Part shown: one piece after another, positions 1-64,000 of the stretch
How the letters are laid out: each line of letters opens with the position of its first letter
Position numbering within the stretch: position 1 is the stretch's first letter
Source of the DNA: Armatimonadota bacterium
Lineage (GTDB): Bacteria > Armatimonadota > SYMT01
Length of the DNA stretch: 64,000 nt
Assembly (NCBI GenBank): GCA_041690135.1
Contig: JAWLHY010000013.1
Coordinates: 202,306-266,305 of the forward strand
Direction: 5' to 3'
Position numbers and translations under genes: made by a program
Notes under the pieces: model-generated
Seen by the model: the letters and a program-made list of their open reading frames with translations, nothing else
Databases searched by the model: none
What the model was told of the DNA's origin: nothing

Positions 1-626
1 GGGTCCGCTTCCGGGGAGGGAGCGAGCCCTTCCCGTTCCAGGCGGGCGAGGACGAACCGGTCGATGGGGTTGCGGACCCACTTCTCGTTCCGCACTTTGG
101 GGAGCTGCGGCATCTGCGGGGCGACGAACGCCCAGTGGGCCTCGTACGGCGCCCCCTGGAGGATCCACCGGCGGATCAGCTCCTTCTGCTCCGGCTTCAA
201 CTGCTTGTGTGAACTCGGGGGCGGCATCCGGTGCTGGGGGTTGGTGGCGGCGATGCGCACCCAGATCCGGCTGGCTTCCGGCTTTCCGGCCACCACCGGG
301 GCGTGGGGGCCGCGCCGGGTGAAGAGATCCTCCCGGCGGTCGAGACGGAGACCGCCTTTTAGGTTCGATTCATCCGGCCCGTGGCAGGCGAAGCAGTTCT
401 CCGACAGGATGGGGCGAATGTCGCGGCTGAAGGAAACCGCGGGAGAAGTGCGAAGTGGCGGTTTACGGGTTGAAGGTGGGGTGCGTGTGGTGAGTTTGGA
501 AGGGCGGGGAGCTTTGGGTTTGGTGGCCGACGCACTGGGCCGGGCGGGCGCGGCGGGGGTGAGGGCGGAGCAGGTGGTGACGTACCCCGCTGTGAGGATT
601 GTGGTGACCAGACCGATGGGTTTCAT
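1..626 (-). CDS. Planctomycete cytochrome c (PSCyt1) / DUF1549 protein, 5' part; runs off the window edge
   Basis: Not in the ORF track. Manual translation from ATG 626 gives MKPIGLV...VSFSRDIRPILSENCFACHGPDESNLKGGLRLD...HWAFVAP...NPIDRFVLARLEREGLAPSPEAD, with a CxxCH heme motif. Confidence 0.88.
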   Translation of the reverse strand, partial: MKPIGLVTTILTAGYVTTCSALTPAAPARPSASATKPKAPRPSKLTTRTPPSTRKPPLRTSPAVSFSRDIRPILSENCFACHGPDESNLKGGLRLDRREDLFTRRGPHAPVVAGKPEASRIWVRIAATNPQHRMPPPSSHKQLKPEQKELIRRWILQGAPYEAHWAFVAPQMPQLPKVRNEKWVRNPIDRFVLARLEREGLAPSPEAD

Positions 627-800
627 CCTTCGCCTCTTCCAATTCCCAGATTAAAATCCGCGACTGCCTGACCGATCTTTTCCCCGGATTGAAATCCGGG
701 GCTGGCTGACCGAAGTCCGCCGTCGCGGACTGTTTGATCGACGTCCATCCACCTTTCCGGAGCCTCGCCATTCCTGCAGCCAGCGGCAAACCACTGTCCA

Positions 801-2255
801 CTAGGGGCGGCTGCGGCCTTCTCGCCGGTACTTTTCAAGCAAGGCGCTGAGCCGCTGGACGACCTCCGGGTGGGTAGCGTAGAGGTTCGTCTGCTCCGCG
901 GGGTCCTTGTCCAGGTCGTAGAGCTGGCCCGCGGGTTCGCCGGCCTTCGCGCGGACGACCGCCGGTTGGGTGAATCCGCCGCTGCCGAGGCCGGGGATCA
1001 GCTTCCATTGCCCCTGGCGGATGGCCAACACGCCGCGGGAGGACTGGTGGACCGTCGCCTCGCGGAGGGGGCGGTTCAGCTTGCGGCCCTCGAGCACCGG
1101 CAGAATGCTGTGGCTGTCCTCGCCTGCGTTCTCCGGCAGCGGTTTGCCCGTGAGGTCGGCGAAGGTCGCCAGCATGTCGGTGAAGCAGATCGTGTCGCTC
1201 GAAGTCGAACCGGCCCTCACCTTACCGGGCCACCGGGCGATGAACGGCATCCGGTGGCCGCCTTCCCAGGCATCCCCCTTCATCCCGCGATAAACGTGGC
1301 TCGATGCATGGCCGTACTTCCGGACATCGTCCGCGTACCACACGGGGCCGTTATCGCTGGTGAAGATCACCAGGGTGTTCTTCGCCAGGCCGGACTGGTC
1401 GAGTGCCTTAAGTACCTGACCGACCGCGGCGTCTACGTGAGCCACGAAGTCGCCGTACTCCCCCGCCTGGCTCTTGCCCCGAAATGCCGGCGCCGGCAAC
1501 CAGGGGGTGTGCGGAGCCGCCAGGGCGAGGTAGAGGAAGAAGGGAGATCCGCTCCGCTGCTTCCCGCGCTCTTCCACATACTCCACCGCCTTGCGGCTGA
1601 AATCATCCAGCACTTCCTCGTGGCGGAAGCCCGGCGCGATCTTCCCCTCCCTCCAGAAGGCGCCCTGGATCGGGCTCACACCCGGGCTGCTGCTGGCGGG
1701 AACCGTCTCCGAGGCCGACGCGACGGCCCGGTCGTTCCGGATGAAGAAGTACGGCGGGATGTCCAGGGAGGCGTGCATCCCATAGAAGTTCTGGAACCCG
1801 TGGGAGAAGGGACCGCCGGCCAAGGGCTTGCCGTAGTCGAAGTCCACTCCCCCCTCGAAGCCGAGGTGCCACTTCCCCACCATCGCCGTGGCATAGCCGC
1901 GGTCCCGGAGCAGCGAGGCGAGGGTCACCCGTCCCGGCTCGATGAGGGCCTCCTTCTGGATGTTGGCGCGGTTCCGGAAGGGATAGCGGCCGGTGAGGAG
2001 CCCGTAGCGCGAGGGGATGCAGACGGACCCCGGAGCGTGGGCATCGGTGAAGCGCATCCCCTGCGCGGCCAGGCGGTCGAGGTTAGGCGTGGGCGCCTTG
2101 GACTGCGGGTTGAAGCACCGCACGTCGCCATAGCCCATGTCGTCCGCCATGATGAAGACGATGTTGGGCTTCGGGGCCGGGGCGGCTTCGGCGGCACCCA
2201 GGCGCGTCGGGGCGCAGGCGGTTGCGAACAGGATGAAGAGGGAGGTCCATTTCAT
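801..2255 (-). CDS. Arylsulfatase (sulfatase family, secreted)
   Basis: PNIVFIMADDMG, formylglycine motif CIPSR, GKWHLG, SDNG, and a signal peptide from MKWTS (ATG 2255). Confidence 0.93.
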   Translation of the reverse strand: MKWTSLFILFATACAPTRLGAAEAAPAPKPNIVFIMADDMGYGDVRCFNPQSKAPTPNLDRLAAQGMRFTDAHAPGSVCIPSRYGLLTGRYPFRNRANIQKEALIEPGRVTLASLLRDRGYATAMVGKWHLGFEGGVDFDYGKPLAGGPFSHGFQNFYGMHASLDIPPYFFIRNDRAVASASETVPASSSPGVSPIQGAFWREGKIAPGFRHEEVLDDFSRKAVEYVEERGKQRSGSPFFLYLALAAPHTPWLPAPAFRGKSQAGEYGDFVAHVDAAVGQVLKALDQSGLAKNTLVIFTSDNGPVWYADDVRKYGHASSHVYRGMKGDAWEGGHRMPFIARWPGKVRAGSTSSDTICFTDMLATFADLTGKPLPENAGEDSHSILPVLEGRKLNRPLREATVHQSSRGVLAIRQGQWKLIPGLGSGGFTQPAVVRAKAGEPAGQLYDLDKDPAEQTNLYATHPEVVQRLSALLEKYRREGRSRP

Positions 2256-2388
2256 ACCAGGGAGAGATTCCGTCTGCGCGAGAGGTGTTCCTTCCCATGG
2301 AGAGGCCGCCGAACGGGAACCGTTTTTGCCCGCGGAAAGGTGCGGAAGGAGAGAGAAGGACGGAAGAACGAAGCGGGCCAAGCATCAA

Positions 2389-2940
2389 CCTGGGAAGCGC
2401 GCGCTCTGGAGGCCCCGGAGGCGACGCTGACCGCCACCCCCACCGACCGGTTGTACCTGTCCATGGACGGAACGATGTGCCCCTTGCGGGACCCGTGGAA
2501 ACGCGACGGTTCGGCGGGAAAGCTCCAGTGCCGCTAGGGGGATGCCAAGCTGGGAGTGGTCCTCCAGACGCGGCGGAAGAGCGGCCTCGATACGGAAGTG
2601 GTGCGCCGGGGATGTGTCCGCACGCTGGGGAACCTGGGTGTGTTTCTGCCGCTTTTGTTGGCGTTAGCACGGCAATGGCGATTGGGCACGCTCCGCGAGT
2701 TGATCGTACTGGGCGACGGTGCGGACTGGATTTGGAAGCTGGTCGCGACGTACTTTCCGCACGTTGTCCCATTCCTGAACTTCCGACATATGACCGGGCA
2801 TCTGTGGAACGTGGCGCACGCGATGCATGGGCCCGGAAGCGGCGCGAGTCAGGCCTGGGTCCAGCAGGCGCAATGGGACCTGAAACACGACTTGGTGCAG
2901 AGCTTCCTGTTGGTGGCTCAGCCGGGAACCTACCGATTTC
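2389..2940 (+). pseudogene. ISKra4-family transposase remnant
   Basis: One frame reads LYLSMDGTM...CR*GDAKLGVV...LIVLGDGADWIW...FLNFRHM. There is an in-frame TAG at 2535-2537 and both ends are truncated. Confidence 0.72.
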
Positions 2941-3022
2941 TTTCCTTAATTGTCGCGTGCATTGGATGCAGTCAACGTTAACCAGACACTGTCCGTCGCG
3001 TAGCCCTGGTTTCGGGGACGGC

Positions 3023-4258
3023 TCAGGGTCGGTGATCCCGAATGGCGATCACCGCCGTCAATATCCCCTTGACTTCCGCCCACGAGAGGGCCGTTAGCTC
3101 CCGGTAATGGCGGTACGGCTTGCGTTGGAACACCTTGATATCCCGGTTGTGGCTCGGCTGCCAGAACTCGGGAAAGGGATCGAGGACCAGCACTTTTCCA
3201 GTCTTGCGATCTATACTCCAAACCGTCGCCTGGTGAGTCCGGTCCCCGGATCGCACGATGATCTCATCGCCGGGCAGTACGCAGTCCGCCAGGCGTGTCC
3301 GGCTTCCGAGAGCCACCACTTCCGGACCGTCCGACTCGCGCTTTTTTTCGGCCAGCAGGAAAACGGAGGCAAAGGCATTCCGCGGGAAGGCCTGGCGGTA
3401 GTTGGAGAACGCCTGGCGCACGGTTACTCTCGTCTGCCGGGTCGGATCGAAAAACGCACGCCATACGAACCCCAGGCGCACCCGCATCAGACCATCCACG
3501 AAGGCGGCAGTGAGATCGGAGCGGCCCGGGAGCTCGCGGGAGACACGCGGCGCGCTCCCTCCGGCCACCGAGAGCTTCTTCACCACCGAGGCGAGGAAGG
3601 CCCGATCGGCGGAGGTGTATTGTTGTTCGTAGAACTTCTTGAACTGCTGCATCCTTTCCAGCGGCTCGCTCATCCTCTGGAGCAGGAACCAGTAGTTCAT
3701 TTCCTCCTTCTTTCCCTGCGACTTATAGATGCCCTGTAAAACCTCCATACACCGGGGGTCGCCCAGTTCGGCGCCCATCTGCAAATACTTGAAGGCTCTC
3801 GCCTTGAGGTTTGCGGCCGCGGGGTTTTCCTGCCTTGCCTGGATCAAGAGGTGAGCGCCGGCCAGATAAGGGGCGTCCGGCTGCCCCAGGTCGCTCGCGC
3901 GCGCGTAATCTTCCGTGGCGGCCTCCGGAGCTCCGTCCTGCTCGTTGATCTGGCCGCGCAAGTAGTAGGCATTCGCCCGCACGAATTGCCGGAGGCGCGC
4001 CCCAGAGGAGGAAGCCAGCGGTTTGGGTTTGGCTATCAGGGCATCCGCCAGCCGACGCGCTTCCGGCAAGCGTTTCGCCCGGATAGCAGTTACAATCCGC
4101 TGCAACTCCGGTTGCGTGACAAAGCCATCGTCGTCCTTCGTGACTGACGCGGCCGCTGGCGATGGAGACGGAGATTGCACAAGGCCGAACGCTGGAGACA
4201 GGCAAATCCCAGCTAGAAAGGTGGCAGTTGACCAGGAGTGCAGGTTTCGTTTGAGCAT
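3023..4258 (-). CDS. Secreted TPR/Sel1-like repeat protein with possible C-terminal C39/papain-like fold
   Basis: Signal peptide; helical repeats (AYYLRG, YARASDLG, YLQMGAELGD); C-terminal HQATVWSID...VLVLDPF. Confidence 0.6.
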   Translation of the reverse strand: MLKRNLHSWSTATFLAGICLSPAFGLVQSPSPSPAAASVTKDDDGFVTQPELQRIVTAIRAKRLPEARRLADALIAKPKPLASSSGARLRQFVRANAYYLRGQINEQDGAPEAATEDYARASDLGQPDAPYLAGAHLLIQARQENPAAANLKARAFKYLQMGAELGDPRCMEVLQGIYKSQGKKEEMNYWFLLQRMSEPLERMQQFKKFYEQQYTSADRAFLASVVKKLSVAGGSAPRVSRELPGRSDLTAAFVDGLMRVRLGFVWRAFFDPTRQTRVTVRQAFSNYRQAFPRNAFASVFLLAEKKRESDGPEVVALGSRTRLADCVLPGDEIIVRSGDRTHQATVWSIDRKTGKVLVLDPFPEFWQPSHNRDIKVFQRKPYRHYRELTALSWAEVKGILTAVIAIRDHRP

Positions 4259-4308
4259 GAATACCTTCTTTTAACACGTGGCAATGTTTCGATTCGCAAT
4301 AACCCGCG

Positions 4309-5013
4309 TTACTCCCGGAACTTCCGATAAAGGTAAGTCCAGCTTGTGTGGGTGCTGTGCTGTTCTTTGCTTATCTGGTAGGTGACCCTGAACCGCGCGC
4401 GATAGAGGCCGGGACTCTTTGCCTCCAGCACTACGCTCATCGGATGATGCGCATCCGGTAACTCAGGGGCAAGCGTGACCCCCTGGCTTCCTTCCACGGT
4501 GCGCAAGAGGTTCCGCGGCTCTACCGCCACGACGTCTCCCTCGGTCCGGCTGCGGACGTAACTGCCGCTCACCTCACCGGAGTGGAGAACGAACCGGTAT
4601 TCGTGCACCTTAACGATCCCGTGTGGGGTGGACTCCAGCTCATCGATCTCGTACGCCAATTGCTTCGCGGCGGAGGGTGTCAATGGGACGGGTTCTGTTT
4701 CCAATTCGAGCTCTCTCACGAGAATTGGCTTCTTCCCGTCCTGGTTGTGCGCGAGGGTCAACTCGAGCCGTACCACTTCACAACCCACGAAAGCGTTGTA
4801 CCAGGTGGGATTCTTCCCCAACAGCGGCACTGCCTGGATGGGCTCATCCAGAGTTAGACCCAGGTTGGTTCGGTCGGACTCCAGGTCCCGGTTGACCAGG
4901 AACCCCGCTCCGTTGAGAACGGCTCCAAGAAGTACCGTGACCACTCCGACGAACAGCGCTCCATTTAGGAACGTCCACTTACCGCCTGACTGGGGGTTCT
5001 GATGGCTATCCAT
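4309..5013 (-). CDS. Hypothetical membrane-anchored protein
   Basis: 234-aa ORF with an N-terminal TM helix and a beta-rich remainder, co-oriented with 3023-4258. Confidence 0.6.
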   Translation of the reverse strand: MDSHQNPQSGGKWTFLNGALFVGVVTVLLGAVLNGAGFLVNRDLESDRTNLGLTLDEPIQAVPLLGKNPTWYNAFVGCEVVRLELTLAHNQDGKKPILVRELELETEPVPLTPSAAKQLAYEIDELESTPHGIVKVHEYRFVLHSGEVSGSYVRSRTEGDVVAVEPRNLLRTVEGSQGVTLAPELPDAHHPMSVVLEAKSPGLYRARFRVTYQISKEQHSTHTSWTYLYRKFRE

Positions 5014-5792
5014 AAGCCCTCACGATCGCGTGAAGAACAGTGTCTGGAACAGAGCGGTACTGAAGTTGCACATGTGACATGATACAGCCATCCTCCGCAG
5101 TGTGCTGGTGCTGGCGATGGATGGAAATGTCTTCCGTGTGGGCAGGAAATTTAACTGGATGATGCGCTAGTTGGTAAGATACGAAGCTATGAAACGATAT
5201 CCTCATTGATTACACCGCGGCAGGCGAATCCCTTGTCGCGGTGTGATAAGAACGGATCGCAACCCGGAGTGCGGTCGAGTTCCAGAGCGGATTGCCACCA
5301 CCCGCGAGAGATTCAAATACCCTTGTCAAAGAACTGATCGCGATCTCGGGCGGGTGCGGTTCGACCCGGACGAATCGGAGATCGACGCGCCACAGTCGCA
5401 GGTGCCGGTGGCGCCGGAGTGGATCCCGCAATGGCCGGGGGATCGGAGTCCCTGCGGGGGGCTAAATGTTCGGGAGTTGCTTTACCGGCCATGGTGTTCG
5501 CCCCAAGGGACGATCCGGATTCGGGACCAGTATTCGCAAGGGGACCGGACTTTGTCCGGACTCCCACCGCGCGCTGTAGGGTGGTAGCGAGTTGGGAGCG
5601 TGGTGTACGGAACGTCCGCTCCTCGCAGGATCCCCGTGGTACACCCGGCAACTGGGTTAACCTTGGCGCGAGGGCCAGGTGCAGGAGAGAGAGCAGCCGT
5701 GGCCGGCGGGTGTGCGGTTTGTCGATTGTGCGTACTGTGACGGACGGTGGCAAGCCCCTGTGCTACCTTTCGAACCCGAGGCGACTGCCGCC

Positions 5793-7226
5793 TCAGGCCT
5801 TCTGGAGAAGCTCGCGGATCGGTTTGCCATGGCCGTCGCGGGTGACGTAGAAGGGTCGCTTCTCGATCTCGTAGGCCAGCTTGGGGGAAATGCCGAGCGT
5901 GTGGTACATCGTGGCGTGAAGGTCCTCGATGATCACCGGCTTCTCGATCGTTTTGCAGGGGCGCTCGTCCGCCGTGACACCGTGGAGGTGGCCCTTCTTC
6001 ACGCCGCCGCCGAACATCAGCACGCAGCCCGCGTCGGTGAAGTGGCGGTGCATGCCGTAGTGCTTGCGCTCGGTAATCACGTCGGGGACCTCGACCTGGT
6101 TCTTGATCAGCTTGTCCGGCTTGCCTTCCATCATCATGTCGCGGCTGAACTCGCTGGCGAGCACGATCAGAGTGCGGTCGAGGAGGCCGCGCTCTTCCAG
6201 GTCGCGGACGAGCTGGGCGATGGGCGCATCGATCAGGCGCTTCATCTCCACCAGGCGGTCGTGGCCGTTGTCGTGGGTGTCCCAGCCGAAGAACGGCACG
6301 TATTCAGTGGTCACTTCGATGTAGCGGGCGCCGGCTTCCGTTAGGCGGCGGGCGAGCAGACAGCCGAGGCCGAACCGGCCGGTGTTATAGATGTCGTAGG
6401 ACTGCCGAGGCTCCAGCGCCAGGTCGAACGCCTTAGCGGCGGGAGAGCTGAGGAGCCGGTAGGCGTTGTCCAGGGAGCGCAGCAGCGACTCTTTCTGGTA
6501 GTCGCTGCCGTACTTATTGATCGGGCTGTTCTTTACCAGGCTCTTGTAGAACTTTTGCCGGCTCTCGAAGCGGGACGGGCTCATGCCGCGGGGTGGGCGG
6601 ACCGCCTCCACGGCCTGTTCCGGGTAGGGCACGTTGAACGGGCCATACTCGCTGCCCAGGAACCCCGCCGTTGTGAAGGCCTTGAGCTCCTCCCCCTCCC
6701 CCACGTCGAACCGCTGGCCGATGTTGATGAAGGCGGGCACGGCCGGGTTCTTGGGTCCGAGCGTCCGCGCGATCACCGCCCCGATGTGGGGACAGGCGAC
6801 CGTCTGCGGCGGCGCGTAGCCGGTGTGCCAGTAGAACTGGTGCCGCGAGTGGAGGATGAAGCCGAGGTCCGGGCCGGTGTACGTGCGGATCAGGGTGCCG
6901 CGATCCATCACGGCGGCGGTCTTCTCCAGGCCCTCGGAGAACCGGATCCCGTCCACGGCCGTGGGGATGGAGGGGAAGGTGCTGAGGACCTTCTCGGAAG
7001 GGGTGCCCGGCGCGAACGGTGTGTAGCGCTTGGGGTCGAAGGTCTCCGTGTGCGCCATGCCGCCCCCCATCCAGAGGACGATCACGGTGTCGGCGGTGGC
7101 GGGGGATGGGCGCTGGGCTTCAGGCTTTGGGCTTTGGGCCGCGTGGATCGCCTGGGGATAGCCGGCGGCGAGGGCGGAGAGGGTCGCGGCGCTCGCGCTT
7201 TTCAGGAAGTCTCTTCGATCGTTCAT
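5793..7226 (-). CDS. DUF1501 domain protein (Tat-exported)
   Basis: RRDFL Tat motif, LWMGGGMAHTETFDPK, GWDTH, SEFSR. Confidence 0.92.
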   Translation of the reverse strand: MNDRRDFLKSASAATLSALAAGYPQAIHAAQSPKPEAQRPSPATADTVIVLWMGGGMAHTETFDPKRYTPFAPGTPSEKVLSTFPSIPTAVDGIRFSEGLEKTAAVMDRGTLIRTYTGPDLGFILHSRHQFYWHTGYAPPQTVACPHIGAVIARTLGPKNPAVPAFINIGQRFDVGEGEELKAFTTAGFLGSEYGPFNVPYPEQAVEAVRPPRGMSPSRFESRQKFYKSLVKNSPINKYGSDYQKESLLRSLDNAYRLLSSPAAKAFDLALEPRQSYDIYNTGRFGLGCLLARRLTEAGARYIEVTTEYVPFFGWDTHDNGHDRLVEMKRLIDAPIAQLVRDLEERGLLDRTLIVLASEFSRDMMMEGKPDKLIKNQVEVPDVITERKHYGMHRHFTDAGCVLMFGGGVKKGHLHGVTADERPCKTIEKPVIIEDLHATMYHTLGISPKLAYEIEKRPFYVTRDGHGKPIRELLQKA

Positions 7227-7237
7227 ATCCGAATCCT

Positions 7238-9721
7238 TCAGTAGATCAACTGGAACTCGGGCAGCATCACCAGCGCCCAGAACAGGTCTTCCACACCTTC
7301 GCGGGTGGGCGGCGTGCCCAGGATCTCCTGCGCGGCACTCCGTTCCGCGGCAGAGGGCCGGCGTCCCAGGGCGCGCTCGTAGAGGGCCTCCGCCAGCGGG
7401 GCCTGCTTCTCGCTACCCGGCACCCGGCCGCTCACCCAGTCCTCCGCGCCCTGGGCCAGCATCGACGCGAGCACCTGGCCGTTGGTCAGCTCCAGGGCCT
7501 GCAGCGTGGTGGCGACTGGCGAGCGCCAGGTGACGATCTGTTCCCGGTTCGGCCGCCCCAGCGCGCGGGTCAGCGGGTCGGCCGTCGCCAGGGCGGCGCG
7601 GGCCTCGAGGAGCGGGCGGTCCGAGGTGACCACCAGCAACTGGAGGGAAGTCTGCGCCCCCGGCGTCTCGTGGGCGCCCGTGTCCGGACCGGCGGTCGCG
7701 CGGAAGCGGGTGGTCCCCGGCGGGAGCACGTAGGTGATGAAGGAATTGGCGTGGGTGCCGATCCCCGTCTTGAAGGTTCGGGTCCCCAGCCGCAGCGGCT
7801 TGTTGACCACGCTCCGGTTCAGGCGCACCTGGCCGTAGCCCGTGGTGGCCGACTGCCACTTGAGGGCCGTGAGGGAGGTCTCGCCTTTGGCGCCGACGAG
7901 GACCGGCTCCACCCAGTTGGCCCAGTCCGAGTTGCCGCCGTTGCCCCCGTCCAGGGTGATGAGCGTGAGAACCCGTGCCCCGGTGACGTCCACGTCCACT
8001 TCGACGGAGCCGCCCTTCAGCACCTCGCTCCGGAATTTCACCGCAGCCCGCCCCTCCGCCGCCAGGGCATCCAGGTCCGGCAGCTTCACCGGCGCGCCCG
8101 GCGCGGGAACGGACCACACCCCGGTGAGGGAGGAGATCGCGTCCACGAACTGTTCCGCGGACATCCGCTTGACGGTGGGCCCGCGGAATACAAAGGCGGC
8201 GGCATCTTCCGAGGCCAGCATCATCGGCGGAAGCTGGTAGGCGCGCGAGGTGACGATCCGTTCCAGGGTCTTCTTCAAATCGTAGCCGTTCTGCACCAGG
8301 TCGGCGGCCAGCCAGTCCAGCAACTCCGGCGACCAGGGCCGGTGGTCCATCTCGTCGACCGGCTCGACCAGGCCCCGCCCCATCAACCGCTGCCAGAGGC
8401 GGTTCACGAGGGTCCGGGGCAGGCGACCGTTATTGCGGGAAAGCAGGATGGAAGCAAGCTGCTCCGCTCGCTTTTCCCGTGGAGCGGCGGGGTCGATGGC
8501 GCCCAGTTCCGGATAGAGGAACTTGACCGGCGCTACCTGGCCCGTCGGCTTGTCGCAGCGGACCATCTCCAGCGGCTTATCCGCGTAGATCCCCGCCATC
8601 CCATAGGCATCGGCCAGCTTCCAGGTGTTGATGAAGCTGTCGTGGCAGGAAGCGCACTTGAGGTTGATCCCCATGAAGATCTGCGAGATGCTCTGCGCCG
8701 CCTGCATCTGGGGGGTCTGGCTGGCATTCACCACGCCGCGCCAGACGATGCCCTTCACGAACCCCGCCGAGGCGGGCGTCGGGTTCACCAGCTCCGACAC
8801 AAACCGGTCGTAAGGCTTGTTGGTCAGCAGCGCGTCGTAGAGCCAGCCGGTGATGGAGGCGCGGCCGCCGTCGATGTAGCCCGTCCCGATGTAGTCGTTG
8901 CGCAGGAGGTCGTTCCAGTACGAAAGCCAGTGCTCGGCGTAGCGGCGGTCGTCGGCCAGCAGCTTCCGGGCCAGGCGGGCGTGTTTGTCCGGTCCGCGGT
9001 CCGCTTCGAACTCCCGCAGTTCTGCCGGCGTGGGCAGGAGACCGATCAGGTCCAGGTAGACCCGCCGGGCGTAGGTCCGGTCGTCCACCACTTGCTGCGG
9101 CTGCACCTTGTGCGTGCGGAAATAGGAGGTCAGCAGCAGGTCGATCGGGTTCGAGAGCCCGGACCCGGGCGGGGCGGAGGGCACCCGCGGTGCGCCCAGC
9201 GCCAGCTTCGGCTTCCAGGTGTCCGCCGCCTTCGCGTTCCCGAAGCTGAGGCCCTGGTCGATCCAGGCGCGGAGCACCGCCACCTCGCGCGGCGCCAGGC
9301 GGGCTCCCTTGGGCGGCATGATCTTGCCCGGTACCTGGCCGGAAACGAGGCGGACCAGGTAACTCTGGGCGCCCTTGCCGGGCTGCACCACGGGGTGGGT
9401 GCTCTCGCTGCCGGTGAGGATCCCCTCCCGGCTGTCCACCTGGAAGCCGCCCAGACGCGTTCCGTTCCCGTGGCAGGCGTAGCACCGCGCCACCAGGATC
9501 GGCTTCACGTCCTTCTCATACGAGATGGGCGCCGGAGCGGTTTTCGCAGTCGGCCTGGGGGTTGTCTTTGGAGCGGCTTTGGCCGCCGCGGCGGGCTTCG
9601 CGGGAGCGGCCTTCCCCGCGCTAGACTTCACGGGCGCCGCCAGGGCGACCAGGGAAAGCGAGGAGAGCAGACCCAGCCCGGCCAGGCCCTGGAGGAGACG
9701 GTTGGAGGAGCGTATGCGCAT
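7238..9721 (-). CDS. PSCyt1-DUF1549-DUF1553 cytochrome protein with inserted NPCBM/NEW2 domain
   Basis: CYACHG, RRVYLDLIGLLPT, CASCHD, VNRLWQRLMGRG; NPCBM-like segments DWANW and GIGTHANS. Confidence 0.9.
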   Translation of the reverse strand: MRIRSSNRLLQGLAGLGLLSSLSLVALAAPVKSSAGKAAPAKPAAAAKAAPKTTPRPTAKTAPAPISYEKDVKPILVARCYACHGNGTRLGGFQVDSREGILTGSESTHPVVQPGKGAQSYLVRLVSGQVPGKIMPPKGARLAPREVAVLRAWIDQGLSFGNAKAADTWKPKLALGAPRVPSAPPGSGLSNPIDLLLTSYFRTHKVQPQQVVDDRTYARRVYLDLIGLLPTPAELREFEADRGPDKHARLARKLLADDRRYAEHWLSYWNDLLRNDYIGTGYIDGGRASITGWLYDALLTNKPYDRFVSELVNPTPASAGFVKGIVWRGVVNASQTPQMQAAQSISQIFMGINLKCASCHDSFINTWKLADAYGMAGIYADKPLEMVRCDKPTGQVAPVKFLYPELGAIDPAAPREKRAEQLASILLSRNNGRLPRTLVNRLWQRLMGRGLVEPVDEMDHRPWSPELLDWLAADLVQNGYDLKKTLERIVTSRAYQLPPMMLASEDAAAFVFRGPTVKRMSAEQFVDAISSLTGVWSVPAPGAPVKLPDLDALAAEGRAAVKFRSEVLKGGSVEVDVDVTGARVLTLITLDGGNGGNSDWANWVEPVLVGAKGETSLTALKWQSATTGYGQVRLNRSVVNKPLRLGTRTFKTGIGTHANSFITYVLPPGTTRFRATAGPDTGAHETPGAQTSLQLLVVTSDRPLLEARAALATADPLTRALGRPNREQIVTWRSPVATTLQALELTNGQVLASMLAQGAEDWVSGRVPGSEKQAPLAEALYERALGRRPSAAERSAAQEILGTPPTREGVEDLFWALVMLPEFQLIY

Positions 9722-9880
9722 CTGGAAGAGGAAGGATCACGACAGGAGTGGGCCACGACGCCCCGCCCTACCCTATTGTGACACGAACTACGGGACGAAG
9801 GTTGTGACCAAATGGGAGCTGGGAGGGGTTCGTGTTTGAGGATGATGGACGGGAACTGGGGTGCCCCGTGCAGGGTAGGC

Positions 9881-9920
9881 GTGATGCGTAAGGAGTGATG
9901 CGTAAGGAGTGATGCGTGAG
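9881..9920. repeat. Short tandem repeat (GTGATGCGTAAGGA)n
   Basis: About 2.5 direct copies; the TGATGCGTAA core recurs at 44727-44810. Confidence 0.7.
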
Positions 9921-10310
9921 GTCTGGGGCAGAGGTTGTGCCGTTCGAGAGTGATGCGCTGCGCGGCTAACGCGCCCAGACGGGCGTCCGTATGGACGAAA
10001 TCGCGAAAGCCCCTTCGGGCCCGTAGGGGGGCGGAAGACGCGAAAATCCGAACCCCAATAGACGGATAGATAAGGCTTCTGGCGGGAGATTAACTGCTTG
10101 CGGCCTCGCGACCATCGAGCCAGCACTTGGGTGGGGCTGGTGATATTCGATTGTGATCGGCGGTCCCGTCGCCCAAGCATTTGGATACGGGACCGCCGCA
10201 CTGCGCCATGGTGCTGGCACCCTCGCTGTTGGGAGAGATGTGTTCGACCTCCCCCCCTCTTCGCGCCCTCTGCGTCCTTTGCGCTCTTTGCGTTAGGAAC
10301 GGGCCAGGCG

Positions 10311-11186
10311 CTATTTGACGGTGTGGTATTCCTTGTTCTTGAGTCCCTCGTGGGTGTGCTTCACATCGAGGTCCACATCGGGCTCCTTCTTCAGCTTTGG
10401 CGGGACCAGGTCGCCGACGGGGCCTTTCCCGATGGTGATGCCGCCGTCCACCGTCCAGAGGGCGCCGGTCACGTAGCTCGCTTCATCGGAAGCCAGGAAG
10501 GCATAGACGTTGGCGATCTCTTCCACGGTGGCGCGCCGGCCGAGGGGGGTGGCCTGGAGCGTCATCGTTTCGGTCTGGGCATCCATCGGCCCCTGCTCTT
10601 TGTGGGTCCAGGCGGTGTCGACGGCGCCCGGGCAGATGCAGTTGGCGCGTACGCCGTAGTGGGCTTGCTCGACGGCCACGCCGCGCATGAACGCGTGGAG
10701 AAAGCCCTTGGTCCCTCCGTAAGGAGTGTTCTTCGTCAGGCCGACGATGCCGGACTCGGAACCGGCGCAGATGACGTTGCCGCGAGTCTTCTGCAGGTAC
10801 GGCAGCGCGTACTTGGTCATCAGGAAGGCGGAGCGAAGGTTCATCCGCAACGTGTAGTCGAAGTCCTCGAGAGCGTAGTCTTGTGTTTCGCCCACGGCAA
10901 CGAAGACGCCGGCGTTGTTGATCAGGATGTCCAGACGGCCCCATTCCGACACGGCAGTCCGGACACAGTCTTCCGCGGCCTTTTCATCGGAGACATCGCC
11001 CAGGAAGCCGATAGCCTTCCCGCCGTGCTTCTGGATGCTGTCCACCACGTCCTTCACGGGGTCGGTGGGCAAACCGTTGACGACGACCTTTGCGCCTTCC
11101 TTGGCGAACTTGTGGGCGATTGCCTCCCCGATCCCGGTGCCGGCTCCGGTGATGATCGCTACCTTATCGTGCAGGTGCTGATGCAT
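10311..11186 (-). CDS. Classical SDR oxidoreductase
   Basis: TGAGTGIG, NNAG, YGGTK. Confidence 0.93.
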   Translation of the reverse strand: MHQHLHDKVAIITGAGTGIGEAIAHKFAKEGAKVVVNGLPTDPVKDVVDSIQKHGGKAIGFLGDVSDEKAAEDCVRTAVSEWGRLDILINNAGVFVAVGETQDYALEDFDYTLRMNLRSAFLMTKYALPYLQKTRGNVICAGSESGIVGLTKNTPYGGTKGFLHAFMRGVAVEQAHYGVRANCICPGAVDTAWTHKEQGPMDAQTETMTLQATPLGRRATVEEIANVYAFLASDEASYVTGALWTVDGGITIGKGPVGDLVPPKLKKEPDVDLDVKHTHEGLKNKEYHTVK

Positions 11187-11307
11187 TGTGTCCTCCTTGA
11201 ATGCTGGTCGTGGCGCTGTTGCCGCTTGCGGCGTGTGTTACCCAAAGCGGCCACCGCACCTTTACCCAGCGAGAAGTCTGAACACCCATGACGGATAGGA
11301 GGTCGCA

Positions 11308-11340
11308 AGAAAAAGGCAGGGCCGTTTCCGACCCTGCCTT
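11308..11340 (-). terminator. Rho-independent terminator
   Basis: AAGGCAGGG/CCCTGCCTT hairpin followed by a T-tract on the minus strand, downstream of 11375-11794. Confidence 0.75.
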
Positions 11341-11374
11341 CGTTGAACCAATTCGCCCCTAAATTCAGCATTAC

Positions 11375-11794
11375 TTACCGGCGATAGCGGTTGTAGTCGT
11401 AGCGGTCGTACTTGTTGCGCACGCCGTCTCGATCCCAGTCCCGCTCGCGCGAGTGCCGGCTGTGAGTGTAGTCGTACCGGTCGCGGCTGTTGGGGATGCG
11501 GTCGCCGTCGATGTCCCGGTCCCGATGGTTCGGGATCCCATCCCGGTCGAGGTCGTATCGGTTCGTGCGGTAGCGACTGCTGCTATACCGGCTTCGGTCG
11601 TAGCGGCTGCTGCCATAACGGTAGGAGTTGGACCGATAGCTGGGATAGCTGCGGCTCTTGTTCTTATAGTAACCATGGGCGCGCGCGTGTGGAGGAGGCG
11701 CGGCGGAGGCGGGAGCCGCCTCGGCGAACAGCAGTCCGAGACCCAGCAACGCACCCACTCCTATCGCAAGTCGAAAGTTGTTCCGACCGGTCAT
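11375..11794 (-). CDS. Small secreted Arg/Tyr-rich protein with DxDxDG (Ca-binding-like) repeats
   Basis: Signal peptide; DLDRDGIPN, DIDGDRIPN, DWDRDGVRN; SD upstream. Confidence 0.8.
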   Translation of the reverse strand: MTGRNNFRLAIGVGALLGLGLLFAEAAPASAAPPPHARAHGYYKNKSRSYPSYRSNSYRYGSSRYDRSRYSSSRYRTNRYDLDRDGIPNHRDRDIDGDRIPNSRDRYDYTHSRHSRERDWDRDGVRNKYDRYDYNRYRR

Positions 11795-11980
11795 TTTCTT
11801 TTTCCTTTCCGGATCGCAGGCTCACTCCCTCGTTAGTTTCGAGGCCACGCTGCGACAGGTGGCGAACACCTCTACCGGAAAGACCCGCTAACTGGCGTTA
11901 GGCTCCCTCGCTTATATTGCGTATTTGTTGAGGATTGGCGCGATTGAGACGCCGTTATCCCACGCCGTCAATCAGTAGAC

Positions 11981-12337
11981 ATGCGACGGATCGAATTCAC
12001 CCCCGACTGCGCCCTCCCAATCTCCCACTTTGAGAGCCACGGAGCCTCGAGCGTGCCACTCGGCGATGGCTCCGGCGAGACGCACATCTATTGCATCTAC
12101 CTGGAGTCGGGAAGCGCGATCGGTCTGCACCCGGCCGGTTTCGGGCAGCTCTTTCTGGTCGTGGCGGGAACGGCCTGGGCCGCGGGCGCCACGGGAGAGC
12201 GGATCCCCCTTCAAACCGGCCAGGGCGCCGTGTTCGAGAAGGGTGAGTTGCACTCCAAGGGCAGTGACAGCGGGGCGACGGTCCTGATGATCCAGGTCAG
12301 TAAATTGGATGCGCGTTGCTCCGTGGAGCAGGAGTGA
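11981..12337 (+). CDS. Cupin domain protein
   Basis: IGLHPA...QLFLVVAG...GQGAVFEKGELH cupin motifs. Confidence 0.85.
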   Translation: MRRIEFTPDCALPISHFESHGASSVPLGDGSGETHIYCIYLESGSAIGLHPAGFGQLFLVVAGTAWAAGATGERIPLQTGQGAVFEKGELHSKGSDSGATVLMIQVSKLDARCSVEQE

Positions 12338-12370
12338 GGCCGGGCTGTAGAGAAACCAGCAGTCGGGCGC

Positions 12371-12442
12371 GGGGACTGTAGCTCAAGGGAAGAGTGCCCC
12401 CCTCAAGCGGGAAGTTGGCGGTTCGAGTCCGTCCAGTCTCTG
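12371..12442 (+). ncRNA. tRNA-like element 1 (8-bp acceptor stem, anticodon arm 2 nt short, loop CTCAA)
   Basis: GGGGACTG TA GCTC AAGGGAA GAGT G CCCCC CTCAA GCGGG AAGTT GGCGG TTCGAGT CCGTC CAGTCTCT G. Confidence 0.7.
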
Positions 12443-12456
12443 CGCCTCCTACCTGT

Positions 12457-12530
12457 GGAGACTGTAGCTCAAGGGAAGAGCGCCCACTTGTCACGTGGGG
12501 GGTTGGCGGTTCGAGTCCGTCCGGTCTCCG
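12457..12530 (+). ncRNA. tRNA-like element 2 (Asp-like, anticodon GTC, 8-bp acceptor stem, no CCA)
   Basis: GGAGACTG TA GCTC AAGGGAA GAGC G CCCAC TTGTCAC GTGGG GGGTT GGCGG TTCGAGT CCGTC CGGTCTCC G. Confidence 0.8.
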
Positions 12531-12546
12531 TGCCTCCAGCCCATCC

Positions 12547-12620
12547 GGAGACCGTAGTTCAAGGGAAGAGCACCCACTTGCTAAGTGGGAGGCTGACGGT
12601 TCGAGTCCGTCCGGTCTCCA
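12547..12620 (+). ncRNA. tRNA-like element 3 (anticodon GCT with short variable loop, 8-bp acceptor stem)
   Basis: GGAGACCG TA GTTC AAGGGAA GAGC A CCCAC TTGCTAA GTGGG AGGCT GACGG TTCGAGT CCGTC CGGTCTCC A, followed by CCT. Confidence 0.8.
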
Positions 12621-12655
12621 CCTCCTTCCGGATCGAGTGACAAGGGTGGTGCAGT

Positions 12656-14143
12656 GTGGAACCCGTCGAAGGCTTCACTCCCGAAGAAAGGGATCTCTTT
12701 ATCCGCATCCTCCAGCGGATTTCGGAGGATCCTTCCGTCATCGCCGGCGACGAGCGGATGAAGGGGTTGATCGCGAAGATCCACCGCCGGGGCAGGAAGG
12801 GGGAGCGGTTGGCCAACCGCAGCCTGCAGCAACAGCAGGACGGTGAGCTTCGCCGGCACACCGCAACTGTCCGCCGTGACCTCGAGTCTCGCCCGCTCGC
12901 GGAAGCTGATGCCACCGCCGCAGCCCTGACCGTGGGCGCCCTCCACCGGCCGGCTTCCTGTTACATCTGCAAACAGCGCTACACGGAGCTCCACTTCTTC
13001 TACCATTCGCTCTGTCCCCCTTGCGCTTCGCGGAACTATGCACGTCGTACGCAGCGCGCCGACCTGTCCGGCCGGACGGTGCTCTTAACAGGCGGCCGGA
13101 TCAAGATCGGGTATCAACTGGCCCTGAAGCTCCTGCGGGACGGGGCGCGGGTCATCCTCACCACCCGCTTCCCGGCGGACGCCCTCCGGCGCCTGGCCTC
13201 CGAGGGTGACTTCACGGAGTGGCGGCACCGCGTGGAGATCGTGGGGCTGGACCTCCGCAACTTGCCGGCCGTGGAAGCTTTTGCGCACCGGCTGCTGGAG
13301 ACGGAGCCCCACCTGGATATCCTCATCAACAACGCTGCGCAAACGATCAAACGTCCCCTCGCCTTCTACCGGCACCTTCTGGATCGGGAAGAAAGCCCCG
13401 CACTGCTGGAAGCGCTGCCCGGCTACCCGGCCGAACCCTTCTCTCGTTTCAGCACCGCTCCGGTGCTCCCAGTGAACGGAGCGGAACACGGGGAGATGCA
13501 CTCCGGGCGTGAGACAGTGGAGATCACCCCAACACCGATGTTGCCGCCGCCCACCGCTAGGGGCGATGGTGCCTGCGTGAGCGGGCTTCTGCCGGACCAC
13601 CTCTTTTCCCCGCCCGGAGAATGCGATCCGGACGGCCAGCAGGTAGACCGCCGTCCCCAGAACAGTTGGGCTTTGCGCCAGCACGAGGTCACCACGCTGG
13701 AATTGCTCGAGGTGCATCTCGTCAACGCGGTCGCTCCGTTCATCCTCTGCCGGGAACTGCGTCCGCTGTTCCTGCGCTCTCCCTTCTCACGGCGGTTCAT
13801 CATCAACGTCTCCGCGATGGAAGGCCAGTTCGCGCGGCAGAGCAAGACGGAGCACCATCCGCACACCAACATGGCCAAGGCCGCGCTGAATATGCTGACC
13901 CGCACCGCCGCCGCGGACTTCGCCCGCGACGGGATCTCCATGAACAGCGTCGATACCGGCTGGATCACCGACGAAAAGCCCTTCGACCGCCGGAGGCAGC
14001 ACCAGGAGGAGGGGTTCTTCACTCCGCTCGACGCGGTGGACGGCGCCGCTCGTGTCTACGACCCCGTAGTCCGCGGGCTAACGGAGGCGGACGAGCCGCT
14101 GTGGGGCCAGTTCTTGAAGGACTACGCGCCCCACCCCTGGTAG
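12656..14143 (+). CDS. Atypical SDR-family oxidoreductase with N-terminal Zn ribbon
   Basis: CYICK...LCPPC; TGGRIKIG; NNAAQT; NVSAMEG; HPHTNMAK in place of YxxxK. Confidence 0.9.
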   Translation: MEPVEGFTPEERDLFIRILQRISEDPSVIAGDERMKGLIAKIHRRGRKGERLANRSLQQQQDGELRRHTATVRRDLESRPLAEADATAAALTVGALHRPASCYICKQRYTELHFFYHSLCPPCASRNYARRTQRADLSGRTVLLTGGRIKIGYQLALKLLRDGARVILTTRFPADALRRLASEGDFTEWRHRVEIVGLDLRNLPAVEAFAHRLLETEPHLDILINNAAQTIKRPLAFYRHLLDREESPALLEALPGYPAEPFSRFSTAPVLPVNGAEHGEMHSGRETVEITPTPMLPPPTARGDGACVSGLLPDHLFSPPGECDPDGQQVDRRPQNSWALRQHEVTTLELLEVHLVNAVAPFILCRELRPLFLRSPFSRRFIINVSAMEGQFARQSKTEHHPHTNMAKAALNMLTRTAAADFARDGISMNSVDTGWITDEKPFDRRRQHQEEGFFTPLDAVDGAARVYDPVVRGLTEADEPLWGQFLKDYAPHPW

Positions 14144-14191
14144 TCGGAGGCACGTCCTGGTCCAATCGCCAGGCGCGACGGGGATGGAAGG

Positions 14192-14246
14192 GTGGGGTGT
14201 GGAAGAGTGGGAGTGTGGGAGTGTGGAAGAGTGGGAGTGTGGAAGG
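14192..14246. repeat. 8-mer tandem repeat (GTGTGGAA/GAGTGGGA variants)
   Basis: Directly visible between the SDR and LRR genes. Confidence 0.75.
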
Positions 14247-14254
14247 GTAAAGGA

Positions 14255-15454
14255 ATGGAGAAGCAAGCTCCCGAGTCAGGCATGTCCGAGCGGTCAACGG
14301 AGATAGCGCCGATCCGCTGCCCCGTGGGCGATCCCTATGCCCTCGTTCCGTGTGATCCGGACGAGATCTCGCCCCTGCTTCAGCACCTTCTCAGCGATGC
14401 TGCGGTCGACGCTCCCGCGGTGTTTCCACGGGGGACCCTGCTTCCGGATGGGCGCCTCGACCTGTGCAAGCAGAGCCTTGGCCCCACCGGCTGTCGCATG
14501 GTAGTCCAGGGCGTCGCGCGGAGTGCCCGGGTGCGGAGCCTGCTGCTGGGAACCAACGCCATTGGGGACGCGGGCGTTGCCGACGTGGCGGACCTGATCT
14601 CCCGCAACCCCTCGGTGGAGATCCTCTACCTGGGCTGCAACCGGATCTCGGCAGCGGGTGCGGAGCGACTGGCCGAAGCCCTCTCCGGGAACACCACCGT
14701 CACCGGCCTGTGGCTGAAACGGAACCCACTCGGGCCCCCGGGTATGGCCGCACTGGCCGGCATGCTCCGGCGTAACCGTACCCTGCGCACCCTCGATCTG
14801 GTGAACACCCAGCCCGGAGCGGAAGGGTTGGCGGTCCTCCTCGACGCGCTGATCGAAGAGAACCGAACGGTGGAGCGCCTGTACCTCGGCGGCAACGGCG
14901 TCACGCCCGAAGTGGCGGAGCGCTTGAAGGAGCTCCTGCGCCGAAACCTGCGGGTTCGCGCTCTCCTGCTCAACGTCAACCCGTTGGGCGATGCCGGTGT
15001 CGAGGCCCTGGCGGAGGGTCTCCGGTCGAACCCTACCCTGGAGGAATTGGGGCTCGCCAGTTGCGGAGTTACTGGCGAGGGGGCGAGCCGGCTGTTCCAG
15101 GCGCTGGCGCGGCACCCGGCCCTGCGTATTCTCGACCTCGGCTACAGCCCTTCCACACGGGTACTCGGAGCCGTGGGCAATTCCCTGGGCGATTCCGGGG
15201 CGGAGGCGGCCTCAATGTTCCTGTCCGCCAATCCCCCACTCCGGCGGCTGAACTTGCAACGGAACGGTATCGGCGGGGAGGGCAGGCGGCGCCTGGCGGA
15301 AGCGCTCGGTGGCAACACCCACCTCGTGGAGCTGACCCTGGACGGCACCCCGGATCCGCGGATCACGGCACGGCTGGAGCAGAACCGCGCCCGAACGGGA
15401 GAGGTGCCGGTTTGTTCTCCCGATGTGGCGCTGATCCGGAGCGTCTACCGGTAG
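14255..15454 (+). CDS. Ribonuclease-inhibitor-like (about 28-aa) leucine-rich repeat protein
   Basis: Repeats LLLGTNAIGDAG, LYLGCNRISAAG, LWLKRNPLGPPG, LLLNVNPLGDAG and others; start taken at ATG 14255. Confidence 0.88.
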   Translation: MEKQAPESGMSERSTEIAPIRCPVGDPYALVPCDPDEISPLLQHLLSDAAVDAPAVFPRGTLLPDGRLDLCKQSLGPTGCRMVVQGVARSARVRSLLLGTNAIGDAGVADVADLISRNPSVEILYLGCNRISAAGAERLAEALSGNTTVTGLWLKRNPLGPPGMAALAGMLRRNRTLRTLDLVNTQPGAEGLAVLLDALIEENRTVERLYLGGNGVTPEVAERLKELLRRNLRVRALLLNVNPLGDAGVEALAEGLRSNPTLEELGLASCGVTGEGASRLFQALARHPALRILDLGYSPSTRVLGAVGNSLGDSGAEAASMFLSANPPLRRLNLQRNGIGGEGRRRLAEALGGNTHLVELTLDGTPDPRITARLEQNRARTGEVPVCSPDVALIRSVYR

Positions 15455-15459
15455 GAATG

Positions 15460-15677
15460 AGGCGGGCAAGATGCCCGTCCCACTCCTGTGCCAGCTCCTT
15501 CGCACTCGTGATCGACTTCCTGGCGGGCGAGACGCCCGCCCCACTCCACCATTCAACGCTCACTACCCTGGGCACACGGGTCCGCAGTTGGCCGGCTCCA
15601 GATTCACGAGTGGCTACGGTTTTGCACGCACTCATCCCTCCACCGGGGTCCTGGCGGGCAAGATGCCCGCGTTCCAG
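15460..15677. repeat. REP-like palindromes, 3 copies of GGCGGGC(A/G)AGA(T/C)GCCCG
   Basis: Copies at about 15461, 15522 and 15653, between convergent genes. Confidence 0.7.
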
Positions 15678-15681
15678 CCAC

Positions 15682-17913
15682 TTACTTTTTCGCTGCGGGC
15701 ATGGCAGCCGGCTTGGTGGCGGGCTTGGGAGCCTGTTGGTCCACCACGATCCGGAAGCCGAGGAAGTTGGCGCGGAAATCGGGGGCGGCGTGCTTCCGGC
15801 GGGCGGCTTCCAGGCCGTCGGCGGGATCGTTCCAGGCTCCGCCGCGATAGACGCGCTCCTTGCCTTGGCCCGGACCGGAAGGGTCTTTGACGGGAGACTG
15901 TCCATAGAAGTCCGGTGCGAACCAGTCGGCGCACCACTCCGCCACGTTGCCGGTGAAGTCGTGAGCTCCGGTCTGGCTCATCCCCATCATCCGCTGCCCG
16001 ACGATCGCTGGTTTTTCCGCGCCGAACACGGCCCGTGAGGTATCGGGCTTCTGTCCGCCCCAGGCGAACGTGCGAGAATCCCGCCCGCGCGCGGCGTACT
16101 CCCATTCGGCTTCCGTGGGGAGTCTCCCGCCCGCCCACTTCGCATAAGCGGCGGCATCTTCCCAGGAGACGCCCACGACCGGTTGGGTCGGACCGTTGAA
16201 CCGCGGGTCCTCCCAGTGCGGAGGTTCGCGGTGCCCTGTCGCTTCGACGAACCTCCGGTATTGGGCGTTCGTCACTTCATTAGAGTAGATCCAGAATGAC
16301 CGCGAGAGGATTACCGGATGCGCGGGGAGATTCTCCGGCGCCCCTTCATCCAGGCCCATCCGGAGACCGCCGGAAGCGACCAGGACCATCTGGGCGCCAT
16401 CCGCCGAGTTCGTGCGCGGCTCCGGTCGCATGTAGGGCTTGCCCTCGGGGATCGGTTTGTCGCTCAGATCCAGCGTAACCGAGGTGCTCCAGACCATGCG
16501 CTTCCCATCCTGGCGGATGCCCTCGTAGTAGGCGCGTACCATCACGGCCGGCTGGCCCTCCGCACGCGCCCGCGCGATGAGATCGTTGGGCAGGGGCAGC
16601 TCAAGACGATGCGAGAACACGCCGGTGGCGGGAAGCGCTTCTTTCGCCTCGATCGGCCCGAAGCTGCGGAGACCTTTACCGTTCGGGAGCACATACCGCA
16701 GCCAGCGCGCAATCAGGCGGACCGGATAAGCGCCGTACCGGAAGTGGAAGCTCACTGGGGCTCGCGATCCCGGATCGATCTGGGTCCGGTTCGGCACGGC
16801 GCGCAGGCCGCTCAAGCTGTCTTCGGGCTCGGCGGAGACCACGCCGGGCAGGGTCCGCGCCGGCGTGGCCCGTACCTCCGCGGAAAAGTCGGAGTAGCCC
16901 TTGGGCCCCCGGTAGCGGATACGATAGGCCACGGGCGTCCCGGCGGTGAGCCCGTTGTCGACAAAGGTGGTGGTATCGGGTTCCAGCACCGCTACCTGGG
17001 CGTAGCGGGCCATCCCGGCCTTGCGTTCGATCAGGACTTCCTGCTCATCGTTCGCCACGTCGGTCCAGTCCAACCTTACGCGGGTCCGGGTAATCGGCGT
17101 CAAGTGAACGTTGATCGGCGCCGAGGGCACGTCCAGCAGCGTGGTCCCGTCCGCCTCATTGGAGGGGCTGGAGCTGCCGCCGGCGTTCTTCGCCGTTACC
17201 CGGTAAAAGTAGCGCGTGTTCGGGGTGAGGTTTTCGTCCAGGTAGGTGGTCGTATCCTTCGCCACCTTGCTCACCACCACGAAGGCGTCGTCCTTCTTCC
17301 GTTCCACCACGAACTCGGTCTCGTTGGTGCTGTGGTCCTGCCAGCGGAGCTCCAACTTCGAGGGAGACACCGCCCGGACCAGCAGATCGCCGGGAGCGTC
17401 CGGCACGGCGACGAGGGTCTTAACGGCCGCCTCGTTGGAGTAAGCCGGAACTCCGGCTTCGGCCGCTAGGCGGATGCGGTAGGTGTAGGCCGTGTCCGGG
17501 TCCAGGTTCTGGTCGGTGAACGACATCGTCCCCGGGGCCGTCTTCGCGATCACCGCGTACGGGCCGCTTGCCTTTCGCCGCTCGATGACGATTGGGAACG
17601 GCTGCGTGTTGCTGTCCTTCCAGGTCAGCCGGACCTGCGGGCCCGTGGCCGCTGCCGCGAGCATCGTGGGCGGTTGAGCGGGAGCGAGCAGGCGCGTCCC
17701 ATCTGCTTCGCAGAAGTTGAATGTCAGGGCATAGGTGCGCTTGCATCGGGGACAGGTCTTCACCGTCGCGGGGGCGGCTGGTTTGGTGGCCGCCGGCTTC
17801 CGCACCGGCTTCTTGGGAGCGGGCGCGCGGGGCGCCGATACAGCGCTACCGGCTACCAGCACCGTGGCCGCAAGCACCCAGCCTTCGCTGCCTGGATTTC
17901 GCTTAGGACTCAT
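15682..17913 (-). CDS. Fibronectin-III repeat plus FGE-sulfatase (SUMF1) domain protein
   Basis: N-terminal hydrophobic segment, CPRC..C Zn ribbon, three FN3 repeats, RLPTEAEWEYAARG, GNVAEW, LGFR. Confidence 0.88.
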   Translation of the reverse strand: MSPKRNPGSEGWVLAATVLVAGSAVSAPRAPAPKKPVRKPAATKPAAPATVKTCPRCKRTYALTFNFCEADGTRLLAPAQPPTMLAAAATGPQVRLTWKDSNTQPFPIVIERRKASGPYAVIAKTAPGTMSFTDQNLDPDTAYTYRIRLAAEAGVPAYSNEAAVKTLVAVPDAPGDLLVRAVSPSKLELRWQDHSTNETEFVVERKKDDAFVVVSKVAKDTTTYLDENLTPNTRYFYRVTAKNAGGSSSPSNEADGTTLLDVPSAPINVHLTPITRTRVRLDWTDVANDEQEVLIERKAGMARYAQVAVLEPDTTTFVDNGLTAGTPVAYRIRYRGPKGYSDFSAEVRATPARTLPGVVSAEPEDSLSGLRAVPNRTQIDPGSRAPVSFHFRYGAYPVRLIARWLRYVLPNGKGLRSFGPIEAKEALPATGVFSHRLELPLPNDLIARARAEGQPAVMVRAYYEGIRQDGKRMVWSTSVTLDLSDKPIPEGKPYMRPEPRTNSADGAQMVLVASGGLRMGLDEGAPENLPAHPVILSRSFWIYSNEVTNAQYRRFVEATGHREPPHWEDPRFNGPTQPVVGVSWEDAAAYAKWAGGRLPTEAEWEYAARGRDSRTFAWGGQKPDTSRAVFGAEKPAIVGQRMMGMSQTGAHDFTGNVAEWCADWFAPDFYGQSPVKDPSGPGQGKERVYRGGAWNDPADGLEAARRKHAAPDFRANFLGFRIVVDQQAPKPATKPAAMPAAKK

Positions 17914-17928
17914 CTTCAAGCCTCCACT

Positions 17929-19137
17929 CTATAACGCTCGACCACAACTGCCGCAGAACCGGGTGCTGCCCCGGACCGTAGTACCGCAGCCACCGCAGAA
18001 CCGCGTCTGCGGTGCGGCGGGAGCAACTCTCGGCGTCCGCTCGCGGTGGGCACGACAAAAACCTGCGGGCGCCGCGGCCGCGGTAAACATCCTTCGCACC
18101 GGGTTGGTGCAGTTCTCACCCGCGCGCAGACCGCTCGCGCGGCACACCACCACGGCCATCTGTGCCGGCGGGCGATGCTCCGTACAGGTGCCGGTCGGGA
18201 CCTCGGTCCCGGCGAACTTGCGGGTCACCTTCTTCGGGCAATGTTCGTTCGGAGGTAGACCGGAACCGGCACACACCTTGACCGGCACCTTCTCGTGACG
18301 GGTACACGTCTCCGTCGGGGCGGATGCCCCGGTGAACTCCCGCTCCACCACCTGGGGACAGTCCGGTGTGGCGCGCACACTGCTTGCCGAGCAGACGCGA
18401 ACGGTGCGCGCCGGCTCCGCGGTGGCCTTCGCGGGCGCCAGACCGGCGGCACTTTGCGACTGCTGTGCGGCGGGAACGGTCCCGGTGCCGGCGCTGGCGG
18501 TCTGACCTTTGGTCTGGCCCACCTGCCACAGCATACCGGCGACGACGGCAGCGAGGCCTACGCCCCCGATCAACAGCATCGGCGATCTTCCCCGGCGTCT
18601 GGAGGGCGGTGTGGCGCGAAGACGGTCGGGCAGGTCGGTACTTTCGGTGGCAAGCACGGGAAGGATGGACGCAAATGCGACGGTGACCACCAGGTCGCCG
18701 GCCGCACCCCCGTGTTGCCCCGGAGCTCCTCGCCCTACCAGGCGGATAATCTGTCCCTCCTGGATGCCGGGGGGAACCGTCACCGCAACGTAGGCCTCCC
18801 CCACCTGCAGCATCTTCTCGGCGCCGCGGACCGCTTCTTCCGGTAAAACTTCCAGCCGGGCTTCCACATCCACTCCGCGCTCGGGCTCCGGCTCCACCTC
18901 CAGGCGGACCGAAAGGTTGCCCGGGCGTCCCCCGTTCAGGCCCGGCATTCCCCGTCCCGGCAGCCAGATCGCCTGGCCGTTCTTCACTCCGGAAGGGAGG
19001 TCGACTTTTTCCATGCGGTCGTCCACCCGGACCATACGGGCGCAACCATGCTTGGCTTCTTGCCAGGAGAGCTGAACGTCCACCACGACGTCTTCGCCAC
19101 GGATGGGAGAATCGGCTGCCGGGAGCTCTTCGGACAT
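17929..19137 (-). CDS. DnaJ C-terminal-domain membrane protein with Cys/His repeats and Zn ribbon; no J domain
   Basis: Two repeats of the type V.vP.Gv..Gq.i.L.GrG.PG..GG..GdL; a TM helix; three VC..S......C......F.....P...C..H repeats; FCGGCG..FCGSCG. Confidence 0.75.
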   Translation of the reverse strand: MSEELPAADSPIRGEDVVVDVQLSWQEAKHGCARMVRVDDRMEKVDLPSGVKNGQAIWLPGRGMPGLNGGRPGNLSVRLEVEPEPERGVDVEARLEVLPEEAVRGAEKMLQVGEAYVAVTVPPGIQEGQIIRLVGRGAPGQHGGAAGDLVVTVAFASILPVLATESTDLPDRLRATPPSRRRGRSPMLLIGGVGLAAVVAGMLWQVGQTKGQTASAGTGTVPAAQQSQSAAGLAPAKATAEPARTVRVCSASSVRATPDCPQVVEREFTGASAPTETCTRHEKVPVKVCAGSGLPPNEHCPKKVTRKFAGTEVPTGTCTEHRPPAQMAVVVCRASGLRAGENCTNPVRRMFTAAAAPAGFCRAHRERTPRVAPAAPQTRFCGGCGTTVRGSTRFCGSCGRAL

Positions 19138-19507
19138 CTGCAATTCCTTCGCCCGGCACGACCGGGCGCAGAGGTTTCGTCGCGGAGGACCTGCTGGTAG
19201 GGGACGACCGCACACCATGGGAGAAGAGAAGGGGTTCACCGCAGCAGTGCGGTAAAAACCATCCATCTGGATGTTTCCATATTGTGGCAAAAGTTTGCCA
19301 GCTCTTTACAACCATTCAAGCCTAAGGTAGGAGTTTCCCCTTTCGCACTTCCGCCGGCTGGAGGATACTCACAGTAGTCCCTGGGCAGGATTGCCGCGGA
19401 TCGCGGCATGCGCGAAGCGCCTTTCGGGTGCGGCCCAAGGTCAAGGTTCCGTGCTCGCTTGCCATCATTCGGCATGGGAGCGCAGGAGCGAGTGAGGCAG
19501 GCAGATC

Positions 19508-21454
19508 ATGGTTCGTGAGGAAAAACCCCGGATTCTGGTGCTGATCCGGTCCGCAACGTTGCTCCAGGCAGTCCAGGCAACGTTGGCAAGTGAAGTTACC
19601 CTGGCCGTGGAATCGGACGCTGCCGCGGCGGCGCTCACTATCGACGGCCTGCACCCACCGGATCTGGCGATTATCGATGGCGCGATCGCTTGGGGGGAGT
19701 TGGACCCGATCCGGGCGGCGGTGCGAGCTCCGTCCCGCACGCGCTACCTTCCGGTTCTGGCGCTTCTACCCGGCGGTGATGCCGAAACAGCACCGGGTTG
19801 CGACTGGGTGGACGAGGTGGTGATGGATGCTGCCGCGCATCCCCAGGCGCTGCTCGCCCGCGTCCGGACGCTGCTGCGGATCAAACAGGTCTGCGATAAC
19901 GCTGCCGGGGAGCTCAAGCGCCTCACGGAGATCGGCATTGCGCTGGGAGCTGAACACAACCTCCACCGCCTCCTCGACCGGATCGTGAACGAAGCTCGCG
20001 CCATCAATCATGCCGAGGCGGGAACGCTTTACTCGGTGGATCGCGACGCGGGCGTCCTGCGCTTCCAGATCTTTCAGAACGAACGCCAGGGAACGCATTT
20101 CGCCGGCCGCGAAGGAAACGACCTCCCCCCCGTGCCGCTGAACCCCAAGAACGTGTCGGCCTACGTGGCGCTCACGGGCGAGATCGTGAATATCCCGGAT
20201 GTTTACGAGGCGGAGGGGTTCGACTTCAGCGGTCCCCGGAAGTACGATGCCATGACGGGCTACCGCTCCCGCTCCATGCTGGTGGTTCCGATCCGCAGTC
20301 GCGAAGAGATCATTGGGGTGCTGCAACTGATCAACGCGCGCGATCCCCGCTTGGGAGAAGTAGCTCCCTTCCACGGCAGCAACGTGGAACGGACCTGCGC
20401 GCTGGCCTCCCAGGCGGGGGTCGCCCTGACCAATGCTCGCCTCATCAACGACCTGCAGGCCCTGCTCGAAGGACTTATCCAGATGATGGCGACCGCCATC
20501 GACGAAAAGTCCGCCTACACCGCCGGGCACGTACGCCGGGTCACCCGCCTCGCCCTGCTTCTGGCCGAAGCGGTCAACGGCACGACCTCCCCAGAATTTG
20601 CGGAACACCGTTTCACGGCTTCCGAGATGGAAGAGCTGCGGATCGCCGGCCTGTTGCACGATATCGGCAAGATCGTGGTGCCCGAATACGTGGTCGACAA
20701 AGCCACCAAGCTGCAGACCATTCGCGACCGGATTGAGGAGATCCGGGTGCGGTTCGAATTGATCGGCACTTTGATGGAGAACGGCGCGCTCCGTCGGAAG
20801 TTTCAGCTGGCCGCCTCCGGGGCGTTGGCCTCGGAAGTGGCCGCGGTCGATGGCGAATTGTCCATGCAACGGGAGCAACTGGCGGCGGACCTCGCCTTTA
20901 TCGAGGGGATCAACCGCGGTGGCGAGCACATGGCCCCGGAGAAACTCGAGCGCCTGGCGGCCATTGCCAACCGGACGTACTGGGACGCCCGGGGTCGCGA
21001 GCATTCCTACCTGACGCAGGAGGAGGTCCGCAATCTCTCCATCTCCCGCGGCACGCTGCTGCCCGAAGAGCTGGCTGTCATCCGCTCCCATGCGGCCGTC
21101 TCCTACCGGCTGCTGCAGCAGATTCCGTTTCCACGCCAGCTCAGCCGGGTCCCCACGATCGCCGGCGAACACCACGAGACCCTGAATGGTACGGGGTATC
21201 CGGACGGGAAGACGGCCGAGACGCTGTCGCTGCAATCGCGCATCCTCGCCATCGCCGACATCTTCGATGCCCTGAGCGCCGCCGATCGACCTTATAAGAA
21301 GGCTTTTTCGCTGGAAGTCTGTCACCGCATCCTCCGCGAGGAGGCGGAGCGGGGCAAACTCGACGCGGCACTGGTCGAGTTGTTCATTGCCTCGGACTGC
21401 CACGGCCGGCTGCTGGCCGAACTCGCCTCGTGCCCGGACGACCCCTCCAATTAA
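19508..21454 (+). CDS. GAF plus HD-GYP cyclic-dinucleotide phosphodiesterase with degenerate receiver domain
   Basis: LLHDIGK, HHETLNGTGYP, DRPYK; GAF SMLVVP..IIGVLQLIN. Confidence 0.92.
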   Translation: MVREEKPRILVLIRSATLLQAVQATLASEVTLAVESDAAAAALTIDGLHPPDLAIIDGAIAWGELDPIRAAVRAPSRTRYLPVLALLPGGDAETAPGCDWVDEVVMDAAAHPQALLARVRTLLRIKQVCDNAAGELKRLTEIGIALGAEHNLHRLLDRIVNEARAINHAEAGTLYSVDRDAGVLRFQIFQNERQGTHFAGREGNDLPPVPLNPKNVSAYVALTGEIVNIPDVYEAEGFDFSGPRKYDAMTGYRSRSMLVVPIRSREEIIGVLQLINARDPRLGEVAPFHGSNVERTCALASQAGVALTNARLINDLQALLEGLIQMMATAIDEKSAYTAGHVRRVTRLALLLAEAVNGTTSPEFAEHRFTASEMEELRIAGLLHDIGKIVVPEYVVDKATKLQTIRDRIEEIRVRFELIGTLMENGALRRKFQLAASGALASEVAAVDGELSMQREQLAADLAFIEGINRGGEHMAPEKLERLAAIANRTYWDARGREHSYLTQEEVRNLSISRGTLLPEELAVIRSHAAVSYRLLQQIPFPRQLSRVPTIAGEHHETLNGTGYPDGKTAETLSLQSRILAIADIFDALSAADRPYKKAFSLEVCHRILREEAERGKLDAALVELFIASDCHGRLLAELASCPDDPSN

Positions 21455-21659
21455 TGCCCGAAAGTGGGAACGGATTCGAAGGCATCAGGGTCTTAGAGGT
21501 GTTACGGGGCGGTGCGGGCCGGGTAAGATCGTGCCTGACGCCCCCGGACTCCTTCACCGGTCCGGGGTTGCCTCGGGGTCGTAGCCTTCTCCATCCAGCC
21601 GATCTCCGGCGCGGGACTTCACGTGCCGGGCCGCAAAGCATCACGGAATAGATAAAACT

Positions 21660-22169
21660 TTGAATACGAAAAGAATCACCCGGTTCGGGTTTCTGGCCGC
21701 GGCCGGTCTGGCCATCAGCAGTATGGTATTCGCCGCCCCCAGGGGCCGTGTGGAGAAAGGCCAGATGCCGCCGGACTTCACGGGGACGTCCCTGAGTGGC
21801 CAGAAGGTAACGTTGTCGGCGTACCGCGGTAAGAGCCCCGTGGTGCTGAACTTCTTCGCGGAGTTCTGCGGGCCATGCCGTCAGGAGTTTCCGCACCTGA
21901 AAGCCCTGGACGAGCAATATCGCGCCAAGGGTCTGAAGGTGATCGCGGTTTCGCTCGACGAAAGCCGGGATGCCGCGTCGTCGATTCCCAATGAGCACCG
22001 GGTCAAGTTCCCCGTGGTGTTCGACCCCAAAGGGACCATCGCCGCCAGTTACGGGGTGCAGGCCATCCCTCACACGTTGGTGATCGATCGCGACGGCAAG
22101 GTCCACAGCTCCATCATTGGGCTGGACCTGAAGGCCCTCGACCGCGCGGTTGATAGCGTCATGAAGTAA
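21660..22169 (+). CDS. TlpA/ResA-like thiol-disulfide oxidoreductase
   Basis: FCGPC, YGVQAIP, signal peptide. Confidence 0.9.
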   Translation: MNTKRITRFGFLAAAGLAISSMVFAAPRGRVEKGQMPPDFTGTSLSGQKVTLSAYRGKSPVVLNFFAEFCGPCRQEFPHLKALDEQYRAKGLKVIAVSLDESRDAASSIPNEHRVKFPVVFDPKGTIAASYGVQAIPHTLVIDRDGKVHSSIIGLDLKALDRAVDSVMK

Positions 22170-22919
22170 TCAGCGGTTGCGGAAGAGATAGAATTCGCTT
22201 TTCCGGCCGGACTTGCGTTCCGCGGCATCCAGCCACCCGTGAAGGACCTCTACGGGCACGGCATAGGCGGCCCGCGAAATGCCGTCGACTCCGGGCACCT
22301 GGCGGCTACTAAGGACGCCCACCACGGCGGCGTCCCGTAACCGCACCACCGGACTGCCGCTGTCTCCTCGTTCCACCTGGGTCTCCAGTTCGAGTAGTGT
22401 ATCGAGCCTGCCGGCCGGATCTCGGAGCCGCACCCGACGCTTGAATCCGGCCGGCAGTCCGATCCGCTCGGCGGGGTCGCCCTCGGCGGATGGAGGCAGC
22501 GCGGCTCCCGCGACTACGACCAACGCCTCGCGGTCCCGCAGGCTCGCACTGTCGCGAGCCAGTTCCACCGGCTTGAGTAGCAAGTTCGGCGCTCGGAGAC
22601 CCAGGATGGCGAGGTCGTGGTCCATGTGGGTCTCCAGGACGTCGGCCCGATAGCCTACTCCATTGACCCACGCGGCGACGGACGCTACCTCGTCCACCAC
22701 ATGACCCGCGGTGACCACCAGCCCCGGCCGGGCAAGAAAGCCGGTTCCGAATCCGTGCAGGTTGCCGCGTCCTGTCTTAACGACGACCACCTTTGTCCGC
22801 ACCCGATCGACCGCTTCGCGGTGAGCCACGGACGAACCCCTTCCGTTCGCGGCTGTGGCTGTCACGGCGGCAACCGTCGCAAGGAGAATGCTGAGTGGGA
22901 GGCCAACGGGTAATCGCAT
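22170..22919 (-). CDS. Trypsin-like serine protease
   Basis: TAGH, DLAIL and GDSGSP catalytic triad motifs. Confidence 0.88.
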   Translation of the reverse strand: MRLPVGLPLSILLATVAAVTATAANGRGSSVAHREAVDRVRTKVVVVKTGRGNLHGFGTGFLARPGLVVTAGHVVDEVASVAAWVNGVGYRADVLETHMDHDLAILGLRAPNLLLKPVELARDSASLRDREALVVVAGAALPPSAEGDPAERIGLPAGFKRRVRLRDPAGRLDTLLELETQVERGDSGSPVVRLRDAAVVGVLSSRQVPGVDGISRAAYAVPVEVLHGWLDAAERKSGRKSEFYLFRNR

Positions 22920-23009
22920 CGACGTATCTAATTCTCTGTCCGCTCCGGGATTGAGTTGCACTCTAGAGATTAGGCATACTTAGAGTCATTCGACACCCGT
23001 TGCCCCGTT

Positions 23010-23981
23010 ATGGCCCCCAACCTGGAGAACCGAATGCAAGTCGCCGAAGCCCGTGCCCTGATCCAGCAGATGGTCCAAGAGATCGAGACGGTGATCGTGG
23101 GCAAACGCCTGGTAGTGGAGCGCTCGTTGGTCGCTCTCCTGGCGCAAGGTCATCTGCTGGTCGAGGATGTTCCGGGTACCGGTAAGACGATGCTGGCCCG
23201 CGCGATGTCGCGCTCCATCGACGGTACCTTTCGGCGCATCCAGTTCACACCGGACTTGCTGCCCGCCGACATTACGGGCACCTCCATCTACAACCAGAAG
23301 GAAGGTGAGTTCGAGTTCCGGCCGGGGCCGGTGTTCGCCAATATCGTTCTGGCCGATGAGATCAACCGCGCCACGCCGAAGACCCAGTCCAGCCTGTTGG
23401 AGGCGATGGAGGAGTTCCAGGTAACGGCCGACGGGATCACTCGCCCCCTACCCCGTCCCTTCTTTGTTATTGCCACGCAGAATAACGTGGAGTACCAGGG
23501 TACTTTTCCCCTGCCCGAGTCGCAGTTGGACCGGTTCGTGATGCGTCTTTCGATGGGCTATCCCGCGCCGCGTGACGAAGTGGCCATCCTGGGACGGCAG
23601 ACCCACGGCCACCCGATTGAGAACGTGAAGCCGGTGGTGACGGCGGAGCAGGTGGAGTCTCTCCGGAACCTCATCCACGATGTGCGCGTTTCGGAGGCAA
23701 CCCGCGAGTATATCGTGGACCTCATCAATGCCACGCGCGAGTCTCCCCAACTTGCCCTGGGCGCCAGCACTCGGGCCTCGATCGACCTGATGCGTGCTTC
23801 CCAGGTGCTCGCGATGACCGAGGGACGGGACTTCGTGCTGCCTGATGATGTGAAGGCTTTGGCGGAAAACGTTCTCGCCCACCGGCTCATCATTAACCCC
23901 GAGGCGCGGCTGCGAAAGATCGATGCCGGCCAGGTCGTCCGCGACCTCCTCCGCCAGGTGCCCGTGCCGGTTGTTTCATAG
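23010..23981 (+). CDS. moxR: MoxR-family AAA+ ATPase
   Basis: DVPGTGKT, RIQFTPDLLPAD, DEINRA, PLPESQLDRF. Confidence 0.93.
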   Translation: MAPNLENRMQVAEARALIQQMVQEIETVIVGKRLVVERSLVALLAQGHLLVEDVPGTGKTMLARAMSRSIDGTFRRIQFTPDLLPADITGTSIYNQKEGEFEFRPGPVFANIVLADEINRATPKTQSSLLEAMEEFQVTADGITRPLPRPFFVIATQNNVEYQGTFPLPESQLDRFVMRLSMGYPAPRDEVAILGRQTHGHPIENVKPVVTAEQVESLRNLIHDVRVSEATREYIVDLINATRESPQLALGASTRASIDLMRASQVLAMTEGRDFVLPDDVKALAENVLAHRLIINPEARLRKIDAGQVVRDLLRQVPVPVVS

Positions 23982-24281
23982 GGAAACAGAGTGAAGGATC
24001 TCCTCACGACCTCCGTTCTATTCTCCAGTCAGGCCAACTCAGCACCCGCCGTGGTCCTTAGTGTGGACTCGCCGATTGCATCGGCGCCTCGCGATCTTGC
24101 CCCCGCCTTCCGTCCTGACACACGGAACTTGCCCTGCAGAGCACGTCATCCTGAACGGAGTGAAGGATCCACTAGCGACCTTGCCTCCGGCTCCCGTCTC
24201 GCCGGCCCAGCGCCCGCACTTCGGGAGTGTTCCCCAGTGTCGCAGTAAGCTCTGCGGCCAATTCCCTTCAGAGGTTCCCCC

Positions 24282-25292
24282 GTGCCCGCGCCACAGATCT
24301 CTGTTCTGATCCTGGTCTATAACGCCGAGGTGACACTGGATGAGGCCCTGGAGTCGGTTCGGAGACAGACCTTCGAAGACTGGGAGGCACTGGTCGTCGA
24401 CGATGGTTCGACGGATGAAACCCCGCGGATGTTGGAGGCGTGGGCGCGGCGGGATCCCCGCTTCCGTGTAATTCAAAACGAGCGGAACCTGGGGATCGTC
24501 CCCAGCCTGAACCGGGCCATTGCCGAGGCTCGCGCGCCACTCCTGGCGCGGATGGATGCAGATGACGTGGCGCTCCCCAACCGGTTCGAGAGGCAGTTGG
24601 ATCGGATCTCCCGCGGGGACGTGGCGGCGGTGGGCTGTTTTGTCCGCTACTTCCCCGAAGAAAGTGTGGCGGAAGGCGCTCGGCGCTATGCCGCGTGGCT
24701 GAACTCCCTGGTGACTCCCGAAGAGCACGACCGCGACCTCTTCGTGGAGTGTCCCCTCGCCCACCCCACCATGCTCCTCCGCTCCGAGGCCGTGCGTGCC
24801 GTCGGCGGTTACCAGGACCACGGTTGGCCGGAGGACTACGACCTCTTGCTGCGTCTCTGGATGGCCGGGCACCGGATGGCCAAAGTCCCCGAAGTCCTCC
24901 TCCTCTGGCGGGAGAGCCCAACCCGGACCTCCCGCACCCGGCCGGAGTATTCGCTGCCCCAGTTTCCGCGCTGCAAAGCGCACTACCTGCGGCGGAGCGT
25001 GCTGCGCGAGAAGGCCGCACTGATCTTCGGCGCCGGCCCTACCGGCAAAGACCTGGCCCGCGCGCTCCTGGCCGAGGGGGCGACGGTCCATGCCTTCGTG
25101 GATATCGATCCGCGCAAGGTCGGCCGGCGTATCTACGGTCTTCCGGTTCTGGATCGGGAAGAGGGATTGCCTCTCCGGGGCCGCTGCTTCGGCCTGGCGG
25201 CCATGGGCCGGGCCGAGAGCCGGGAACAGCTCCGCCGGTTCCTCCGCGAGAATGGGTGGGAGGAACCGGCGGACTTTCGCTGTGTGGGATGA
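24282..25292 (+). CDS. Glycosyltransferase family 2
   Basis: VDDGSTD, RMDADD, EDYDL. Confidence 0.9.
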   Translation: MPAPQISVLILVYNAEVTLDEALESVRRQTFEDWEALVVDDGSTDETPRMLEAWARRDPRFRVIQNERNLGIVPSLNRAIAEARAPLLARMDADDVALPNRFERQLDRISRGDVAAVGCFVRYFPEESVAEGARRYAAWLNSLVTPEEHDRDLFVECPLAHPTMLLRSEAVRAVGGYQDHGWPEDYDLLLRLWMAGHRMAKVPEVLLLWRESPTRTSRTRPEYSLPQFPRCKAHYLRRSVLREKAALIFGAGPTGKDLARALLAEGATVHAFVDIDPRKVGRRIYGLPVLDREEGLPLRGRCFGLAAMGRAESREQLRRFLRENGWEEPADFRCVG

Positions 25293-25306
25293 GGGAAGGC
25301 GTACCT

Positions 25307-26265
25307 TTACTTACGGCGCGGCGCTCGCACGGCCAACCGGTTTTCAACGAGGTAGAAACCGGGCAACTGATCCACGGTCTGCTCGGCGATCAGGGCGGCG
25401 CGCTCCTGCATGAAGCGGCTGGTGGCGGTGCCCGACAGGATGACCTCGCCATCCTCCACGGTAACGGTGATCCGGTTCGGCGCCTTCTTCAGGGCCACGT
25501 CCTCCGCGAGTGCCTTGCGCACCGCGGTGACCACCGTGGCGGGGTCAGCCGGTTCCGTAACGGCGCCGCCCTCCGCTCCCGCGCCCTCCGCCCCAGCGAG
25601 GCCCTCTTTGAAGCCCTGGGCGAAGAGTTCCATCAATCCGCCGCCCCCGGTTTTCGCCAGCAACTCCAGCTCCCGTTTCAAGTCGAAGGGTCGGAAGTCC
25701 GTCAGTGCGCCGATGCTGCGAACGTTCACGAGCGCCAGCGAGAGCTCCGAATCCTCTTTTAAGCTCCCACCCAGCAGGCTATCCACGTCCGGCTCTTTGT
25801 TCTCCGCGCCCGCCTTGAGCGCCAACTCCATCAGGCTGCTCTGCTGCGGTTGGTAGCGGTAGGTCACCAGAAAGGTTTCCGGTCCGATCGCGACCGTTTG
25901 CCCGCGCGTGTAATGAACGGGCTTGGCGCCACCCCCGCCCGAGCCTCCGAACATCGACGACATCACCATCATGCCGAGTGCAGCATCGGCTCCCGGAGCT
26001 TTACCTTTCTCGCCTGCCTGGGACATCATGCCGAGCTGCATCAACTGCTTCAACATATCGCCGGATTCGTTCGCCGGCCCACCGGCTGAATGCCTACGTA
26101 GCGCCATTCGCTCGTGAGTTCCTTGAGCTTGAGGGTGGGCGGCAGTCCGGCCCCCACCGGGCGCGGCGAGGGGATTCCCTGCTGGGCACTCGCCGGTAGT
26201 GCCAGCGCGGCAGTCTTCCCCACGATCACCAATCCTACTCGGCTCTGCCTGTCTCGCATCCGCAT
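25307..26265 (-). pseudogene. Secreted BON-domain protein split by a frameshift near 26075-26090
   Basis: SD AGGGAGG and ATG 26265 give a signal peptide and TLKLKELTSEWRYVGI, then a stop at 26050. The body with the C-terminal BON domain (ITVTVEDGEVILSG...VENRL) is in another frame. Confidence 0.62.
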
Positions 26266-26453
26266 GCAGTCCTCCCTTGCGTTCCGATTAACTACGCTCA
26301 ATCTTTTGGCAGTATACAGTGGCCAAGCACTTCCTGCCCCGGCTTTTCTCGCCCTGCCAATCCGCTCGGACGACCGTGTAGAAAAACATGGAGTGGGGCG
26401 GGCGTCTCACCCGCCACGGTAGCCGGTGGAGAGCGCAGAGCACAGTGGGATCC

Positions 26454-26491
26454 AAACAAAAAAGGGCCGGCTTCTTTCGAAGTCGGCCCTT
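26454..26491 (-). terminator. Rho-independent terminator
   Basis: Minus strand AAGGGCCGACTTC-GAAA-GAAGCCGGCCCTT followed by TTTTGTTT. Confidence 0.85.
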
Positions 26492-26523
26492 CCGTTATGA
26501 CTACGGGTTTCCCCGGTGTTCTT

Positions 26524-26664
26524 CTATCCTACCCGGCTCCGGGTTCCATCCAGGTTTTCACCTGCATTCCGCCCCCTACCGGCAGCAACCGGCTGTTGCG
26601 CCAGCCGCTGGAAGGCCCATCCCAGACCAAAGAAGTCCAGGAAGTACCGCCAGAATGCGCTCAT
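26524..26664 (-). CDS. Small 46-aa protein MSAFWRYFLDFFGLGWAFQRLAQQPVAAGRGRNAGENLDGTRSRVG
   Basis: SD AAGGGAG before ATG 26664, TAG at 26524, terminator about 30 nt downstream; below the ORF-track size cutoff. Confidence 0.6.
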   Translation of the reverse strand: MSAFWRYFLDFFGLGWAFQRLAQQPVAAGRGRNAGENLDGTRSRVG

Positions 26665-26883
26665 CCGCTTGTCTCCCTTCCCGACTGCTCGCGTACGCCA
26701 GTTTATCCGGCCGGAGCGCAGAACGAAACTCCGTTCTTTACGTAGTTTCGCCTACGGGGGCCGCTCCTGGCGAGAGGCGCCGCACTCCGCGGATGTGAAA
26801 GGGGTCACACCCCGAAGCTCTACCCATTACAACCCGAGCAGTACCCCGTGGGTTCCCCCTTTTTGCGAGCGGGTCGTTGGCTG

Positions 26884-28059
26884 TTACCAGCGGGGATTGC
26901 GCGGCTCCCAGTGGGGATCGTACTTCTGGCGCATGTATTCGGCGTCGCTGCGCTTGGTGAGGCCGCAGCGGTGATAGTCTTCGGTCATCCGGGCGACCTG
27001 GTCCTCGTCCACCGTTATCCCGAGCCCGGGACCTTCGGGAACGCTCATCATGCCGTCGGCGAAAGTAGGCTTTCCACCTACCAGGATGTCTTGTTCCAGC
27101 CACACGTAGTGGGTGTCACAGGCGTAGGTGAGGTGCGGCGTGGCCGCCGCCGCATGGAGCATGGCCGCCAGGCTGATGCCGAGGTGGCTGTTGCTGTGCA
27201 TCGACACGCCCAGTCCCCATACCTGACAGATGCGGGACATCTCTTTGGTAGCAAGCAGCCCACCCCAGTAGTGGTGGTCCGACAGCACCACGTCCACGGA
27301 GTGCAGGCGAATGGCTTCGGGGAAGTGGTCGAACGCGACCAGGCACATGTTGGTGGAGAGCGGAACGTTCACGTGGCGGTTGACCTCCGCCATGCCTTCC
27401 AGTCCCGAAGTCGGGTCCTCCAGGTACTCCAGGTCTCCTTCCAACTCCCGGCCGACCCGGATCGAGGTTTCCACGCTCCAGATCGCATTGGGGTCGAGCC
27501 GGAGGCGGAAATCCGGACCGAACTCCTGGCGCATCAGGCGGATGGAGGCGATCTCCTCGTCTGGGGGAAGTACTCCCCCCTTCAGCTTGAGCGAGCGGAA
27601 GCCGTGCTCCGCCACCATGCGCTTTGCCTGCGTGACGATAGCTTCGGGCGTAAGGCATTCCCCGTACTGCGGGCAATCAAAGTGGTAGAAGAGGTAGGCG
27701 GAGAACTCGATTGGGTTCCGCAACTTGCCGCCCAGCAGATTGTAGACAGGCTGGTTGAGGGCCTGACCCACCAGATCCAGAAAGGCGACCTCCAGTCCGG
27801 CCACGGTCCGCGGGTCAGGCACGCGCAGCCGCAAAGCCTCAATGGCGAACGGGTCCGCGCCGATCACCAGGTCCCGGACCGCCTCCAGAGCTTCCTGCGG
27901 CGCGCTGCCGCCGTACGTTTCTCCCCACCCGACCAGGCCTTCATCGGTGGTCAGTTTGATGAGCGTCCGCAGCGCGAACGGCTCGTGAACCCCGACGGAG
28001 TTCCGGAGCGGCGGGTCCGGAAAAGCCACCGAGATGATTTGCATGTCGACGATTTTCAT
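26884..28059 (-). CDS. Enolase superfamily, glucarate dehydratase-like
   Basis: KLKGG, LRLDPN, YLEDP, STNM, MHSNSHLG, ACDTHY. Confidence 0.9.
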   Translation of the reverse strand: MKIVDMQIISVAFPDPPLRNSVGVHEPFALRTLIKLTTDEGLVGWGETYGGSAPQEALEAVRDLVIGADPFAIEALRLRVPDPRTVAGLEVAFLDLVGQALNQPVYNLLGGKLRNPIEFSAYLFYHFDCPQYGECLTPEAIVTQAKRMVAEHGFRSLKLKGGVLPPDEEIASIRLMRQEFGPDFRLRLDPNAIWSVETSIRVGRELEGDLEYLEDPTSGLEGMAEVNRHVNVPLSTNMCLVAFDHFPEAIRLHSVDVVLSDHHYWGGLLATKEMSRICQVWGLGVSMHSNSHLGISLAAMLHAAAATPHLTYACDTHYVWLEQDILVGGKPTFADGMMSVPEGPGLGITVDEDQVARMTEDYHRCGLTKRSDAEYMRQKYDPHWEPRNPRW

Positions 28060-28316
28060 CAGTGAAAACTCCCGGTGTCAGTTGGGTACGGGCGCCGAAA
28101 GCCCTCCTCAAGTTGGGCAGTATGGCGTTCGGGTGTTCGGGCGTTCAGGCATTCGGGTAGTCAGGTCTCAAGTTGCGGACAGCATAAGCAAGAAGGCGTG
28201 AGGGGTTGAGAACTGCTTCCCAACCCCTCACGCCTTCACCTCCGGCGCTCAACACACTACCTACTGATTTACCCCACAGAGGACCCCGAACGCCTGCAAG
28301 CCTGAACGCCTGAACG

Positions 28317-28530
28317 ATGTTGTTGGTAAATTCCCCAAGATCGGCTGCAGTTGCACTGCAGCCGGAACGCTTCGTGCGCAGTTGCACTGCGCCGCTCCCG
28401 ACCTGGTGTCGGCATTGGCGAGCCGGGTGTGCTGCGACGAATGTGAGACCACGGGCTTCCGCAGTGCAACTGCGGGACGAAGGCTTTCGCGGGCAGTGCA
28501 ACTGCCCGCGATCGAGTTTCCCAACAGCAT
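28317..28530. mobile_element. MITE-like element with 14-bp imperfect TIRs and four internal GCAGTTGCACTGC hairpins
   Basis: ATGTTGTTGGTAAA...TTTCCCAACAGCAT (12/14 match), flanked on both sides by CCTGAACG. Confidence 0.6.
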
Positions 28531-28560
28531 CCTGAACGCCTGAACGCCTGAACGCCTGAA

Positions 28561-28887
28561 CTACAAGTGCTGGTTCAGTCGCTCGACGATGCGCTGCTTG
28601 GGATGTCCCGCGCCGACGATCTGGTCAACGACCTTGCCGCCCTTGAAGACCATCAGCACCGGAATCGTCATCACGCCGTAGCGGGTCGCGACGGGGCCGG
28701 CATCGTCCGTATTGCACTTCACCACCTTGACCTTGCCGGCCATATCGGCCGCCACGGCCTCCACGGTGGGGGTCAGCATCCGGCAGGGGCCGCACCAGGG
28801 CGCCCAGAAATCCACCAACACCGGAATATCGGAGTTCAGGACTTCCGCTTCCCAGTTGTTGTCATTCACTTCGAGCAGATTCGCCAT
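28561..28887 (-). CDS. trxA: Thioredoxin
   Basis: VDFWAPWCGPC, IP cis-Pro motif; start MANLL with an SD. Confidence 0.95.
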   Translation of the reverse strand: MANLLEVNDNNWEAEVLNSDIPVLVDFWAPWCGPCRMLTPTVEAVAADMAGKVKVVKCNTDDAGPVATRYGVMTIPVLMVFKGGKVVDQIVGAGHPKQRIVERLNQHL

Positions 28888-29004
28888 ACCCTTCTCCTGT
28901 TCGTCTTGGAAACGGAGACCGGGAAGGCCGGTCTCCCGGCGGTCCTGGCTCCAACGACCTTCAACCACACTCGATCGGATCTCACGGACCCGTTAGGGAA
29001 TCCG

Positions 29005-29178
29005 TCACCCGGATGGGGCGCACGCGCTATCGCGCGGAGCGGCTACCACGGAGAGCACGCGGCGCGCCTGTTCGTTGCCGCACCGCGGACAGCGGCTCGG
29101 CTGATCCATCTCGCGGATCGGGCGCAGCCGGCTGAACTTCTCCCGGCACTCCGGACACACGTATTCGTAAATGGGCAT
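29005..29178 (-). CDS. FmdB-family zinc-ribbon protein; possible Sec readthrough to 28993
   Basis: Manual translation MPIYEYVCPECREKF...CPRCG...RRVLS...SACAPSG then TGA; not in the ORF track. Confidence 0.88.
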   Translation of the reverse strand: MPIYEYVCPECREKFSRLRPIREMDQPSRCPRCGNEQARRVLSVVAAPRDSACAPSG

Positions 29179-29248
29179 CCTTCCGAAACCTGTTCACTTT
29201 TCTCGACCGGTTGGGAAGCAACCCCCACCTTCACCGTCGGAAGGGATT

Positions 29249-30817
29249 TTATCCCTGCCCCTGGGGGGTGTCAACGCGGGGGGAAGGGCGATCCCGTCTC
29301 CGGTAGACGCGGAACCGACCGTATTTGCCCTCTTCCCGGTACTGCCGAAACCGGAACGCCGCGAGGGGTTCCGCCCAGGCCGGTCGAGTAAGAGGTGTAG
29401 GCGGCTCCCACTCCACCCAGTATAGAGGCGGAGTGCCACGCAGGTCGTCCAGCATCTCTGCCAGCCACACCTTCCGCCGGGACTCGCGGATGCTGGTCTC
29501 ACCGAACAACGGCGCATCCGAGGCATGCCGGGTCGGCGCCTGCAGTCCGCTGTAAAGGTAGACATGCGGCTCGAAGCCCAGCACCAGGAGCCGATCACCT
29601 GGTGCCGCGTGCGCCGCGACGTGGGCCGCAGCGTCCATCCCCTCTGCCACCGAGTAGTCAAATACACCTCGGAACCGGCGGTGATAGTCTTGAAGCGTGG
29701 TCCGGCCGGACAGCACGTCCAGGCTTGGCAGCCACGAAGGGACCTGTCGTGCCAGGGGAAAGAGGACCAGCGCCGCCCCAAGCGCCACGACCGGCACCCG
29801 GAGTGAGTGTACCCGGAAACGTCCTGGCCGGATCCTCCCCCACCCCAGTCGTAACAGACCGTCGGCGGCCAGGAAGGCAGCGGCCGGGGTAAGGACCGAC
29901 CAGTGGTAGAGGTAGAACCGCCGCTGGAGCACGATCTGGGCCAGGGCCAGCGCCCACCAGGTCGCAATCACCCACCGCACGCGAGTGGGGCGCGTTTCGT
30001 CCCGGAGCCACGGGACCAAAACGAGGGTGCTAACCACCACCAGTGGGAGATAGGTCGTCAGCCCCAGGGCATGTACGAGGTCCAGCGGGTTCAAACCGGC
30101 GGTCCGCGGGTCGCCGCCGGCGTACTCGGATTGAACGCGGACCAACTCCCACAGGTAAGGCAGCCCATCCCTCGCGGCGAAATAGAGTACGAATGCTAGA
30201 GGAACGCAGGCCGTCCCCACCAGGAGGTGCACGAGGTCCCGCCGGCAGAGACGTTGCTGGTTGGCCGCACCGGGAGAGCCGGGGAGAAGTGCAGCCAGGG
30301 CCAGCGCCGGGATGAAGAGCACCGCAGTGGTTTTGAGTGAGGCTGCGGTGCCGATGAGGAGCCCTGCCCCGATATACCGGCCGCGCAACGCCATCAATAC
30401 CGCCGCTGCCGCCAGGGGACCGATCAGCGTTTCCGTCTGGGCGAGATTCCAGTAGTCCAGCGCGCCAAAGGTGTAGAGACCCAGTAGCACCGGTGCGAAC
30501 AAAACGGTGGGATGGTGATGCTTGTCACCGCCGGTGAGTTGTTCGCCGAGGAGCACGAGCACCCAGGCCGCCCCGCCGGCGGCGATCAGATCGAGAAGCC
30601 GAGGGCCCCACGCCACTGACCCGACGAGGGCATACACCGCATAGATGCCGGGAAGCTTGACGTCCCAGGCGTCGCGGTAAGGCAGTCCGCCCTCGCGCCA
30701 CACCGCGCCGACGTAGGCGAACATCGCCTGGTCGCGCCCATAGGGGAAGAGCAGCGTCGGTAAGGCCAGGAGCAGGATCGCCAGCATGCCAATCCCGAAT
30801 GCCCGTTGGGAGTTCAT
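29249..30817 (-). CDS. Polytopic membrane glycosyltransferase (GT-C, PMT/ArnT-like)
   Basis: RDQAMF...PYRDAWDVKLPG; many TM helices. Confidence 0.8.
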   Translation of the reverse strand: MNSQRAFGIGMLAILLLALPTLLFPYGRDQAMFAYVGAVWREGGLPYRDAWDVKLPGIYAVYALVGSVAWGPRLLDLIAAGGAAWVLVLLGEQLTGGDKHHHPTVLFAPVLLGLYTFGALDYWNLAQTETLIGPLAAAAVLMALRGRYIGAGLLIGTAASLKTTAVLFIPALALAALLPGSPGAANQQRLCRRDLVHLLVGTACVPLAFVLYFAARDGLPYLWELVRVQSEYAGGDPRTAGLNPLDLVHALGLTTYLPLVVVSTLVLVPWLRDETRPTRVRWVIATWWALALAQIVLQRRFYLYHWSVLTPAAAFLAADGLLRLGWGRIRPGRFRVHSLRVPVVALGAALVLFPLARQVPSWLPSLDVLSGRTTLQDYHRRFRGVFDYSVAEGMDAAAHVAAHAAPGDRLLVLGFEPHVYLYSGLQAPTRHASDAPLFGETSIRESRRKVWLAEMLDDLRGTPPLYWVEWEPPTPLTRPAWAEPLAAFRFRQYREEGKYGRFRVYRRRDRPSPRVDTPQGQG

Positions 30818-30926
30818 CGCAGTTGCCGGCACAGTGTCCGCAGGTATCTCAGGCTGTCGCTCAACGGCCCGCACCTGCTCTGCGCCTCGGCGGAGAAGGC
30901 TCTTGGTGAAGAGTATGGGCGTTGTC

Positions 30927-31003
30927 CTCGCAACTGTTTTGACCCCTCGGCACGAACTTGCTTCTCCAGCGCGGTCAGTGAGGCCTGCCGGAGTGACGGC
31001 GCC
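30927..31003. repeat. Dispersed ~77-bp repeat, copy 1
   Basis: Colinear similarity to 39482-39557 (CCCTCGGCACG...TTCTCCA...GAGGC.TGCCGGAGTGACGGCGC). Confidence 0.7.
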
Positions 31004-31180
31004 CATGCCTCAGTGAACCGGGAACCTCGGCTTGTAGTCAAGCGCTTTAGCGCTGTCCGCACCCGCGACAAGGGATCCGGCGCCCGTCCCCCGGTGAAAC
31101 GTCAACGCGGCGAGCGCCATCTCCACGAACCAGTGGTTGCCCACAAGTTCGCAAGCACCCGGGCTACTCCCAATTCTGAC

Positions 31181-31217
31181 AGAAAAAAGAACGGGAGCGC
31201 CGCATCCGGCGCTCCCG
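31181..31217 (-). terminator. Rho-independent terminator
   Basis: CGGGAGCGCC/GGCGCTCCCG hairpin with a T-tract on the minus strand, after the DUF1559 gene. Confidence 0.8.
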
Positions 31218-31243
31218 CTCCGACGAGCCACCGTGGTGGAAGA

Positions 31244-31909
31244 CTACGGCTGGCGGAAATTGATGATCTTCAGAGAGCTAACCTTCTGGTGCTTTACGTG
31301 CCCATCCGCAAAGGCCGCGATGTAGCCGTTGTTGTGACGGTTGTATTCGAGAAGGTAACCAGCGGACATCGCCGGCACCCACTCTGCGGCCGGCGTGTCT
31401 CCGCTGTCCTCGATTCCGGCATCGCTTTCGACTGAATGCAGAAGGGCGACCAGTTCTGCCGGGGCCTGGATTCCGGCTTCGTGGCGGTTGGCATAGCCCG
31501 TTGGGTTCCGGTTGATGGCATAGCTCGACCAGAAGGGGGAGGAGCAGATATCGGTAGTATTCCCGGCTGCGTCCAGAATAGGAGTTCGGAACTGCAGCGG
31601 TTGGGACGGGCACTTGAAGAGTTGCCAGTTTTTGACGTAGGGCTGCAGCAGGGCCCGGTAATCCCAATAGTAGTTGACGGCAGCGGTAGGCGAACCACCG
31701 GCATCGCAGTCGGCGTGGAAGGGGCTGATGCCATCGTAATCCTGGGTGTAGGCGGTGGCCGCAAGCATCAACTGCTTCAAATTGCTTTGGCAGGCGCTGG
31801 TGCGAGCCGCCTCGCGGGCTCGGGCAAAGACGGGGAAGAGGATGGCAGCGAGAATGGCGATAATGGCTATCACCACGAGTAGTTCGATGAGCGTGAAGGC
31901 GCGCCTCAT
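31244..31909 (-). CDS. DUF1559 / prepilin-type N-terminal cleavage protein
   Basis: [33 protein letters not shown]-terminal H-x9-DG ([13 protein letters not shown]). Confidence 0.92.
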
Positions 31910-32154
31910 CAAGGGATCTCCTTTGATACGTTAGAAATGGCGGGCTACTTGTCGCATGACAAGGCAGCTGATTGCCAGCTTGTGCTAAAGAATATCGCAA
32001 TCCTGAATGGTTGACGACGATTTTCGCGGGTCTCCAGAGGGAGTGGGAGAGACGACAAAAGGCCGCGGATGGCGATCCGCGGCCTCGACAAGGCTTCTCT
32101 GTGCTCGGTATCCCTTGCGGCCGGAAGTGTGGATTTCCAGCCCGGCCAGGCGCG

Positions 32155-33912
32155 TTAGCCGATGAGACGAGCGCCGGTGGCCTCTACTTCGTTCTCGTCC
32201 ACCAGGTCGTCCTGATCGAGGATCTCGTAACGGTAGCCCTGTTCGGTGAGGAACAACTGGCGATGGACGCCGAAGTCCTGGTCCACGGTATCGCGCGTGA
32301 CGATGCTGTAGAAGTGAGCCGGCACCTCCGGCCCCTTCGGACGGAGGATGCGTCCCAGGCGCTGCGCTTCCTCCTGCCGGCTTCCGAAGGTACCGGAGAC
32401 CTGGATCGCCACGTTGGCGTCCGGCAGGTCGATGGCGAAGTTGGCGACCTTGCTGACCACCAGCACCTTGATCTCGCCGGTCTTAAAGGCGGCGTAGAGC
32501 TTTTCCCGCTCCCGGTTCGGCGTCTTACCGGTGATGATGGGTGCGTCGTACCTTTTTGAGATCTCCTCCAACTGCTCGAGGTACTGCCCGATGATGAGCA
32601 CATTGTCCGCACGGTGGCGCTGTAGCAGTCGATCGATGGTGTAGTACTTCACCGCATTCGTGCTGGCGATGCGGTACTTCTCCCGGCGCTCGGAGACGGC
32701 GTAGTCCATCCGCTTTTCCGGGTCCATCGGCACGCGGATTTCGGTGCACATCGCCTCGGCGATCCACCCTTGCTTCTCCAATACGCGCCACGGAACGTCG
32801 TATTTCTTGGGCCCGATGAGGGAGAAGACGTCGTCCTCACGGCCGTCTTCCCGTACGAGCGTGGCGGTGAGACCCAGACGGCGCCGGGCCTGGATTTCCG
32901 CCGTCATCCGGAACACGGGCGCGGGCAGCAGGTGGACTTCGTCGTAGATGATCAGGCCCCAGTTCTGGGCATTGAACAGCTCCAGATGGGGGAAGTTCTT
33001 GAGATCTTCTTCGTCCGCAGCCTTCTTGTCTTTCTTGCCGCCCTTTCGGTACGTCAGCACCTGGTAGGTGGCGATCGTCACCGGCGCCATGCTCTTGTCC
33101 TCGCCGGAGTACTCGGCGATCGCTTCGGGTGGGAGATCGGTCTTGTCCAGGATCTCGTCGCGCCACTGGCGCGCCGCGGTGATGCCGGTTACCAGGATCA
33201 GGGTCTGCGTCTGCGCCCGTGCCATGGCCGCAATGCCGATCACGGTCTTGCCGGCGCCGCAGGGCAGCACCAGCACGCCCGAGCCGCCCCGTTCCGTGCC
33301 CCCGACCCAGAAGTTATCGACCGCCTCCACCTGGTAGTGACGCAGTCCAAAGGCACGGCCCCGCAGCGATTCCTCTCGCAGTTGGACAGGCATCGCGTCC
33401 CCCTGGGTGTAGCCTGCCAGGTCCTCGACCGGCCACCCCAGCTTGAGGAGGGCCTGCTTCACCCGGCCGCGGTTCAGCAGGGGCACTTCCAGGGCATGGG
33501 AACCCACCTGCTCGCGGAAGAGGATGCGTGCTTTGCGCTGGGCCATCACCTCCGCGAGAAGAGCCGGGTCCTCGCTTTGCAAGAGCAGCCGGTCGCCCTC
33601 GCGCACCAGCTTCAGCCGGCCGTAGCGGGCTACCAGGTCGCGGATATCGGCCAGCAGGCTCTGCGGCACTTCGAACTTGGAGAACCGCCGGAGACCCTCT
33701 TCCATTTCCGGAAAGTCCATTCCGGCGGCCCGGGCGTTCCACAGCGAAAGCGGCGTTACCCGGTAGGTATGGATGTGTTCCGGACTCTTCTCCAATTCCG
33801 CGAAGCCCGCGATTGCTTCCCGGCACTCCTCGTAAAAGGGGTTTTCCACCTCGAGCAGGAGCGTCCGGTCGGATTGCACGATCAGGGGGTTCTGCGGGTT
33901 ATAGCTGCTCAT
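32155..33912 (-). CDS. XPB/Ssl2-like DNA repair helicase
   Basis: LPCGAGKT, DEVH, GLTAT, QRLGRILR, N-terminal Helicase_C_3. Confidence 0.95.
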   Translation of the reverse strand: MSSYNPQNPLIVQSDRTLLLEVENPFYEECREAIAGFAELEKSPEHIHTYRVTPLSLWNARAAGMDFPEMEEGLRRFSKFEVPQSLLADIRDLVARYGRLKLVREGDRLLLQSEDPALLAEVMAQRKARILFREQVGSHALEVPLLNRGRVKQALLKLGWPVEDLAGYTQGDAMPVQLREESLRGRAFGLRHYQVEAVDNFWVGGTERGGSGVLVLPCGAGKTVIGIAAMARAQTQTLILVTGITAARQWRDEILDKTDLPPEAIAEYSGEDKSMAPVTIATYQVLTYRKGGKKDKKAADEEDLKNFPHLELFNAQNWGLIIYDEVHLLPAPVFRMTAEIQARRRLGLTATLVREDGREDDVFSLIGPKKYDVPWRVLEKQGWIAEAMCTEIRVPMDPEKRMDYAVSERREKYRIASTNAVKYYTIDRLLQRHRADNVLIIGQYLEQLEEISKRYDAPIITGKTPNREREKLYAAFKTGEIKVLVVSKVANFAIDLPDANVAIQVSGTFGSRQEEAQRLGRILRPKGPEVPAHFYSIVTRDTVDQDFGVHRQLFLTEQGYRYEILDQDDLVDENEVEATGARLIG

Positions 33913-35924
33913 TCTACTTCCTTAACAGATTCCGGATCAGATTCCGGATCAGATTCCGGCTCAGACTCCGCGACCGGCTCGCTGTCCTGAACCAGGCGCG
34001 CCCAGAGGATGGCGGCCAGGCGGTAAGTCCGCTCCTCGCCGTCTTCCGTCTCCGCAATCACTTCTTGTGGCCCCACGTACACGGGATACACGACCTCCGT
34101 GGCCCGTTTGCGCTGGGCATCTCCGAGGTAATCGATTTCGATAGATAGGCCGACTTCCAATGCCAGTTCCAGGAGTTCGCGGATCTGGCGCCGGCCGGTG
34201 ACCTTCACGTTTTCCGGAACCACTCCGTCCTCGGCACCTTCCGGTCCGGCCGTGAGAGTACTGTTCCGGCTTCCCACCAACTCCGCCGGGGGCGGGGGCG
34301 CCTTTTCCGGGTCCGCCGGCAAAGGCAACGTGTCTCCCACCTCCGCCTGGTTGATGGGCGCATACCCGCGGGTTCGGAGCTGGCGCATCAGCGGCGTGAT
34401 GGCCGCGTCGGCTACGAGGGCTGTCCGCTCCGTTAGCGGTTCGCCCATCTGCGCGACGATCGTCTTCAGATTTCGCAGTTCGTCCATCAACTCGGGCTGG
34501 TCCGTCACCAGGACCCACTCCGTGGGCACCAGACGGATCCGACCGTGCTGGCGCCCCGCGGTCTCCACCATGGCCTTGACGTTGGCCGGCAACCCCGTCC
34601 GGGAGAACCGCTCCAGAAAGGTGGCGACTTGCGTCACCGTGAGGCCGGAGTCTAGGGCTCGGCGGACCGACTCCGCATTCAACGGATACATGCCCGCCGG
34701 ACCACCCTTCTTTTCCCCCGTAAGGCGCCGCAGGTGGAACAGTACCCAGGGCGACAGGTTGGGCGGCGCGAAAACTTCTGCGTTCGGCTGAAGGAAGAAG
34801 CAGTGCTCTTCCGGAACCAGTCCCTCGCCGGCGGTATCCGGGATCAAGACCGCCCTACCCAGGGGCGTGAGCCGGAAATGCCTGGGGGCGTCCGGGTCAT
34901 CCACCGCCACCAGGCCAAGCCAGTAGAGGCTACGGGCCAGGCGCGCGGCCACAAAGGACGGGTCGCGGTTGCCGTTCCACTGCTGGAACGCCATCGGGAC
35001 CATCCATGCTAACCGCGCGGCGACGGACCCGACAACGACGGGTGTTTCGAGATCCAGCTCCGCCGCGATCTCCAGCATCCGCGCGCGCTGATCGCCGAGT
35101 TGGGGCGGTAGATAGGAGGCCTCAGCCGGGTCGCCGCTCGCGCTCTCCGGATAGCCATGGCCCTGCTTCCAGCCCTCGGTGTAGGTGAGGGCGCGTGTCC
35201 GCTCGGGAGCCGCCAGCCAGGGTTCCGCCGTCTCCGCGACGGTCAGGATATTCTCACCGGAGGCCAGCAGGAAGCCTGCTTCGACGAGGAGGCTGTAGAC
35301 GAAGTCTCCGTATCCTTCCAGGGGGATGGCGAGCGCCGCTTCGATGTTCCGCAGGTCGCGTCGGTTGATGCGCCGTGCCTGGGTGAGCTTCATTCGCGTC
35401 CGCGCGATCCGGGACAGGGCCTCCGCGAAATCGCCGGAAAGAGTACCCGGTCGCGGGTCGCAGCGCACGCCCGGCGCGGTTTGGAGTTCCGGCGGCACAA
35501 CAAACCCCGCCAACGGGGTGTCGGGCTCACTGCCCTTCGGCGCCGCCACGTAACCGGTGGCGGCCTGCGTGCCTGGTGGGATGTGGATGTGCTCCCAGTC
35601 CCCTTCGGGGAAAACGAGGCCCCACAGCCGCAAGCTTTCGAGTACCCCGCGGACCACCGCGGCCTCGGCGGTGGCCGCTTGCGCAATCGCCGACTGTCCG
35701 GCCCGCTTATGATGCAGCAGGTACCAGAGGACCGCCGCTTCCGCCTGGTTGAGGCGGATGACCGAGCTGTAGACGCTTCCGTACTGCTCCAGGGCTCCCG
35801 CCAGCGTTCTCAAAAGCGTCTGCCGCCCTACCCGGGCGTCCTGCGAAACACGTACCCCCCGGCGTCGCGCCATCTCTCGCAGGTCTTCAATCGAAAAATC
35901 GCCCAGGTAGTCGATCAACTTCAT
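33909..35924 (-). CDS. XPB-associated helicase-associated-domain protein (Helicase_C_3, WYL-like C-terminus)
   Basis: ESVRRALDSG...FLERFSRTGLPANV; C-terminal IEIDY...ERTYRLAAI; 4-bp overlap with the XPB gene. Confidence 0.82.
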   Translation of the reverse strand: MKLIDYLGDFSIEDLREMARRRGVRVSQDARVGRQTLLRTLAGALEQYGSVYSSVIRLNQAEAAVLWYLLHHKRAGQSAIAQAATAEAAVVRGVLESLRLWGLVFPEGDWEHIHIPPGTQAATGYVAAPKGSEPDTPLAGFVVPPELQTAPGVRCDPRPGTLSGDFAEALSRIARTRMKLTQARRINRRDLRNIEAALAIPLEGYGDFVYSLLVEAGFLLASGENILTVAETAEPWLAAPERTRALTYTEGWKQGHGYPESASGDPAEASYLPPQLGDQRARMLEIAAELDLETPVVVGSVAARLAWMVPMAFQQWNGNRDPSFVAARLARSLYWLGLVAVDDPDAPRHFRLTPLGRAVLIPDTAGEGLVPEEHCFFLQPNAEVFAPPNLSPWVLFHLRRLTGEKKGGPAGMYPLNAESVRRALDSGLTVTQVATFLERFSRTGLPANVKAMVETAGRQHGRIRLVPTEWVLVTDQPELMDELRNLKTIVAQMGEPLTERTALVADAAITPLMRQLRTRGYAPINQAEVGDTLPLPADPEKAPPPPAELVGSRNSTLTAGPEGAEDGVVPENVKVTGRRQIRELLELALEVGLSIEIDYLGDAQRKRATEVVYPVYVGPQEVIAETEDGEERTYRLAAILWARLVQDSEPVAESEPESDPESDPESVKEVE

Positions 35925-36077
35925 GCAGCCGCCGGTCCTCCCATCCCCACCGTGTTCCAACCCCTAAAGCCATCCGTCATGGTATCACGACGAGCGGAAA
36001 ACGATTAAGAGATTCGGAGAACGATAAGGGAGTGCCGGGAATTGACGGCGCTGATGCGTGAGTGCACTCAGGGTTTC

Positions 36078-36611
36078 TCAAAGCCCCTGGATGGTGGGGT
36101 CGGACGGGAACACCTCCTTCATCAGGGCCGCGAGCTGGGCGTGCACCGGGTCGAAGTCTTCCCAGCGCAGTGAGCCGGGGGGCGCGATCGAGAGCATCTG
36201 GCACTCGAAGCAGAAATGGAGGTCCACAACCTCCCCATCCTTCTTGAACCGCACCACAACTCCGGGGATCGGCACGCACCCCTTGGCCGCATCCCAGAGA
36301 TAGCTGCTGGGGCGGCGCAGGATGGAGCGCAGACGTTCGGTCCACTCGCGTGAAGGAGTGACAGGAGGCCCCTTTCGCAGTTCTTCCGCCGGCCACTGCC
36401 GCCCCGCCCACTTCCCGATCTCTTCCTGCTGTGGCTTTCGGAGACGGTACACTTCCACCTGGTCCGCCTCTTGCAGGATTCGCCACACTTCCGGCCCGAA
36501 GTATCGGCGGACGCGCATGCTCTCTTCCGCCCACAGGAACCCGGCCACGCTGGCGGTCACGGTGCCCAGCAGCGCAATTCCGGAAGTGAGGACCAGGCGG
36601 CGAGGATTCAC
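36078..36611 (-). CDS. Hypothetical membrane-anchored protein
   Basis: N-terminal TM; KGCVPIPG...FCFEC; 5 bp downstream of the MlrC-like gene. Confidence 0.7.
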   Translation of the reverse strand: MNPRRLVLTSGIALLGTVTASVAGFLWAEESMRVRRYFGPEVWRILQEADQVEVYRLRKPQQEEIGKWAGRQWPAEELRKGPPVTPSREWTERLRSILRRPSSYLWDAAKGCVPIPGVVVRFKKDGEVVDLHFCFECQMLSIAPPGSLRWEDFDPVHAQLAALMKEVFPSDPTIQGL

Positions 36612-36616
36612 CCGAA

Positions 36617-38077
36617 TTACTCCAGGGGCCAGAGTGGGCGGCGGACGTGCTGGTACTCGAACCGGAGCGGGTTGACCGCCGTGACGCCGGGAGTGTCGGC
36701 CTCGATGATCTCCCCGGCAATCGGCTCGTAGGCGGCCCGGTAGGCGATGGCGGCCTTCACCACCAGAAGCTTCATCCGTTCTGGTAGGATCCCCAGGCTC
36801 GTCAACTGGTGCAGGCTCATCGGCGCCGTGCGGCGGCTGTTCAGCACGACAAGAGTACCGGTCGGCAATTCCACAACGGCCGTGAGACCCTGATTCCAGC
36901 GGGTCTGTCCCCCGTGTCGCGGCTCGGGCTCGAAGAAACGGCCGTCGTGCAGGCTGCGGACCCTGCCCCGGATCACGACCGGGTCGCCGTGCATGCGGTC
37001 CGTCTTCCCGCCTACCCGCAAGTCGACTTCCGCATCGATGCCGGCGGAAGCGCAGGCGCGGGCCGCTTCCGGATCGTAGATCACGCTGACGGCGCCCGGC
37101 GCGCCCTGCCGGACCAGTTCGGCCAGGATGGCGGTGCTGTCACCGGGAGAACCCCCGCCGATGTTGTCCCCCATCTCCACGATCACGACCGGCGGGTGAG
37201 CCGAGCGGATGGCGCGTGCCACAGCCTCCGCGGGATTGGGAAGGTCAATGCGGATCCGGTCCCGGACCTTCCACATCCGCAGCGCGAGCCGGCCTGCTTC
37301 GGATTGTGCGAGTTCCGGGTCCCCGTCGGTTACTACGATCACCGAGGGCCCCATTTCGTGCACGTCGGCGTAGGGATAGCCGGCAGCCACACTGGCGGCC
37401 AGGATGCCGTTCTGTCCCTCCAGCGAGGCCGCGTCTTCCATGATGGAGCGCAGCGGCTCGGCGCGAGTGTACTGGTGGAGAATGTTCCAGACCATCGGCG
37501 GCTTGGCCATCCGCTGAACCGGCCGGATCTCCCCGCGCGCGGTGCGCGCGATGATCTCCGCTGCCTGCAGTCCGCGCGCTTTCTGATCCACATGCGGGTT
37601 GGTCTTGTACACGACCGTGGCCGTCGCGTGCTCCACCATCTGCGGCGAGGCATTTACGTGGAAGTCGTGCGTCACGACCAGGGGCAGGTCCGGCCCCAGC
37701 ACTTCCCGCACACGACGGATGATCTCCCCGTCGCCGTCCGGAAACTGCTCCGAGACCATGGCGCCGTGGACCGCCAGCAGCATCCCGTCCAACTTCGGCG
37801 CCGCGCGCAGGGCCTCCAGGAGTTGACCGGTGAGCGTCTCGAACGCCTCGGCGGTGACCGTCCCGCCCGGCGTGGCCCCGGTCATCAGCGTGGGGTAGAG
37901 CTCATAGCCGAAGCGCTCCGCCCCCTCAATGAACCCCGCCATCTCGTGGTGCGTGTCCCGCCACCACTTCACCAGGTCCTCGCCCCGGTGATGCCGCACC
38001 ATGAACTCATCCAGCCCCGTCGGCTTCGCCGCGAAGGTGTTCGACTCGTGGTGTATCCCGCCAATCGCTATCCGCAT
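36617..38077 (-). CDS. M81 / MlrC-family metallopeptidase
   Basis: HESNTF, HGAM, DFHVN, PHVD, DNIGGG. Confidence 0.92.
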   Translation of the reverse strand: MRIAIGGIHHESNTFAAKPTGLDEFMVRHHRGEDLVKWWRDTHHEMAGFIEGAERFGYELYPTLMTGATPGGTVTAEAFETLTGQLLEALRAAPKLDGMLLAVHGAMVSEQFPDGDGEIIRRVREVLGPDLPLVVTHDFHVNASPQMVEHATATVVYKTNPHVDQKARGLQAAEIIARTARGEIRPVQRMAKPPMVWNILHQYTRAEPLRSIMEDAASLEGQNGILAASVAAGYPYADVHEMGPSVIVVTDGDPELAQSEAGRLALRMWKVRDRIRIDLPNPAEAVARAIRSAHPPVVIVEMGDNIGGGSPGDSTAILAELVRQGAPGAVSVIYDPEAARACASAGIDAEVDLRVGGKTDRMHGDPVVIRGRVRSLHDGRFFEPEPRHGGQTRWNQGLTAVVELPTGTLVVLNSRRTAPMSLHQLTSLGILPERMKLLVVKAAIAYRAAYEPIAGEIIEADTPGVTAVNPLRFEYQHVRRPLWPLE

Positions 38078-38084
38078 TTTTAGA

Positions 38085-38670
38085 ATCTCGCGCCAAGACG
38101 CCAAGCCGCAAAGAAGGGGAAGAAGGGAAGAAAGAAGCAAAGGGACCCGAAGTAGGTCGCTATCTCTAAGGACGCTGCTCTTCCAGGCCGTTAACGAGGC
38201 GAGTGACACCCTCCTTGATGAGCGGGGCGCCGAAGTTGATGAGTAGGCCCAGCTTGAGGCCCGTGATCCGCAGGTAGGTCAGCAATTGCTTCTTATGCAC
38301 TCGCTCGATCGATTCTACGGATTTGATCTCGAGAATGACACGGCCTTCGACAATGAGATCGGCGCGGAAGCATTCGTCGAACTCGATCCCCTCGTAGACG
38401 ATCGGAACCTTCACCTGTCGGTCGACCTTGAGACCGCGTTGCTGTAGCTCAAACCGCAGCACCGTTTCATAGACCGACTCCAGCAGTCCTGGCCCCATGC
38501 GAGTGTGGACCTTGTAGGCCGCATCCACTACGATCCGAGCGATCTCATTTTCACTCACGCCACCGCCCCCTTTGCACCATCTTCTTCTTCAACTTCGCCC
38601 CCCTCCCTCTCATTTACTTCCTCGCCTTACTTTCTCTCTTTCTTGGCGGCTTTGCGGCTTCGCGCGAGAT
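38085..38670. mobile_element. GxxExxY cassette bounded by ~30-bp imperfect inverted repeats
   Basis: Left end ATCTCGCGCCAAGACGCCAAGCCGCAAAGAA; reverse complement of right end ATCTCGCGCGAAGCCGCAAAGCCGCCAAGAA. Confidence 0.6.
38166..38558 (-). CDS. GxxExxY protein (PD-(D/E)XK-like)
   Basis: GPGLLESVYE, RADLIVE..ILEIKS, QLLTYL, GLLINFG. Confidence 0.93.
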   Translation of the reverse strand: MSENEIARIVVDAAYKVHTRMGPGLLESVYETVLRFELQQRGLKVDRQVKVPIVYEGIEFDECFRADLIVEGRVILEIKSVESIERVHKKQLLTYLRITGLKLGLLINFGAPLIKEGVTRLVNGLEEQRP

Positions 38671-38697
38671 ACTTCTCCTTGAGATGGAGGCAATGGC

Positions 38698-39465
38698 ATG
38701 AACCGGTTGACGGGTGAGCAGGTGGAGCGGTACCACGCGCATGGGTACCTCAAGGGGTTCCGCGTCTTCGGCGATGCGGAGGTCCGGGCGATGCAACAGG
38801 AGTTCGACCGGGTGCTGGGACTGCTGCCGCCGGAAACGAACGTGAACTTCGTGAACTGGTGGCACAAGAAGAACCGGTTCTTCTACGACGTGTGCACCAC
38901 CCCCGCCCTGCTGGATTACGTGGAAGACCTGCTCGGCCCCAACTTCTACCTCTGGGGATCGCAGTTCTTCGTGAAGGATCCCGGCGACGGCCGCGTGGTG
39001 CCCTGGCACCAGGACGCCCAGTACTGGCCGCTGGAACCGCAGAACTCTTGCACCGTGTTCATCGCCCTGTGGGACTGCGACCGCGAGAACGCCTGCATGC
39101 GGGTGGTGCCCGGCACCCACCGGGTAGGCCTGCTCCGCCACCACACCACCGAGGACGGCCGCCACGTGCTGAAGCAGGAGATCGACGAAGGCGAGTTCGA
39201 TCCGGCCGAGGCGGTGGACCTGGAGCTTAAGGCTGGCGAAATCTCCCTGCACGACGACGCCATCGTCCACGGCTCCGGGGCGAACCACTCCAACCGGCGG
39301 CGCGTGGGCTTCACCATGCGCTTCTCCTCCACGGACGTGAAGTGCGACCTGAACGTATGGCCCACCTTCCAGGCCTTCCTCGTCCGCGGCGTCGATGAAT
39401 ATCGCCATAACCCGCCCGGCATCCTCCCCACCGAGAACGGCATCACCACCACCGCCCGCCCCTGA
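38698..39465 (+). CDS. Phytanoyl-CoA dioxygenase family (Fe/2OG)
   Basis: WHQD...HGSGAN..RR. Confidence 0.92.
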   Translation: MNRLTGEQVERYHAHGYLKGFRVFGDAEVRAMQQEFDRVLGLLPPETNVNFVNWWHKKNRFFYDVCTTPALLDYVEDLLGPNFYLWGSQFFVKDPGDGRVVPWHQDAQYWPLEPQNSCTVFIALWDCDRENACMRVVPGTHRVGLLRHHTTEDGRHVLKQEIDEGEFDPAEAVDLELKAGEISLHDDAIVHGSGANHSNRRRVGFTMRFSSTDVKCDLNVWPTFQAFLVRGVDEYRHNPPGILPTENGITTTARP

Positions 39466-39481
39466 GGGGCTGGGAGAGAAT

Positions 39482-39557
39482 CTCAACAGCGTTTGAACCC
39501 TCGGCACGGACCTGTTTCTCCACACAGATTAACGAGGCTTGCCGGAGTGACGGCGCT
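39482..39557. repeat. Dispersed ~77-bp repeat, copy 2
   Basis: Similar to 30927-31003. Confidence 0.7.
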
Positions 39558-39613
39558 TGCGCGGCCTCCCTTTGGAAAACCGTATCTGCTGAGTAGCTTG
39601 CCCCCACCCCTTA

Positions 39614-39949
39614 GTGGTGCATCCGGTAAGTCTGGCATAGTTTTCTGTCCACCTCTGGTGAAGGGGTTTGGGCTTGCGCAGCGTCACGTGTATCCTGGAT
39701 AGTAGGGAATGTGACGCTCCTCCGTTCCGGAGGCACTGTGGTTGATCCCGTTGGGCCAAACCGGACCCTTCCTGACACGGGACGGCTACGAGTGGGCAGG
39801 ACGGGATCAGCTCCAAGGCGGCGGAACGCTGCGGCGAGACGTTCCCTACCGGTGCCGCTGTTAATGGCTTGGCGGACGGAACCCGGCCCACTCCGCCGGA
39901 CGTGTTCCTACGCCAGGAAAATCTTACTGGCACTTACCGGATGCACCAC
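39614..39949. mobile_element. MITE (336 bp), copy 1
   Basis: Perfect 18-bp TIR GTGGTGCATCCGGTAAGT with TTA on both flanks; homologous copy at 55191-55525. Confidence 0.88.
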
Positions 39950-39973
39950 TTAGCGCCCCGACTGAAGAATCAG

Positions 39974-40063
39974 GAAGGCACGAAGGACACGAAGGACACG
40001 AAGGCACGAAGGACACGAAGAAGAGGTTAGATTTCCTTCGTGTCCTTTGTACCTTCGTGGTTT
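39974..40063. repeat. 9-mer tandem/inverted repeat (CACGAAGGA)n...(CTTCGTG)
   Basis: About five direct copies followed by inverted copies. Confidence 0.75.
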
Positions 40064-40166
40064 GACCCCAACCGATGCCGGGTATCGCCTTCACACGGAC
40101 CGGCCTTCCGCACCGCGGGATTGGAGATGGGCGGACGGTGCGCAGTCCGGGAGAAGGGCAACGAAC

Positions 40167-40622
40167 ATGCCGACCCACCGCGTATCCGACTTGATGACTC
40201 GCAACCCGATGTGTTGCACCCCGCAGGACCCGGTTACGGAGGCCGCTCGTCTGATGGGTGAATGTGACTGTGGGGCGATTCCAGTGGTAGAAAACCTGCA
40301 GGACTACCACCTCATCGGGATGATCACCGATCGCGATATCGCCATCCGCATCGTCGCGGCAGGCCTGGACCCCTCCACGGCGCTCGTGCAGCAGGGTATG
40401 ACCGGTGAGGTTATTACCGTTCAGGCGGACGACTCGCTGGACAAGTGCGTGCGGCTGATGTGCGAGAACCAGATCCGCCGGATCCCGGTGGTAGGCGAGG
40501 ACGGCGAAATCATCGGCATCGTCGCCCAGGCCGACCTGGCGCGCGCCAGCACCGACGAGCCCGAGCTGGAAGAGGAGCTCGCGGACATGGTCGAGGAAGT
40601 CTCCGCTCCCTCCGGCATCTAA
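40167..40622 (+). CDS. CBS-domain protein
   Basis: GAIPVV, GMITDRDI, IRRIPVV, GIVAQADL. Confidence 0.92.
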   Translation: MPTHRVSDLMTRNPMCCTPQDPVTEAARLMGECDCGAIPVVENLQDYHLIGMITDRDIAIRIVAAGLDPSTALVQQGMTGEVITVQADDSLDKCVRLMCENQIRRIPVVGEDGEIIGIVAQADLARASTDEPELEEELADMVEEVSAPSGI

Positions 40623-40626
40623 TGGA

Positions 40627-41526
40627 TCACCGGAGGGATGGAATGCCCGTCATAAGGGTCCGCAATCGGTAGACGGATGAGGTCGCCGTAACATAAAGGG
40701 TTTGCCAATCCGCGTCGCCCCAGGCGCAGTTGGCCGTCCGCTCTGGGAATTTGAGGTGGGCCAGCACGGTCCCATCCGGCGCCACGACCCACAGGCCACC
40801 CGGGCCGGTGGTCCACAGGTTGCCCTGCCGGTCCACCTTCATTCCATCCGGGCGCCCCGCGCCTTTCTCAGCCTCGAATTCCACGAAAACGTCGCCCCCG
40901 GTCAGCTTTCCATCCGGCAGGACTTCGAAGCGCCGGATGTGGTAGCGCGGGGTGTCCCCCACGTAGAGGTAGGTCTCATCCGGGCAGAACGCCATCCCGT
41001 TCGGGCGGTCGAAATCCCGGGCCAGCAGGATCGGCTCGGCGTCGCCCGGCCGTAGCAGGTAGAGGCCGTTCAACGGCTGGTCCGCCTCCGCGATCTGACC
41101 GAACTCCGCCGACTGGATGCCGTAGGGCGGGTCGCTGAAGTAGAGATTGCCGCTCGAGTGGACCACCAGGTCGTTCGGGCTGTTGAGGCGGCCGCCGCGG
41201 TACCGCTCGGCCAGCACCTCGATCGAACCGTCCTCGTTCGTGCGGCTGACCCGCCGGTTCAGGTGCTCGCACGCCAGCAGCCGCCCCTCGCGGTCCCAGG
41301 TGAGCCCGTTCGACTTTCCGCTTGGCTCCCGGAAAATCTCCGGGGTGCCTCCCTCCCGCCAGCGATAAATCCGGTTCGCCGGGATGTCACTGAAGTGGAG
41401 GGTATCGCTGCGTGGGTCCCACAGCGGTCCCTCCGTGAAGACGAACCCGGTAGCCACCTGTTCGAGGTGGGGGTCGTGCGGAAGCAGGTCCCAGATGGCG
41501 GGAGAGAGGGCGTCGATTTCAAGCAT
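40627..41526 (-). CDS. SMP-30/gluconolactonase family
   Basis: FTEGP, SNGL, NSPND, PNG, PDGM. Confidence 0.93.
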   Translation of the reverse strand: MLEIDALSPAIWDLLPHDPHLEQVATGFVFTEGPLWDPRSDTLHFSDIPANRIYRWREGGTPEIFREPSGKSNGLTWDREGRLLACEHLNRRVSRTNEDGSIEVLAERYRGGRLNSPNDLVVHSSGNLYFSDPPYGIQSAEFGQIAEADQPLNGLYLLRPGDAEPILLARDFDRPNGMAFCPDETYLYVGDTPRYHIRRFEVLPDGKLTGGDVFVEFEAEKGAGRPDGMKVDRQGNLWTTGPGGLWVVAPDGTVLAHLKFPERTANCAWGDADWQTLYVTATSSVYRLRTLMTGIPSLR

Positions 41527-41574
41527 AGGAGCATTATGGCTCACTCGTGCCGGAAGCGGGGCGGCGATGTGTCC

Positions 41575-42927
41575 TCACTGGCCGTTGATGTCCCGGTGCA
41601 TCCGTCTGAGCTTCTCAGCCAGAGAACTCACCCGGTCCGGGTGGGAACCGGCCACGTTGCGACTTTCGCTCGGGTCTTGTTCCAGGTTGTACAGCTCGAA
41701 GCGGTCCATCTCCGCCGTGGAGAGCAGTTTCCAGGGGCCGTCGCGAAGCGAGAGCGTCCACGGTTTGCTGATGGCCACGTCGTACTGCCAGTAGAGCGGA
41801 ACCGTTCGCTGCACCGCCTTCCCGCGGAAGAGCGGCATGAGACTGGCGCCGTCGAGGGTGCGCCCCTCCGGTAGCTTGACCCCCGCCGCTTCGCTGAAGG
41901 TCGGCAGCACGTCGAGAAGCGAGACCGGCTCCCCGGACACCAGACCGGGCTTGAGCTTCGCGGGCCAGCGGATGATCGCGGGCACCCGGTATCCGCCCTC
42001 GGTCACGTGGAGCTTCATCCCGCGGTAGGGACCCGGCGATCCGAAGGAGTGGATGCCCCGCGGATAACGCTTCAGCGTTTCGGGACCGTTGTCGCTGGTG
42101 AACCACACCAGCGTGTTGTCGCGAAGGCGGAGCTCGTCCAGCGCGTCCAGTACGCGCCCCACCTCGTGGTCGACCAGTGAGACGCTTCCGTAGTAAACGG
42201 CCTTATTGGGATCGTCCTGGCCCGGGTAGCGGCGGATGTAATCCTCCGGTGTGGCGACCTGCTCGTGAGGGGCGTGGTACCACACGAACACGGCGAATGG
42301 CTTGCTGTCGCGGGCCCGGATGAACTGCAGCGCCTCGTCCGTAGTGAGGGTGGTTGCGTGCCCTTTCAGGGGTCCCACGCGCTTGCCGTTGCGAATGAAG
42401 TTGGTGGGGTCCTGATGATTGGGGGCGGCGTTGTTCTGCGTGGAAAACCAGTGATCGAACCCGTGGTCGCCGGGCGTTGGCTCGCGGCCGTTGAACTTGC
42501 TGTTCAGGTGCCACTTGCCGACGTGCGCCGTCCGGTAGCCTGCCGCCCGGAGTTGCTCGGCGACGGTCGTCTCCTCCGTCTTCAGGTACACTCCGGAGTC
42601 CAGCGGAATCCAGTCCCGAATACCCAGGCGGTTCGGGTTGCGGCCGGTCATGATACCGGCACGGGAGGGCGAGCAGACTGGGGACGGCGAGTAACAGCTT
42701 GTCAGCTTTAACCCCTCGGACGCGAGGCGGTCCAGCCGGGGAGTCTTGATGATCGGGCTTCCGAAGCAGCCCAGGTCCCCATATCCCAGGTCGTCGCACA
42801 GGAAGAAGACAATGTTCGGCCGCGGCGGTCGCTCACCGGCCACACTTACGCGCACGCCGGTCAAAGCCAGCCCAATCACCCCGATCCACGCCCCGAGCGA
42901 CCGCCCGTTTTGCCTGTAGTTGCCCAT
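41575..42927 (-). CDS. Sulfatase
   Basis: DDLGYGD, CSPSR, GKWHL, SDNG. Confidence 0.93.
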   Translation of the reverse strand: MGNYRQNGRSLGAWIGVIGLALTGVRVSVAGERPPRPNIVFFLCDDLGYGDLGCFGSPIIKTPRLDRLASEGLKLTSCYSPSPVCSPSRAGIMTGRNPNRLGIRDWIPLDSGVYLKTEETTVAEQLRAAGYRTAHVGKWHLNSKFNGREPTPGDHGFDHWFSTQNNAAPNHQDPTNFIRNGKRVGPLKGHATTLTTDEALQFIRARDSKPFAVFVWYHAPHEQVATPEDYIRRYPGQDDPNKAVYYGSVSLVDHEVGRVLDALDELRLRDNTLVWFTSDNGPETLKRYPRGIHSFGSPGPYRGMKLHVTEGGYRVPAIIRWPAKLKPGLVSGEPVSLLDVLPTFSEAAGVKLPEGRTLDGASLMPLFRGKAVQRTVPLYWQYDVAISKPWTLSLRDGPWKLLSTAEMDRFELYNLEQDPSESRNVAGSHPDRVSSLAEKLRRMHRDINGQ

Positions 42928-43081
42928 CAACTCGCCTCCGTTTGTTCGTCCGTCTCCATCCTATGGACAGCCATCTTACGATTTGGCGGAAGGATTGGAT
43001 TTCCCTCTCTCACCGGCGACGCGTTACACTGGTTGCGTCATCCCCCGCGGGTAAACCGCGCTTCCCTGGATCCAGCTCACG

Positions 43082-44728
43082 TTGTCTCTCCCCTACGAAC
43101 TTGTCTGGCCCGGAAAACGTCCCCCCGTGGAGCCCGATGCCGCGACCCGGCTGCGGCACACCGACGCCCACGACGGGCCGTCCTTGCCCGACTCGCTGTT
43201 CGATTTCCGCACGGACGATTTCCGCAACCGGCTGTTGTGGGGAGATAACCGGCGGTTGATGGAAGGGCTCCTGCCGGAGTTCCGCGGAAAGATCGACCTC
43301 GTCTACCTCGACCCTCCCTTCGACGCGGGCCAGGAGTTCAACATGGCCGTGGCCGTCGGGGAAGATGCCGCCATGGGTCGGGAGAAGGGCCTGGTCCTGG
43401 AAGCGACCGCCTACCGGGACGTTTGGGACCGCGCCCGGGGCGGTTATCTCCAGATGCTGTACGAGCGCCTGCCTCTCATCCGGGAACTGCTCAGCGAGAC
43501 CGGCAGCCTGTTCGTCCACGTGAACTGGCGGGTGGCCCACCTCGTGCAGGCCCTGCTGGACGAGATCTTCGGTCCCGGCGAGCGGGCGGGAGCGGGCCTG
43601 CCTGGTTTCCGGACAGAGATCGTTTGGGGCTTCGGCGGCGGGGGTGCTCCGCGGAACGTCTATCCGCGCAAGCACGACAACCTGTTCTGGTACACGAAGT
43701 CCGGGCAGTGGACCTTCAATCCGCAGTACCGTCCCTACACGGAGAAGACCTGGCAGCGGGGCCTCACGGCGGTGAAGGGCGACCGCTATGAGCTGCGGGA
43801 AGAAGGCGCTCTCCTGCAGACCTGGTGGACGGGGCCGGAGGTCCAGAAAATCCTCTCTCCCACCGCGGCGGAGAATCGGAAGTACCCCACGCAGAAGCCG
43901 GAAACGCTCCTGGAGCGGATCATCCGGGGGCATTCCAACACCGGCGACCTGATTGCGGACTTCTTCTGCGGTTCCGGTACCACCGGCGCGGTTGCCGAGC
44001 GCCTCGGCCGCCGCTGGATCATGGCGGATGCCGCGCGTCTCGCCGTCCACGTCACCCGGAAGCGCATGCTGGAGGTGCAGTCCCAGCTTGCCGCACACCA
44101 GGCGTACCGTGCCTTCGACGAGCACCGGGTCGCGGGCGAGTGCCTCACCCTCGCAGAATTGCGCGAGCGGGCACGAGAGGCGGCTGAAGCCGGGTTGCAA
44201 GAATTGGAAGTGCTTGCCCCGGAACTGGCGCCCGACCTCATTCGGGAGCTCAATGCTACGGATGAGGAGATCCCGGTCCACCTGCGCCTGTTCCTGGCGC
44301 CGGATGACGCGCTATTGACCGGAAGTGGCCCCCTCCGGCCGCGTGGAGGACACACCCCGATTGAGCCGGGCATGCTGGTTGCCGAGCCGGTGCTCCACCC
44401 GGATGGGACCGTCGATGTCCGCCTGGTTAAGTTCCGTCCCAGTCTCCCGGCGGAGGCTTCTCCGGAGGTCCGGGAGCGGGCGACCCTGGCGGGCTTCGAT
44501 TTCCTGGACTACTGGGCGGTGGACTTCGACTACCCCGAGCCCCGCCCGTTCGAGGAGGCACCCCCCATCCGTCACCAGTGGCAAAGTTACCGCACCCTTA
44601 AGGACCGCCGGGTCCGCCTCGCCTCCAACGCCGCCCACACCTACGGGGCTTCTGGGCCACACCGCATCGCCATCAAGGCCATCGACCTGTTCGGCCTTGA
44701 AACGGTCAGCGTGCTTCGTAATACGTGA
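43082..44728 (+). CDS. N6/N4 DNA methyltransferase (beta class, type III Mod-like), no cognate nuclease nearby
   Basis: YLDPPF precedes YPTQKP and DFFCGSGTT; C-terminal DYWAVDFDY...IDLFG. Confidence 0.88.
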   Translation: MSLPYELVWPGKRPPVEPDAATRLRHTDAHDGPSLPDSLFDFRTDDFRNRLLWGDNRRLMEGLLPEFRGKIDLVYLDPPFDAGQEFNMAVAVGEDAAMGREKGLVLEATAYRDVWDRARGGYLQMLYERLPLIRELLSETGSLFVHVNWRVAHLVQALLDEIFGPGERAGAGLPGFRTEIVWGFGGGGAPRNVYPRKHDNLFWYTKSGQWTFNPQYRPYTEKTWQRGLTAVKGDRYELREEGALLQTWWTGPEVQKILSPTAAENRKYPTQKPETLLERIIRGHSNTGDLIADFFCGSGTTGAVAERLGRRWIMADAARLAVHVTRKRMLEVQSQLAAHQAYRAFDEHRVAGECLTLAELRERAREAAEAGLQELEVLAPELAPDLIRELNATDEEIPVHLRLFLAPDDALLTGSGPLRPRGGHTPIEPGMLVAEPVLHPDGTVDVRLVKFRPSLPAEASPEVRERATLAGFDFLDYWAVDFDYPEPRPFEEAPPIRHQWQSYRTLKDRRVRLASNAAHTYGASGPHRIAIKAIDLFGLETVSVLRNT

Positions 44729-45050
44729 TGCGTAATGCGTAACGGTCGTGCGCTGGCTGGGTGGAGATGCGCGACTGCGGCGCTCGTGTTGGATCTGGCG
44801 TGATGCGTAAGTCGCGTGCGCCACGCTGGTCGGCATTCGTGAAGCCGGAACTCGAACAGGAGTGGCGTGAAAACCCGGGCCGAGAGCAATTGCGTGTACG
44901 GCGGACAGACAGGAGGGTTGGTGCCGAAGGAGGAAATGTTCCCAAACCAAGCCGCACACATAACGCGTCACGCACTTGTCCGAGAACGACCTCCTACCTT
45001 CGAAACCCCTTGGTACGTGGCCTTACGCATTACGCAATACGAACCGCACC

Positions 45051-46319
45051 ATGAATCGTTTGCTGTTCCTTACCACAGTTGGCGCGACCGCCATTGTCGT
45101 CGGAGGAGGGGGCGCCCATTCCTCCCGGAGTGCTGCGGAAAAGCCGTTCTATCGCTCCGAGTTCATCTTTCCGCTGGACGCCCAGCACAACCATTCGAGC
45201 TGCGTGGTGGAGTGCCCGAACGGCGACCTGCTGGTTTGCTGGTACCGCGGCTCCGGCGAGCGGAAGGCGGACGACGTGGCAGTGCTTGGCGCCCGGAAGA
45301 AGGCCGGCTCCGGAAAATGGAGCGAGCCGTTCGTGATGGCGGACATCCCCGGCTTTCCGGACTGCAACCCCTGTATGTTCATCGATCCCCAGAAGCGCCT
45401 CTGGCTCTTCTGGGTGACCATCCAGGCGAACGAGTGGCATACCGCCCTGCTGCGCTACAAGATCGCGGAGCGGTATCAACAGAACGGTGCGCCGATCTGG
45501 TCGCGGGAGAAGGTGCTGCACCTCAAGCCGGGTGAGGAGTTCACCCGCGTGGTCCACGCCTCCGTCGACGCGGACCTGAAGCGCCTCGACCAGTGGCCTC
45601 CGGACCGGCGGGAGGCAGTCAGGATCTACCTGGAAGCCCGCCGGAAGAACGCCGCCGACCGTTATTTCAACCGGCTCGGCTGGATGCCGCGGGCTCACCC
45701 CTACGTGCTCGAGGGCCGGCGCCTGATCCTGCCGCTCTACTCCGACGGCTTCGACTTCTCCCTGATGGCCCTTACGGACGACTGGGGGGAGAACTGGCGG
45801 GTCAGCACCCCCCTGGTGGGCGCCGGCCCGGTCCAGCCGAGCCTGGCCCGCAAGCGCGACGGCACGCTTTCCGCGTATATGCGGGACAACGGACCCCCAC
45901 CCCAGCGTGTGCTCTACAGCGAATCGAAGGACGAGGGTGCGACCTGGTCCCCGGTGCGCGACTCGGAACTGCGGGATCCGGGGGCCGGCGTCGAGGTCGT
46001 CAACCTGCGCAGCGGGCTGTGGGCGTTCATCAACAACGACACGGAAGATGGCCGTCACAGCCTGGCCGTCTCCCTATCGGATGACGAGGGCAAGACGTGG
46101 AAGTGGACCCGCCACCTGGAACGTGAACCGGCCGGCGGGGAAGCGGGCTCCTACCACTATCCCTCGATCCTCCAGTCGCGAGATGGCACGCTCCACGTCA
46201 CCTACAGCTACTTTGCCCCCCAGCGGGAAGTGAAGCGCGACGGCGGTGGGCGCGAGTTGCGGAAGACGATCAAACACGCTCAGTTCAACGAGGCCTGGGT
46301 CAAGGCCGGAGACGGCTAG
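45051..46319 (+). CDS. BNR-repeat sialidase-like glycosidase
   Basis: Asp boxes TDDWGENW, SKDEGATW, SDDEGKTW; YHYPS. Confidence 0.88.
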   Translation: MNRLLFLTTVGATAIVVGGGGAHSSRSAAEKPFYRSEFIFPLDAQHNHSSCVVECPNGDLLVCWYRGSGERKADDVAVLGARKKAGSGKWSEPFVMADIPGFPDCNPCMFIDPQKRLWLFWVTIQANEWHTALLRYKIAERYQQNGAPIWSREKVLHLKPGEEFTRVVHASVDADLKRLDQWPPDRREAVRIYLEARRKNAADRYFNRLGWMPRAHPYVLEGRRLILPLYSDGFDFSLMALTDDWGENWRVSTPLVGAGPVQPSLARKRDGTLSAYMRDNGPPPQRVLYSESKDEGATWSPVRDSELRDPGAGVEVVNLRSGLWAFINNDTEDGRHSLAVSLSDDEGKTWKWTRHLEREPAGGEAGSYHYPSILQSRDGTLHVTYSYFAPQREVKRDGGGRELRKTIKHAQFNEAWVKAGDG

Positions 46320-46462
46320 GAGTCGCAGCCCTCTGCGAGCCGCCGCCCCACGATGCAACGGTCCTCCACAGACCTTTTACCGGAACAGGAGTCGGGCGGG
46401 GGTGAAGGTGAAGTGTAGATCGAATGAATCCCCGTCTCCTGCCGTCCCCCATTCGCCTCGCG

Positions 46463-47767
46463 ATGAACTTCCTGCGTTTGTCGGTGCTGTTCATTCTGCT
46501 CTTCTGCCTGGCCGGGTGCGGTACCCCGGCGCGGGGCGAGGGTGGGCCGGTCGAACTGCGGGCCTGGACCATGTGGGGCGGGGAAGAGGCGGAGGCCTTC
46601 CAGGTCGTCGTCGACGCCTTCAACCGCGGCCATCCACACATCCGGGTCCACAACCTCGCCGCGGTAGATGACACCAAGATCATCCGCGCCATCGTGGCGA
46701 ACGATCCGCCGGACCTGTTCACCCTACGGGACCCGGGTTACCTGGGCTCGCTGGCCGGGAACGGTGCCCTCCTGCCACTCGACGATCGGTTCCGGCGCTC
46801 CGGGCTGAACGAGGCAGAGTTTGCGCCGGGCAGCCTCACCCAGTGTCGCTACCGGGACCGGCTGTATGCGATGGTGTTCCTGATGGACTGCTGGGGTCTG
46901 CTCTACCGTCCGGAGACCCTGGCGGAAGCCGGCATTGAGGGCGGGCGCCCGCCCCGCACGTTCGAAGAGGTGCTGGAGTACGCCCGCAAGCTGACGCTGC
47001 GCGACGCCAGCGGGCACATCCGCCGTATTGGAATGGCGCCGCCCGACCCCCTGGTGGTAATCGGTGCCTTCGGCGGTCAATTCATCGATCCCGAGACGGG
47101 TAAGCCGACTGCGGACCACCCCCGGAACGTTGCCGCGCTCGAGTGGTATCGCAAGCTCATCGAAGTTCAGGGAGGGGCCCAGGAAGTCAACGCCTTTGCC
47201 GCGGGTTTCGGCCAGGAAATGGGAATCAACAATCCCTTTCTCCTGGGGAAGGTCGCGATGATGTTGAACGGTCAGTGGAACCCCTACTGGTTCCAGCGCT
47301 ACGGGCCGGATGTTCGGTACCGCGCCGCGCCGGTCCCCCATCCGGCGGCGCAGCCGGAGCTGGAGCGGCCGACGTGGCTGGGGGGGAACCTCTTCTGCAT
47401 CCCGGCCAACAGCCGCCACCACGACGAGGCGTGGGAGTTCCTGCGATGGACCCAGACCCCGGAGGCCCAGCACCTGTTTGCGGAGAGGATGCACGGTATT
47501 CCCAACCTGCTGTCCGCCCGGCGTGACCCGGGACTGCGGGAAGTCCGGAGCCCCGATGACCGCTGGAAGGAGGCCTACAGCATCTTCATGGATGCCGCCA
47601 CCAGTCCAAATGCCCGGCACTTTCCGGTCACCCCGATCACGGGTCTTTATCAGTATGAGTTGACGACGGCGGCCGATTACGTCCGGTTCGGCTCGCGCAG
47701 TCCCGAAGAGGCCCTCCGGGACGTGCAGCGGCGGGTCGAGCGGGAGATGGTGCGGTGGCAGCCATGA
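46463..47767 (+). CDS. Sugar ABC transporter substrate-binding lipoprotein
   Basis: Lipobox LAGC; GKVAM; AWEFL. Confidence 0.9.
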   Translation: MNFLRLSVLFILLFCLAGCGTPARGEGGPVELRAWTMWGGEEAEAFQVVVDAFNRGHPHIRVHNLAAVDDTKIIRAIVANDPPDLFTLRDPGYLGSLAGNGALLPLDDRFRRSGLNEAEFAPGSLTQCRYRDRLYAMVFLMDCWGLLYRPETLAEAGIEGGRPPRTFEEVLEYARKLTLRDASGHIRRIGMAPPDPLVVIGAFGGQFIDPETGKPTADHPRNVAALEWYRKLIEVQGGAQEVNAFAAGFGQEMGINNPFLLGKVAMMLNGQWNPYWFQRYGPDVRYRAAPVPHPAAQPELERPTWLGGNLFCIPANSRHHDEAWEFLRWTQTPEAQHLFAERMHGIPNLLSARRDPGLREVRSPDDRWKEAYSIFMDAATSPNARHFPVTPITGLYQYELTTAADYVRFGSRSPEEALRDVQRRVEREMVRWQP

Positions 47768-48672
47768 AGGAACGGGCGCGCGAGCGCCGGAAAACGATCC
47801 AGGGGCTGCTGTTCATCTCGCCCTGGCTGATCGGCTTCCTGATCTTCACGCTGTACCCAATCACGGCGTCGCTCTACTACAGTTTCTGCGACTTCCGGGT
47901 GCTGACCCCGCCGCGCTGGATCGGCTGGGGCAATTTCCAGGCGCTCCTTACGGACCGCGACTATTTCTTGCCCTCCCTCTACAATACGCTCTTCATGCTG
48001 GGAGAGCTGCCGGTGGCGCTGGTGCTCGGCGTGGGAATGGCGCTGCTGCTGAACCAGCGCCTGCCGGGGATCGGCTTGTTCCGCACCCTCTATTACGTGC
48101 CCTCCGTGATGCCCACGGTGGCGGTCGCCGTGCTCTGGATGTGGATCTTGAACCCGGAGTATGGATTGGTCAACGCGGCGCTGCGACCGGTGCTCGCGCC
48201 GCTGGGTCTGCAGGCGCCGGGTTGGCTGGCGGATCCGGCGTGGTCGAAACCGGCCTTCATGCTGATGGACCTCTGGGCGGTGGGGGGCAGCGTGGTGATC
48301 TACCTGGCGGGTCTCCAGGGGATTTCTCCTCACCTGTATGAAGCGGCGGAGCTGGACGGAGCGGGCGCCTGGCAGAAGACTCGCCACGTCACTCTCCCGC
48401 AGCTCTCCCCGGTCATCTTTTACAACCTGATCATCGGAGTGATCGCCACGTTCCAATACTTCACCCAGACCTTCATCATGACGAACGGGGGCCCGCAAAA
48501 CTCGACCCTCTTCTATTCGCTGCACCTGTTCCACAACGCGTTCCGCGACTTCCGGATGGGACAGGCGTGCGCGATGGCCTGGATCCTGTTCCTGATAACC
48601 CTGGGAGCCACGGTGGCCCTGTTCCGCTCCTCCGCCCGGTGGGTCTACTACGAGGGGGAGCGCGGCGGATGA
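47764..48672 (+). CDS. Sugar ABC transporter permease
   Basis: EAA loop LYEAAELDGA. Confidence 0.93.
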   Translation: MKERARERRKTIQGLLFISPWLIGFLIFTLYPITASLYYSFCDFRVLTPPRWIGWGNFQALLTDRDYFLPSLYNTLFMLGELPVALVLGVGMALLLNQRLPGIGLFRTLYYVPSVMPTVAVAVLWMWILNPEYGLVNAALRPVLAPLGLQAPGWLADPAWSKPAFMLMDLWAVGGSVVIYLAGLQGISPHLYEAAELDGAGAWQKTRHVTLPQLSPVIFYNLIIGVIATFQYFTQTFIMTNGGPQNSTLFYSLHLFHNAFRDFRMGQACAMAWILFLITLGATVALFRSSARWVYYEGERGG

Positions 48673-49514
48673 GGATCGGCTCTCGCATTCTCCAGCGGCG
48701 GGCCGGGCTCGCGGCGGCGCTGGCAGCCCTGGTCCTTCTGGGCGCATTGTTTATTGCGCCGTTCGCCTTCATGGTCTCCACCTCGCTAAAGCCGGAAGAC
48801 CGCATCTTTTCGGAGACGGTGGAGTGGATTCCCCGCTCGCCCGTCTGGGCCAACTACGCGGCAGCCCTGGAGGCATTCCCGTTCCTGCTCTATCTCCGGA
48901 ATACGCTGCTGGTTTGTGGCCTCACGGTCGTGGGGACCCTCCTCTCCTCCTCGCTGCCCGCCTACGGCTTCTCCCGGCTCCGGTGGCGCGGACGCGATCC
49001 CCTGTTCTTCGTGATGCTCGCCACGCTGATGCTGCCGGTCCAGGTAACGATGCTCCCGCAGTTTCTGATGTTCCGGAACCTGGGATGGACGGGCACCTTC
49101 CTGCCGCTGGTGGTGCCGCCGTTCTTTGGGAACGCCTTCGCCATCTTCCTGCTCCGGCAGTTCTTCCTCTCCATCCCCCAGGAACTCTCCGACGCGGCGC
49201 GGCTCGACGGCTGCTCGGAGGCGCGGATCCTCTGGCAGATCGTGGCTCCGCTTTCCCGGCCCGCCCTGGTAACGGTAGGTCTGTTCGCCTTCATTGGAGC
49301 CTGGACCGACTTTCTCAACCCACTGGTTTACCTGACGGACGAGAGCACCTACACGCTGGCTCTGGGACTGCAGACCTTCATCGGCCGCCACAGCTCGGAG
49401 TGGCATCTCCTCATGGCGGCGGCCACGGTGGTCACCCTGCCGCTGATGGTGGTCTTCTTCCTGGCACAAAAAACCTTCATCCAGGGGATATCCCTGGGAG
49501 GCGTAAAGGGTTAA
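48669..49514 (+). CDS. Sugar ABC transporter permease
   Basis: IPQELSDAARLDG. Confidence 0.93.
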   Translation: MRIGSRILQRRAGLAAALAALVLLGALFIAPFAFMVSTSLKPEDRIFSETVEWIPRSPVWANYAAALEAFPFLLYLRNTLLVCGLTVVGTLLSSSLPAYGFSRLRWRGRDPLFFVMLATLMLPVQVTMLPQFLMFRNLGWTGTFLPLVVPPFFGNAFAIFLLRQFFLSIPQELSDAARLDGCSEARILWQIVAPLSRPALVTVGLFAFIGAWTDFLNPLVYLTDESTYTLALGLQTFIGRHSSEWHLLMAAATVVTLPLMVVFFLAQKTFIQGISLGGVKG

Positions 49515-49518
49515 TCCC

Positions 49519-50145
49519 TTATGCTCGACCTGTAAGGAAGTCCCGCAACAGGAGTAAGCCATCCCGAAGGGCCCATTCGGCTCGCAAACGCGGTGTGCGG
49601 TTGCGCCGGCACTCCCATGCCGGGCTGGGATAGGGCTCCAGCCCGGCTTTGCGGAAGTTCCGGGTGGCCCGCAGGAGGTGATAGGGATCGCTCACCACGA
49701 CGATCCGTCGCCAGCCGCGCTCCCTGCAGATGCCGGCGGCGTTGACGGCGTTCTCCCAGGTACTGGTGGAGCGCATTTCCAGCACCAACGCCTTTGCGGG
49801 TACGCCGAGATTCCGCGCGAGTTCGGCGGCGACTTCCGCCTCGGAAGGGGGATGCTCCCCCACCCCGCCCGTGCACACGATCGCGGGCGCCAGGCCGCGG
49901 TGGTAGAGCTCCACCGCTCGCAGGGTGCGCGCGCGGAGGCTGTCCCCGGCCTGCCCCCCATTGAGCACTCGCGCGCCCAGGACGACGATGGCATCCGCCG
50001 GTCGTGCTCGGTCCACCTGACCGTAGGAGTCGACCCAGGAAGCGGTCACAGCGCTTCCGAGCGCGAGCAGCCCTGCTGCTGTAAGCAGCCGCCGCCGCCG
50101 CACCCGTTCTCCCTCGGATTTTGCGTCTTGCCCGTTTCCATTCAT
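49519..50145 (-). CDS. YdcF/DUF218 family protein
   Basis: IVVLG, TGG, SEA, STSTWENA, SDPYHLLRA. Confidence 0.9.
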   Translation of the reverse strand: MNGNGQDAKSEGERVRRRRLLTAAGLLALGSAVTASWVDSYGQVDRARPADAIVVLGARVLNGGQAGDSLRARTLRAVELYHRGLAPAIVCTGGVGEHPPSEAEVAAELARNLGVPAKALVLEMRSTSTWENAVNAAGICRERGWRRIVVVSDPYHLLRATRNFRKAGLEPYPSPAWECRRNRTPRLRAEWALRDGLLLLRDFLTGRA

Positions 50146-50206
50146 TCCATACTTCTTGTGCCCGAACCGCCGCAGGGAGTTCAGGTGGACCCGTTCGGGC
50201 GTGAAT

Positions 50207-50236
50207 CTTAAATCAGGACTAATCGTCGTTTAAATC
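50207..50236 (+). promoter_or_regulatory. Pho-box-like direct repeats (11-bp period)
   Basis: CTTAAATC (50207), ACTAATCG (50218), TTTAAATC (50229), upstream of DUF47-pit. Confidence 0.5.
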
Positions 50237-50312
50237 TTTCTGCTAGACTTTCGAGGAGGCCGTCCGCCCGGGAAGTCTGGCCTTTCTGTAACCCCGGGGG
50301 TCCGCACCTGAT

Positions 50313-50936
50313 ATGAGACTGCTGCCCCAGAATACTCGCTTCTTCGATCTGTTTGATCAACACAGCGCGACCCTGACCGCAATGGCGCGGCAGCTCCGCG
50401 ATCTCTTCCATCACTTCGACCGCCTCGAGGAACGCCAGGCCGCGATCAAAGACCTGGAGCACACCTGTGACCAGATCACGCACGACCTGGCCACGGCGAT
50501 GCATGCCACGTTTGTGACCCCGCTGGACAAAGAGGACATCGCGGACCTTGCCAGCGGTCTCGACGACATCGCGGATTATGCCGATGCCGCGGCGGTGCGC
50601 GTGGTCCTCTACCAGATCCCGGAGAGCACGCCGGAAGCCCGGCAACTCGCGGACCTGCTCCAGCAGACGGTGGAGACCCTGGCTACCGCTGTGACTTCCC
50701 TGCGCGACGCAAAGTCCCGCACGAAGATCATCGGCGCCTGCCGGGACATCCATCGCCTGGAGAATGAGAGCGACGCCGTCTATCGCACCGCCATGGGCAA
50801 GCTCTTCAACACGCCGGGAATCGATCCCATCATGGTGCTCAAGTGGAAAGAAATCTACGAGCGCCTGGAGATGGCGGTCGATCAGTGTGAAGACGTCTCC
50901 AACATTCTCGAGGCGATCCAGCTCAAGTACTCCTGA
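50313..50936 (+). CDS. DUF47 phosphate transport regulator (PhoU-like)
   Basis: EHTCD..TH, FVTPLDKEDI, LENESD; overlaps pit. Confidence 0.92.
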   Translation: MRLLPQNTRFFDLFDQHSATLTAMARQLRDLFHHFDRLEERQAAIKDLEHTCDQITHDLATAMHATFVTPLDKEDIADLASGLDDIADYADAAAVRVVLYQIPESTPEARQLADLLQQTVETLATAVTSLRDAKSRTKIIGACRDIHRLENESDAVYRTAMGKLFNTPGIDPIMVLKWKEIYERLEMAVDQCEDVSNILEAIQLKYS

Positions 50937-52090
50937 TGACACCCCTGCTCCTTCTCGTCATCCTCGTCATCGTACTGGCGCTGGCGTTCGACTACAGCAA
51001 CGGCTTCCACGACGCCGCCAATTCGATCGCCACCATCGTCGCCACCCGGGTCCTGCGTCCCGGACAGGCCGTCGCCTGGGCCGCCTTCTTCAATTTCGTC
51101 GCGGCTTTCACCTTCGAGCCGGCAGTGGCGAAAACGATCGGTAAGGGAACGGTTGATCCGCAGTTCGTGGACGTCTACGTGATCCTTTCGTGCCTGGTAG
51201 GCGCCATCGGGTGGAACATCACGACGTGGTGGCTGGGCCTGCCGACCAGTTCCTCGCACGCGCTGGTGGGCGGCCTGGTGGGCGCGGCCATGGTCAAGGC
51301 GGGGCCGGAAGCGATCGTGGGGCCGGGTCTCGGTCGCACCGCCGCTTTTATCATTGTGGCGCCGCTGCTCGGAATGACTATCGGCATCGCTCTGATGACG
51401 CTCTCCGTCGCGCTTCTGCGGAATGTCCACCCCGGACCGGCGAACCGGTGGTCCCGCCGCCTGCAGTTGCTTTCCTCGGCTTTCTACTCGCTCGGACACG
51501 GGCTCAACGATGCGCAGAAGACGATGGGCATCATCGCGGTGCTGCTGGTGAGCATGCGGTCGCAGGTCCCAGAGTTGCAAACTGCTCCCGCCTGGTTCAT
51601 GCCGCCGGATGATCTGGAGCACATTCCCTGGTGGATCATCCTCTCGGCCCATGCAGCCATCGCCCTCGGCACCATGTCGGGCGGCTGGCGCATCGTGAAG
51701 ACAATGGGGATGCGCATCACGGAGCTCCAGCCGCTCGGAGGTGTGTGCGCGGAGACGGCCGGGGCCATCACCCTGGTGCTGGCCTCGCGAGCCGGGATTC
51801 CGGTGAGCACGACCCACACCATCACCGGCGCCATCGTGGGAGTGGGTGCCAGCCGTCGACTATCGGCGGTCCGCTGGGGCGTGGCCGGCACCATCGTCTG
51901 GGCCTGGATCCTCACCATTCCCGCCGCGGCGGCGATGGCCGCCCTCACCTATCTGCTGGTCACCGTCGTCTGGCCAAGCCTTCCGCTGATCGGCCAGGCC
52001 CTCATGGGAACCGTCATCGCCGGCCTCTTGCTCTACAGCTTCTTCCTTTGGTTGCGGAGCACCACGACTGGAAAGCCGGCTCACGCCTAG
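50936..52090 (+). CDS. pit: Inorganic phosphate transporter (PiT family)
   Basis: NGFHDAAN, GLPTSSSH, HGLNDAQK, PVSTTH. Confidence 0.95.
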   Translation: MTPLLLLVILVIVLALAFDYSNGFHDAANSIATIVATRVLRPGQAVAWAAFFNFVAAFTFEPAVAKTIGKGTVDPQFVDVYVILSCLVGAIGWNITTWWLGLPTSSSHALVGGLVGAAMVKAGPEAIVGPGLGRTAAFIIVAPLLGMTIGIALMTLSVALLRNVHPGPANRWSRRLQLLSSAFYSLGHGLNDAQKTMGIIAVLLVSMRSQVPELQTAPAWFMPPDDLEHIPWWIILSAHAAIALGTMSGGWRIVKTMGMRITELQPLGGVCAETAGAITLVLASRAGIPVSTTHTITGAIVGVGASRRLSAVRWGVAGTIVWAWILTIPAAAAMAALTYLLVTVVWPSLPLIGQALMGTVIAGLLLYSFFLWLRSTTTGKPAHA

Positions 52091-52250
52091 GAATGCTGGA
52101 CTTCGCATCAACTTGCTCGTGTAGGATACGTTTCCTGCAGCCTAACTACTCTTTGCGCGCGGAGCCCACGCAGGCTTGCGCCCCGAGGGGGTGTGGGCTT
52201 CGTGTCGTTTCAGCCCGCGGTTTTAACCGCGGGGAGCGAAGTTAACGGGT

Positions 52251-53987
52251 TCAGGGGCAGCGCGGAAACGCGAGATAGAACGTGCTGCCCCGCCCCAGCG
52301 AACTCTCCACCCACACGCGCCCGCCCTGCGCCTCGGTGAGGTGCCGCACGATCGAAAGGCCCAGGCCGCTGCCGCCCATCTCCCGGCTGCGGGCCTTATC
52401 CACCCGATAGAACCGCTCAAAGATCCGGGGAAGGTCCTCCTCGGGAATACCCGGTCCGTCGTCGGCCACGTACACCACCACCTGGCTCCCCTCGCTGCGG
52501 CTGCCGATGCGCACGGTCCCACCGGAGGCGTAGCGGACGGCATTGTCCGCCAGGTTTCGGATGCATTGACCCAGAGCGAAACGGTCGGCGAGCACGCCCG
52601 TGTCCGCAAACTCTTCCAGCACCAGCCGGGTGTCCGTGTCCTGTGCCACGGGCTCTACCAGCCGGACGATGTCCTGAGCGACTTCTTTCGGGTCCAGCGC
52701 TTCTAGTTGCAGTCGCAGTTGACCGGCTTCCGTCTGCGCGAGGAGCAGGAGATCCGCCACGAGGCACTCTACCCGACCGCATTCAGTGACGATGCGGGGC
52801 AGGTATTCCGCCGCCAGTTCCGGTCGCTTCGCGCTCCGGAGCTGGAGCGTCTCCGCAAGGGCCCGGATCGCCGCGACGGGCGTGCGCAACTCATGACTGA
52901 CGTTCGCCACGAAGTCGCGTCGCATGTCGTCCGTCCGCCGTAGTTCGGTCACGTCCTGAAGGATCACGACCGCGCCTGCCGGCTCATTCTTCACTGCCAG
53001 GGCGCCCACGGCGACCCGGAGAACCCGGTTATTGGCGGTACGGACCTCGACGGTCCCTCCCCGGCCCCCCTCCAGGACGGAGCTGACCTCGCGGTCGAGA
53101 GAATAGTTCAACACGACTGCCAGCACCCGCCGGCCGACGATCCGATCGCCGGTGAGGCCCAGGAGCGCCTCCGCCGCTTCATTGGCCCGCGTGATCGTAC
53201 CCCGCGAGTCCAGCACCAGCAGCCCCTCCGGCATCTGGCGGATCACGGCGTCGAGATGGCCCTGGGCATTGTCGAGCCGCCGCACGTGGGTGTTCAGCCG
53301 TTCGACCATTTCATTGAAGGTCTTGCCGAGGCGCCGCACCACCTCGGGTCCGTCCGGCAGTACGTGGGCGTTGGGATCGCCAGCCGAGAAGCGGGCGGCG
53401 GCGGCGGAAAGAGCATCGATCGGCGTCACAACCTGGCGGTCCAGGCGACTGGTCAGGTAGAGCAGGATGCCGACCACGACCAGCACCCCGAACACCACGG
53501 TGAGTTGCGTGCGCCGGATCTGTTCCTGGATTGAGGAGACGGGCACCGCGGCACGGTAGATCCGCTGTTCGGGACCTTCACCCCGGGAGATCGCCAGGTA
53601 TCGCATCGGTATACCGAGGGTGGGGCTGCTCCGCTCGACCGCGCCAATCCCCACGCGGATGGCGCGCTGAATCTCCGGACGATCGACGTGGTTTTCCATC
53701 CTCCCGGGTTGCGACTCCGTGTCGCCGAGCACTTCGCCGGTGGGACGGATGATCGTAAGGCGCACGTCTAGATCTCGATCGAGCTTCTCGAGCTTCTCCT
53801 GGAGCACTCCGTCCGCCTGATCTTCGAGTAGGCTGCTAACGAGCGAAACGGTAACGCGTAGCGATTCGTCCAGTCTTTCTCGACCGTGAATCGCCTGGTC
53901 CCGCATCAGGAAGACCACCAGGCCAACCAGGGGCAGTACCGTCGCTAGGAGAACGTTGCGAAGCAGAAGTGCGCGGAAGGATGTCAT
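52251..53987 (-). CDS. phoR: PhoR-like sensor histidine kinase (HAMP-PAS-HisKA-HATPase)
   Basis: FVANVSHELRTP, IFERFYRVDKARSR, GGSGLGL. Confidence 0.85.
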   Translation of the reverse strand: MTSFRALLLRNVLLATVLPLVGLVVFLMRDQAIHGRERLDESLRVTVSLVSSLLEDQADGVLQEKLEKLDRDLDVRLTIIRPTGEVLGDTESQPGRMENHVDRPEIQRAIRVGIGAVERSSPTLGIPMRYLAISRGEGPEQRIYRAAVPVSSIQEQIRRTQLTVVFGVLVVVGILLYLTSRLDRQVVTPIDALSAAAARFSAGDPNAHVLPDGPEVVRRLGKTFNEMVERLNTHVRRLDNAQGHLDAVIRQMPEGLLVLDSRGTITRANEAAEALLGLTGDRIVGRRVLAVVLNYSLDREVSSVLEGGRGGTVEVRTANNRVLRVAVGALAVKNEPAGAVVILQDVTELRRTDDMRRDFVANVSHELRTPVAAIRALAETLQLRSAKRPELAAEYLPRIVTECGRVECLVADLLLLAQTEAGQLRLQLEALDPKEVAQDIVRLVEPVAQDTDTRLVLEEFADTGVLADRFALGQCIRNLADNAVRYASGGTVRIGSRSEGSQVVVYVADDGPGIPEEDLPRIFERFYRVDKARSREMGGSGLGLSIVRHLTEAQGGRVWVESSLGRGSTFYLAFPRCP

Positions 53988-54268
53988 ATCGGTTTGGACG
54001 GCCGGTTCTAATCCCCCGGCCGAACCCAGAATCAGCAGAAGTGCTCAGGCCGTCAGGATCACGGCACGCGGTCCGAAATACTATTCCCCCTATCCTATCA
54101 GCCAGCGCCGGATGGCGCCGAGGCCTTTCCTTAAACGAACCTGAAACGCCCTGGGAGCAGGTGGAGGCCGCCGGTGACATTTCGACGGCGGCTCCCGTAT
54201 GCACTGTAGAACACCTGTCGATAGGATGCATAGAGGACGCCGATGATGGGTGAACGCAGGAGTGTCAG

Positions 54269-54814
54269 ATGAAGTCTCGCGTATTTAGCACCGGTATCGG
54301 CGTGGCGGTACTCGCCCTGGTTGCCGCCGTTCCTTTCCTCTCCAGCATACGTGCCGCGGCGCAGGAGGCTCCGAAGCAAGCCTCCGTATCGGCGGTAGAT
54401 GGCAAGGCGCTCAAGAAAGCGCTCGAGGACCACAAGGGGAAGGTGGTCGTACTCAACTTCTGGGCCACCTGGTGCGGCCCTTGTGTGGATGAGTTCCCGG
54501 ACCTGGTGAAGCTCCACGATCAGTACGCGGACAAGGGCCTGGTGGTCCTCGGCGTCTCCATGGACGAGCCGGATGATCTTGGCAAGGTCGTCGACTTTGC
54601 ACAGAAGCAGAAGGCCGGCTTCCCCATCTTTGTCCGCAAGAACGGAAGCATCGAGAAGTACGTGACCCCAATCGACAAGGGCTGGCAGGGCGTGATCCCC
54701 ACCACGTACATCTACGACCGCGCGGGCAAGCGGGTCGGAAAGCCGCTGGTCGGCCTCAAGTCCTACGACGACTTCGTGAAGGCCGTCGAGCCCCTCCTCC
54801 CGCCCGCGAAGTAA
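54269..54814 (+). CDS. TlpA-like thiol-disulfide oxidoreductase
   Basis: NFWATWCGPC; signal peptide. Confidence 0.92.
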   Translation: MKSRVFSTGIGVAVLALVAAVPFLSSIRAAAQEAPKQASVSAVDGKALKKALEDHKGKVVVLNFWATWCGPCVDEFPDLVKLHDQYADKGLVVLGVSMDEPDDLGKVVDFAQKQKAGFPIFVRKNGSIEKYVTPIDKGWQGVIPTTYIYDRAGKRVGKPLVGLKSYDDFVKAVEPLLPPAK

Positions 54815-54838
54815 CCCCGCCGGAAGCCAAAGGTTCCA

Positions 54839-54872
54839 GAAAAGGGGAGAGCCAACCCGCTCTCCCCTTCTT
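54839..54872. terminator. Rho-independent terminator, probably bidirectional
   Basis: AAGGGGAGAGC/GCTCTCCCCTT hairpin with an A-run on the left. Confidence 0.75.
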
Positions 54873-55190
54873 ACATGGTAAACCCCTGAGGCACCTGCGG
54901 CCCAGCGACCCAGGAGGCCCTAAGTGCCAGAAGCCAGTCCAGCCAAACGGTACGCAAATGTGAACCATGACGGAGTCCCGCTGGAAGGCGGGCCTTCGCG
55001 CCACTGGACACGGAACCCGGAGTGACCAACGTGTCGCCTCGTAAAGACGGAGCTCCGGTCGGTGGTTGAAATGGGACACTGACCGAACGCCAATCGCCCC
55101 CACCTCTCCACATCCGAACCGGAAGCCGGCCGCATTTCATGGATATAGGTTCTGTAGCCTTGCGGTATTCCGCGGTCCCGCGGTGGCTAA

Positions 55191-55525
55191 GGGGTGCATC
55201 CGGTAAGTCTGTAACGGTTTTCTATCCACCACTGGTGAAGTGGTTCGGGCTGGTGCCGCGCCACGTGCACCCTGGACAGTAGGGAATGTGACGCCGTTCC
55301 ATTCCGCAGGCACCAAAGTTGAACCCGTGGGGCCAAACCGGACCCTTCCTGACACAGGTTGGCTACGAGTGGTCAGGGCGGGATCAGCCCCAGGACGGCG
55401 GAACGCTGCGGCGAGACGTTCCCTACAGGTACTGCATTCGAAGGTATAGTGGGCGGGACCTGACCGACACCGCCGGACGTGGTCGGCGATGTGCAAATCT
55501 GATTGCCACTTACCAGATGCGCCAC
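55191..55525. mobile_element. MITE (335 bp), copy 2, more degenerate
   Basis: GGGGTGCATCCGGTAAGT...ACTTACCAGATGCGCCAC; interior colinear with 39614-39949; flanks TAA/TAT. Confidence 0.85.
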
Positions 55526-55592
55526 TATGGGGTTGGGAAAAGTATCTGAGCAGTCCTGACTACGCGGTCCCGGTTTGCAGGAGTTGAATGTG

Positions 55593-56252
55593 ATGAAAGC
55601 ACGCATTGCTGCCTGCGCGCTTCTGCTCCTCTGCGCAGCCGCCGGCGTAGACCATCTCCAGCGCATCGGCAATCAAGCGCCGGCCGAAGAGCGAAGGGAA
55701 CCGCGTGCCCAGCGCCGGTCGCCCGTCCTCGTGCACCAAGGTCTCGCGTTGCGCCAGGCCTGCTCCGCCGCTGGGATCACCTATCCTCCGCGCTCTCTCC
55801 GCGTGGAGATCCGCAAGGTGGATCGAGTTCTCGCCCTCTACTCTGCGAGTACCCTGATTAAGGAATACGAGGTCGCCCTGGGTGGGAAACCGGAAGGCGA
55901 CAAGCAGCGCGAAGGAGACCGCCGGACGCCCGAAGGAGACTTCTACATCTGCACGCGGCTTCCGCAGAGCCGCTTCCACCGTTTCTTGGGGATCAGCTAT
56001 CCCGCGCCGGACGACGCGCGCATCGCCCTGGCCACCGGCCGGATCACCAGGGATCAGGAGCGAGCCATCGCGGCGGCCCATCGTGGGAAGCGGCAGCCCC
56101 CGTGGAAGACGGCGCTTGGCGGCGAGATCGGCATCCATGGAGGGGGAACGGGCAAAGACTGGACCCTCGGTTGCATCGCCCTCGCCAACGGGGATATCGA
56201 CGAACTCTTCCCCCTACTGTCCCTCGGCACCCCCGTCACCCTCCACCCCTAA
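55593..56252 (+). CDS. L,D-transpeptidase (YkuD) family protein
   Basis: GDKQREGDRRTPEG, IGIHGG..WTLGC. Confidence 0.9.
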   Translation: MKARIAACALLLLCAAAGVDHLQRIGNQAPAEERREPRAQRRSPVLVHQGLALRQACSAAGITYPPRSLRVEIRKVDRVLALYSASTLIKEYEVALGGKPEGDKQREGDRRTPEGDFYICTRLPQSRFHRFLGISYPAPDDARIALATGRITRDQERAIAAAHRGKRQPPWKTALGGEIGIHGGGTGKDWTLGCIALANGDIDELFPLLSLGTPVTLHP

Positions 56253-56329
56253 CCAATCCGAGCGCCAGCCCCCTCGGCACTGTTCCAACCCCTACTCCTA
56301 CTCTTACTCCACCACTACCCTTCCGCAGA

Positions 56330-57163
56330 TCAATGCGCCCAGGGATGCTCGCCCCCATCGATGACGATCACCTGGCCACTCACGTACTGGGACTCCGGAG
56401 CCGCAATGAACGCTACCGCCGCCGCCACCTCGGAAGGCTGTCCGTAGCGGGCCAGGGTACCCTCTTCCACGAGGCGGTTGTCGTCGATCTGGTGGATCGT
56501 GAGGAACCGTTGGGTAACGGTGCCGCCGGGGGAGATGCAATTGACGGTGATGTTGTCCGGCCGGAGTTGAAAGGCGAGACAGCGCGTGTAGTGGTGGACT
56601 CCCGCCTTGGCGACCGCATAGATGGCGCCCGCCTCGCGACCGTAGGTGCCGGCCGTGCTGCCGATGTTGATGATCCGGCCGTCGCGCCGCTCGCGCATCT
56701 CCGGAGCCACCTCGCGGCAGCACAGAATACAGCTCAGCAGGTTGCGGTCGAGCACGGCCCGGATGTCGCTCACCGAGATGTTCAGGCAGTCGTCGCCTTC
56801 CGGGCGCCCGCCGCGGCCCACGTCCGTCCCACCCGCCCCGATGTCGCCCCCGGCGCAATTGACGAGGATGTCGATCCGTCCGTAAGCGCTCCGGATCTCT
56901 CCGGCGATGCGCGCGACCTCGGCTTCATCCGTTACGTCGCCCCACACCGCCAGGGCCTCGCCGCCCGCCGCCGTGGCGATATCACGGGCCACCTGCTCCA
57001 TCGACTCACCTTCACCGAAGGCCCGGGGAGAGTCGGGACGGGTCCCATGTACGGCCACGACCGCTCCGTCGCGGCACAACCGCTCCACCAGTACCCGGCC
57101 GATTCCGCGCGAAGAACCGGTGACCCAGGCAATCTTTCCTTTCAGGGGCTGTTGTTCGCTCAC
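56330..57163 (-). CDS. SDR oxidoreductase
   Basis: TGSSRGIG, YAVAK. Confidence 0.92.
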   Translation of the reverse strand: MSEQQPLKGKIAWVTGSSRGIGRVLVERLCRDGAVVAVHGTRPDSPRAFGEGESMEQVARDIATAAGGEALAVWGDVTDEAEVARIAGEIRSAYGRIDILVNCAGGDIGAGGTDVGRGGRPEGDDCLNISVSDIRAVLDRNLLSCILCCREVAPEMRERRDGRIINIGSTAGTYGREAGAIYAVAKAGVHHYTRCLAFQLRPDNITVNCISPGGTVTQRFLTIHQIDDNRLVEEGTLARYGQPSEVAAAVAFIAAPESQYVSGQVIVIDGGEHPWAH

Positions 57164-57184
57164 AGGTTCACCTCCGCCTTTCGT

Positions 57185-58159
57185 TTAACGTGGACAGACC
57201 GCGGGTTCGAGAACCGTTACGCTGCGGTGATCCGCATCCAGGCGGACGCGGCAGCCGACGGGCAGCGGTACGGGGCTCGGGTCGTGACCGTGCGGCCATG
57301 CATAGACCATCGGCTTACCCAACGGCTCGAGGATATCCCGGTAAACCTGGTCGAGGGGAAGGTAGCGCGCCCGCTCCTCTTCCGTCGCCTCGTATGGCGC
57401 GTTCCCGATCAAGAAGCCCGTGACGTGGTCGAACTTACCGGCCAGCAGGAGCTGCATCAGGTAACGCTCCATGCGGGCCGGAGACTCGTGCACGTCCTCA
57501 AAGAAAAAGATGCTGCCGTCCGTCTCGACCTCGAAGGGGGTACCGAGGGTAGCCACGACCAGAGAAAGCGTGCCACCCACGCAGGGGCCCTCCGCCACCC
57601 CGCCGACCAGCGTGATCGCATCCACCACCCGCGGGTCGATCAGCTCTCCCGCGGGAGCCGGATCGCACACCAGCTTCCAGAGGAGCTCCAGGCAGGAAGG
57701 CCACGGATCGTAGGCGAAGTCAGAGCTCACCATGGGTGCGAAGAAGGTCGGCATGCGGCACATCTTCAGCAGCGCCAGTTCCACGCTGGTGATGTCGCTG
57801 TAGCCCAGGAACGGTTTGGGATGTGCGGCCAGCAGGTCCCAGTTCAGGTACCGCAGGAGACGGATCGAGCCGCTGCCTCCGCGGGCACAGAGAACGGCGT
57901 CGATATCGTCGCGGACGAACATCTCGTGGAGGTCGTCGGCGCGCGCTTCGTCCTTTCCGGCCAGGTGCCCGTACCGGTCGAACACGCGGTCTCCCACCAC
58001 AACCTGGAAGCCCTGCTGCCGCACCGCTGCCAGGCCGCGCTCGAACACCTCCCGGTTGACCGGGCTCGCGGGGGACACCACGCCGATGGTCCCTCCCCGT
58101 GGGAGCGCGCGGGGCAGATTCAATCTCGTTTCGTTGTCTCTCGTTTGCAAAGCACCCAT
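57185..58159 (-). CDS. LD-carboxypeptidase (S66 family)
   Basis: RGGSG, GYSDIT, FFEDV, HGH. Confidence 0.92.
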   Translation of the reverse strand: MGALQTRDNETRLNLPRALPRGGTIGVVSPASPVNREVFERGLAAVRQQGFQVVVGDRVFDRYGHLAGKDEARADDLHEMFVRDDIDAVLCARGGSGSIRLLRYLNWDLLAAHPKPFLGYSDITSVELALLKMCRMPTFFAPMVSSDFAYDPWPSCLELLWKLVCDPAPAGELIDPRVVDAITLVGGVAEGPCVGGTLSLVVATLGTPFEVETDGSIFFFEDVHESPARMERYLMQLLLAGKFDHVTGFLIGNAPYEATEEERARYLPLDQVYRDILEPLGKPMVYAWPHGHDPSPVPLPVGCRVRLDADHRSVTVLEPAVCPR

Positions 58160-58174
58160 TCCAACGGGTCATTC

Positions 58175-59506
58175 CTACGCCTCAGAATGCGCGGGCAAGA
58201 CGCGAACTTCCTTCAGACCCAGGGCCAATACCCCACCATAAATGCCCACCGCGCTTCCCAGGATGAACGCGGCGGGATACCCCCACCCTTCCGCAATTCC
58301 GCCGAGGAGGAGCGGCGCCGCCGCCGTGAGGAGTTGCGCGGTGGTGACCGCGCCGATCGCCATCGCGTGGTCGCGTTGGGGGACGATCTCCAGCAGGTAG
58401 TTCACCAGGAGCTGGTAGAGCGGGAAACGCAGGCCCACCATGGTGTAAACCCCGAGGTACCAGCCCCAGTGCCCGCGGAACGGCTCCCAGCCCCCCAGGA
58501 TCCAGGCGACCAGCGGAATCAGTCCTTCGACCCACATCAGCGCACAGATAATGTGCCGGTTCCCCCGTCGATCGGCAACCCGGCCCAGGATGCTGCTGGA
58601 GAGCGACTGCCAGAACACCTGGAACACCGTCGCCATGATCACCGCCTCCGGGGACATGGTTCCTGAAGCGCGCCAATACCCGGTGTAGAACTGGAGCATA
58701 CTCCCCATCACGCCTACGATCACGTTCACCCAGATCAGCCGGCGCAGGTTGTCGTTCTCCCGGCCGAGCTTCACGAACACCCGGATGTTGGCGATCGGAT
58801 TGAAGTTGCGCTTGGGGGAGATGGAGTGCGGCTCCTGGATGAAGAGCAGCGACACTCCCGCCATCAGGAAGAAGAGGACGGTAAAGGAGAAGGCAAGCGC
58901 GTAGTTGCGCGGCTCGGGAAACGCCCCACTGCGGATGACGCTGTAGATCGCCAGGATCGCACCCACGTTGATCACGCCGGAGAGCGTCATTCCTACAGCC
59001 ATGGCTCTTCCGCGCTGACCGGCGGGGATGATCTTGCCCAGCAACGCGCCCTGCGCCACGGAAGTGCAGCCCAGGAAGATGAAGAAGAGCGTGTAGCACG
59101 CGCCGAAGACCCAGATACTCACCGAGCGGTCCGCCGCCACCGGTAGCCAGAGGTATACGGTGAGCCCCCCCCAGGCCGCGACGGTGATCCCCCAGAAGAC
59201 GAGTAAGGCGGACCGTTTGTGCGCGAACCGGTCGACCAGTGGGGCGGCAATGAGGGGCGAAAGGTTCCGGCCGACGGAGTTGAGCGTCGTGAACAACCCC
59301 ATCACCGCCGGGGAAGCCGAAAGGAAGCTCACGATACCGGCCATCAGCGTGGCCTCCATCTTGAACTGCCATCCGATCCGGTAGAAGAACTGGTACGCCA
59401 CCCACGCCCAGAAGTTGCGGGGAACGAAGGGGATCTCTTCGGATGGGGTCGAGGTCTGCCGGGGCTCGCGGGAAGTCTCGCCGTGCTGGGGGGAAGTGGG
59501 GGGCAA
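58175..59506 (-). CDS. MFS transporter
   Basis: About 12 TM segments; GRVADRRG motif; start uncertain. Confidence 0.85.
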   Translation of the reverse strand: MPPTSPQHGETSREPRQTSTPSEEIPFVPRNFWAWVAYQFFYRIGWQFKMEATLMAGIVSFLSASPAVMGLFTTLNSVGRNLSPLIAAPLVDRFAHKRSALLVFWGITVAAWGGLTVYLWLPVAADRSVSIWVFGACYTLFFIFLGCTSVAQGALLGKIIPAGQRGRAMAVGMTLSGVINVGAILAIYSVIRSGAFPEPRNYALAFSFTVLFFLMAGVSLLFIQEPHSISPKRNFNPIANIRVFVKLGRENDNLRRLIWVNVIVGVMGSMLQFYTGYWRASGTMSPEAVIMATVFQVFWQSLSSSILGRVADRRGNRHIICALMWVEGLIPLVAWILGGWEPFRGHWGWYLGVYTMVGLRFPLYQLLVNYLLEIVPQRDHAMAIGAVTTAQLLTAAAPLLLGGIAEGWGYPAAFILGSAVGIYGGVLALGLKEVRVLPAHSEA

Positions 59507-59647
59507 GGGGTACTACTCCTTCGAAGGTTATACCACCTCGGTCCAACGTTCGTGTGATTTCCGTCACCCAAGGTCAAGCCCCAGACTAACCGGTCCCACG
59601 GGCTGGGTATAGTCGGGTCGGAACGAGGCTATGAGGAGGTGAATACC

Positions 59648-60070
59648 TTGACAAGTGAGGGAATGCTGAACAACTACCTGCTTCCCTGCACCAGCATGAT
59701 GGAGATCCGGCACCGGAGAACCGACGAGATCGTGCTGCACCGCGTGGAGTCCACCACGTTGGAAGGCACGGATCTGTCCGGCGCGAACCTGCGCAACGCC
59801 AACCTGCGGCGATTGCGCTGTGCCGGCGCGGTGTTCCGGAACGCCAATCTCCACGACGCCGATCTGTCGGAAGCCGATCTTCGCAAGGCGGACTTCCGGC
59901 ACGCGACGCTCTGGGGGGCGAACCTGACCGGAGCCGATCTGCGTGGCGCCGACCTGACAGGAGCGATCCTGCTGGGGGCGCGGCTGGCCCAGGTGAAGTA
60001 CGACGGGGACACCCGCTGGCCGGACGGTTTCCATCCCCCGGCCGGGGCGCCCGAGGGAACCGTGGACTGA
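59648..60070 (+). CDS. Pentapeptide repeat protein
   Basis: A(D/N)L repeats, C-terminal TRWPDGF; SD GAGGAGG before TTG 59648. Confidence 0.88.
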   Translation: MTSEGMLNNYLLPCTSMMEIRHRRTDEIVLHRVESTTLEGTDLSGANLRNANLRRLRCAGAVFRNANLHDADLSEADLRKADFRHATLWGANLTGADLRGADLTGAILLGARLAQVKYDGDTRWPDGFHPPAGAPEGTVD

Positions 60071-60326
60071 CCCCGCACGGTCAAGGGCTATTCGGAACGC
60101 CAGGAGCCGCATCCAGTTCCAGGACCGGCTCCAACGGAAGCAGGGAGGGACGGGGCGCGTGTCGGACTGTGGAATAGGTGCACCGATTTATTCGGGACAC
60201 CCACTCACAAACGTGCTGCCGTCCTGACCTGGTTGCTCTCTCGAAGAAATTAGGGGAGAAATCTGCACACTCTCCGCTCAGTTCCTCGCCCCCACCCTTG
60301 AGCGGCGGGACTTTCGAAGATCCCTC

Positions 60327-61319
60327 ATGCCCATCGTTCTCAACCCCTCACAACTCCGCAGCTATCGCTGCGCACTGCTGCTCCCCTGCGCCCTCGCCGG
60401 CGCCGTTTCCCTGGCCCAGCCCGGCCCGGACCGGCTGTTCATCGCCTGCTCCTCCTACCGGGAGAACCTGGGGTACCCGCGCGTCTACTTCTACCGGCAC
60501 GATGGGGTGAGCTCCGGCACCGCGGCGGGAAACATGGAGCCCGGCCAGACCCGGAGCGACCACCGGCCCGCGCTCAGCCAGGCCGGACGCCTCTGCGCCT
60601 CCACCCAGGAGGTGGTGGGCAAGGTGAGCCAGATCGCGCTATGGGATGTGGAGGAGCGGAAGGTGATGCCGCTCCCCAACCTGGGCGCCGGGGTGGCCGA
60701 CCTGGGCCCCTCGCTCAGCGGTGACGGTCGCTGGCTCGCCTTCTCCACCTGGCGTCGCCCTGGCCCTACCGGCTGGAACGTGTTCCTCTACGACCGGGAC
60801 GCCGGCAAAGTGGAAGAGCCCGCCGGCCTCAACTCAGACGCCGACGACCGCATGCCGTCGTTGAGCGCGGACGGTCGCTGGCTGGCCTTCGCCTCTTCCC
60901 GGCCCGGCGGCGCGGGTCTCTCGGATATCTACCTGTACGACCGGCAGCAGAAGGCGCTCGTCCCGCTCCCCGGCCTCAACGGCCCCACCAGCGAGGTGGA
61001 ACCCACGATTAGCGGGGACGGCCGCTATCTCGCCTTCGCCTCCGTACGAACGACCGGGGAGGGACAGCTCGACATCTACCTGTACGACCGGCAGACCTCC
61101 CGGCTGCTCCCCCTCCCCGGCCTCAACTCCGACGCCCCCGAACAGGCGCCTGCTCTCACGGCCGACGGCCGCTATCTCGCCTTCGTCTCCGAACGCCTCG
61201 ACGGCGCCGGCCACCGCGACATCTATCTCTACGACCGCCAGGCAGGCAAGCTACTCCCCACCCCCGGCCTCAACTCCGAACGCGACGACGTCGACCCCGC
61301 CATCATCTACACCCGCTAA
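60327..61319 (+). CDS. TolB-like beta-propeller (PD40 repeats)
   Basis: Repeated PSLS.DGRWLAF.S...DIYLYDR. Confidence 0.9.
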   Translation: MPIVLNPSQLRSYRCALLLPCALAGAVSLAQPGPDRLFIACSSYRENLGYPRVYFYRHDGVSSGTAAGNMEPGQTRSDHRPALSQAGRLCASTQEVVGKVSQIALWDVEERKVMPLPNLGAGVADLGPSLSGDGRWLAFSTWRRPGPTGWNVFLYDRDAGKVEEPAGLNSDADDRMPSLSADGRWLAFASSRPGGAGLSDIYLYDRQQKALVPLPGLNGPTSEVEPTISGDGRYLAFASVRTTGEGQLDIYLYDRQTSRLLPLPGLNSDAPEQAPALTADGRYLAFVSERLDGAGHRDIYLYDRQAGKLLPTPGLNSERDDVDPAIIYTR

Positions 61320-61401
61320 CCGCCCCCCATCGGTCCCAGCCGGCTCATAGCCCCGGATGGGCGACGAAGCTGGGTCGGGCACATACACCGCACTGCCGGT
61401 T

Positions 61402-61450
61402 CATAGCCCCGAAGGGGCGGTGAGACAATAGCCGGGGGTGCAAACCCCCG
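61402..61450. repeat. REP-like hairpin pair
   Basis: GCCCCGAAGGGGC and CCGGGGG-TGCAAA-CCCCCGG between convergent genes; a similar CCCGCGGTTTTAACCGCGGG lies at about 52214-52233. Confidence 0.55.
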
Positions 61451-61561
61451 GACTCTGCACCCACACAGAAAAGCCCCGGCGCATGCGTCCGTATGGAAGG
61501 GGCGACAGAGGGATTCCCCCTTTGTGCCCTTCGTGTCTTCGTGGTTCAATCCCCACCCCGC

Positions 61562-62506
61562 CTAGAATGGGAACAGCTTGCGAAGTTCCTCCTTGCCCGG
61601 GCGGCGACCATACTCACAAATCTCGAACGCTTCCGCGTGCTTGATCTGGTCCGCCTTCTCCTTGCCATACCACTGCGCCAGTTGCCCGCGGAAACGGTTG
61701 GCAGGCCCCGCAAACCGGGCGCGGAACCGCTCGCGGACGTCGGCCCGGCGCCGCTCCCGGCCGGTCTCGTTGCTCGGGATATTGGCGGCGGAGCCGTTCG
61801 CGCCACCCTCGAAGAACTGCGACTCGAGCGCGTCCATCGCGTCCAGCTTCTTGTCTACCACCTCGTCGATGCTCACCACGATATCGGCCTGGAACGGGTT
61901 CGGCTTCTGGAAACCGTCCTCCGAGTAAAGGAACACCGGGTTCCGCGTGAGGTAGGGGGTGTCCGGGCAGAAGAACGGCACCGTCACCATGTAGGCGGCG
62001 TCCTGCATCAGCACGCCCACGTAGCGGTGGTCCGGGTGGTAATCGTTCGGCCGGTGCCCGATCACAATGTCCGCCTTCCAGTCCCGGATGAGCCGCGTCA
62101 GGATCCGCCGGTTCTCCAGCGTCGGCATCAGCTCGCCGTCGTGGATATCCAGCACCTCCGTCTCGATCCCCAGGATTTCCGCGCACTTCTGCACTTCCGC
62201 CGCCCGGCGCTGCGCCAGCGGACCCCCCGCCATCTGCCAGTGACCGATGTCGCCGTTCGTCACCGACACGAACTTCACGTGGTGCCCCTGCGCCGCCCAC
62301 TTCGCGGCCACGCCCGCCGCCCGCAATTCCGCATCGTCCGGGTGCGCCCCGAACACCAGCACCCGCACCTTGCCGTCGTTCGGCACCACGGCCGGCGCTG
62401 CCTCGGCCCGCCGCCCCACATGCTCCCCGGTCAGCGCCAGGATCGCGCTCGCCCCCACGGCGATCCCCGCCAGCATCCACTTCATCCCCGCACAACAGCG
62501 ACCCAT
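61562..62506 (-). CDS. PIG-L family deacetylase
   Basis: GAHPDD, HPDH, AEAF; SD before ATG 62506. Confidence 0.9.
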   Translation of the reverse strand: MGRCCAGMKWMLAGIAVGASAILALTGEHVGRRAEAAPAVVPNDGKVRVLVFGAHPDDAELRAAGVAAKWAAQGHHVKFVSVTNGDIGHWQMAGGPLAQRRAAEVQKCAEILGIETEVLDIHDGELMPTLENRRILTRLIRDWKADIVIGHRPNDYHPDHRYVGVLMQDAAYMVTVPFFCPDTPYLTRNPVFLYSEDGFQKPNPFQADIVVSIDEVVDKKLDAMDALESQFFEGGANGSAANIPSNETGRERRRADVRERFRARFAGPANRFRGQLAQWYGKEKADQIKHAEAFEICEYGRRPGKEELRKLFPF

Positions 62507-62713
62507 CGGTCTCCCTCCCAAAACCCGCGTGACCCCTCCGGCCACTGCTGAATACTGCTACCAACGTTCACCACTCCCCGTCCGAAACCATCCCGAACGG
62601 GAATTTAACCGCGGAGACGCAGAGGACGCTGAGGTAGCGCAGAGGGGAAAGGAGAGGAGAGGAGAGCAGAGGAGCGCGGACGTCCCGTCCGCTTGTTGAT
62701 CGGGTATTCGGGC

Positions 62714-63788
62714 ACCCCTGTGGGGCGTAAATGTTCGGGTGTTCGGGTGTTCAGACCTGAGGCGTCGTGCCAAACCTGGCCTTGGGCGGTGAACGTTGGG
62801 AGTGCGGTCGTCAGGCACTGCCCACGCTCGTCATGGCGAGGAGCGATAGATCAGAAGTAACTTCCGCGACGCTGATGAGTTCACCGCCGAAGCACCCAAC
62901 TTGCTGACTCAGATCTCGCAAGCGACGTGGCCAGCCCCCTGGTCAGGGAAGCCGTCCTTACCCGGACCGAGAGCCCGCATTACGGGGACATTGTCCTGTG
63001 ACGAGATTCCTTATCCTTATCCATGCGCTTCTGGTCAGGGAAGTTGCCCTGTGACGGAATCCTGCTCCCACTCCTGGACCATCCACGCCGCCACCTCGTC
63101 CACCAGCAGTTATGAGACGCCTGCCTCTCGTAGCCATACAACCGGTCCCGGAGGTAGGAAAGCACCCTCTCCACCCCTTCCTCCACGATTTCAGGCGGTG
63201 GCGATTTCATCCGGGGATTGTCGCCAACCTCGAGCACTCGGAGCTTGGCGAGCCTGCCCAGTTCCGGGGGCACTGCTGTCAATCGGTTCCCGTGGAGGGA
63301 CAGGTGCGTGAGGTTGGCAAGCTGGCCCAGTTCCACTGGCACTGCCGTCAACTGATTCCCAGATAGGTTGAGGTGCCGCAGGTTGGCGAGTTGGCCCAGT
63401 TCTCGGGGCACCGTCGTCAACTGGTTTTCGGCAAGATCAAGCACCTCCAGGCGCGACAGGCTGCCGATCTCCGGCGGCAGCGACGTCAATCCCTGCCCCG
63501 AAAGGTCAAGTTCGGTAACCCCTTCCCGGCGCGCGGTCTCGATCCGCTCCAGCAGATCCGCTTCGGTCATCCTGCCCCTCCACTCCCAGCCCGGCCCGCT
63601 CCCTCACGTCCGCCTCACGGCCAGCCCGGCGCCCGCACCTTCCCATTGCCCGCAACCGCACCCCATACCTGCCCCAATCCACTCCCACCTCCCAATGTGA
63701 GCCACTACCGCCCAGCATCGCCCCACCCCACAGGAGGGTATTCAGGTATTCAGGTATTCAGGCCCGAACATTTACGCCCCACAGGGGT
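62714..63788. repeat. 26-bp perfect inverted repeats bracketing the LRR pseudogene
   Basis: ACCCCTGTGGGGCGTAAATGTTCGGG at 62714-62739 and its reverse complement at 63763-63788. Confidence 0.8.
62980..63570 (-). pseudogene. Truncated LRR-Roc(-COR) Roco-type gene
   Basis: LDLSGQGLTSLPPEIG repeats and SPPPEIVEEG..VLSYL, then frameshifted RQ/VS*LLVDE/GGV resembling the Roc P-loop entry. Confidence 0.65.
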
Positions 63789-63905
63789 CCCTGACCACCC
63801 GACCACCCGACCACCCGACCACGCGACCACCCGGCCACCCGAACACCTACAAGCCTGAATGCCCAATGCCGAACACCCGGACACCTGAACACCCGGACAC
63901 CCTGA
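63736..63905. repeat. Cluster of 8-mer tandem repeats (GTATTCAG, GACCACCC, CC(T/C)GAACA)
   Basis: Directly visible runs. Confidence 0.75.
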
Positions 63906-64000
63906 GTGTACTTCATAAGCAAGCTGGGGCTGCACGACCATACAGCCGCAGCTGCCGCGCGAACCATTCCCGCGCGGTGCGGATCCAGGAAAGTTTCCCG

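Follow-up and report, generated by a model that had tools for sequence, protein, structure and literature searches.

Within the window, the 64-kb stretch of Armatimonadota DNA analysed here, ARAGORN calls exactly three tRNA genes, arranged in tandem on the forward strand (12371-12443, Leu-caa; 12457-12530, Asp-gtc; 12547-12622, Ser-gct). All three match the Rfam tRNA model RF00005, with scores of 44.2, 58.9 and 61.7 bits for units 1, 2 and 3, respectively, against a gathering score of 29, and a word pattern built from the D arm and T loop gives three matches in the window and none in 100 shuffles. The array is followed, 34 nt after unit 3, by the forward-strand gene of a 495-aa Zn-ribbon SDR protein (12656..14143) and then by an open reading frame for an RNI-type leucine-rich-repeat (LRR) protein of the LRR_6 type (14192..15454, forward strand). 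Alignment of homologues suggests that the true LRR start may lie near 14255 or 14282 rather than at 14192. Roughly 80 nt before unit 1 there is a weak match to a sigma-70-like promoter (GTGACA, 16 nt, GATGAT; 12264..12291, forward strand); the search returned this one site against a shuffle mean of 0.2, a consensus match only, in a host that may use other promoter types. The short distance of 34 nt, the common orientation and the lack of a terminator match make co-transcription of the units with both genes likely.

Each unit carries an 8-bp acceptor stem. Unit 1 (12371..12441, forward strand) has the anticodon CAA, unit 2 (12457..12529, forward strand) the loop TTGTCAC with GTC and unit 3 (12547..12619, forward strand) the loop TTGCTAA with GCT; they score 72.5, 84.9 and 85 bits, respectively, with a model of the family described below. 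All three have a G immediately before Rfam position 1; its pairing partner, position 73, is U in unit 1 and C in the other two. The D stem consists of 4 bp closing a 7-nt loop, and the variable loop is short, measuring 5 nt in both the GCT and the CAA unit, which thus lack the large variable region typical of class II tRNA-Ser and tRNA-Leu. RNAfold stacks the 8-bp acceptor helix on a 5-bp T stem in all three cases. For unit 2, the minimum free energy structure is the full 8/5 cloverleaf (-31.5 kcal/mol), and unit 3 reaches a z-score of -3.04, with none of 200 shuffles folding as well. The anticodon arm of unit 1 is defective, being 2 nt short and forming at best a 3-bp stem with a 9-nt loop, and this unit folds without a regular anticodon arm (z +0.28). 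No CCA is encoded 3' of any unit. The units share the cloverleaf and the tertiary-contact nucleotides of canonical class I tRNAs and, as encoded, lack the 7-bp acceptor with an unpaired position 73.

A sequence-only reading of this DNA had proposed a three-unit array at 12371..12623, which is confirmed at 12371-12622 on the forward strand, and its description holds in most structural respects: the ARAGORN calls and Rfam matches agree with it, the 8/5 fold and the missing CCA are recovered, and the shared body (TA, G(C/T)TC-AAGGGAA-GAG(C/T), a 5-nt variable loop and a TTCGAGT T loop), the two regular anticodon loops and a CTCAA region in the shortened arm are all present. The non-canonical nature that it claimed is likewise upheld by the encoded -1:73 pair and by Ser and Leu anticodons on bodies with short variable loops. 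Low tRNA scores, which it also expected, are seen for unit 1 (44.2 bits) and not for units 2 and 3 (59-62 bits).

Similar units recur beside homologues of the SDR protein. An RNA pattern scan of genome contigs yielded 10 loci, three of which lie directly beside such a homologue, namely in an Abditibacteriaceae (L003, 51% identity), a Nostocaceae (L004, 52%) and a Chryseobacterium genome (L008, 37%). A protein search further identified 6 plasmid homologues, two of which align over their full length and have one (Deinococcus, L011) or three (Fulvitalea, L012) tRNA-like genes within 60 nt of the SDR homologue; the other four have no tRNA-like gene within 4 kb. The SDR homologue thus adjoins tRNA-like units in these five loci and in the window, six loci whose names place them in at least five phyla; four of the six loci also encode an RNI-like LRR protein. 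It should be noted that DNA context was seen for these six loci only and that three of them were found via the RNA pattern itself. An LRR homologue is found 3' of the SDR gene in the Abditibacteriaceae and Nostocaceae loci, and a remnant in Deinococcus, with no LRR gene in the examined DNA of Chryseobacterium and Fulvitalea. The arrays comprise one to five units, located upstream of the SDR gene in four loci and downstream in two, both from Bacteroidota. A search of a plasmid collection with the array DNA gave no match. The literature searched yielded no account of such arrays beside SDR and LRR genes, and the recurrent arrangement suggests an RNA-protein module that has not been described before. 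The linkage of the units to SDR genes, in part with LRR genes, is the new result that goes beyond the confirmed array.

The family set consists of 18 SDR-linked units, with the window array included. Across these units, 95.4% of the cells in the alignment are paired compared with 69% in shuffles, none of 500 shuffles reaching the observed value, although counts over the 18 units overstate independence because units of one genome are paralogues. When the partners are slid against each other, only 42-51% of cells pair, and changes on both sides are found in 20 of 22 pairs. The T stem has five pairs, with 100% of cells paired across the family. U8, G18, G19, T54, T55, A58 and C61 are invariant or near-invariant; in the numbering of the family alignment, T9, G11, G50-T53, A56, C59 and C60 do not vary at all, and G18 and G19 hardly vary. 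Conservation of these tertiary-contact nucleotides and of four covarying helices shows the units to have a predicted normal L-shape. The -1:73 pair is formed in 16 of 18 units (GC 11, GU 3, AU 1, UG 1), as opposed to 13 of 29 other tRNAs at the same loci (Fisher p 0.0025), and G1:C72 and A2:U71 are found in 13 and 14 of the 18 units, respectively.

One account of these data is that the units are ordinary genomic tRNAs, or cis-acting structures through which the SDR-LRR mRNA is processed or stabilised, and that nothing particular depends on the extra pair. Co-transcription of tRNA and protein genes is familiar, the tufB operon being one instance; units 2 and 3 have good tRNA scores, and just 34 nt separate the array from the SDR start codon. 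We nevertheless regard this account as very improbable: the -1:73 pair is more frequent in the family than in the other tRNAs of the same loci, identical anticodons turn up in different phyla, array and SDR gene move together between phyla, and the bodies that bear the Ser and Leu anticodons have no large variable region, which is listed as a feature of bacterial Ser and Leu identity (PMC9976931). Additionally, location upstream of the SDR gene in four loci and downstream in two fits a single cis role poorly.

The anticodons of the family are diverse and partly shared between distant hosts. All three window anticodons (CAA, GTC and GCT) are among the four anticodons of the Abditibacteriaceae locus, and GCT or GTC also occurs in Chryseobacterium and Fulvitalea. 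UCA is found in one of 18 units, from Fulvitalea, and in none of the window units, and GUG in none of the 17 readable family anticodons. U33 is kept in 14 of 18 units, aberrant anticodon arms are found in window unit 1 and in units 4 and 5 of the Chryseobacterium locus, and unit 1 of the Nostocaceae locus combines a TGC (Ala) anticodon with G3:U70. Unit bodies are 82-91% identical inside the window and at most 77% identical to those of other loci, resulting in clustering by genome. When tRNAs outside the SDR-linked set are scored with the family model, Thr, Phe and Ala tRNAs rank best, and nothing shows the origin from a tRNA-Asp-like body that the sequence-only reading had assumed. Its notion of swapped anticodons is too simple, the set CAA, GTC and GCT recurring in another phylum. 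The recurrence that it proposed to look for was found, in that units lie by SDR and LRR homologues with an 8-bp stem in 16 of 18 cases and varying anticodons, except that they do not always lie upstream, the two Bacteroidota arrays being downstream. Overall, that earlier interpretation is partly supported, and its suggestion of decoys, sensors or processing signals is not the one favoured here.

The SDR protein begins with an acidic/basic helical N-terminus (residues 9-77), followed by a zinc ribbon of four cysteines (C102, C105, C120 and C123), all invariant in homologues. Averaged over 26 homologues, residues 33-80 have a net charge of +8 and contain 27% K+R. The SDR portion has divergent motifs (TGGRIKIG, NNAAQT, NVSAMEGQF and HPHTNMAK); the catalytic Tyr is absent and a FabI-like His-x6-Lys motif is found where Tyr-x3-Lys would be expected. 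The enzyme is probably NADPH-linked. Generic SDRs were the only matches when the whole model was compared with the PDB by Foldseek and in a PDB profile search, the N-terminal 135 residues gave no Foldseek match at E<=0.001, every NCBIfam match fell far below the cut-off, and searches of the ESM Atlas led to nothing beyond "SDR family oxidoreductase" clusters and, for the LRR protein, LRRC34-like ones. Neither the protein nor its N-terminus matched a known RNA-binding or tRNA-modifying structure. Other genomic contexts of the family also have links to RNA or nucleosides, with fusions to TrmO, cold-shock-domain and UPRTase proteins and, elsewhere, neighbours such as a nucleoside hydrolase, DEAD-box helicases and an NYN protein. 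The N-terminal helical domain was considered as a marker of tRNA linkage and dropped; a diverged version is present in translations from loci L013 and L014, homologues without tRNA-like genes, so it is not specific to the linkage. As the SDR family occurs without nearby tRNA-like genes in four of six plasmid loci and in many eukaryotes, which make up many of the matches listed, the RNAs are not generally required.

Fusions of LRR_6 and SDR were found in 31 of the 120 long homologues listed, and two of these were confirmed by Pfam. A complex prediction for the two proteins scored 0.00, which gives no verdict and is counted neither way. A match to the RNA-binding SpoU_sub_bind domain in LRR homologues (4 of 25 members) was rejected as repeat noise because it covers 25 residues of a 76-position model without a significant stretch.

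RNI-type LRR proteins inhibit RNases in animals, and a defence or conflict module could be imagined in which the units serve as decoys or bait for anticodon nucleases of phages or competitors, mimicking the anticodon loops of host tRNA-Asp, tRNA-Ser(GCU) and tRNA-Leu(CAA), with the LRR protein as sensor or inhibitor and the SDR protein as effector. Such a module would explain the patchy distribution across phyla and the presence on plasmids, as well as bodies homogenised per genome with anticodon loops kept; an NYN RNase-like gene upstream in the Nostocaceae locus and a SIR2 gene after the Chryseobacterium array also fit, as do the irregular tRNA polycistrons near toxin-antitoxin genes described by Mukai et al. 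(PMC5389517). However, none of the flanking genes (NYN, SIR2, DUF434/DUF5616, nucleoside hydrolase) is common to several loci or to the window, and the conserved core contains no nuclease. PADLOC 2.0 found no defence family in the four proteins tested, and no SDR homologue is present in 50,697 phage records. Mean column identities of 59% for the SDR protein across phyla and 54% for the LRR protein are unusually high for defence genes, and the SDR family reaches many eukaryotes. We therefore consider a role in defence improbable.

Several known tRNA systems share features with the units. Closest among published systems, on the basis of their description, are the Acidobacteria polycistrons of irregular G-1 tRNAs (Mukai et al., Nucleic Acids Res 2017, PMC5389517), which are also tandem non-canonical tRNAs with encoded G-1 and non-His anticodons, GCU among them. 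Those RNAs are described there as good HisRS substrates in vitro that do not decode in E. coli; they include 8/4 and E-loop forms, come from metatranscriptomes and are linked to toxin-antitoxin genes (PMC5389517), whereas the units analysed here have a five-pair T stem and conserved SDR and LRR neighbours. Bacterial tRNA-His encodes a G-1 paired with C73 and has an 8-bp acceptor, as do units 2 and 3 and 11 of the 18 family units; it differs from unit 1, which has G-1:U73, and from every unit with a readable anticodon in its GUG anticodon. An acceptor helix of more than 7 bp is also found in bacterial tRNA-Sec (8/5) and in allo-tRNAs (8/4, 9/3), the latter having very diverse anticodons too. 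In contrast to tRNA-Sec, the units lack a long variable arm and an extended D stem, with UCA absent in the window, and in contrast to allo-tRNAs their T stem has five pairs rather than four or three and their variable loop is short. The tRNAProX/ProRSx system (PMC11415595) likewise comprises accessory tRNAs whose identity disagrees with their anticodon and which in some cases lack U33, encoded beside a dedicated protein; in the present module that protein is not an aminoacyl-tRNA synthetase but an oxidoreductase of the SDR type, accompanied by an LRR protein. With three genes, the window array is also far from a tRNA array unit or L-array, described as about 20 or more dense tRNA genes (PMC4758250).

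These parallels raise the possibility that the units are decoding tRNAs of hybrid identity used for regulated mistranslation in the manner of tRNAProX, with the SDR and LRR proteins as co-regulated passengers or modifiers. With G-1:C73 the units would be HisRS substrates that place His at codons for Asp, Ser and Leu; charging by anticodon-reading synthetases such as AspRS would be the alternative. In bacteria, G-1 and C73 together make up the His identity set, and transfer of the pair brings about His acceptance (PMC9976931); G-1 tRNAs with a GGU anticodon were histidylated by E. coli HisRS (PMC5389517). All core tRNA elements are intact, anticodon triplets are conserved across phyla, the Nostocaceae unit pairs its TGC anticodon with G3:U70, and the loss of U33 in some units need not prevent decoding, tRNAProX being described as decoding despite A33 (PMC11415595). 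On the other hand, the published G-1 tRNAs are reported to insert no His in E. coli (PMC5389517), three units have aberrant anticodon arms, and none of the 15 open reading frames scanned between 5793 and 21454 encodes an elongation factor or has a synthetase domain, such as the co-encoded synthetase paralogue of the ProRSx system. Decoding also leaves the tight cross-phylum linkage to SDR and LRR genes unexplained, and these genes show no clear enrichment of the codons that the units read (TTG 13.1 versus 7.3 per 1000, the others similar); codon supply, considered as a candidate role, was set aside. On balance, a decoding function appears unlikely to us. It should be noted that the resemblance of the anticodon loops to genuine isoacceptors and the G3:U70 pair of the Ala-anticodon unit are counted against the reading favoured below, decoding fitting them equally.

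The interpretation we favour, tentatively and at somewhat less than even confidence, is that the array provides dedicated, non-housekeeping tRNA-like partners for the adjacent Zn-ribbon SDR protein and, where present, the LRR protein. Following transcription, RNase P would cleave one nucleotide early, as in tRNA-His processing, because G-1 pairs with C73 as it does in bacterial tRNA-His, and CCA would then be added. The resulting eight-pair end, G-1:C73/G1:C72/A2:U71 (GGA/UCC), may distinguish the units from cellular tRNAs; it would most plausibly be read by the very basic helix and zinc ribbon of the SDR protein and possibly also by HisRS. The anticodon loop may act as a selected specificity tag, since the same triplets are kept across phyla. 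The published irregular G-1 tRNAs, charged by E. coli HisRS without decoding in E. coli, provide a precedent (PMC5389517). More speculatively, the SDR protein could perform a redox step on the RNA, either at a nucleoside or on a 3'-attached group. Extending this, we hypothesize with greater doubt that the units represent a new tRNA-dependent enzyme system, in which private orthogonal carriers with the GGA/UCC eight-pair end, addressed by their anticodon loops, would be charged or transformed by an LRR-scaffolded Zn-ribbon SDR. Its logic would resemble that of the Sec, Asn, Gln and glutamate-1-semialdehyde pathways, and the redox chemistry would be of a kind so far not known for tRNA.

Accessory tRNAs with mismatched identity are rare, and those studied (tRNA-Sec, allo-tRNAs and tRNAProX) revealed new decoding rules. 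The units form a distinct type that recurs in cyanobacteria, Bacteroidota, Deinococcota, Abditibacteriota and a PVC-like genome and combines an encoded G-1, a normal 5-bp T stem, class II anticodons on class I bodies and an anticodon set that recurs; the one oxidoreductase that they always adjoin is highly conserved and uncharacterised and has many eukaryotic relatives, its family extending into many protists. If the RNAs are substrates or cofactors of this enzyme, they would provide a first function for a large protein family together with a new tRNA-dependent reaction, and if they are His-accepting decoders, they would represent a second natural system of programmed mistranslation. An SDR-fold protein is known to take part in tRNA handling in the TRMT10C-SDR5C1 subcomplex of human mitochondrial RNase P; the protein of the window is accompanied by neither a methyltransferase nor a nuclease partner, and the likeness between the two lies in the SDR fold.

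Three tRNA-like units are arranged in tandem on the plus strand of the window and are the only ARAGORN tRNA calls in its 64 kb: unit 1 (12371-12443, anticodon caa), unit 2 (12457-12530, gtc) and unit 3 (12547-12622, gct). With the Rfam tRNA model (gathering score 29) they reach 44.2, 58.9 and 61.7 bits, respectively; low tRNA scores had been expected, an expectation not borne out for the high-scoring units 2 and 3. The shared body comprises U8-A9, a D arm of 4 bp closing the 7-nt loop AAGGGAA, a variable loop of 5 nt and the T arm GGCGG/GACGG-TTCGAGT-CCGTC, and CCA is not encoded in any of the units. All three carry a G at position -1, facing C73 in units 2 and 3 and U73 in unit 1, and RNAfold predicts an 8-bp acceptor helix with a stacked 5-bp T stem for each. 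The predicted structure of unit 2 is a complete cloverleaf, the fold of unit 3 beats 200 of 200 shuffles, and unit 1, with an anticodon arm 2 nt short, shows no regular arm in its predicted fold (z +0.28). The window contains three matches to the D-arm and T-loop word pattern, compared with none in 100 shuffles. Because sequence, fold and word-pattern results agree, and ARAGORN and Rfam agree with them, the array proposed by the sequence-only reading, namely three tandem units with a common body, an 8-bp acceptor stem and no CCA, is confirmed. A pyrimidine-rich word similar to the 16S rRNA 3' end, (G/A)CCTCC, lies 0-3 nt 3' of each unit (12444-12449, 12532-12537 and 12620-12625, plus strand); by sequence inspection it is absent after the units of the related loci L003 and L004.

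A 495-aa open reading frame with a split SDR signature (12656-14143, plus strand) starts 34 nt 3' of the array and is followed by a gene for an LRR_6 (ribonuclease-inhibitor-type) repeat protein (14192-15454, plus strand). No terminator-like sites were found between the array, the SDR and the LRR genes, and a single weak promoter-like site precedes unit 1 by about 80 nt. Nearby genes (PSCyt1/PSCyt2/PSD1 and DUF1501) point to a genome of about 65% GC resembling those of Planctomycetes, Verrucomicrobia or Lentisphaerae. Specifically, a DUF1501 gene adjoins a PSCyt1/PSCyt2/PSD1/NPCBM gene (5793-9721, minus strand), an arrangement typical of Planctomycetes and Verrucomicrobia. Further, an Rfam Acido-Lenti-1 sRNA match is located at 61405-61451 (minus strand, 38.5 bits, slightly over the gathering score of 37), which is consistent with a source of the Acidobacteria, Lentisphaerae or PVC type.

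Scanning genomes with the D-arm and T-loop words yielded ten loci, all outside the source genome, three of which carry the matched units as short arrays directly adjoining an SDR homologue. In an Abditibacteriaceae MAG (L003), caa, gct, gtc and ggc units precede an SDR (51% identity) and an LRR gene, and in a Nostocaceae MAG (L004), tgc and gcg units precede an SDR (52% identity) and an LRR gene. In Chryseobacterium sp. JUb7 (L008), the SDR gene (37% identity) is followed by atc, gct, tcc and cac units, and a fifth unit was detected with the covariance model. A protein search of plasmids returned six SDR homologues, two of which aligned over their full length, both with tRNA-like genes: in a Deinococcus sp. 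KNUC1210 plasmid (L011), a single tgc unit lies 58 nt 5' of the SDR and an LRR remnant 3' of it, and Fulvitalea axinellae pFA2 (L012) has gcc, gtc and tca units just 3' of the SDR. No tRNA was found within 4 kb of the SDR homologue in the other four plasmids (Chondrinema, Tsukamurella and two Streptomyces). Including the window, units and SDR are thus paired at six loci with record names from at least five phyla, four of them also with LRR; as three of the six came from the RNA pattern itself, the unbiased linkage figure is that of the plasmids, two of six. The predicted recurrence upstream of SDR/LRR homologues, with a conserved 8-bp stem and variable anticodons, holds except for position, the units lying downstream of the SDR in L008 and L012. 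Other neighbors occur at single loci: a nucleoside hydrolase gene lies 3' of the Tsukamurella SDR, and two DEAD-box helicases precede that of Chondrinema. Flanking genes related to nucleic acids or NAD, none of them common to two loci, are SIR2 plus TatD in Chryseobacterium (L008 942-1769, minus strand), an NYN-domain protein 5' of the SDR in the Nostocaceae MAG (L004 323-1837, plus strand) and DUF434/DUF5616 in Fulvitalea (L012 5740-6495, plus strand).

The 18 SDR-linked units of these six loci were aligned to a covariance model built with an 8-bp acceptor stem. Standard pairs occupy 95.4% of cells, compared with 69% in column shuffles (none of 500 as high) and 42-51% with partners slid by 1-3 columns, and for 20 of 22 pairs both sides have changed; it should be noted that an alignment fitted to the model is biased toward the structure, yet the slid controls and compensatory changes are clear nonetheless. 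The extra acceptor pair between the encoded base at -1 and position 73 occurs in 16 of 18 units (GC 11, GU 3, AU 1, UG 1) versus 13 of 29 other tRNAs of the same loci (Fisher p 0.0025, a generous value because units of one genome are paralogues). Both units without it have Gly anticodons (tcc in L008, gcc in L012). G1:C72 is kept in 13 and A2:U71 in 14 of 18 units, so that the acceptor end has the form GGA...UCC. Five pairs make up the T stem, all cells of which (100%) are paired, and the units are therefore not 8/4 allo-tRNAs. The elbow and core nucleotides of tRNA vary little or not at all. In the anticodon arm, U33 is missing from 4 of 18 units (C33 in L003 unit 3 and L004 unit 1, A33 in L004 unit 2 and L012 unit 1), and three units have irregular arms (window unit 1, L008 units 4 and 5). 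In the tca unit of Fulvitalea pFA2 (L012 5564-5650, plus strand), which has A-1:U73, the flanks lengthen the acceptor helix to about 13 pairs; its ARAGORN label SeC is due to the anticodon only.

The four anticodons of the Abditibacteriaceae array include all three window anticodons, an overlap whose chance is about 1e-4 with randomly drawn triplets, and gct or gtc also occurs in L008 and L012. Outside the anticodon loop, unit bodies are 82-91% identical within the window and at most 77% identical to those of any other locus. It is possible that bodies were homogenised with loops protected or that identical triplets were selected repeatedly; under either explanation, these sequence comparisons indicate that the triplet matters and is selected. 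The gtc/atc loops have A37 and C38 in the window, L003 and L008 and A38 in the L012 gtc loop, and two of three gct loops (window, L008) have A37 and A38. The loops thereby resemble those of genuine isoacceptors. Among units with Ala anticodons, L004 unit 1 has G3:U70 and L003 unit 4 a C-U mismatch at 3:70. As part of a conflict system, the units might instead lure anticodon nucleases as decoys or bait; we regard this as improbable.

According to the identity sets given by Giege and Eriani (PMC9976931), bacterial Ser and Leu identity involves a large variable region together with G73 or A73, which rules out the gct and caa units as ordinary tRNA-Ser or tRNA-Leu. The reading that the units are ordinary or cis-acting tRNAs is given very little weight. 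In the same source, bacterial His identity comprises G-1, C73 and the anticodon, and G-1:C73 transplantation suffices for His acceptance by a minihelix; window units 2 and 3 possess these main determinants but lack the His anticodon. The closest published relatives, compared by description, are the irregular G-1 tRNA polycistrons of acidobacterial metatranscriptomes reported by Mukai et al. (PMC5389517), and arrays of non-canonical G-1 tRNAs are thus already known (Mukai 2017). As described there, some forms are 8/4 and some have an E-loop, whereas the present units are 8/5, and the polycistrons neighbor toxin-antitoxin genes and come from metatranscriptomes, in contrast to the SDR/LRR neighbors in genomes and plasmids seen here. 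Two G-1 species with GGU anticodons were reported to be better substrates for charging by E. coli HisRS than tRNA-His, with no His insertion at ACC codons in E. coli for the same two species. Decoding tRNAs of hybrid identity, inserting His or the cognate residue, are in our view unlikely, though less so than nuclease decoys. Full-text literature searches found no description of an 8/5-type family with a recurring anticodon set and SDR/LRR neighborhood, and in term searches the searchable text of a 2024 review of mistranslating tRNAs gave no occurrence of G-1, HisRS or allo-tRNA.

The SDR family has at least 8000 matches, the best 120 all with E<1e-150, and goes by no more specific name than 'SDR family oxidoreductase'. 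Named members belong to Nostocales and other cyanobacteria as well as to Roseiflexaceae, Armatimonadetes, Cytophagales and Gemmata. In an alignment of 26 members (mean column identity 59%), C102, C105, C120, C123 and the motifs TGGRIKIG, NNAAQT, NVSAMEGQF and HPHTNMAK are invariant. The last motif has the His401-x6-Lys408 spacing known from enoyl reductases (FabI), with the catalytic Tyr missing at the Tyr-x3-Lys position. The AlphaFold model (mean pLDDT 79) shows a helical N-terminus (9-77), a beta-hairpin zinc ribbon (92-113) a classical SDR fold and a disordered insert (261-312); the net charge of residues 33-80 is about +8 throughout the homologues. Foldseek returned only generic SDRs for the whole model and no significant match for the N-terminus. 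The LRR family has the same taxonomic spread as the SDR family. For at least 14 of the 120 LRR matches listed, the longest contig is as long as that of a listed SDR member, an indirect sign that both lie on the same contig. LRR_6-SDR fusions are frequent (31 among the 120 long homologues listed, two confirmed by Pfam) and thus constitute strong sequence-based evidence that the two proteins would act together. Further fusions among the matches listed are to TrmO, a tRNA t6A37 methyltransferase family, a cold-shock domain, an M20 peptidase and a PhyH dioxygenase (one protein each, all confirmed by a second check) and to uracil phosphoribosyltransferase (three oomycete proteins, two confirmed). 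As eukaryotic gene models can merge adjacent genes, these fusions serve only as leads. The many eukaryotic members among the matches listed come from oomycetes, kinetoplastids, amoebozoans, chytrids, metamonads and a dinoflagellate. These members are named only 'oxidoreductase-like protein', and the family appears uncharacterised there too (protist and fusion homologues: P0429, P0426, P0432, P0434 and P0419). We lean towards fusions and neighbors pointing to RNA or nucleoside chemistry, with no reaction named.

Any explanation has to account for the tRNA shape, the conserved unusual acceptor end, the selected triplets, the relaxed anticodon arm of some copies and the joint transfer of the RNA, a single conserved enzyme and the LRR partner of this enzyme between phyla. 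We tentatively favor, at somewhat less than an even chance, that the units are tRNA-like RNAs dedicated to the SDR(-LRR) enzyme, for which they would be a substrate, carrier or cofactor. Both the linkage and the GGA/UCC end ask for a reader that moves with the RNA, and the basic helix and zinc ribbon of the SDR are a plausible candidate RNA-binding module. The units would be cleaved early by RNase P, receive CCA, possibly be histidylated and be bound by the partner protein, with the SDR carrying out redox chemistry. The main points against dedicated partnership are that the SDR family mostly occurs without such RNAs, that a known RNA-binding fold is not recognised in the modelled SDR and that the linkage rests on six loci. 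Functions beyond this reading and its rivals take the remaining probability. The chance that the module represents a new kind of tRNA-dependent enzyme system is substantial, though well below even.

The scanned loci also contain other tRNA-like elements. In three proteobacterial loci (L001 1989-2135, L002 1915-2058, L010 972-1112), a full tRNA-like gene is accompanied by a second one whose acceptor stem is truncated and which Rfam matches over model positions 4-67 only; two of the three second units begin GGAT/AGGAT right before the D arm, and the L001 and L002 pairs adjoin an SPFH/Band-7 gene. Such pairs possibly represent a separate family of unusual tRNA-like elements. In a Lentimicrobiaceae MAG, an element in the 16S-23S spacer after tRNA-Ile and tRNA-Ala (L005 1989-2060, plus strand) reaches 44 bits under the family model and pairs -1:73 as G:C, with no ARAGORN call and no Rfam match at gathering score. 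A Sandaracinaceae MAG encodes 20 densely packed tRNA genes in 3 kb, including long-arm Leu and Tyr tRNAs (L009 280-3206, plus strand), a tRNA array unit of the classical type that has no relation to the SDR module.
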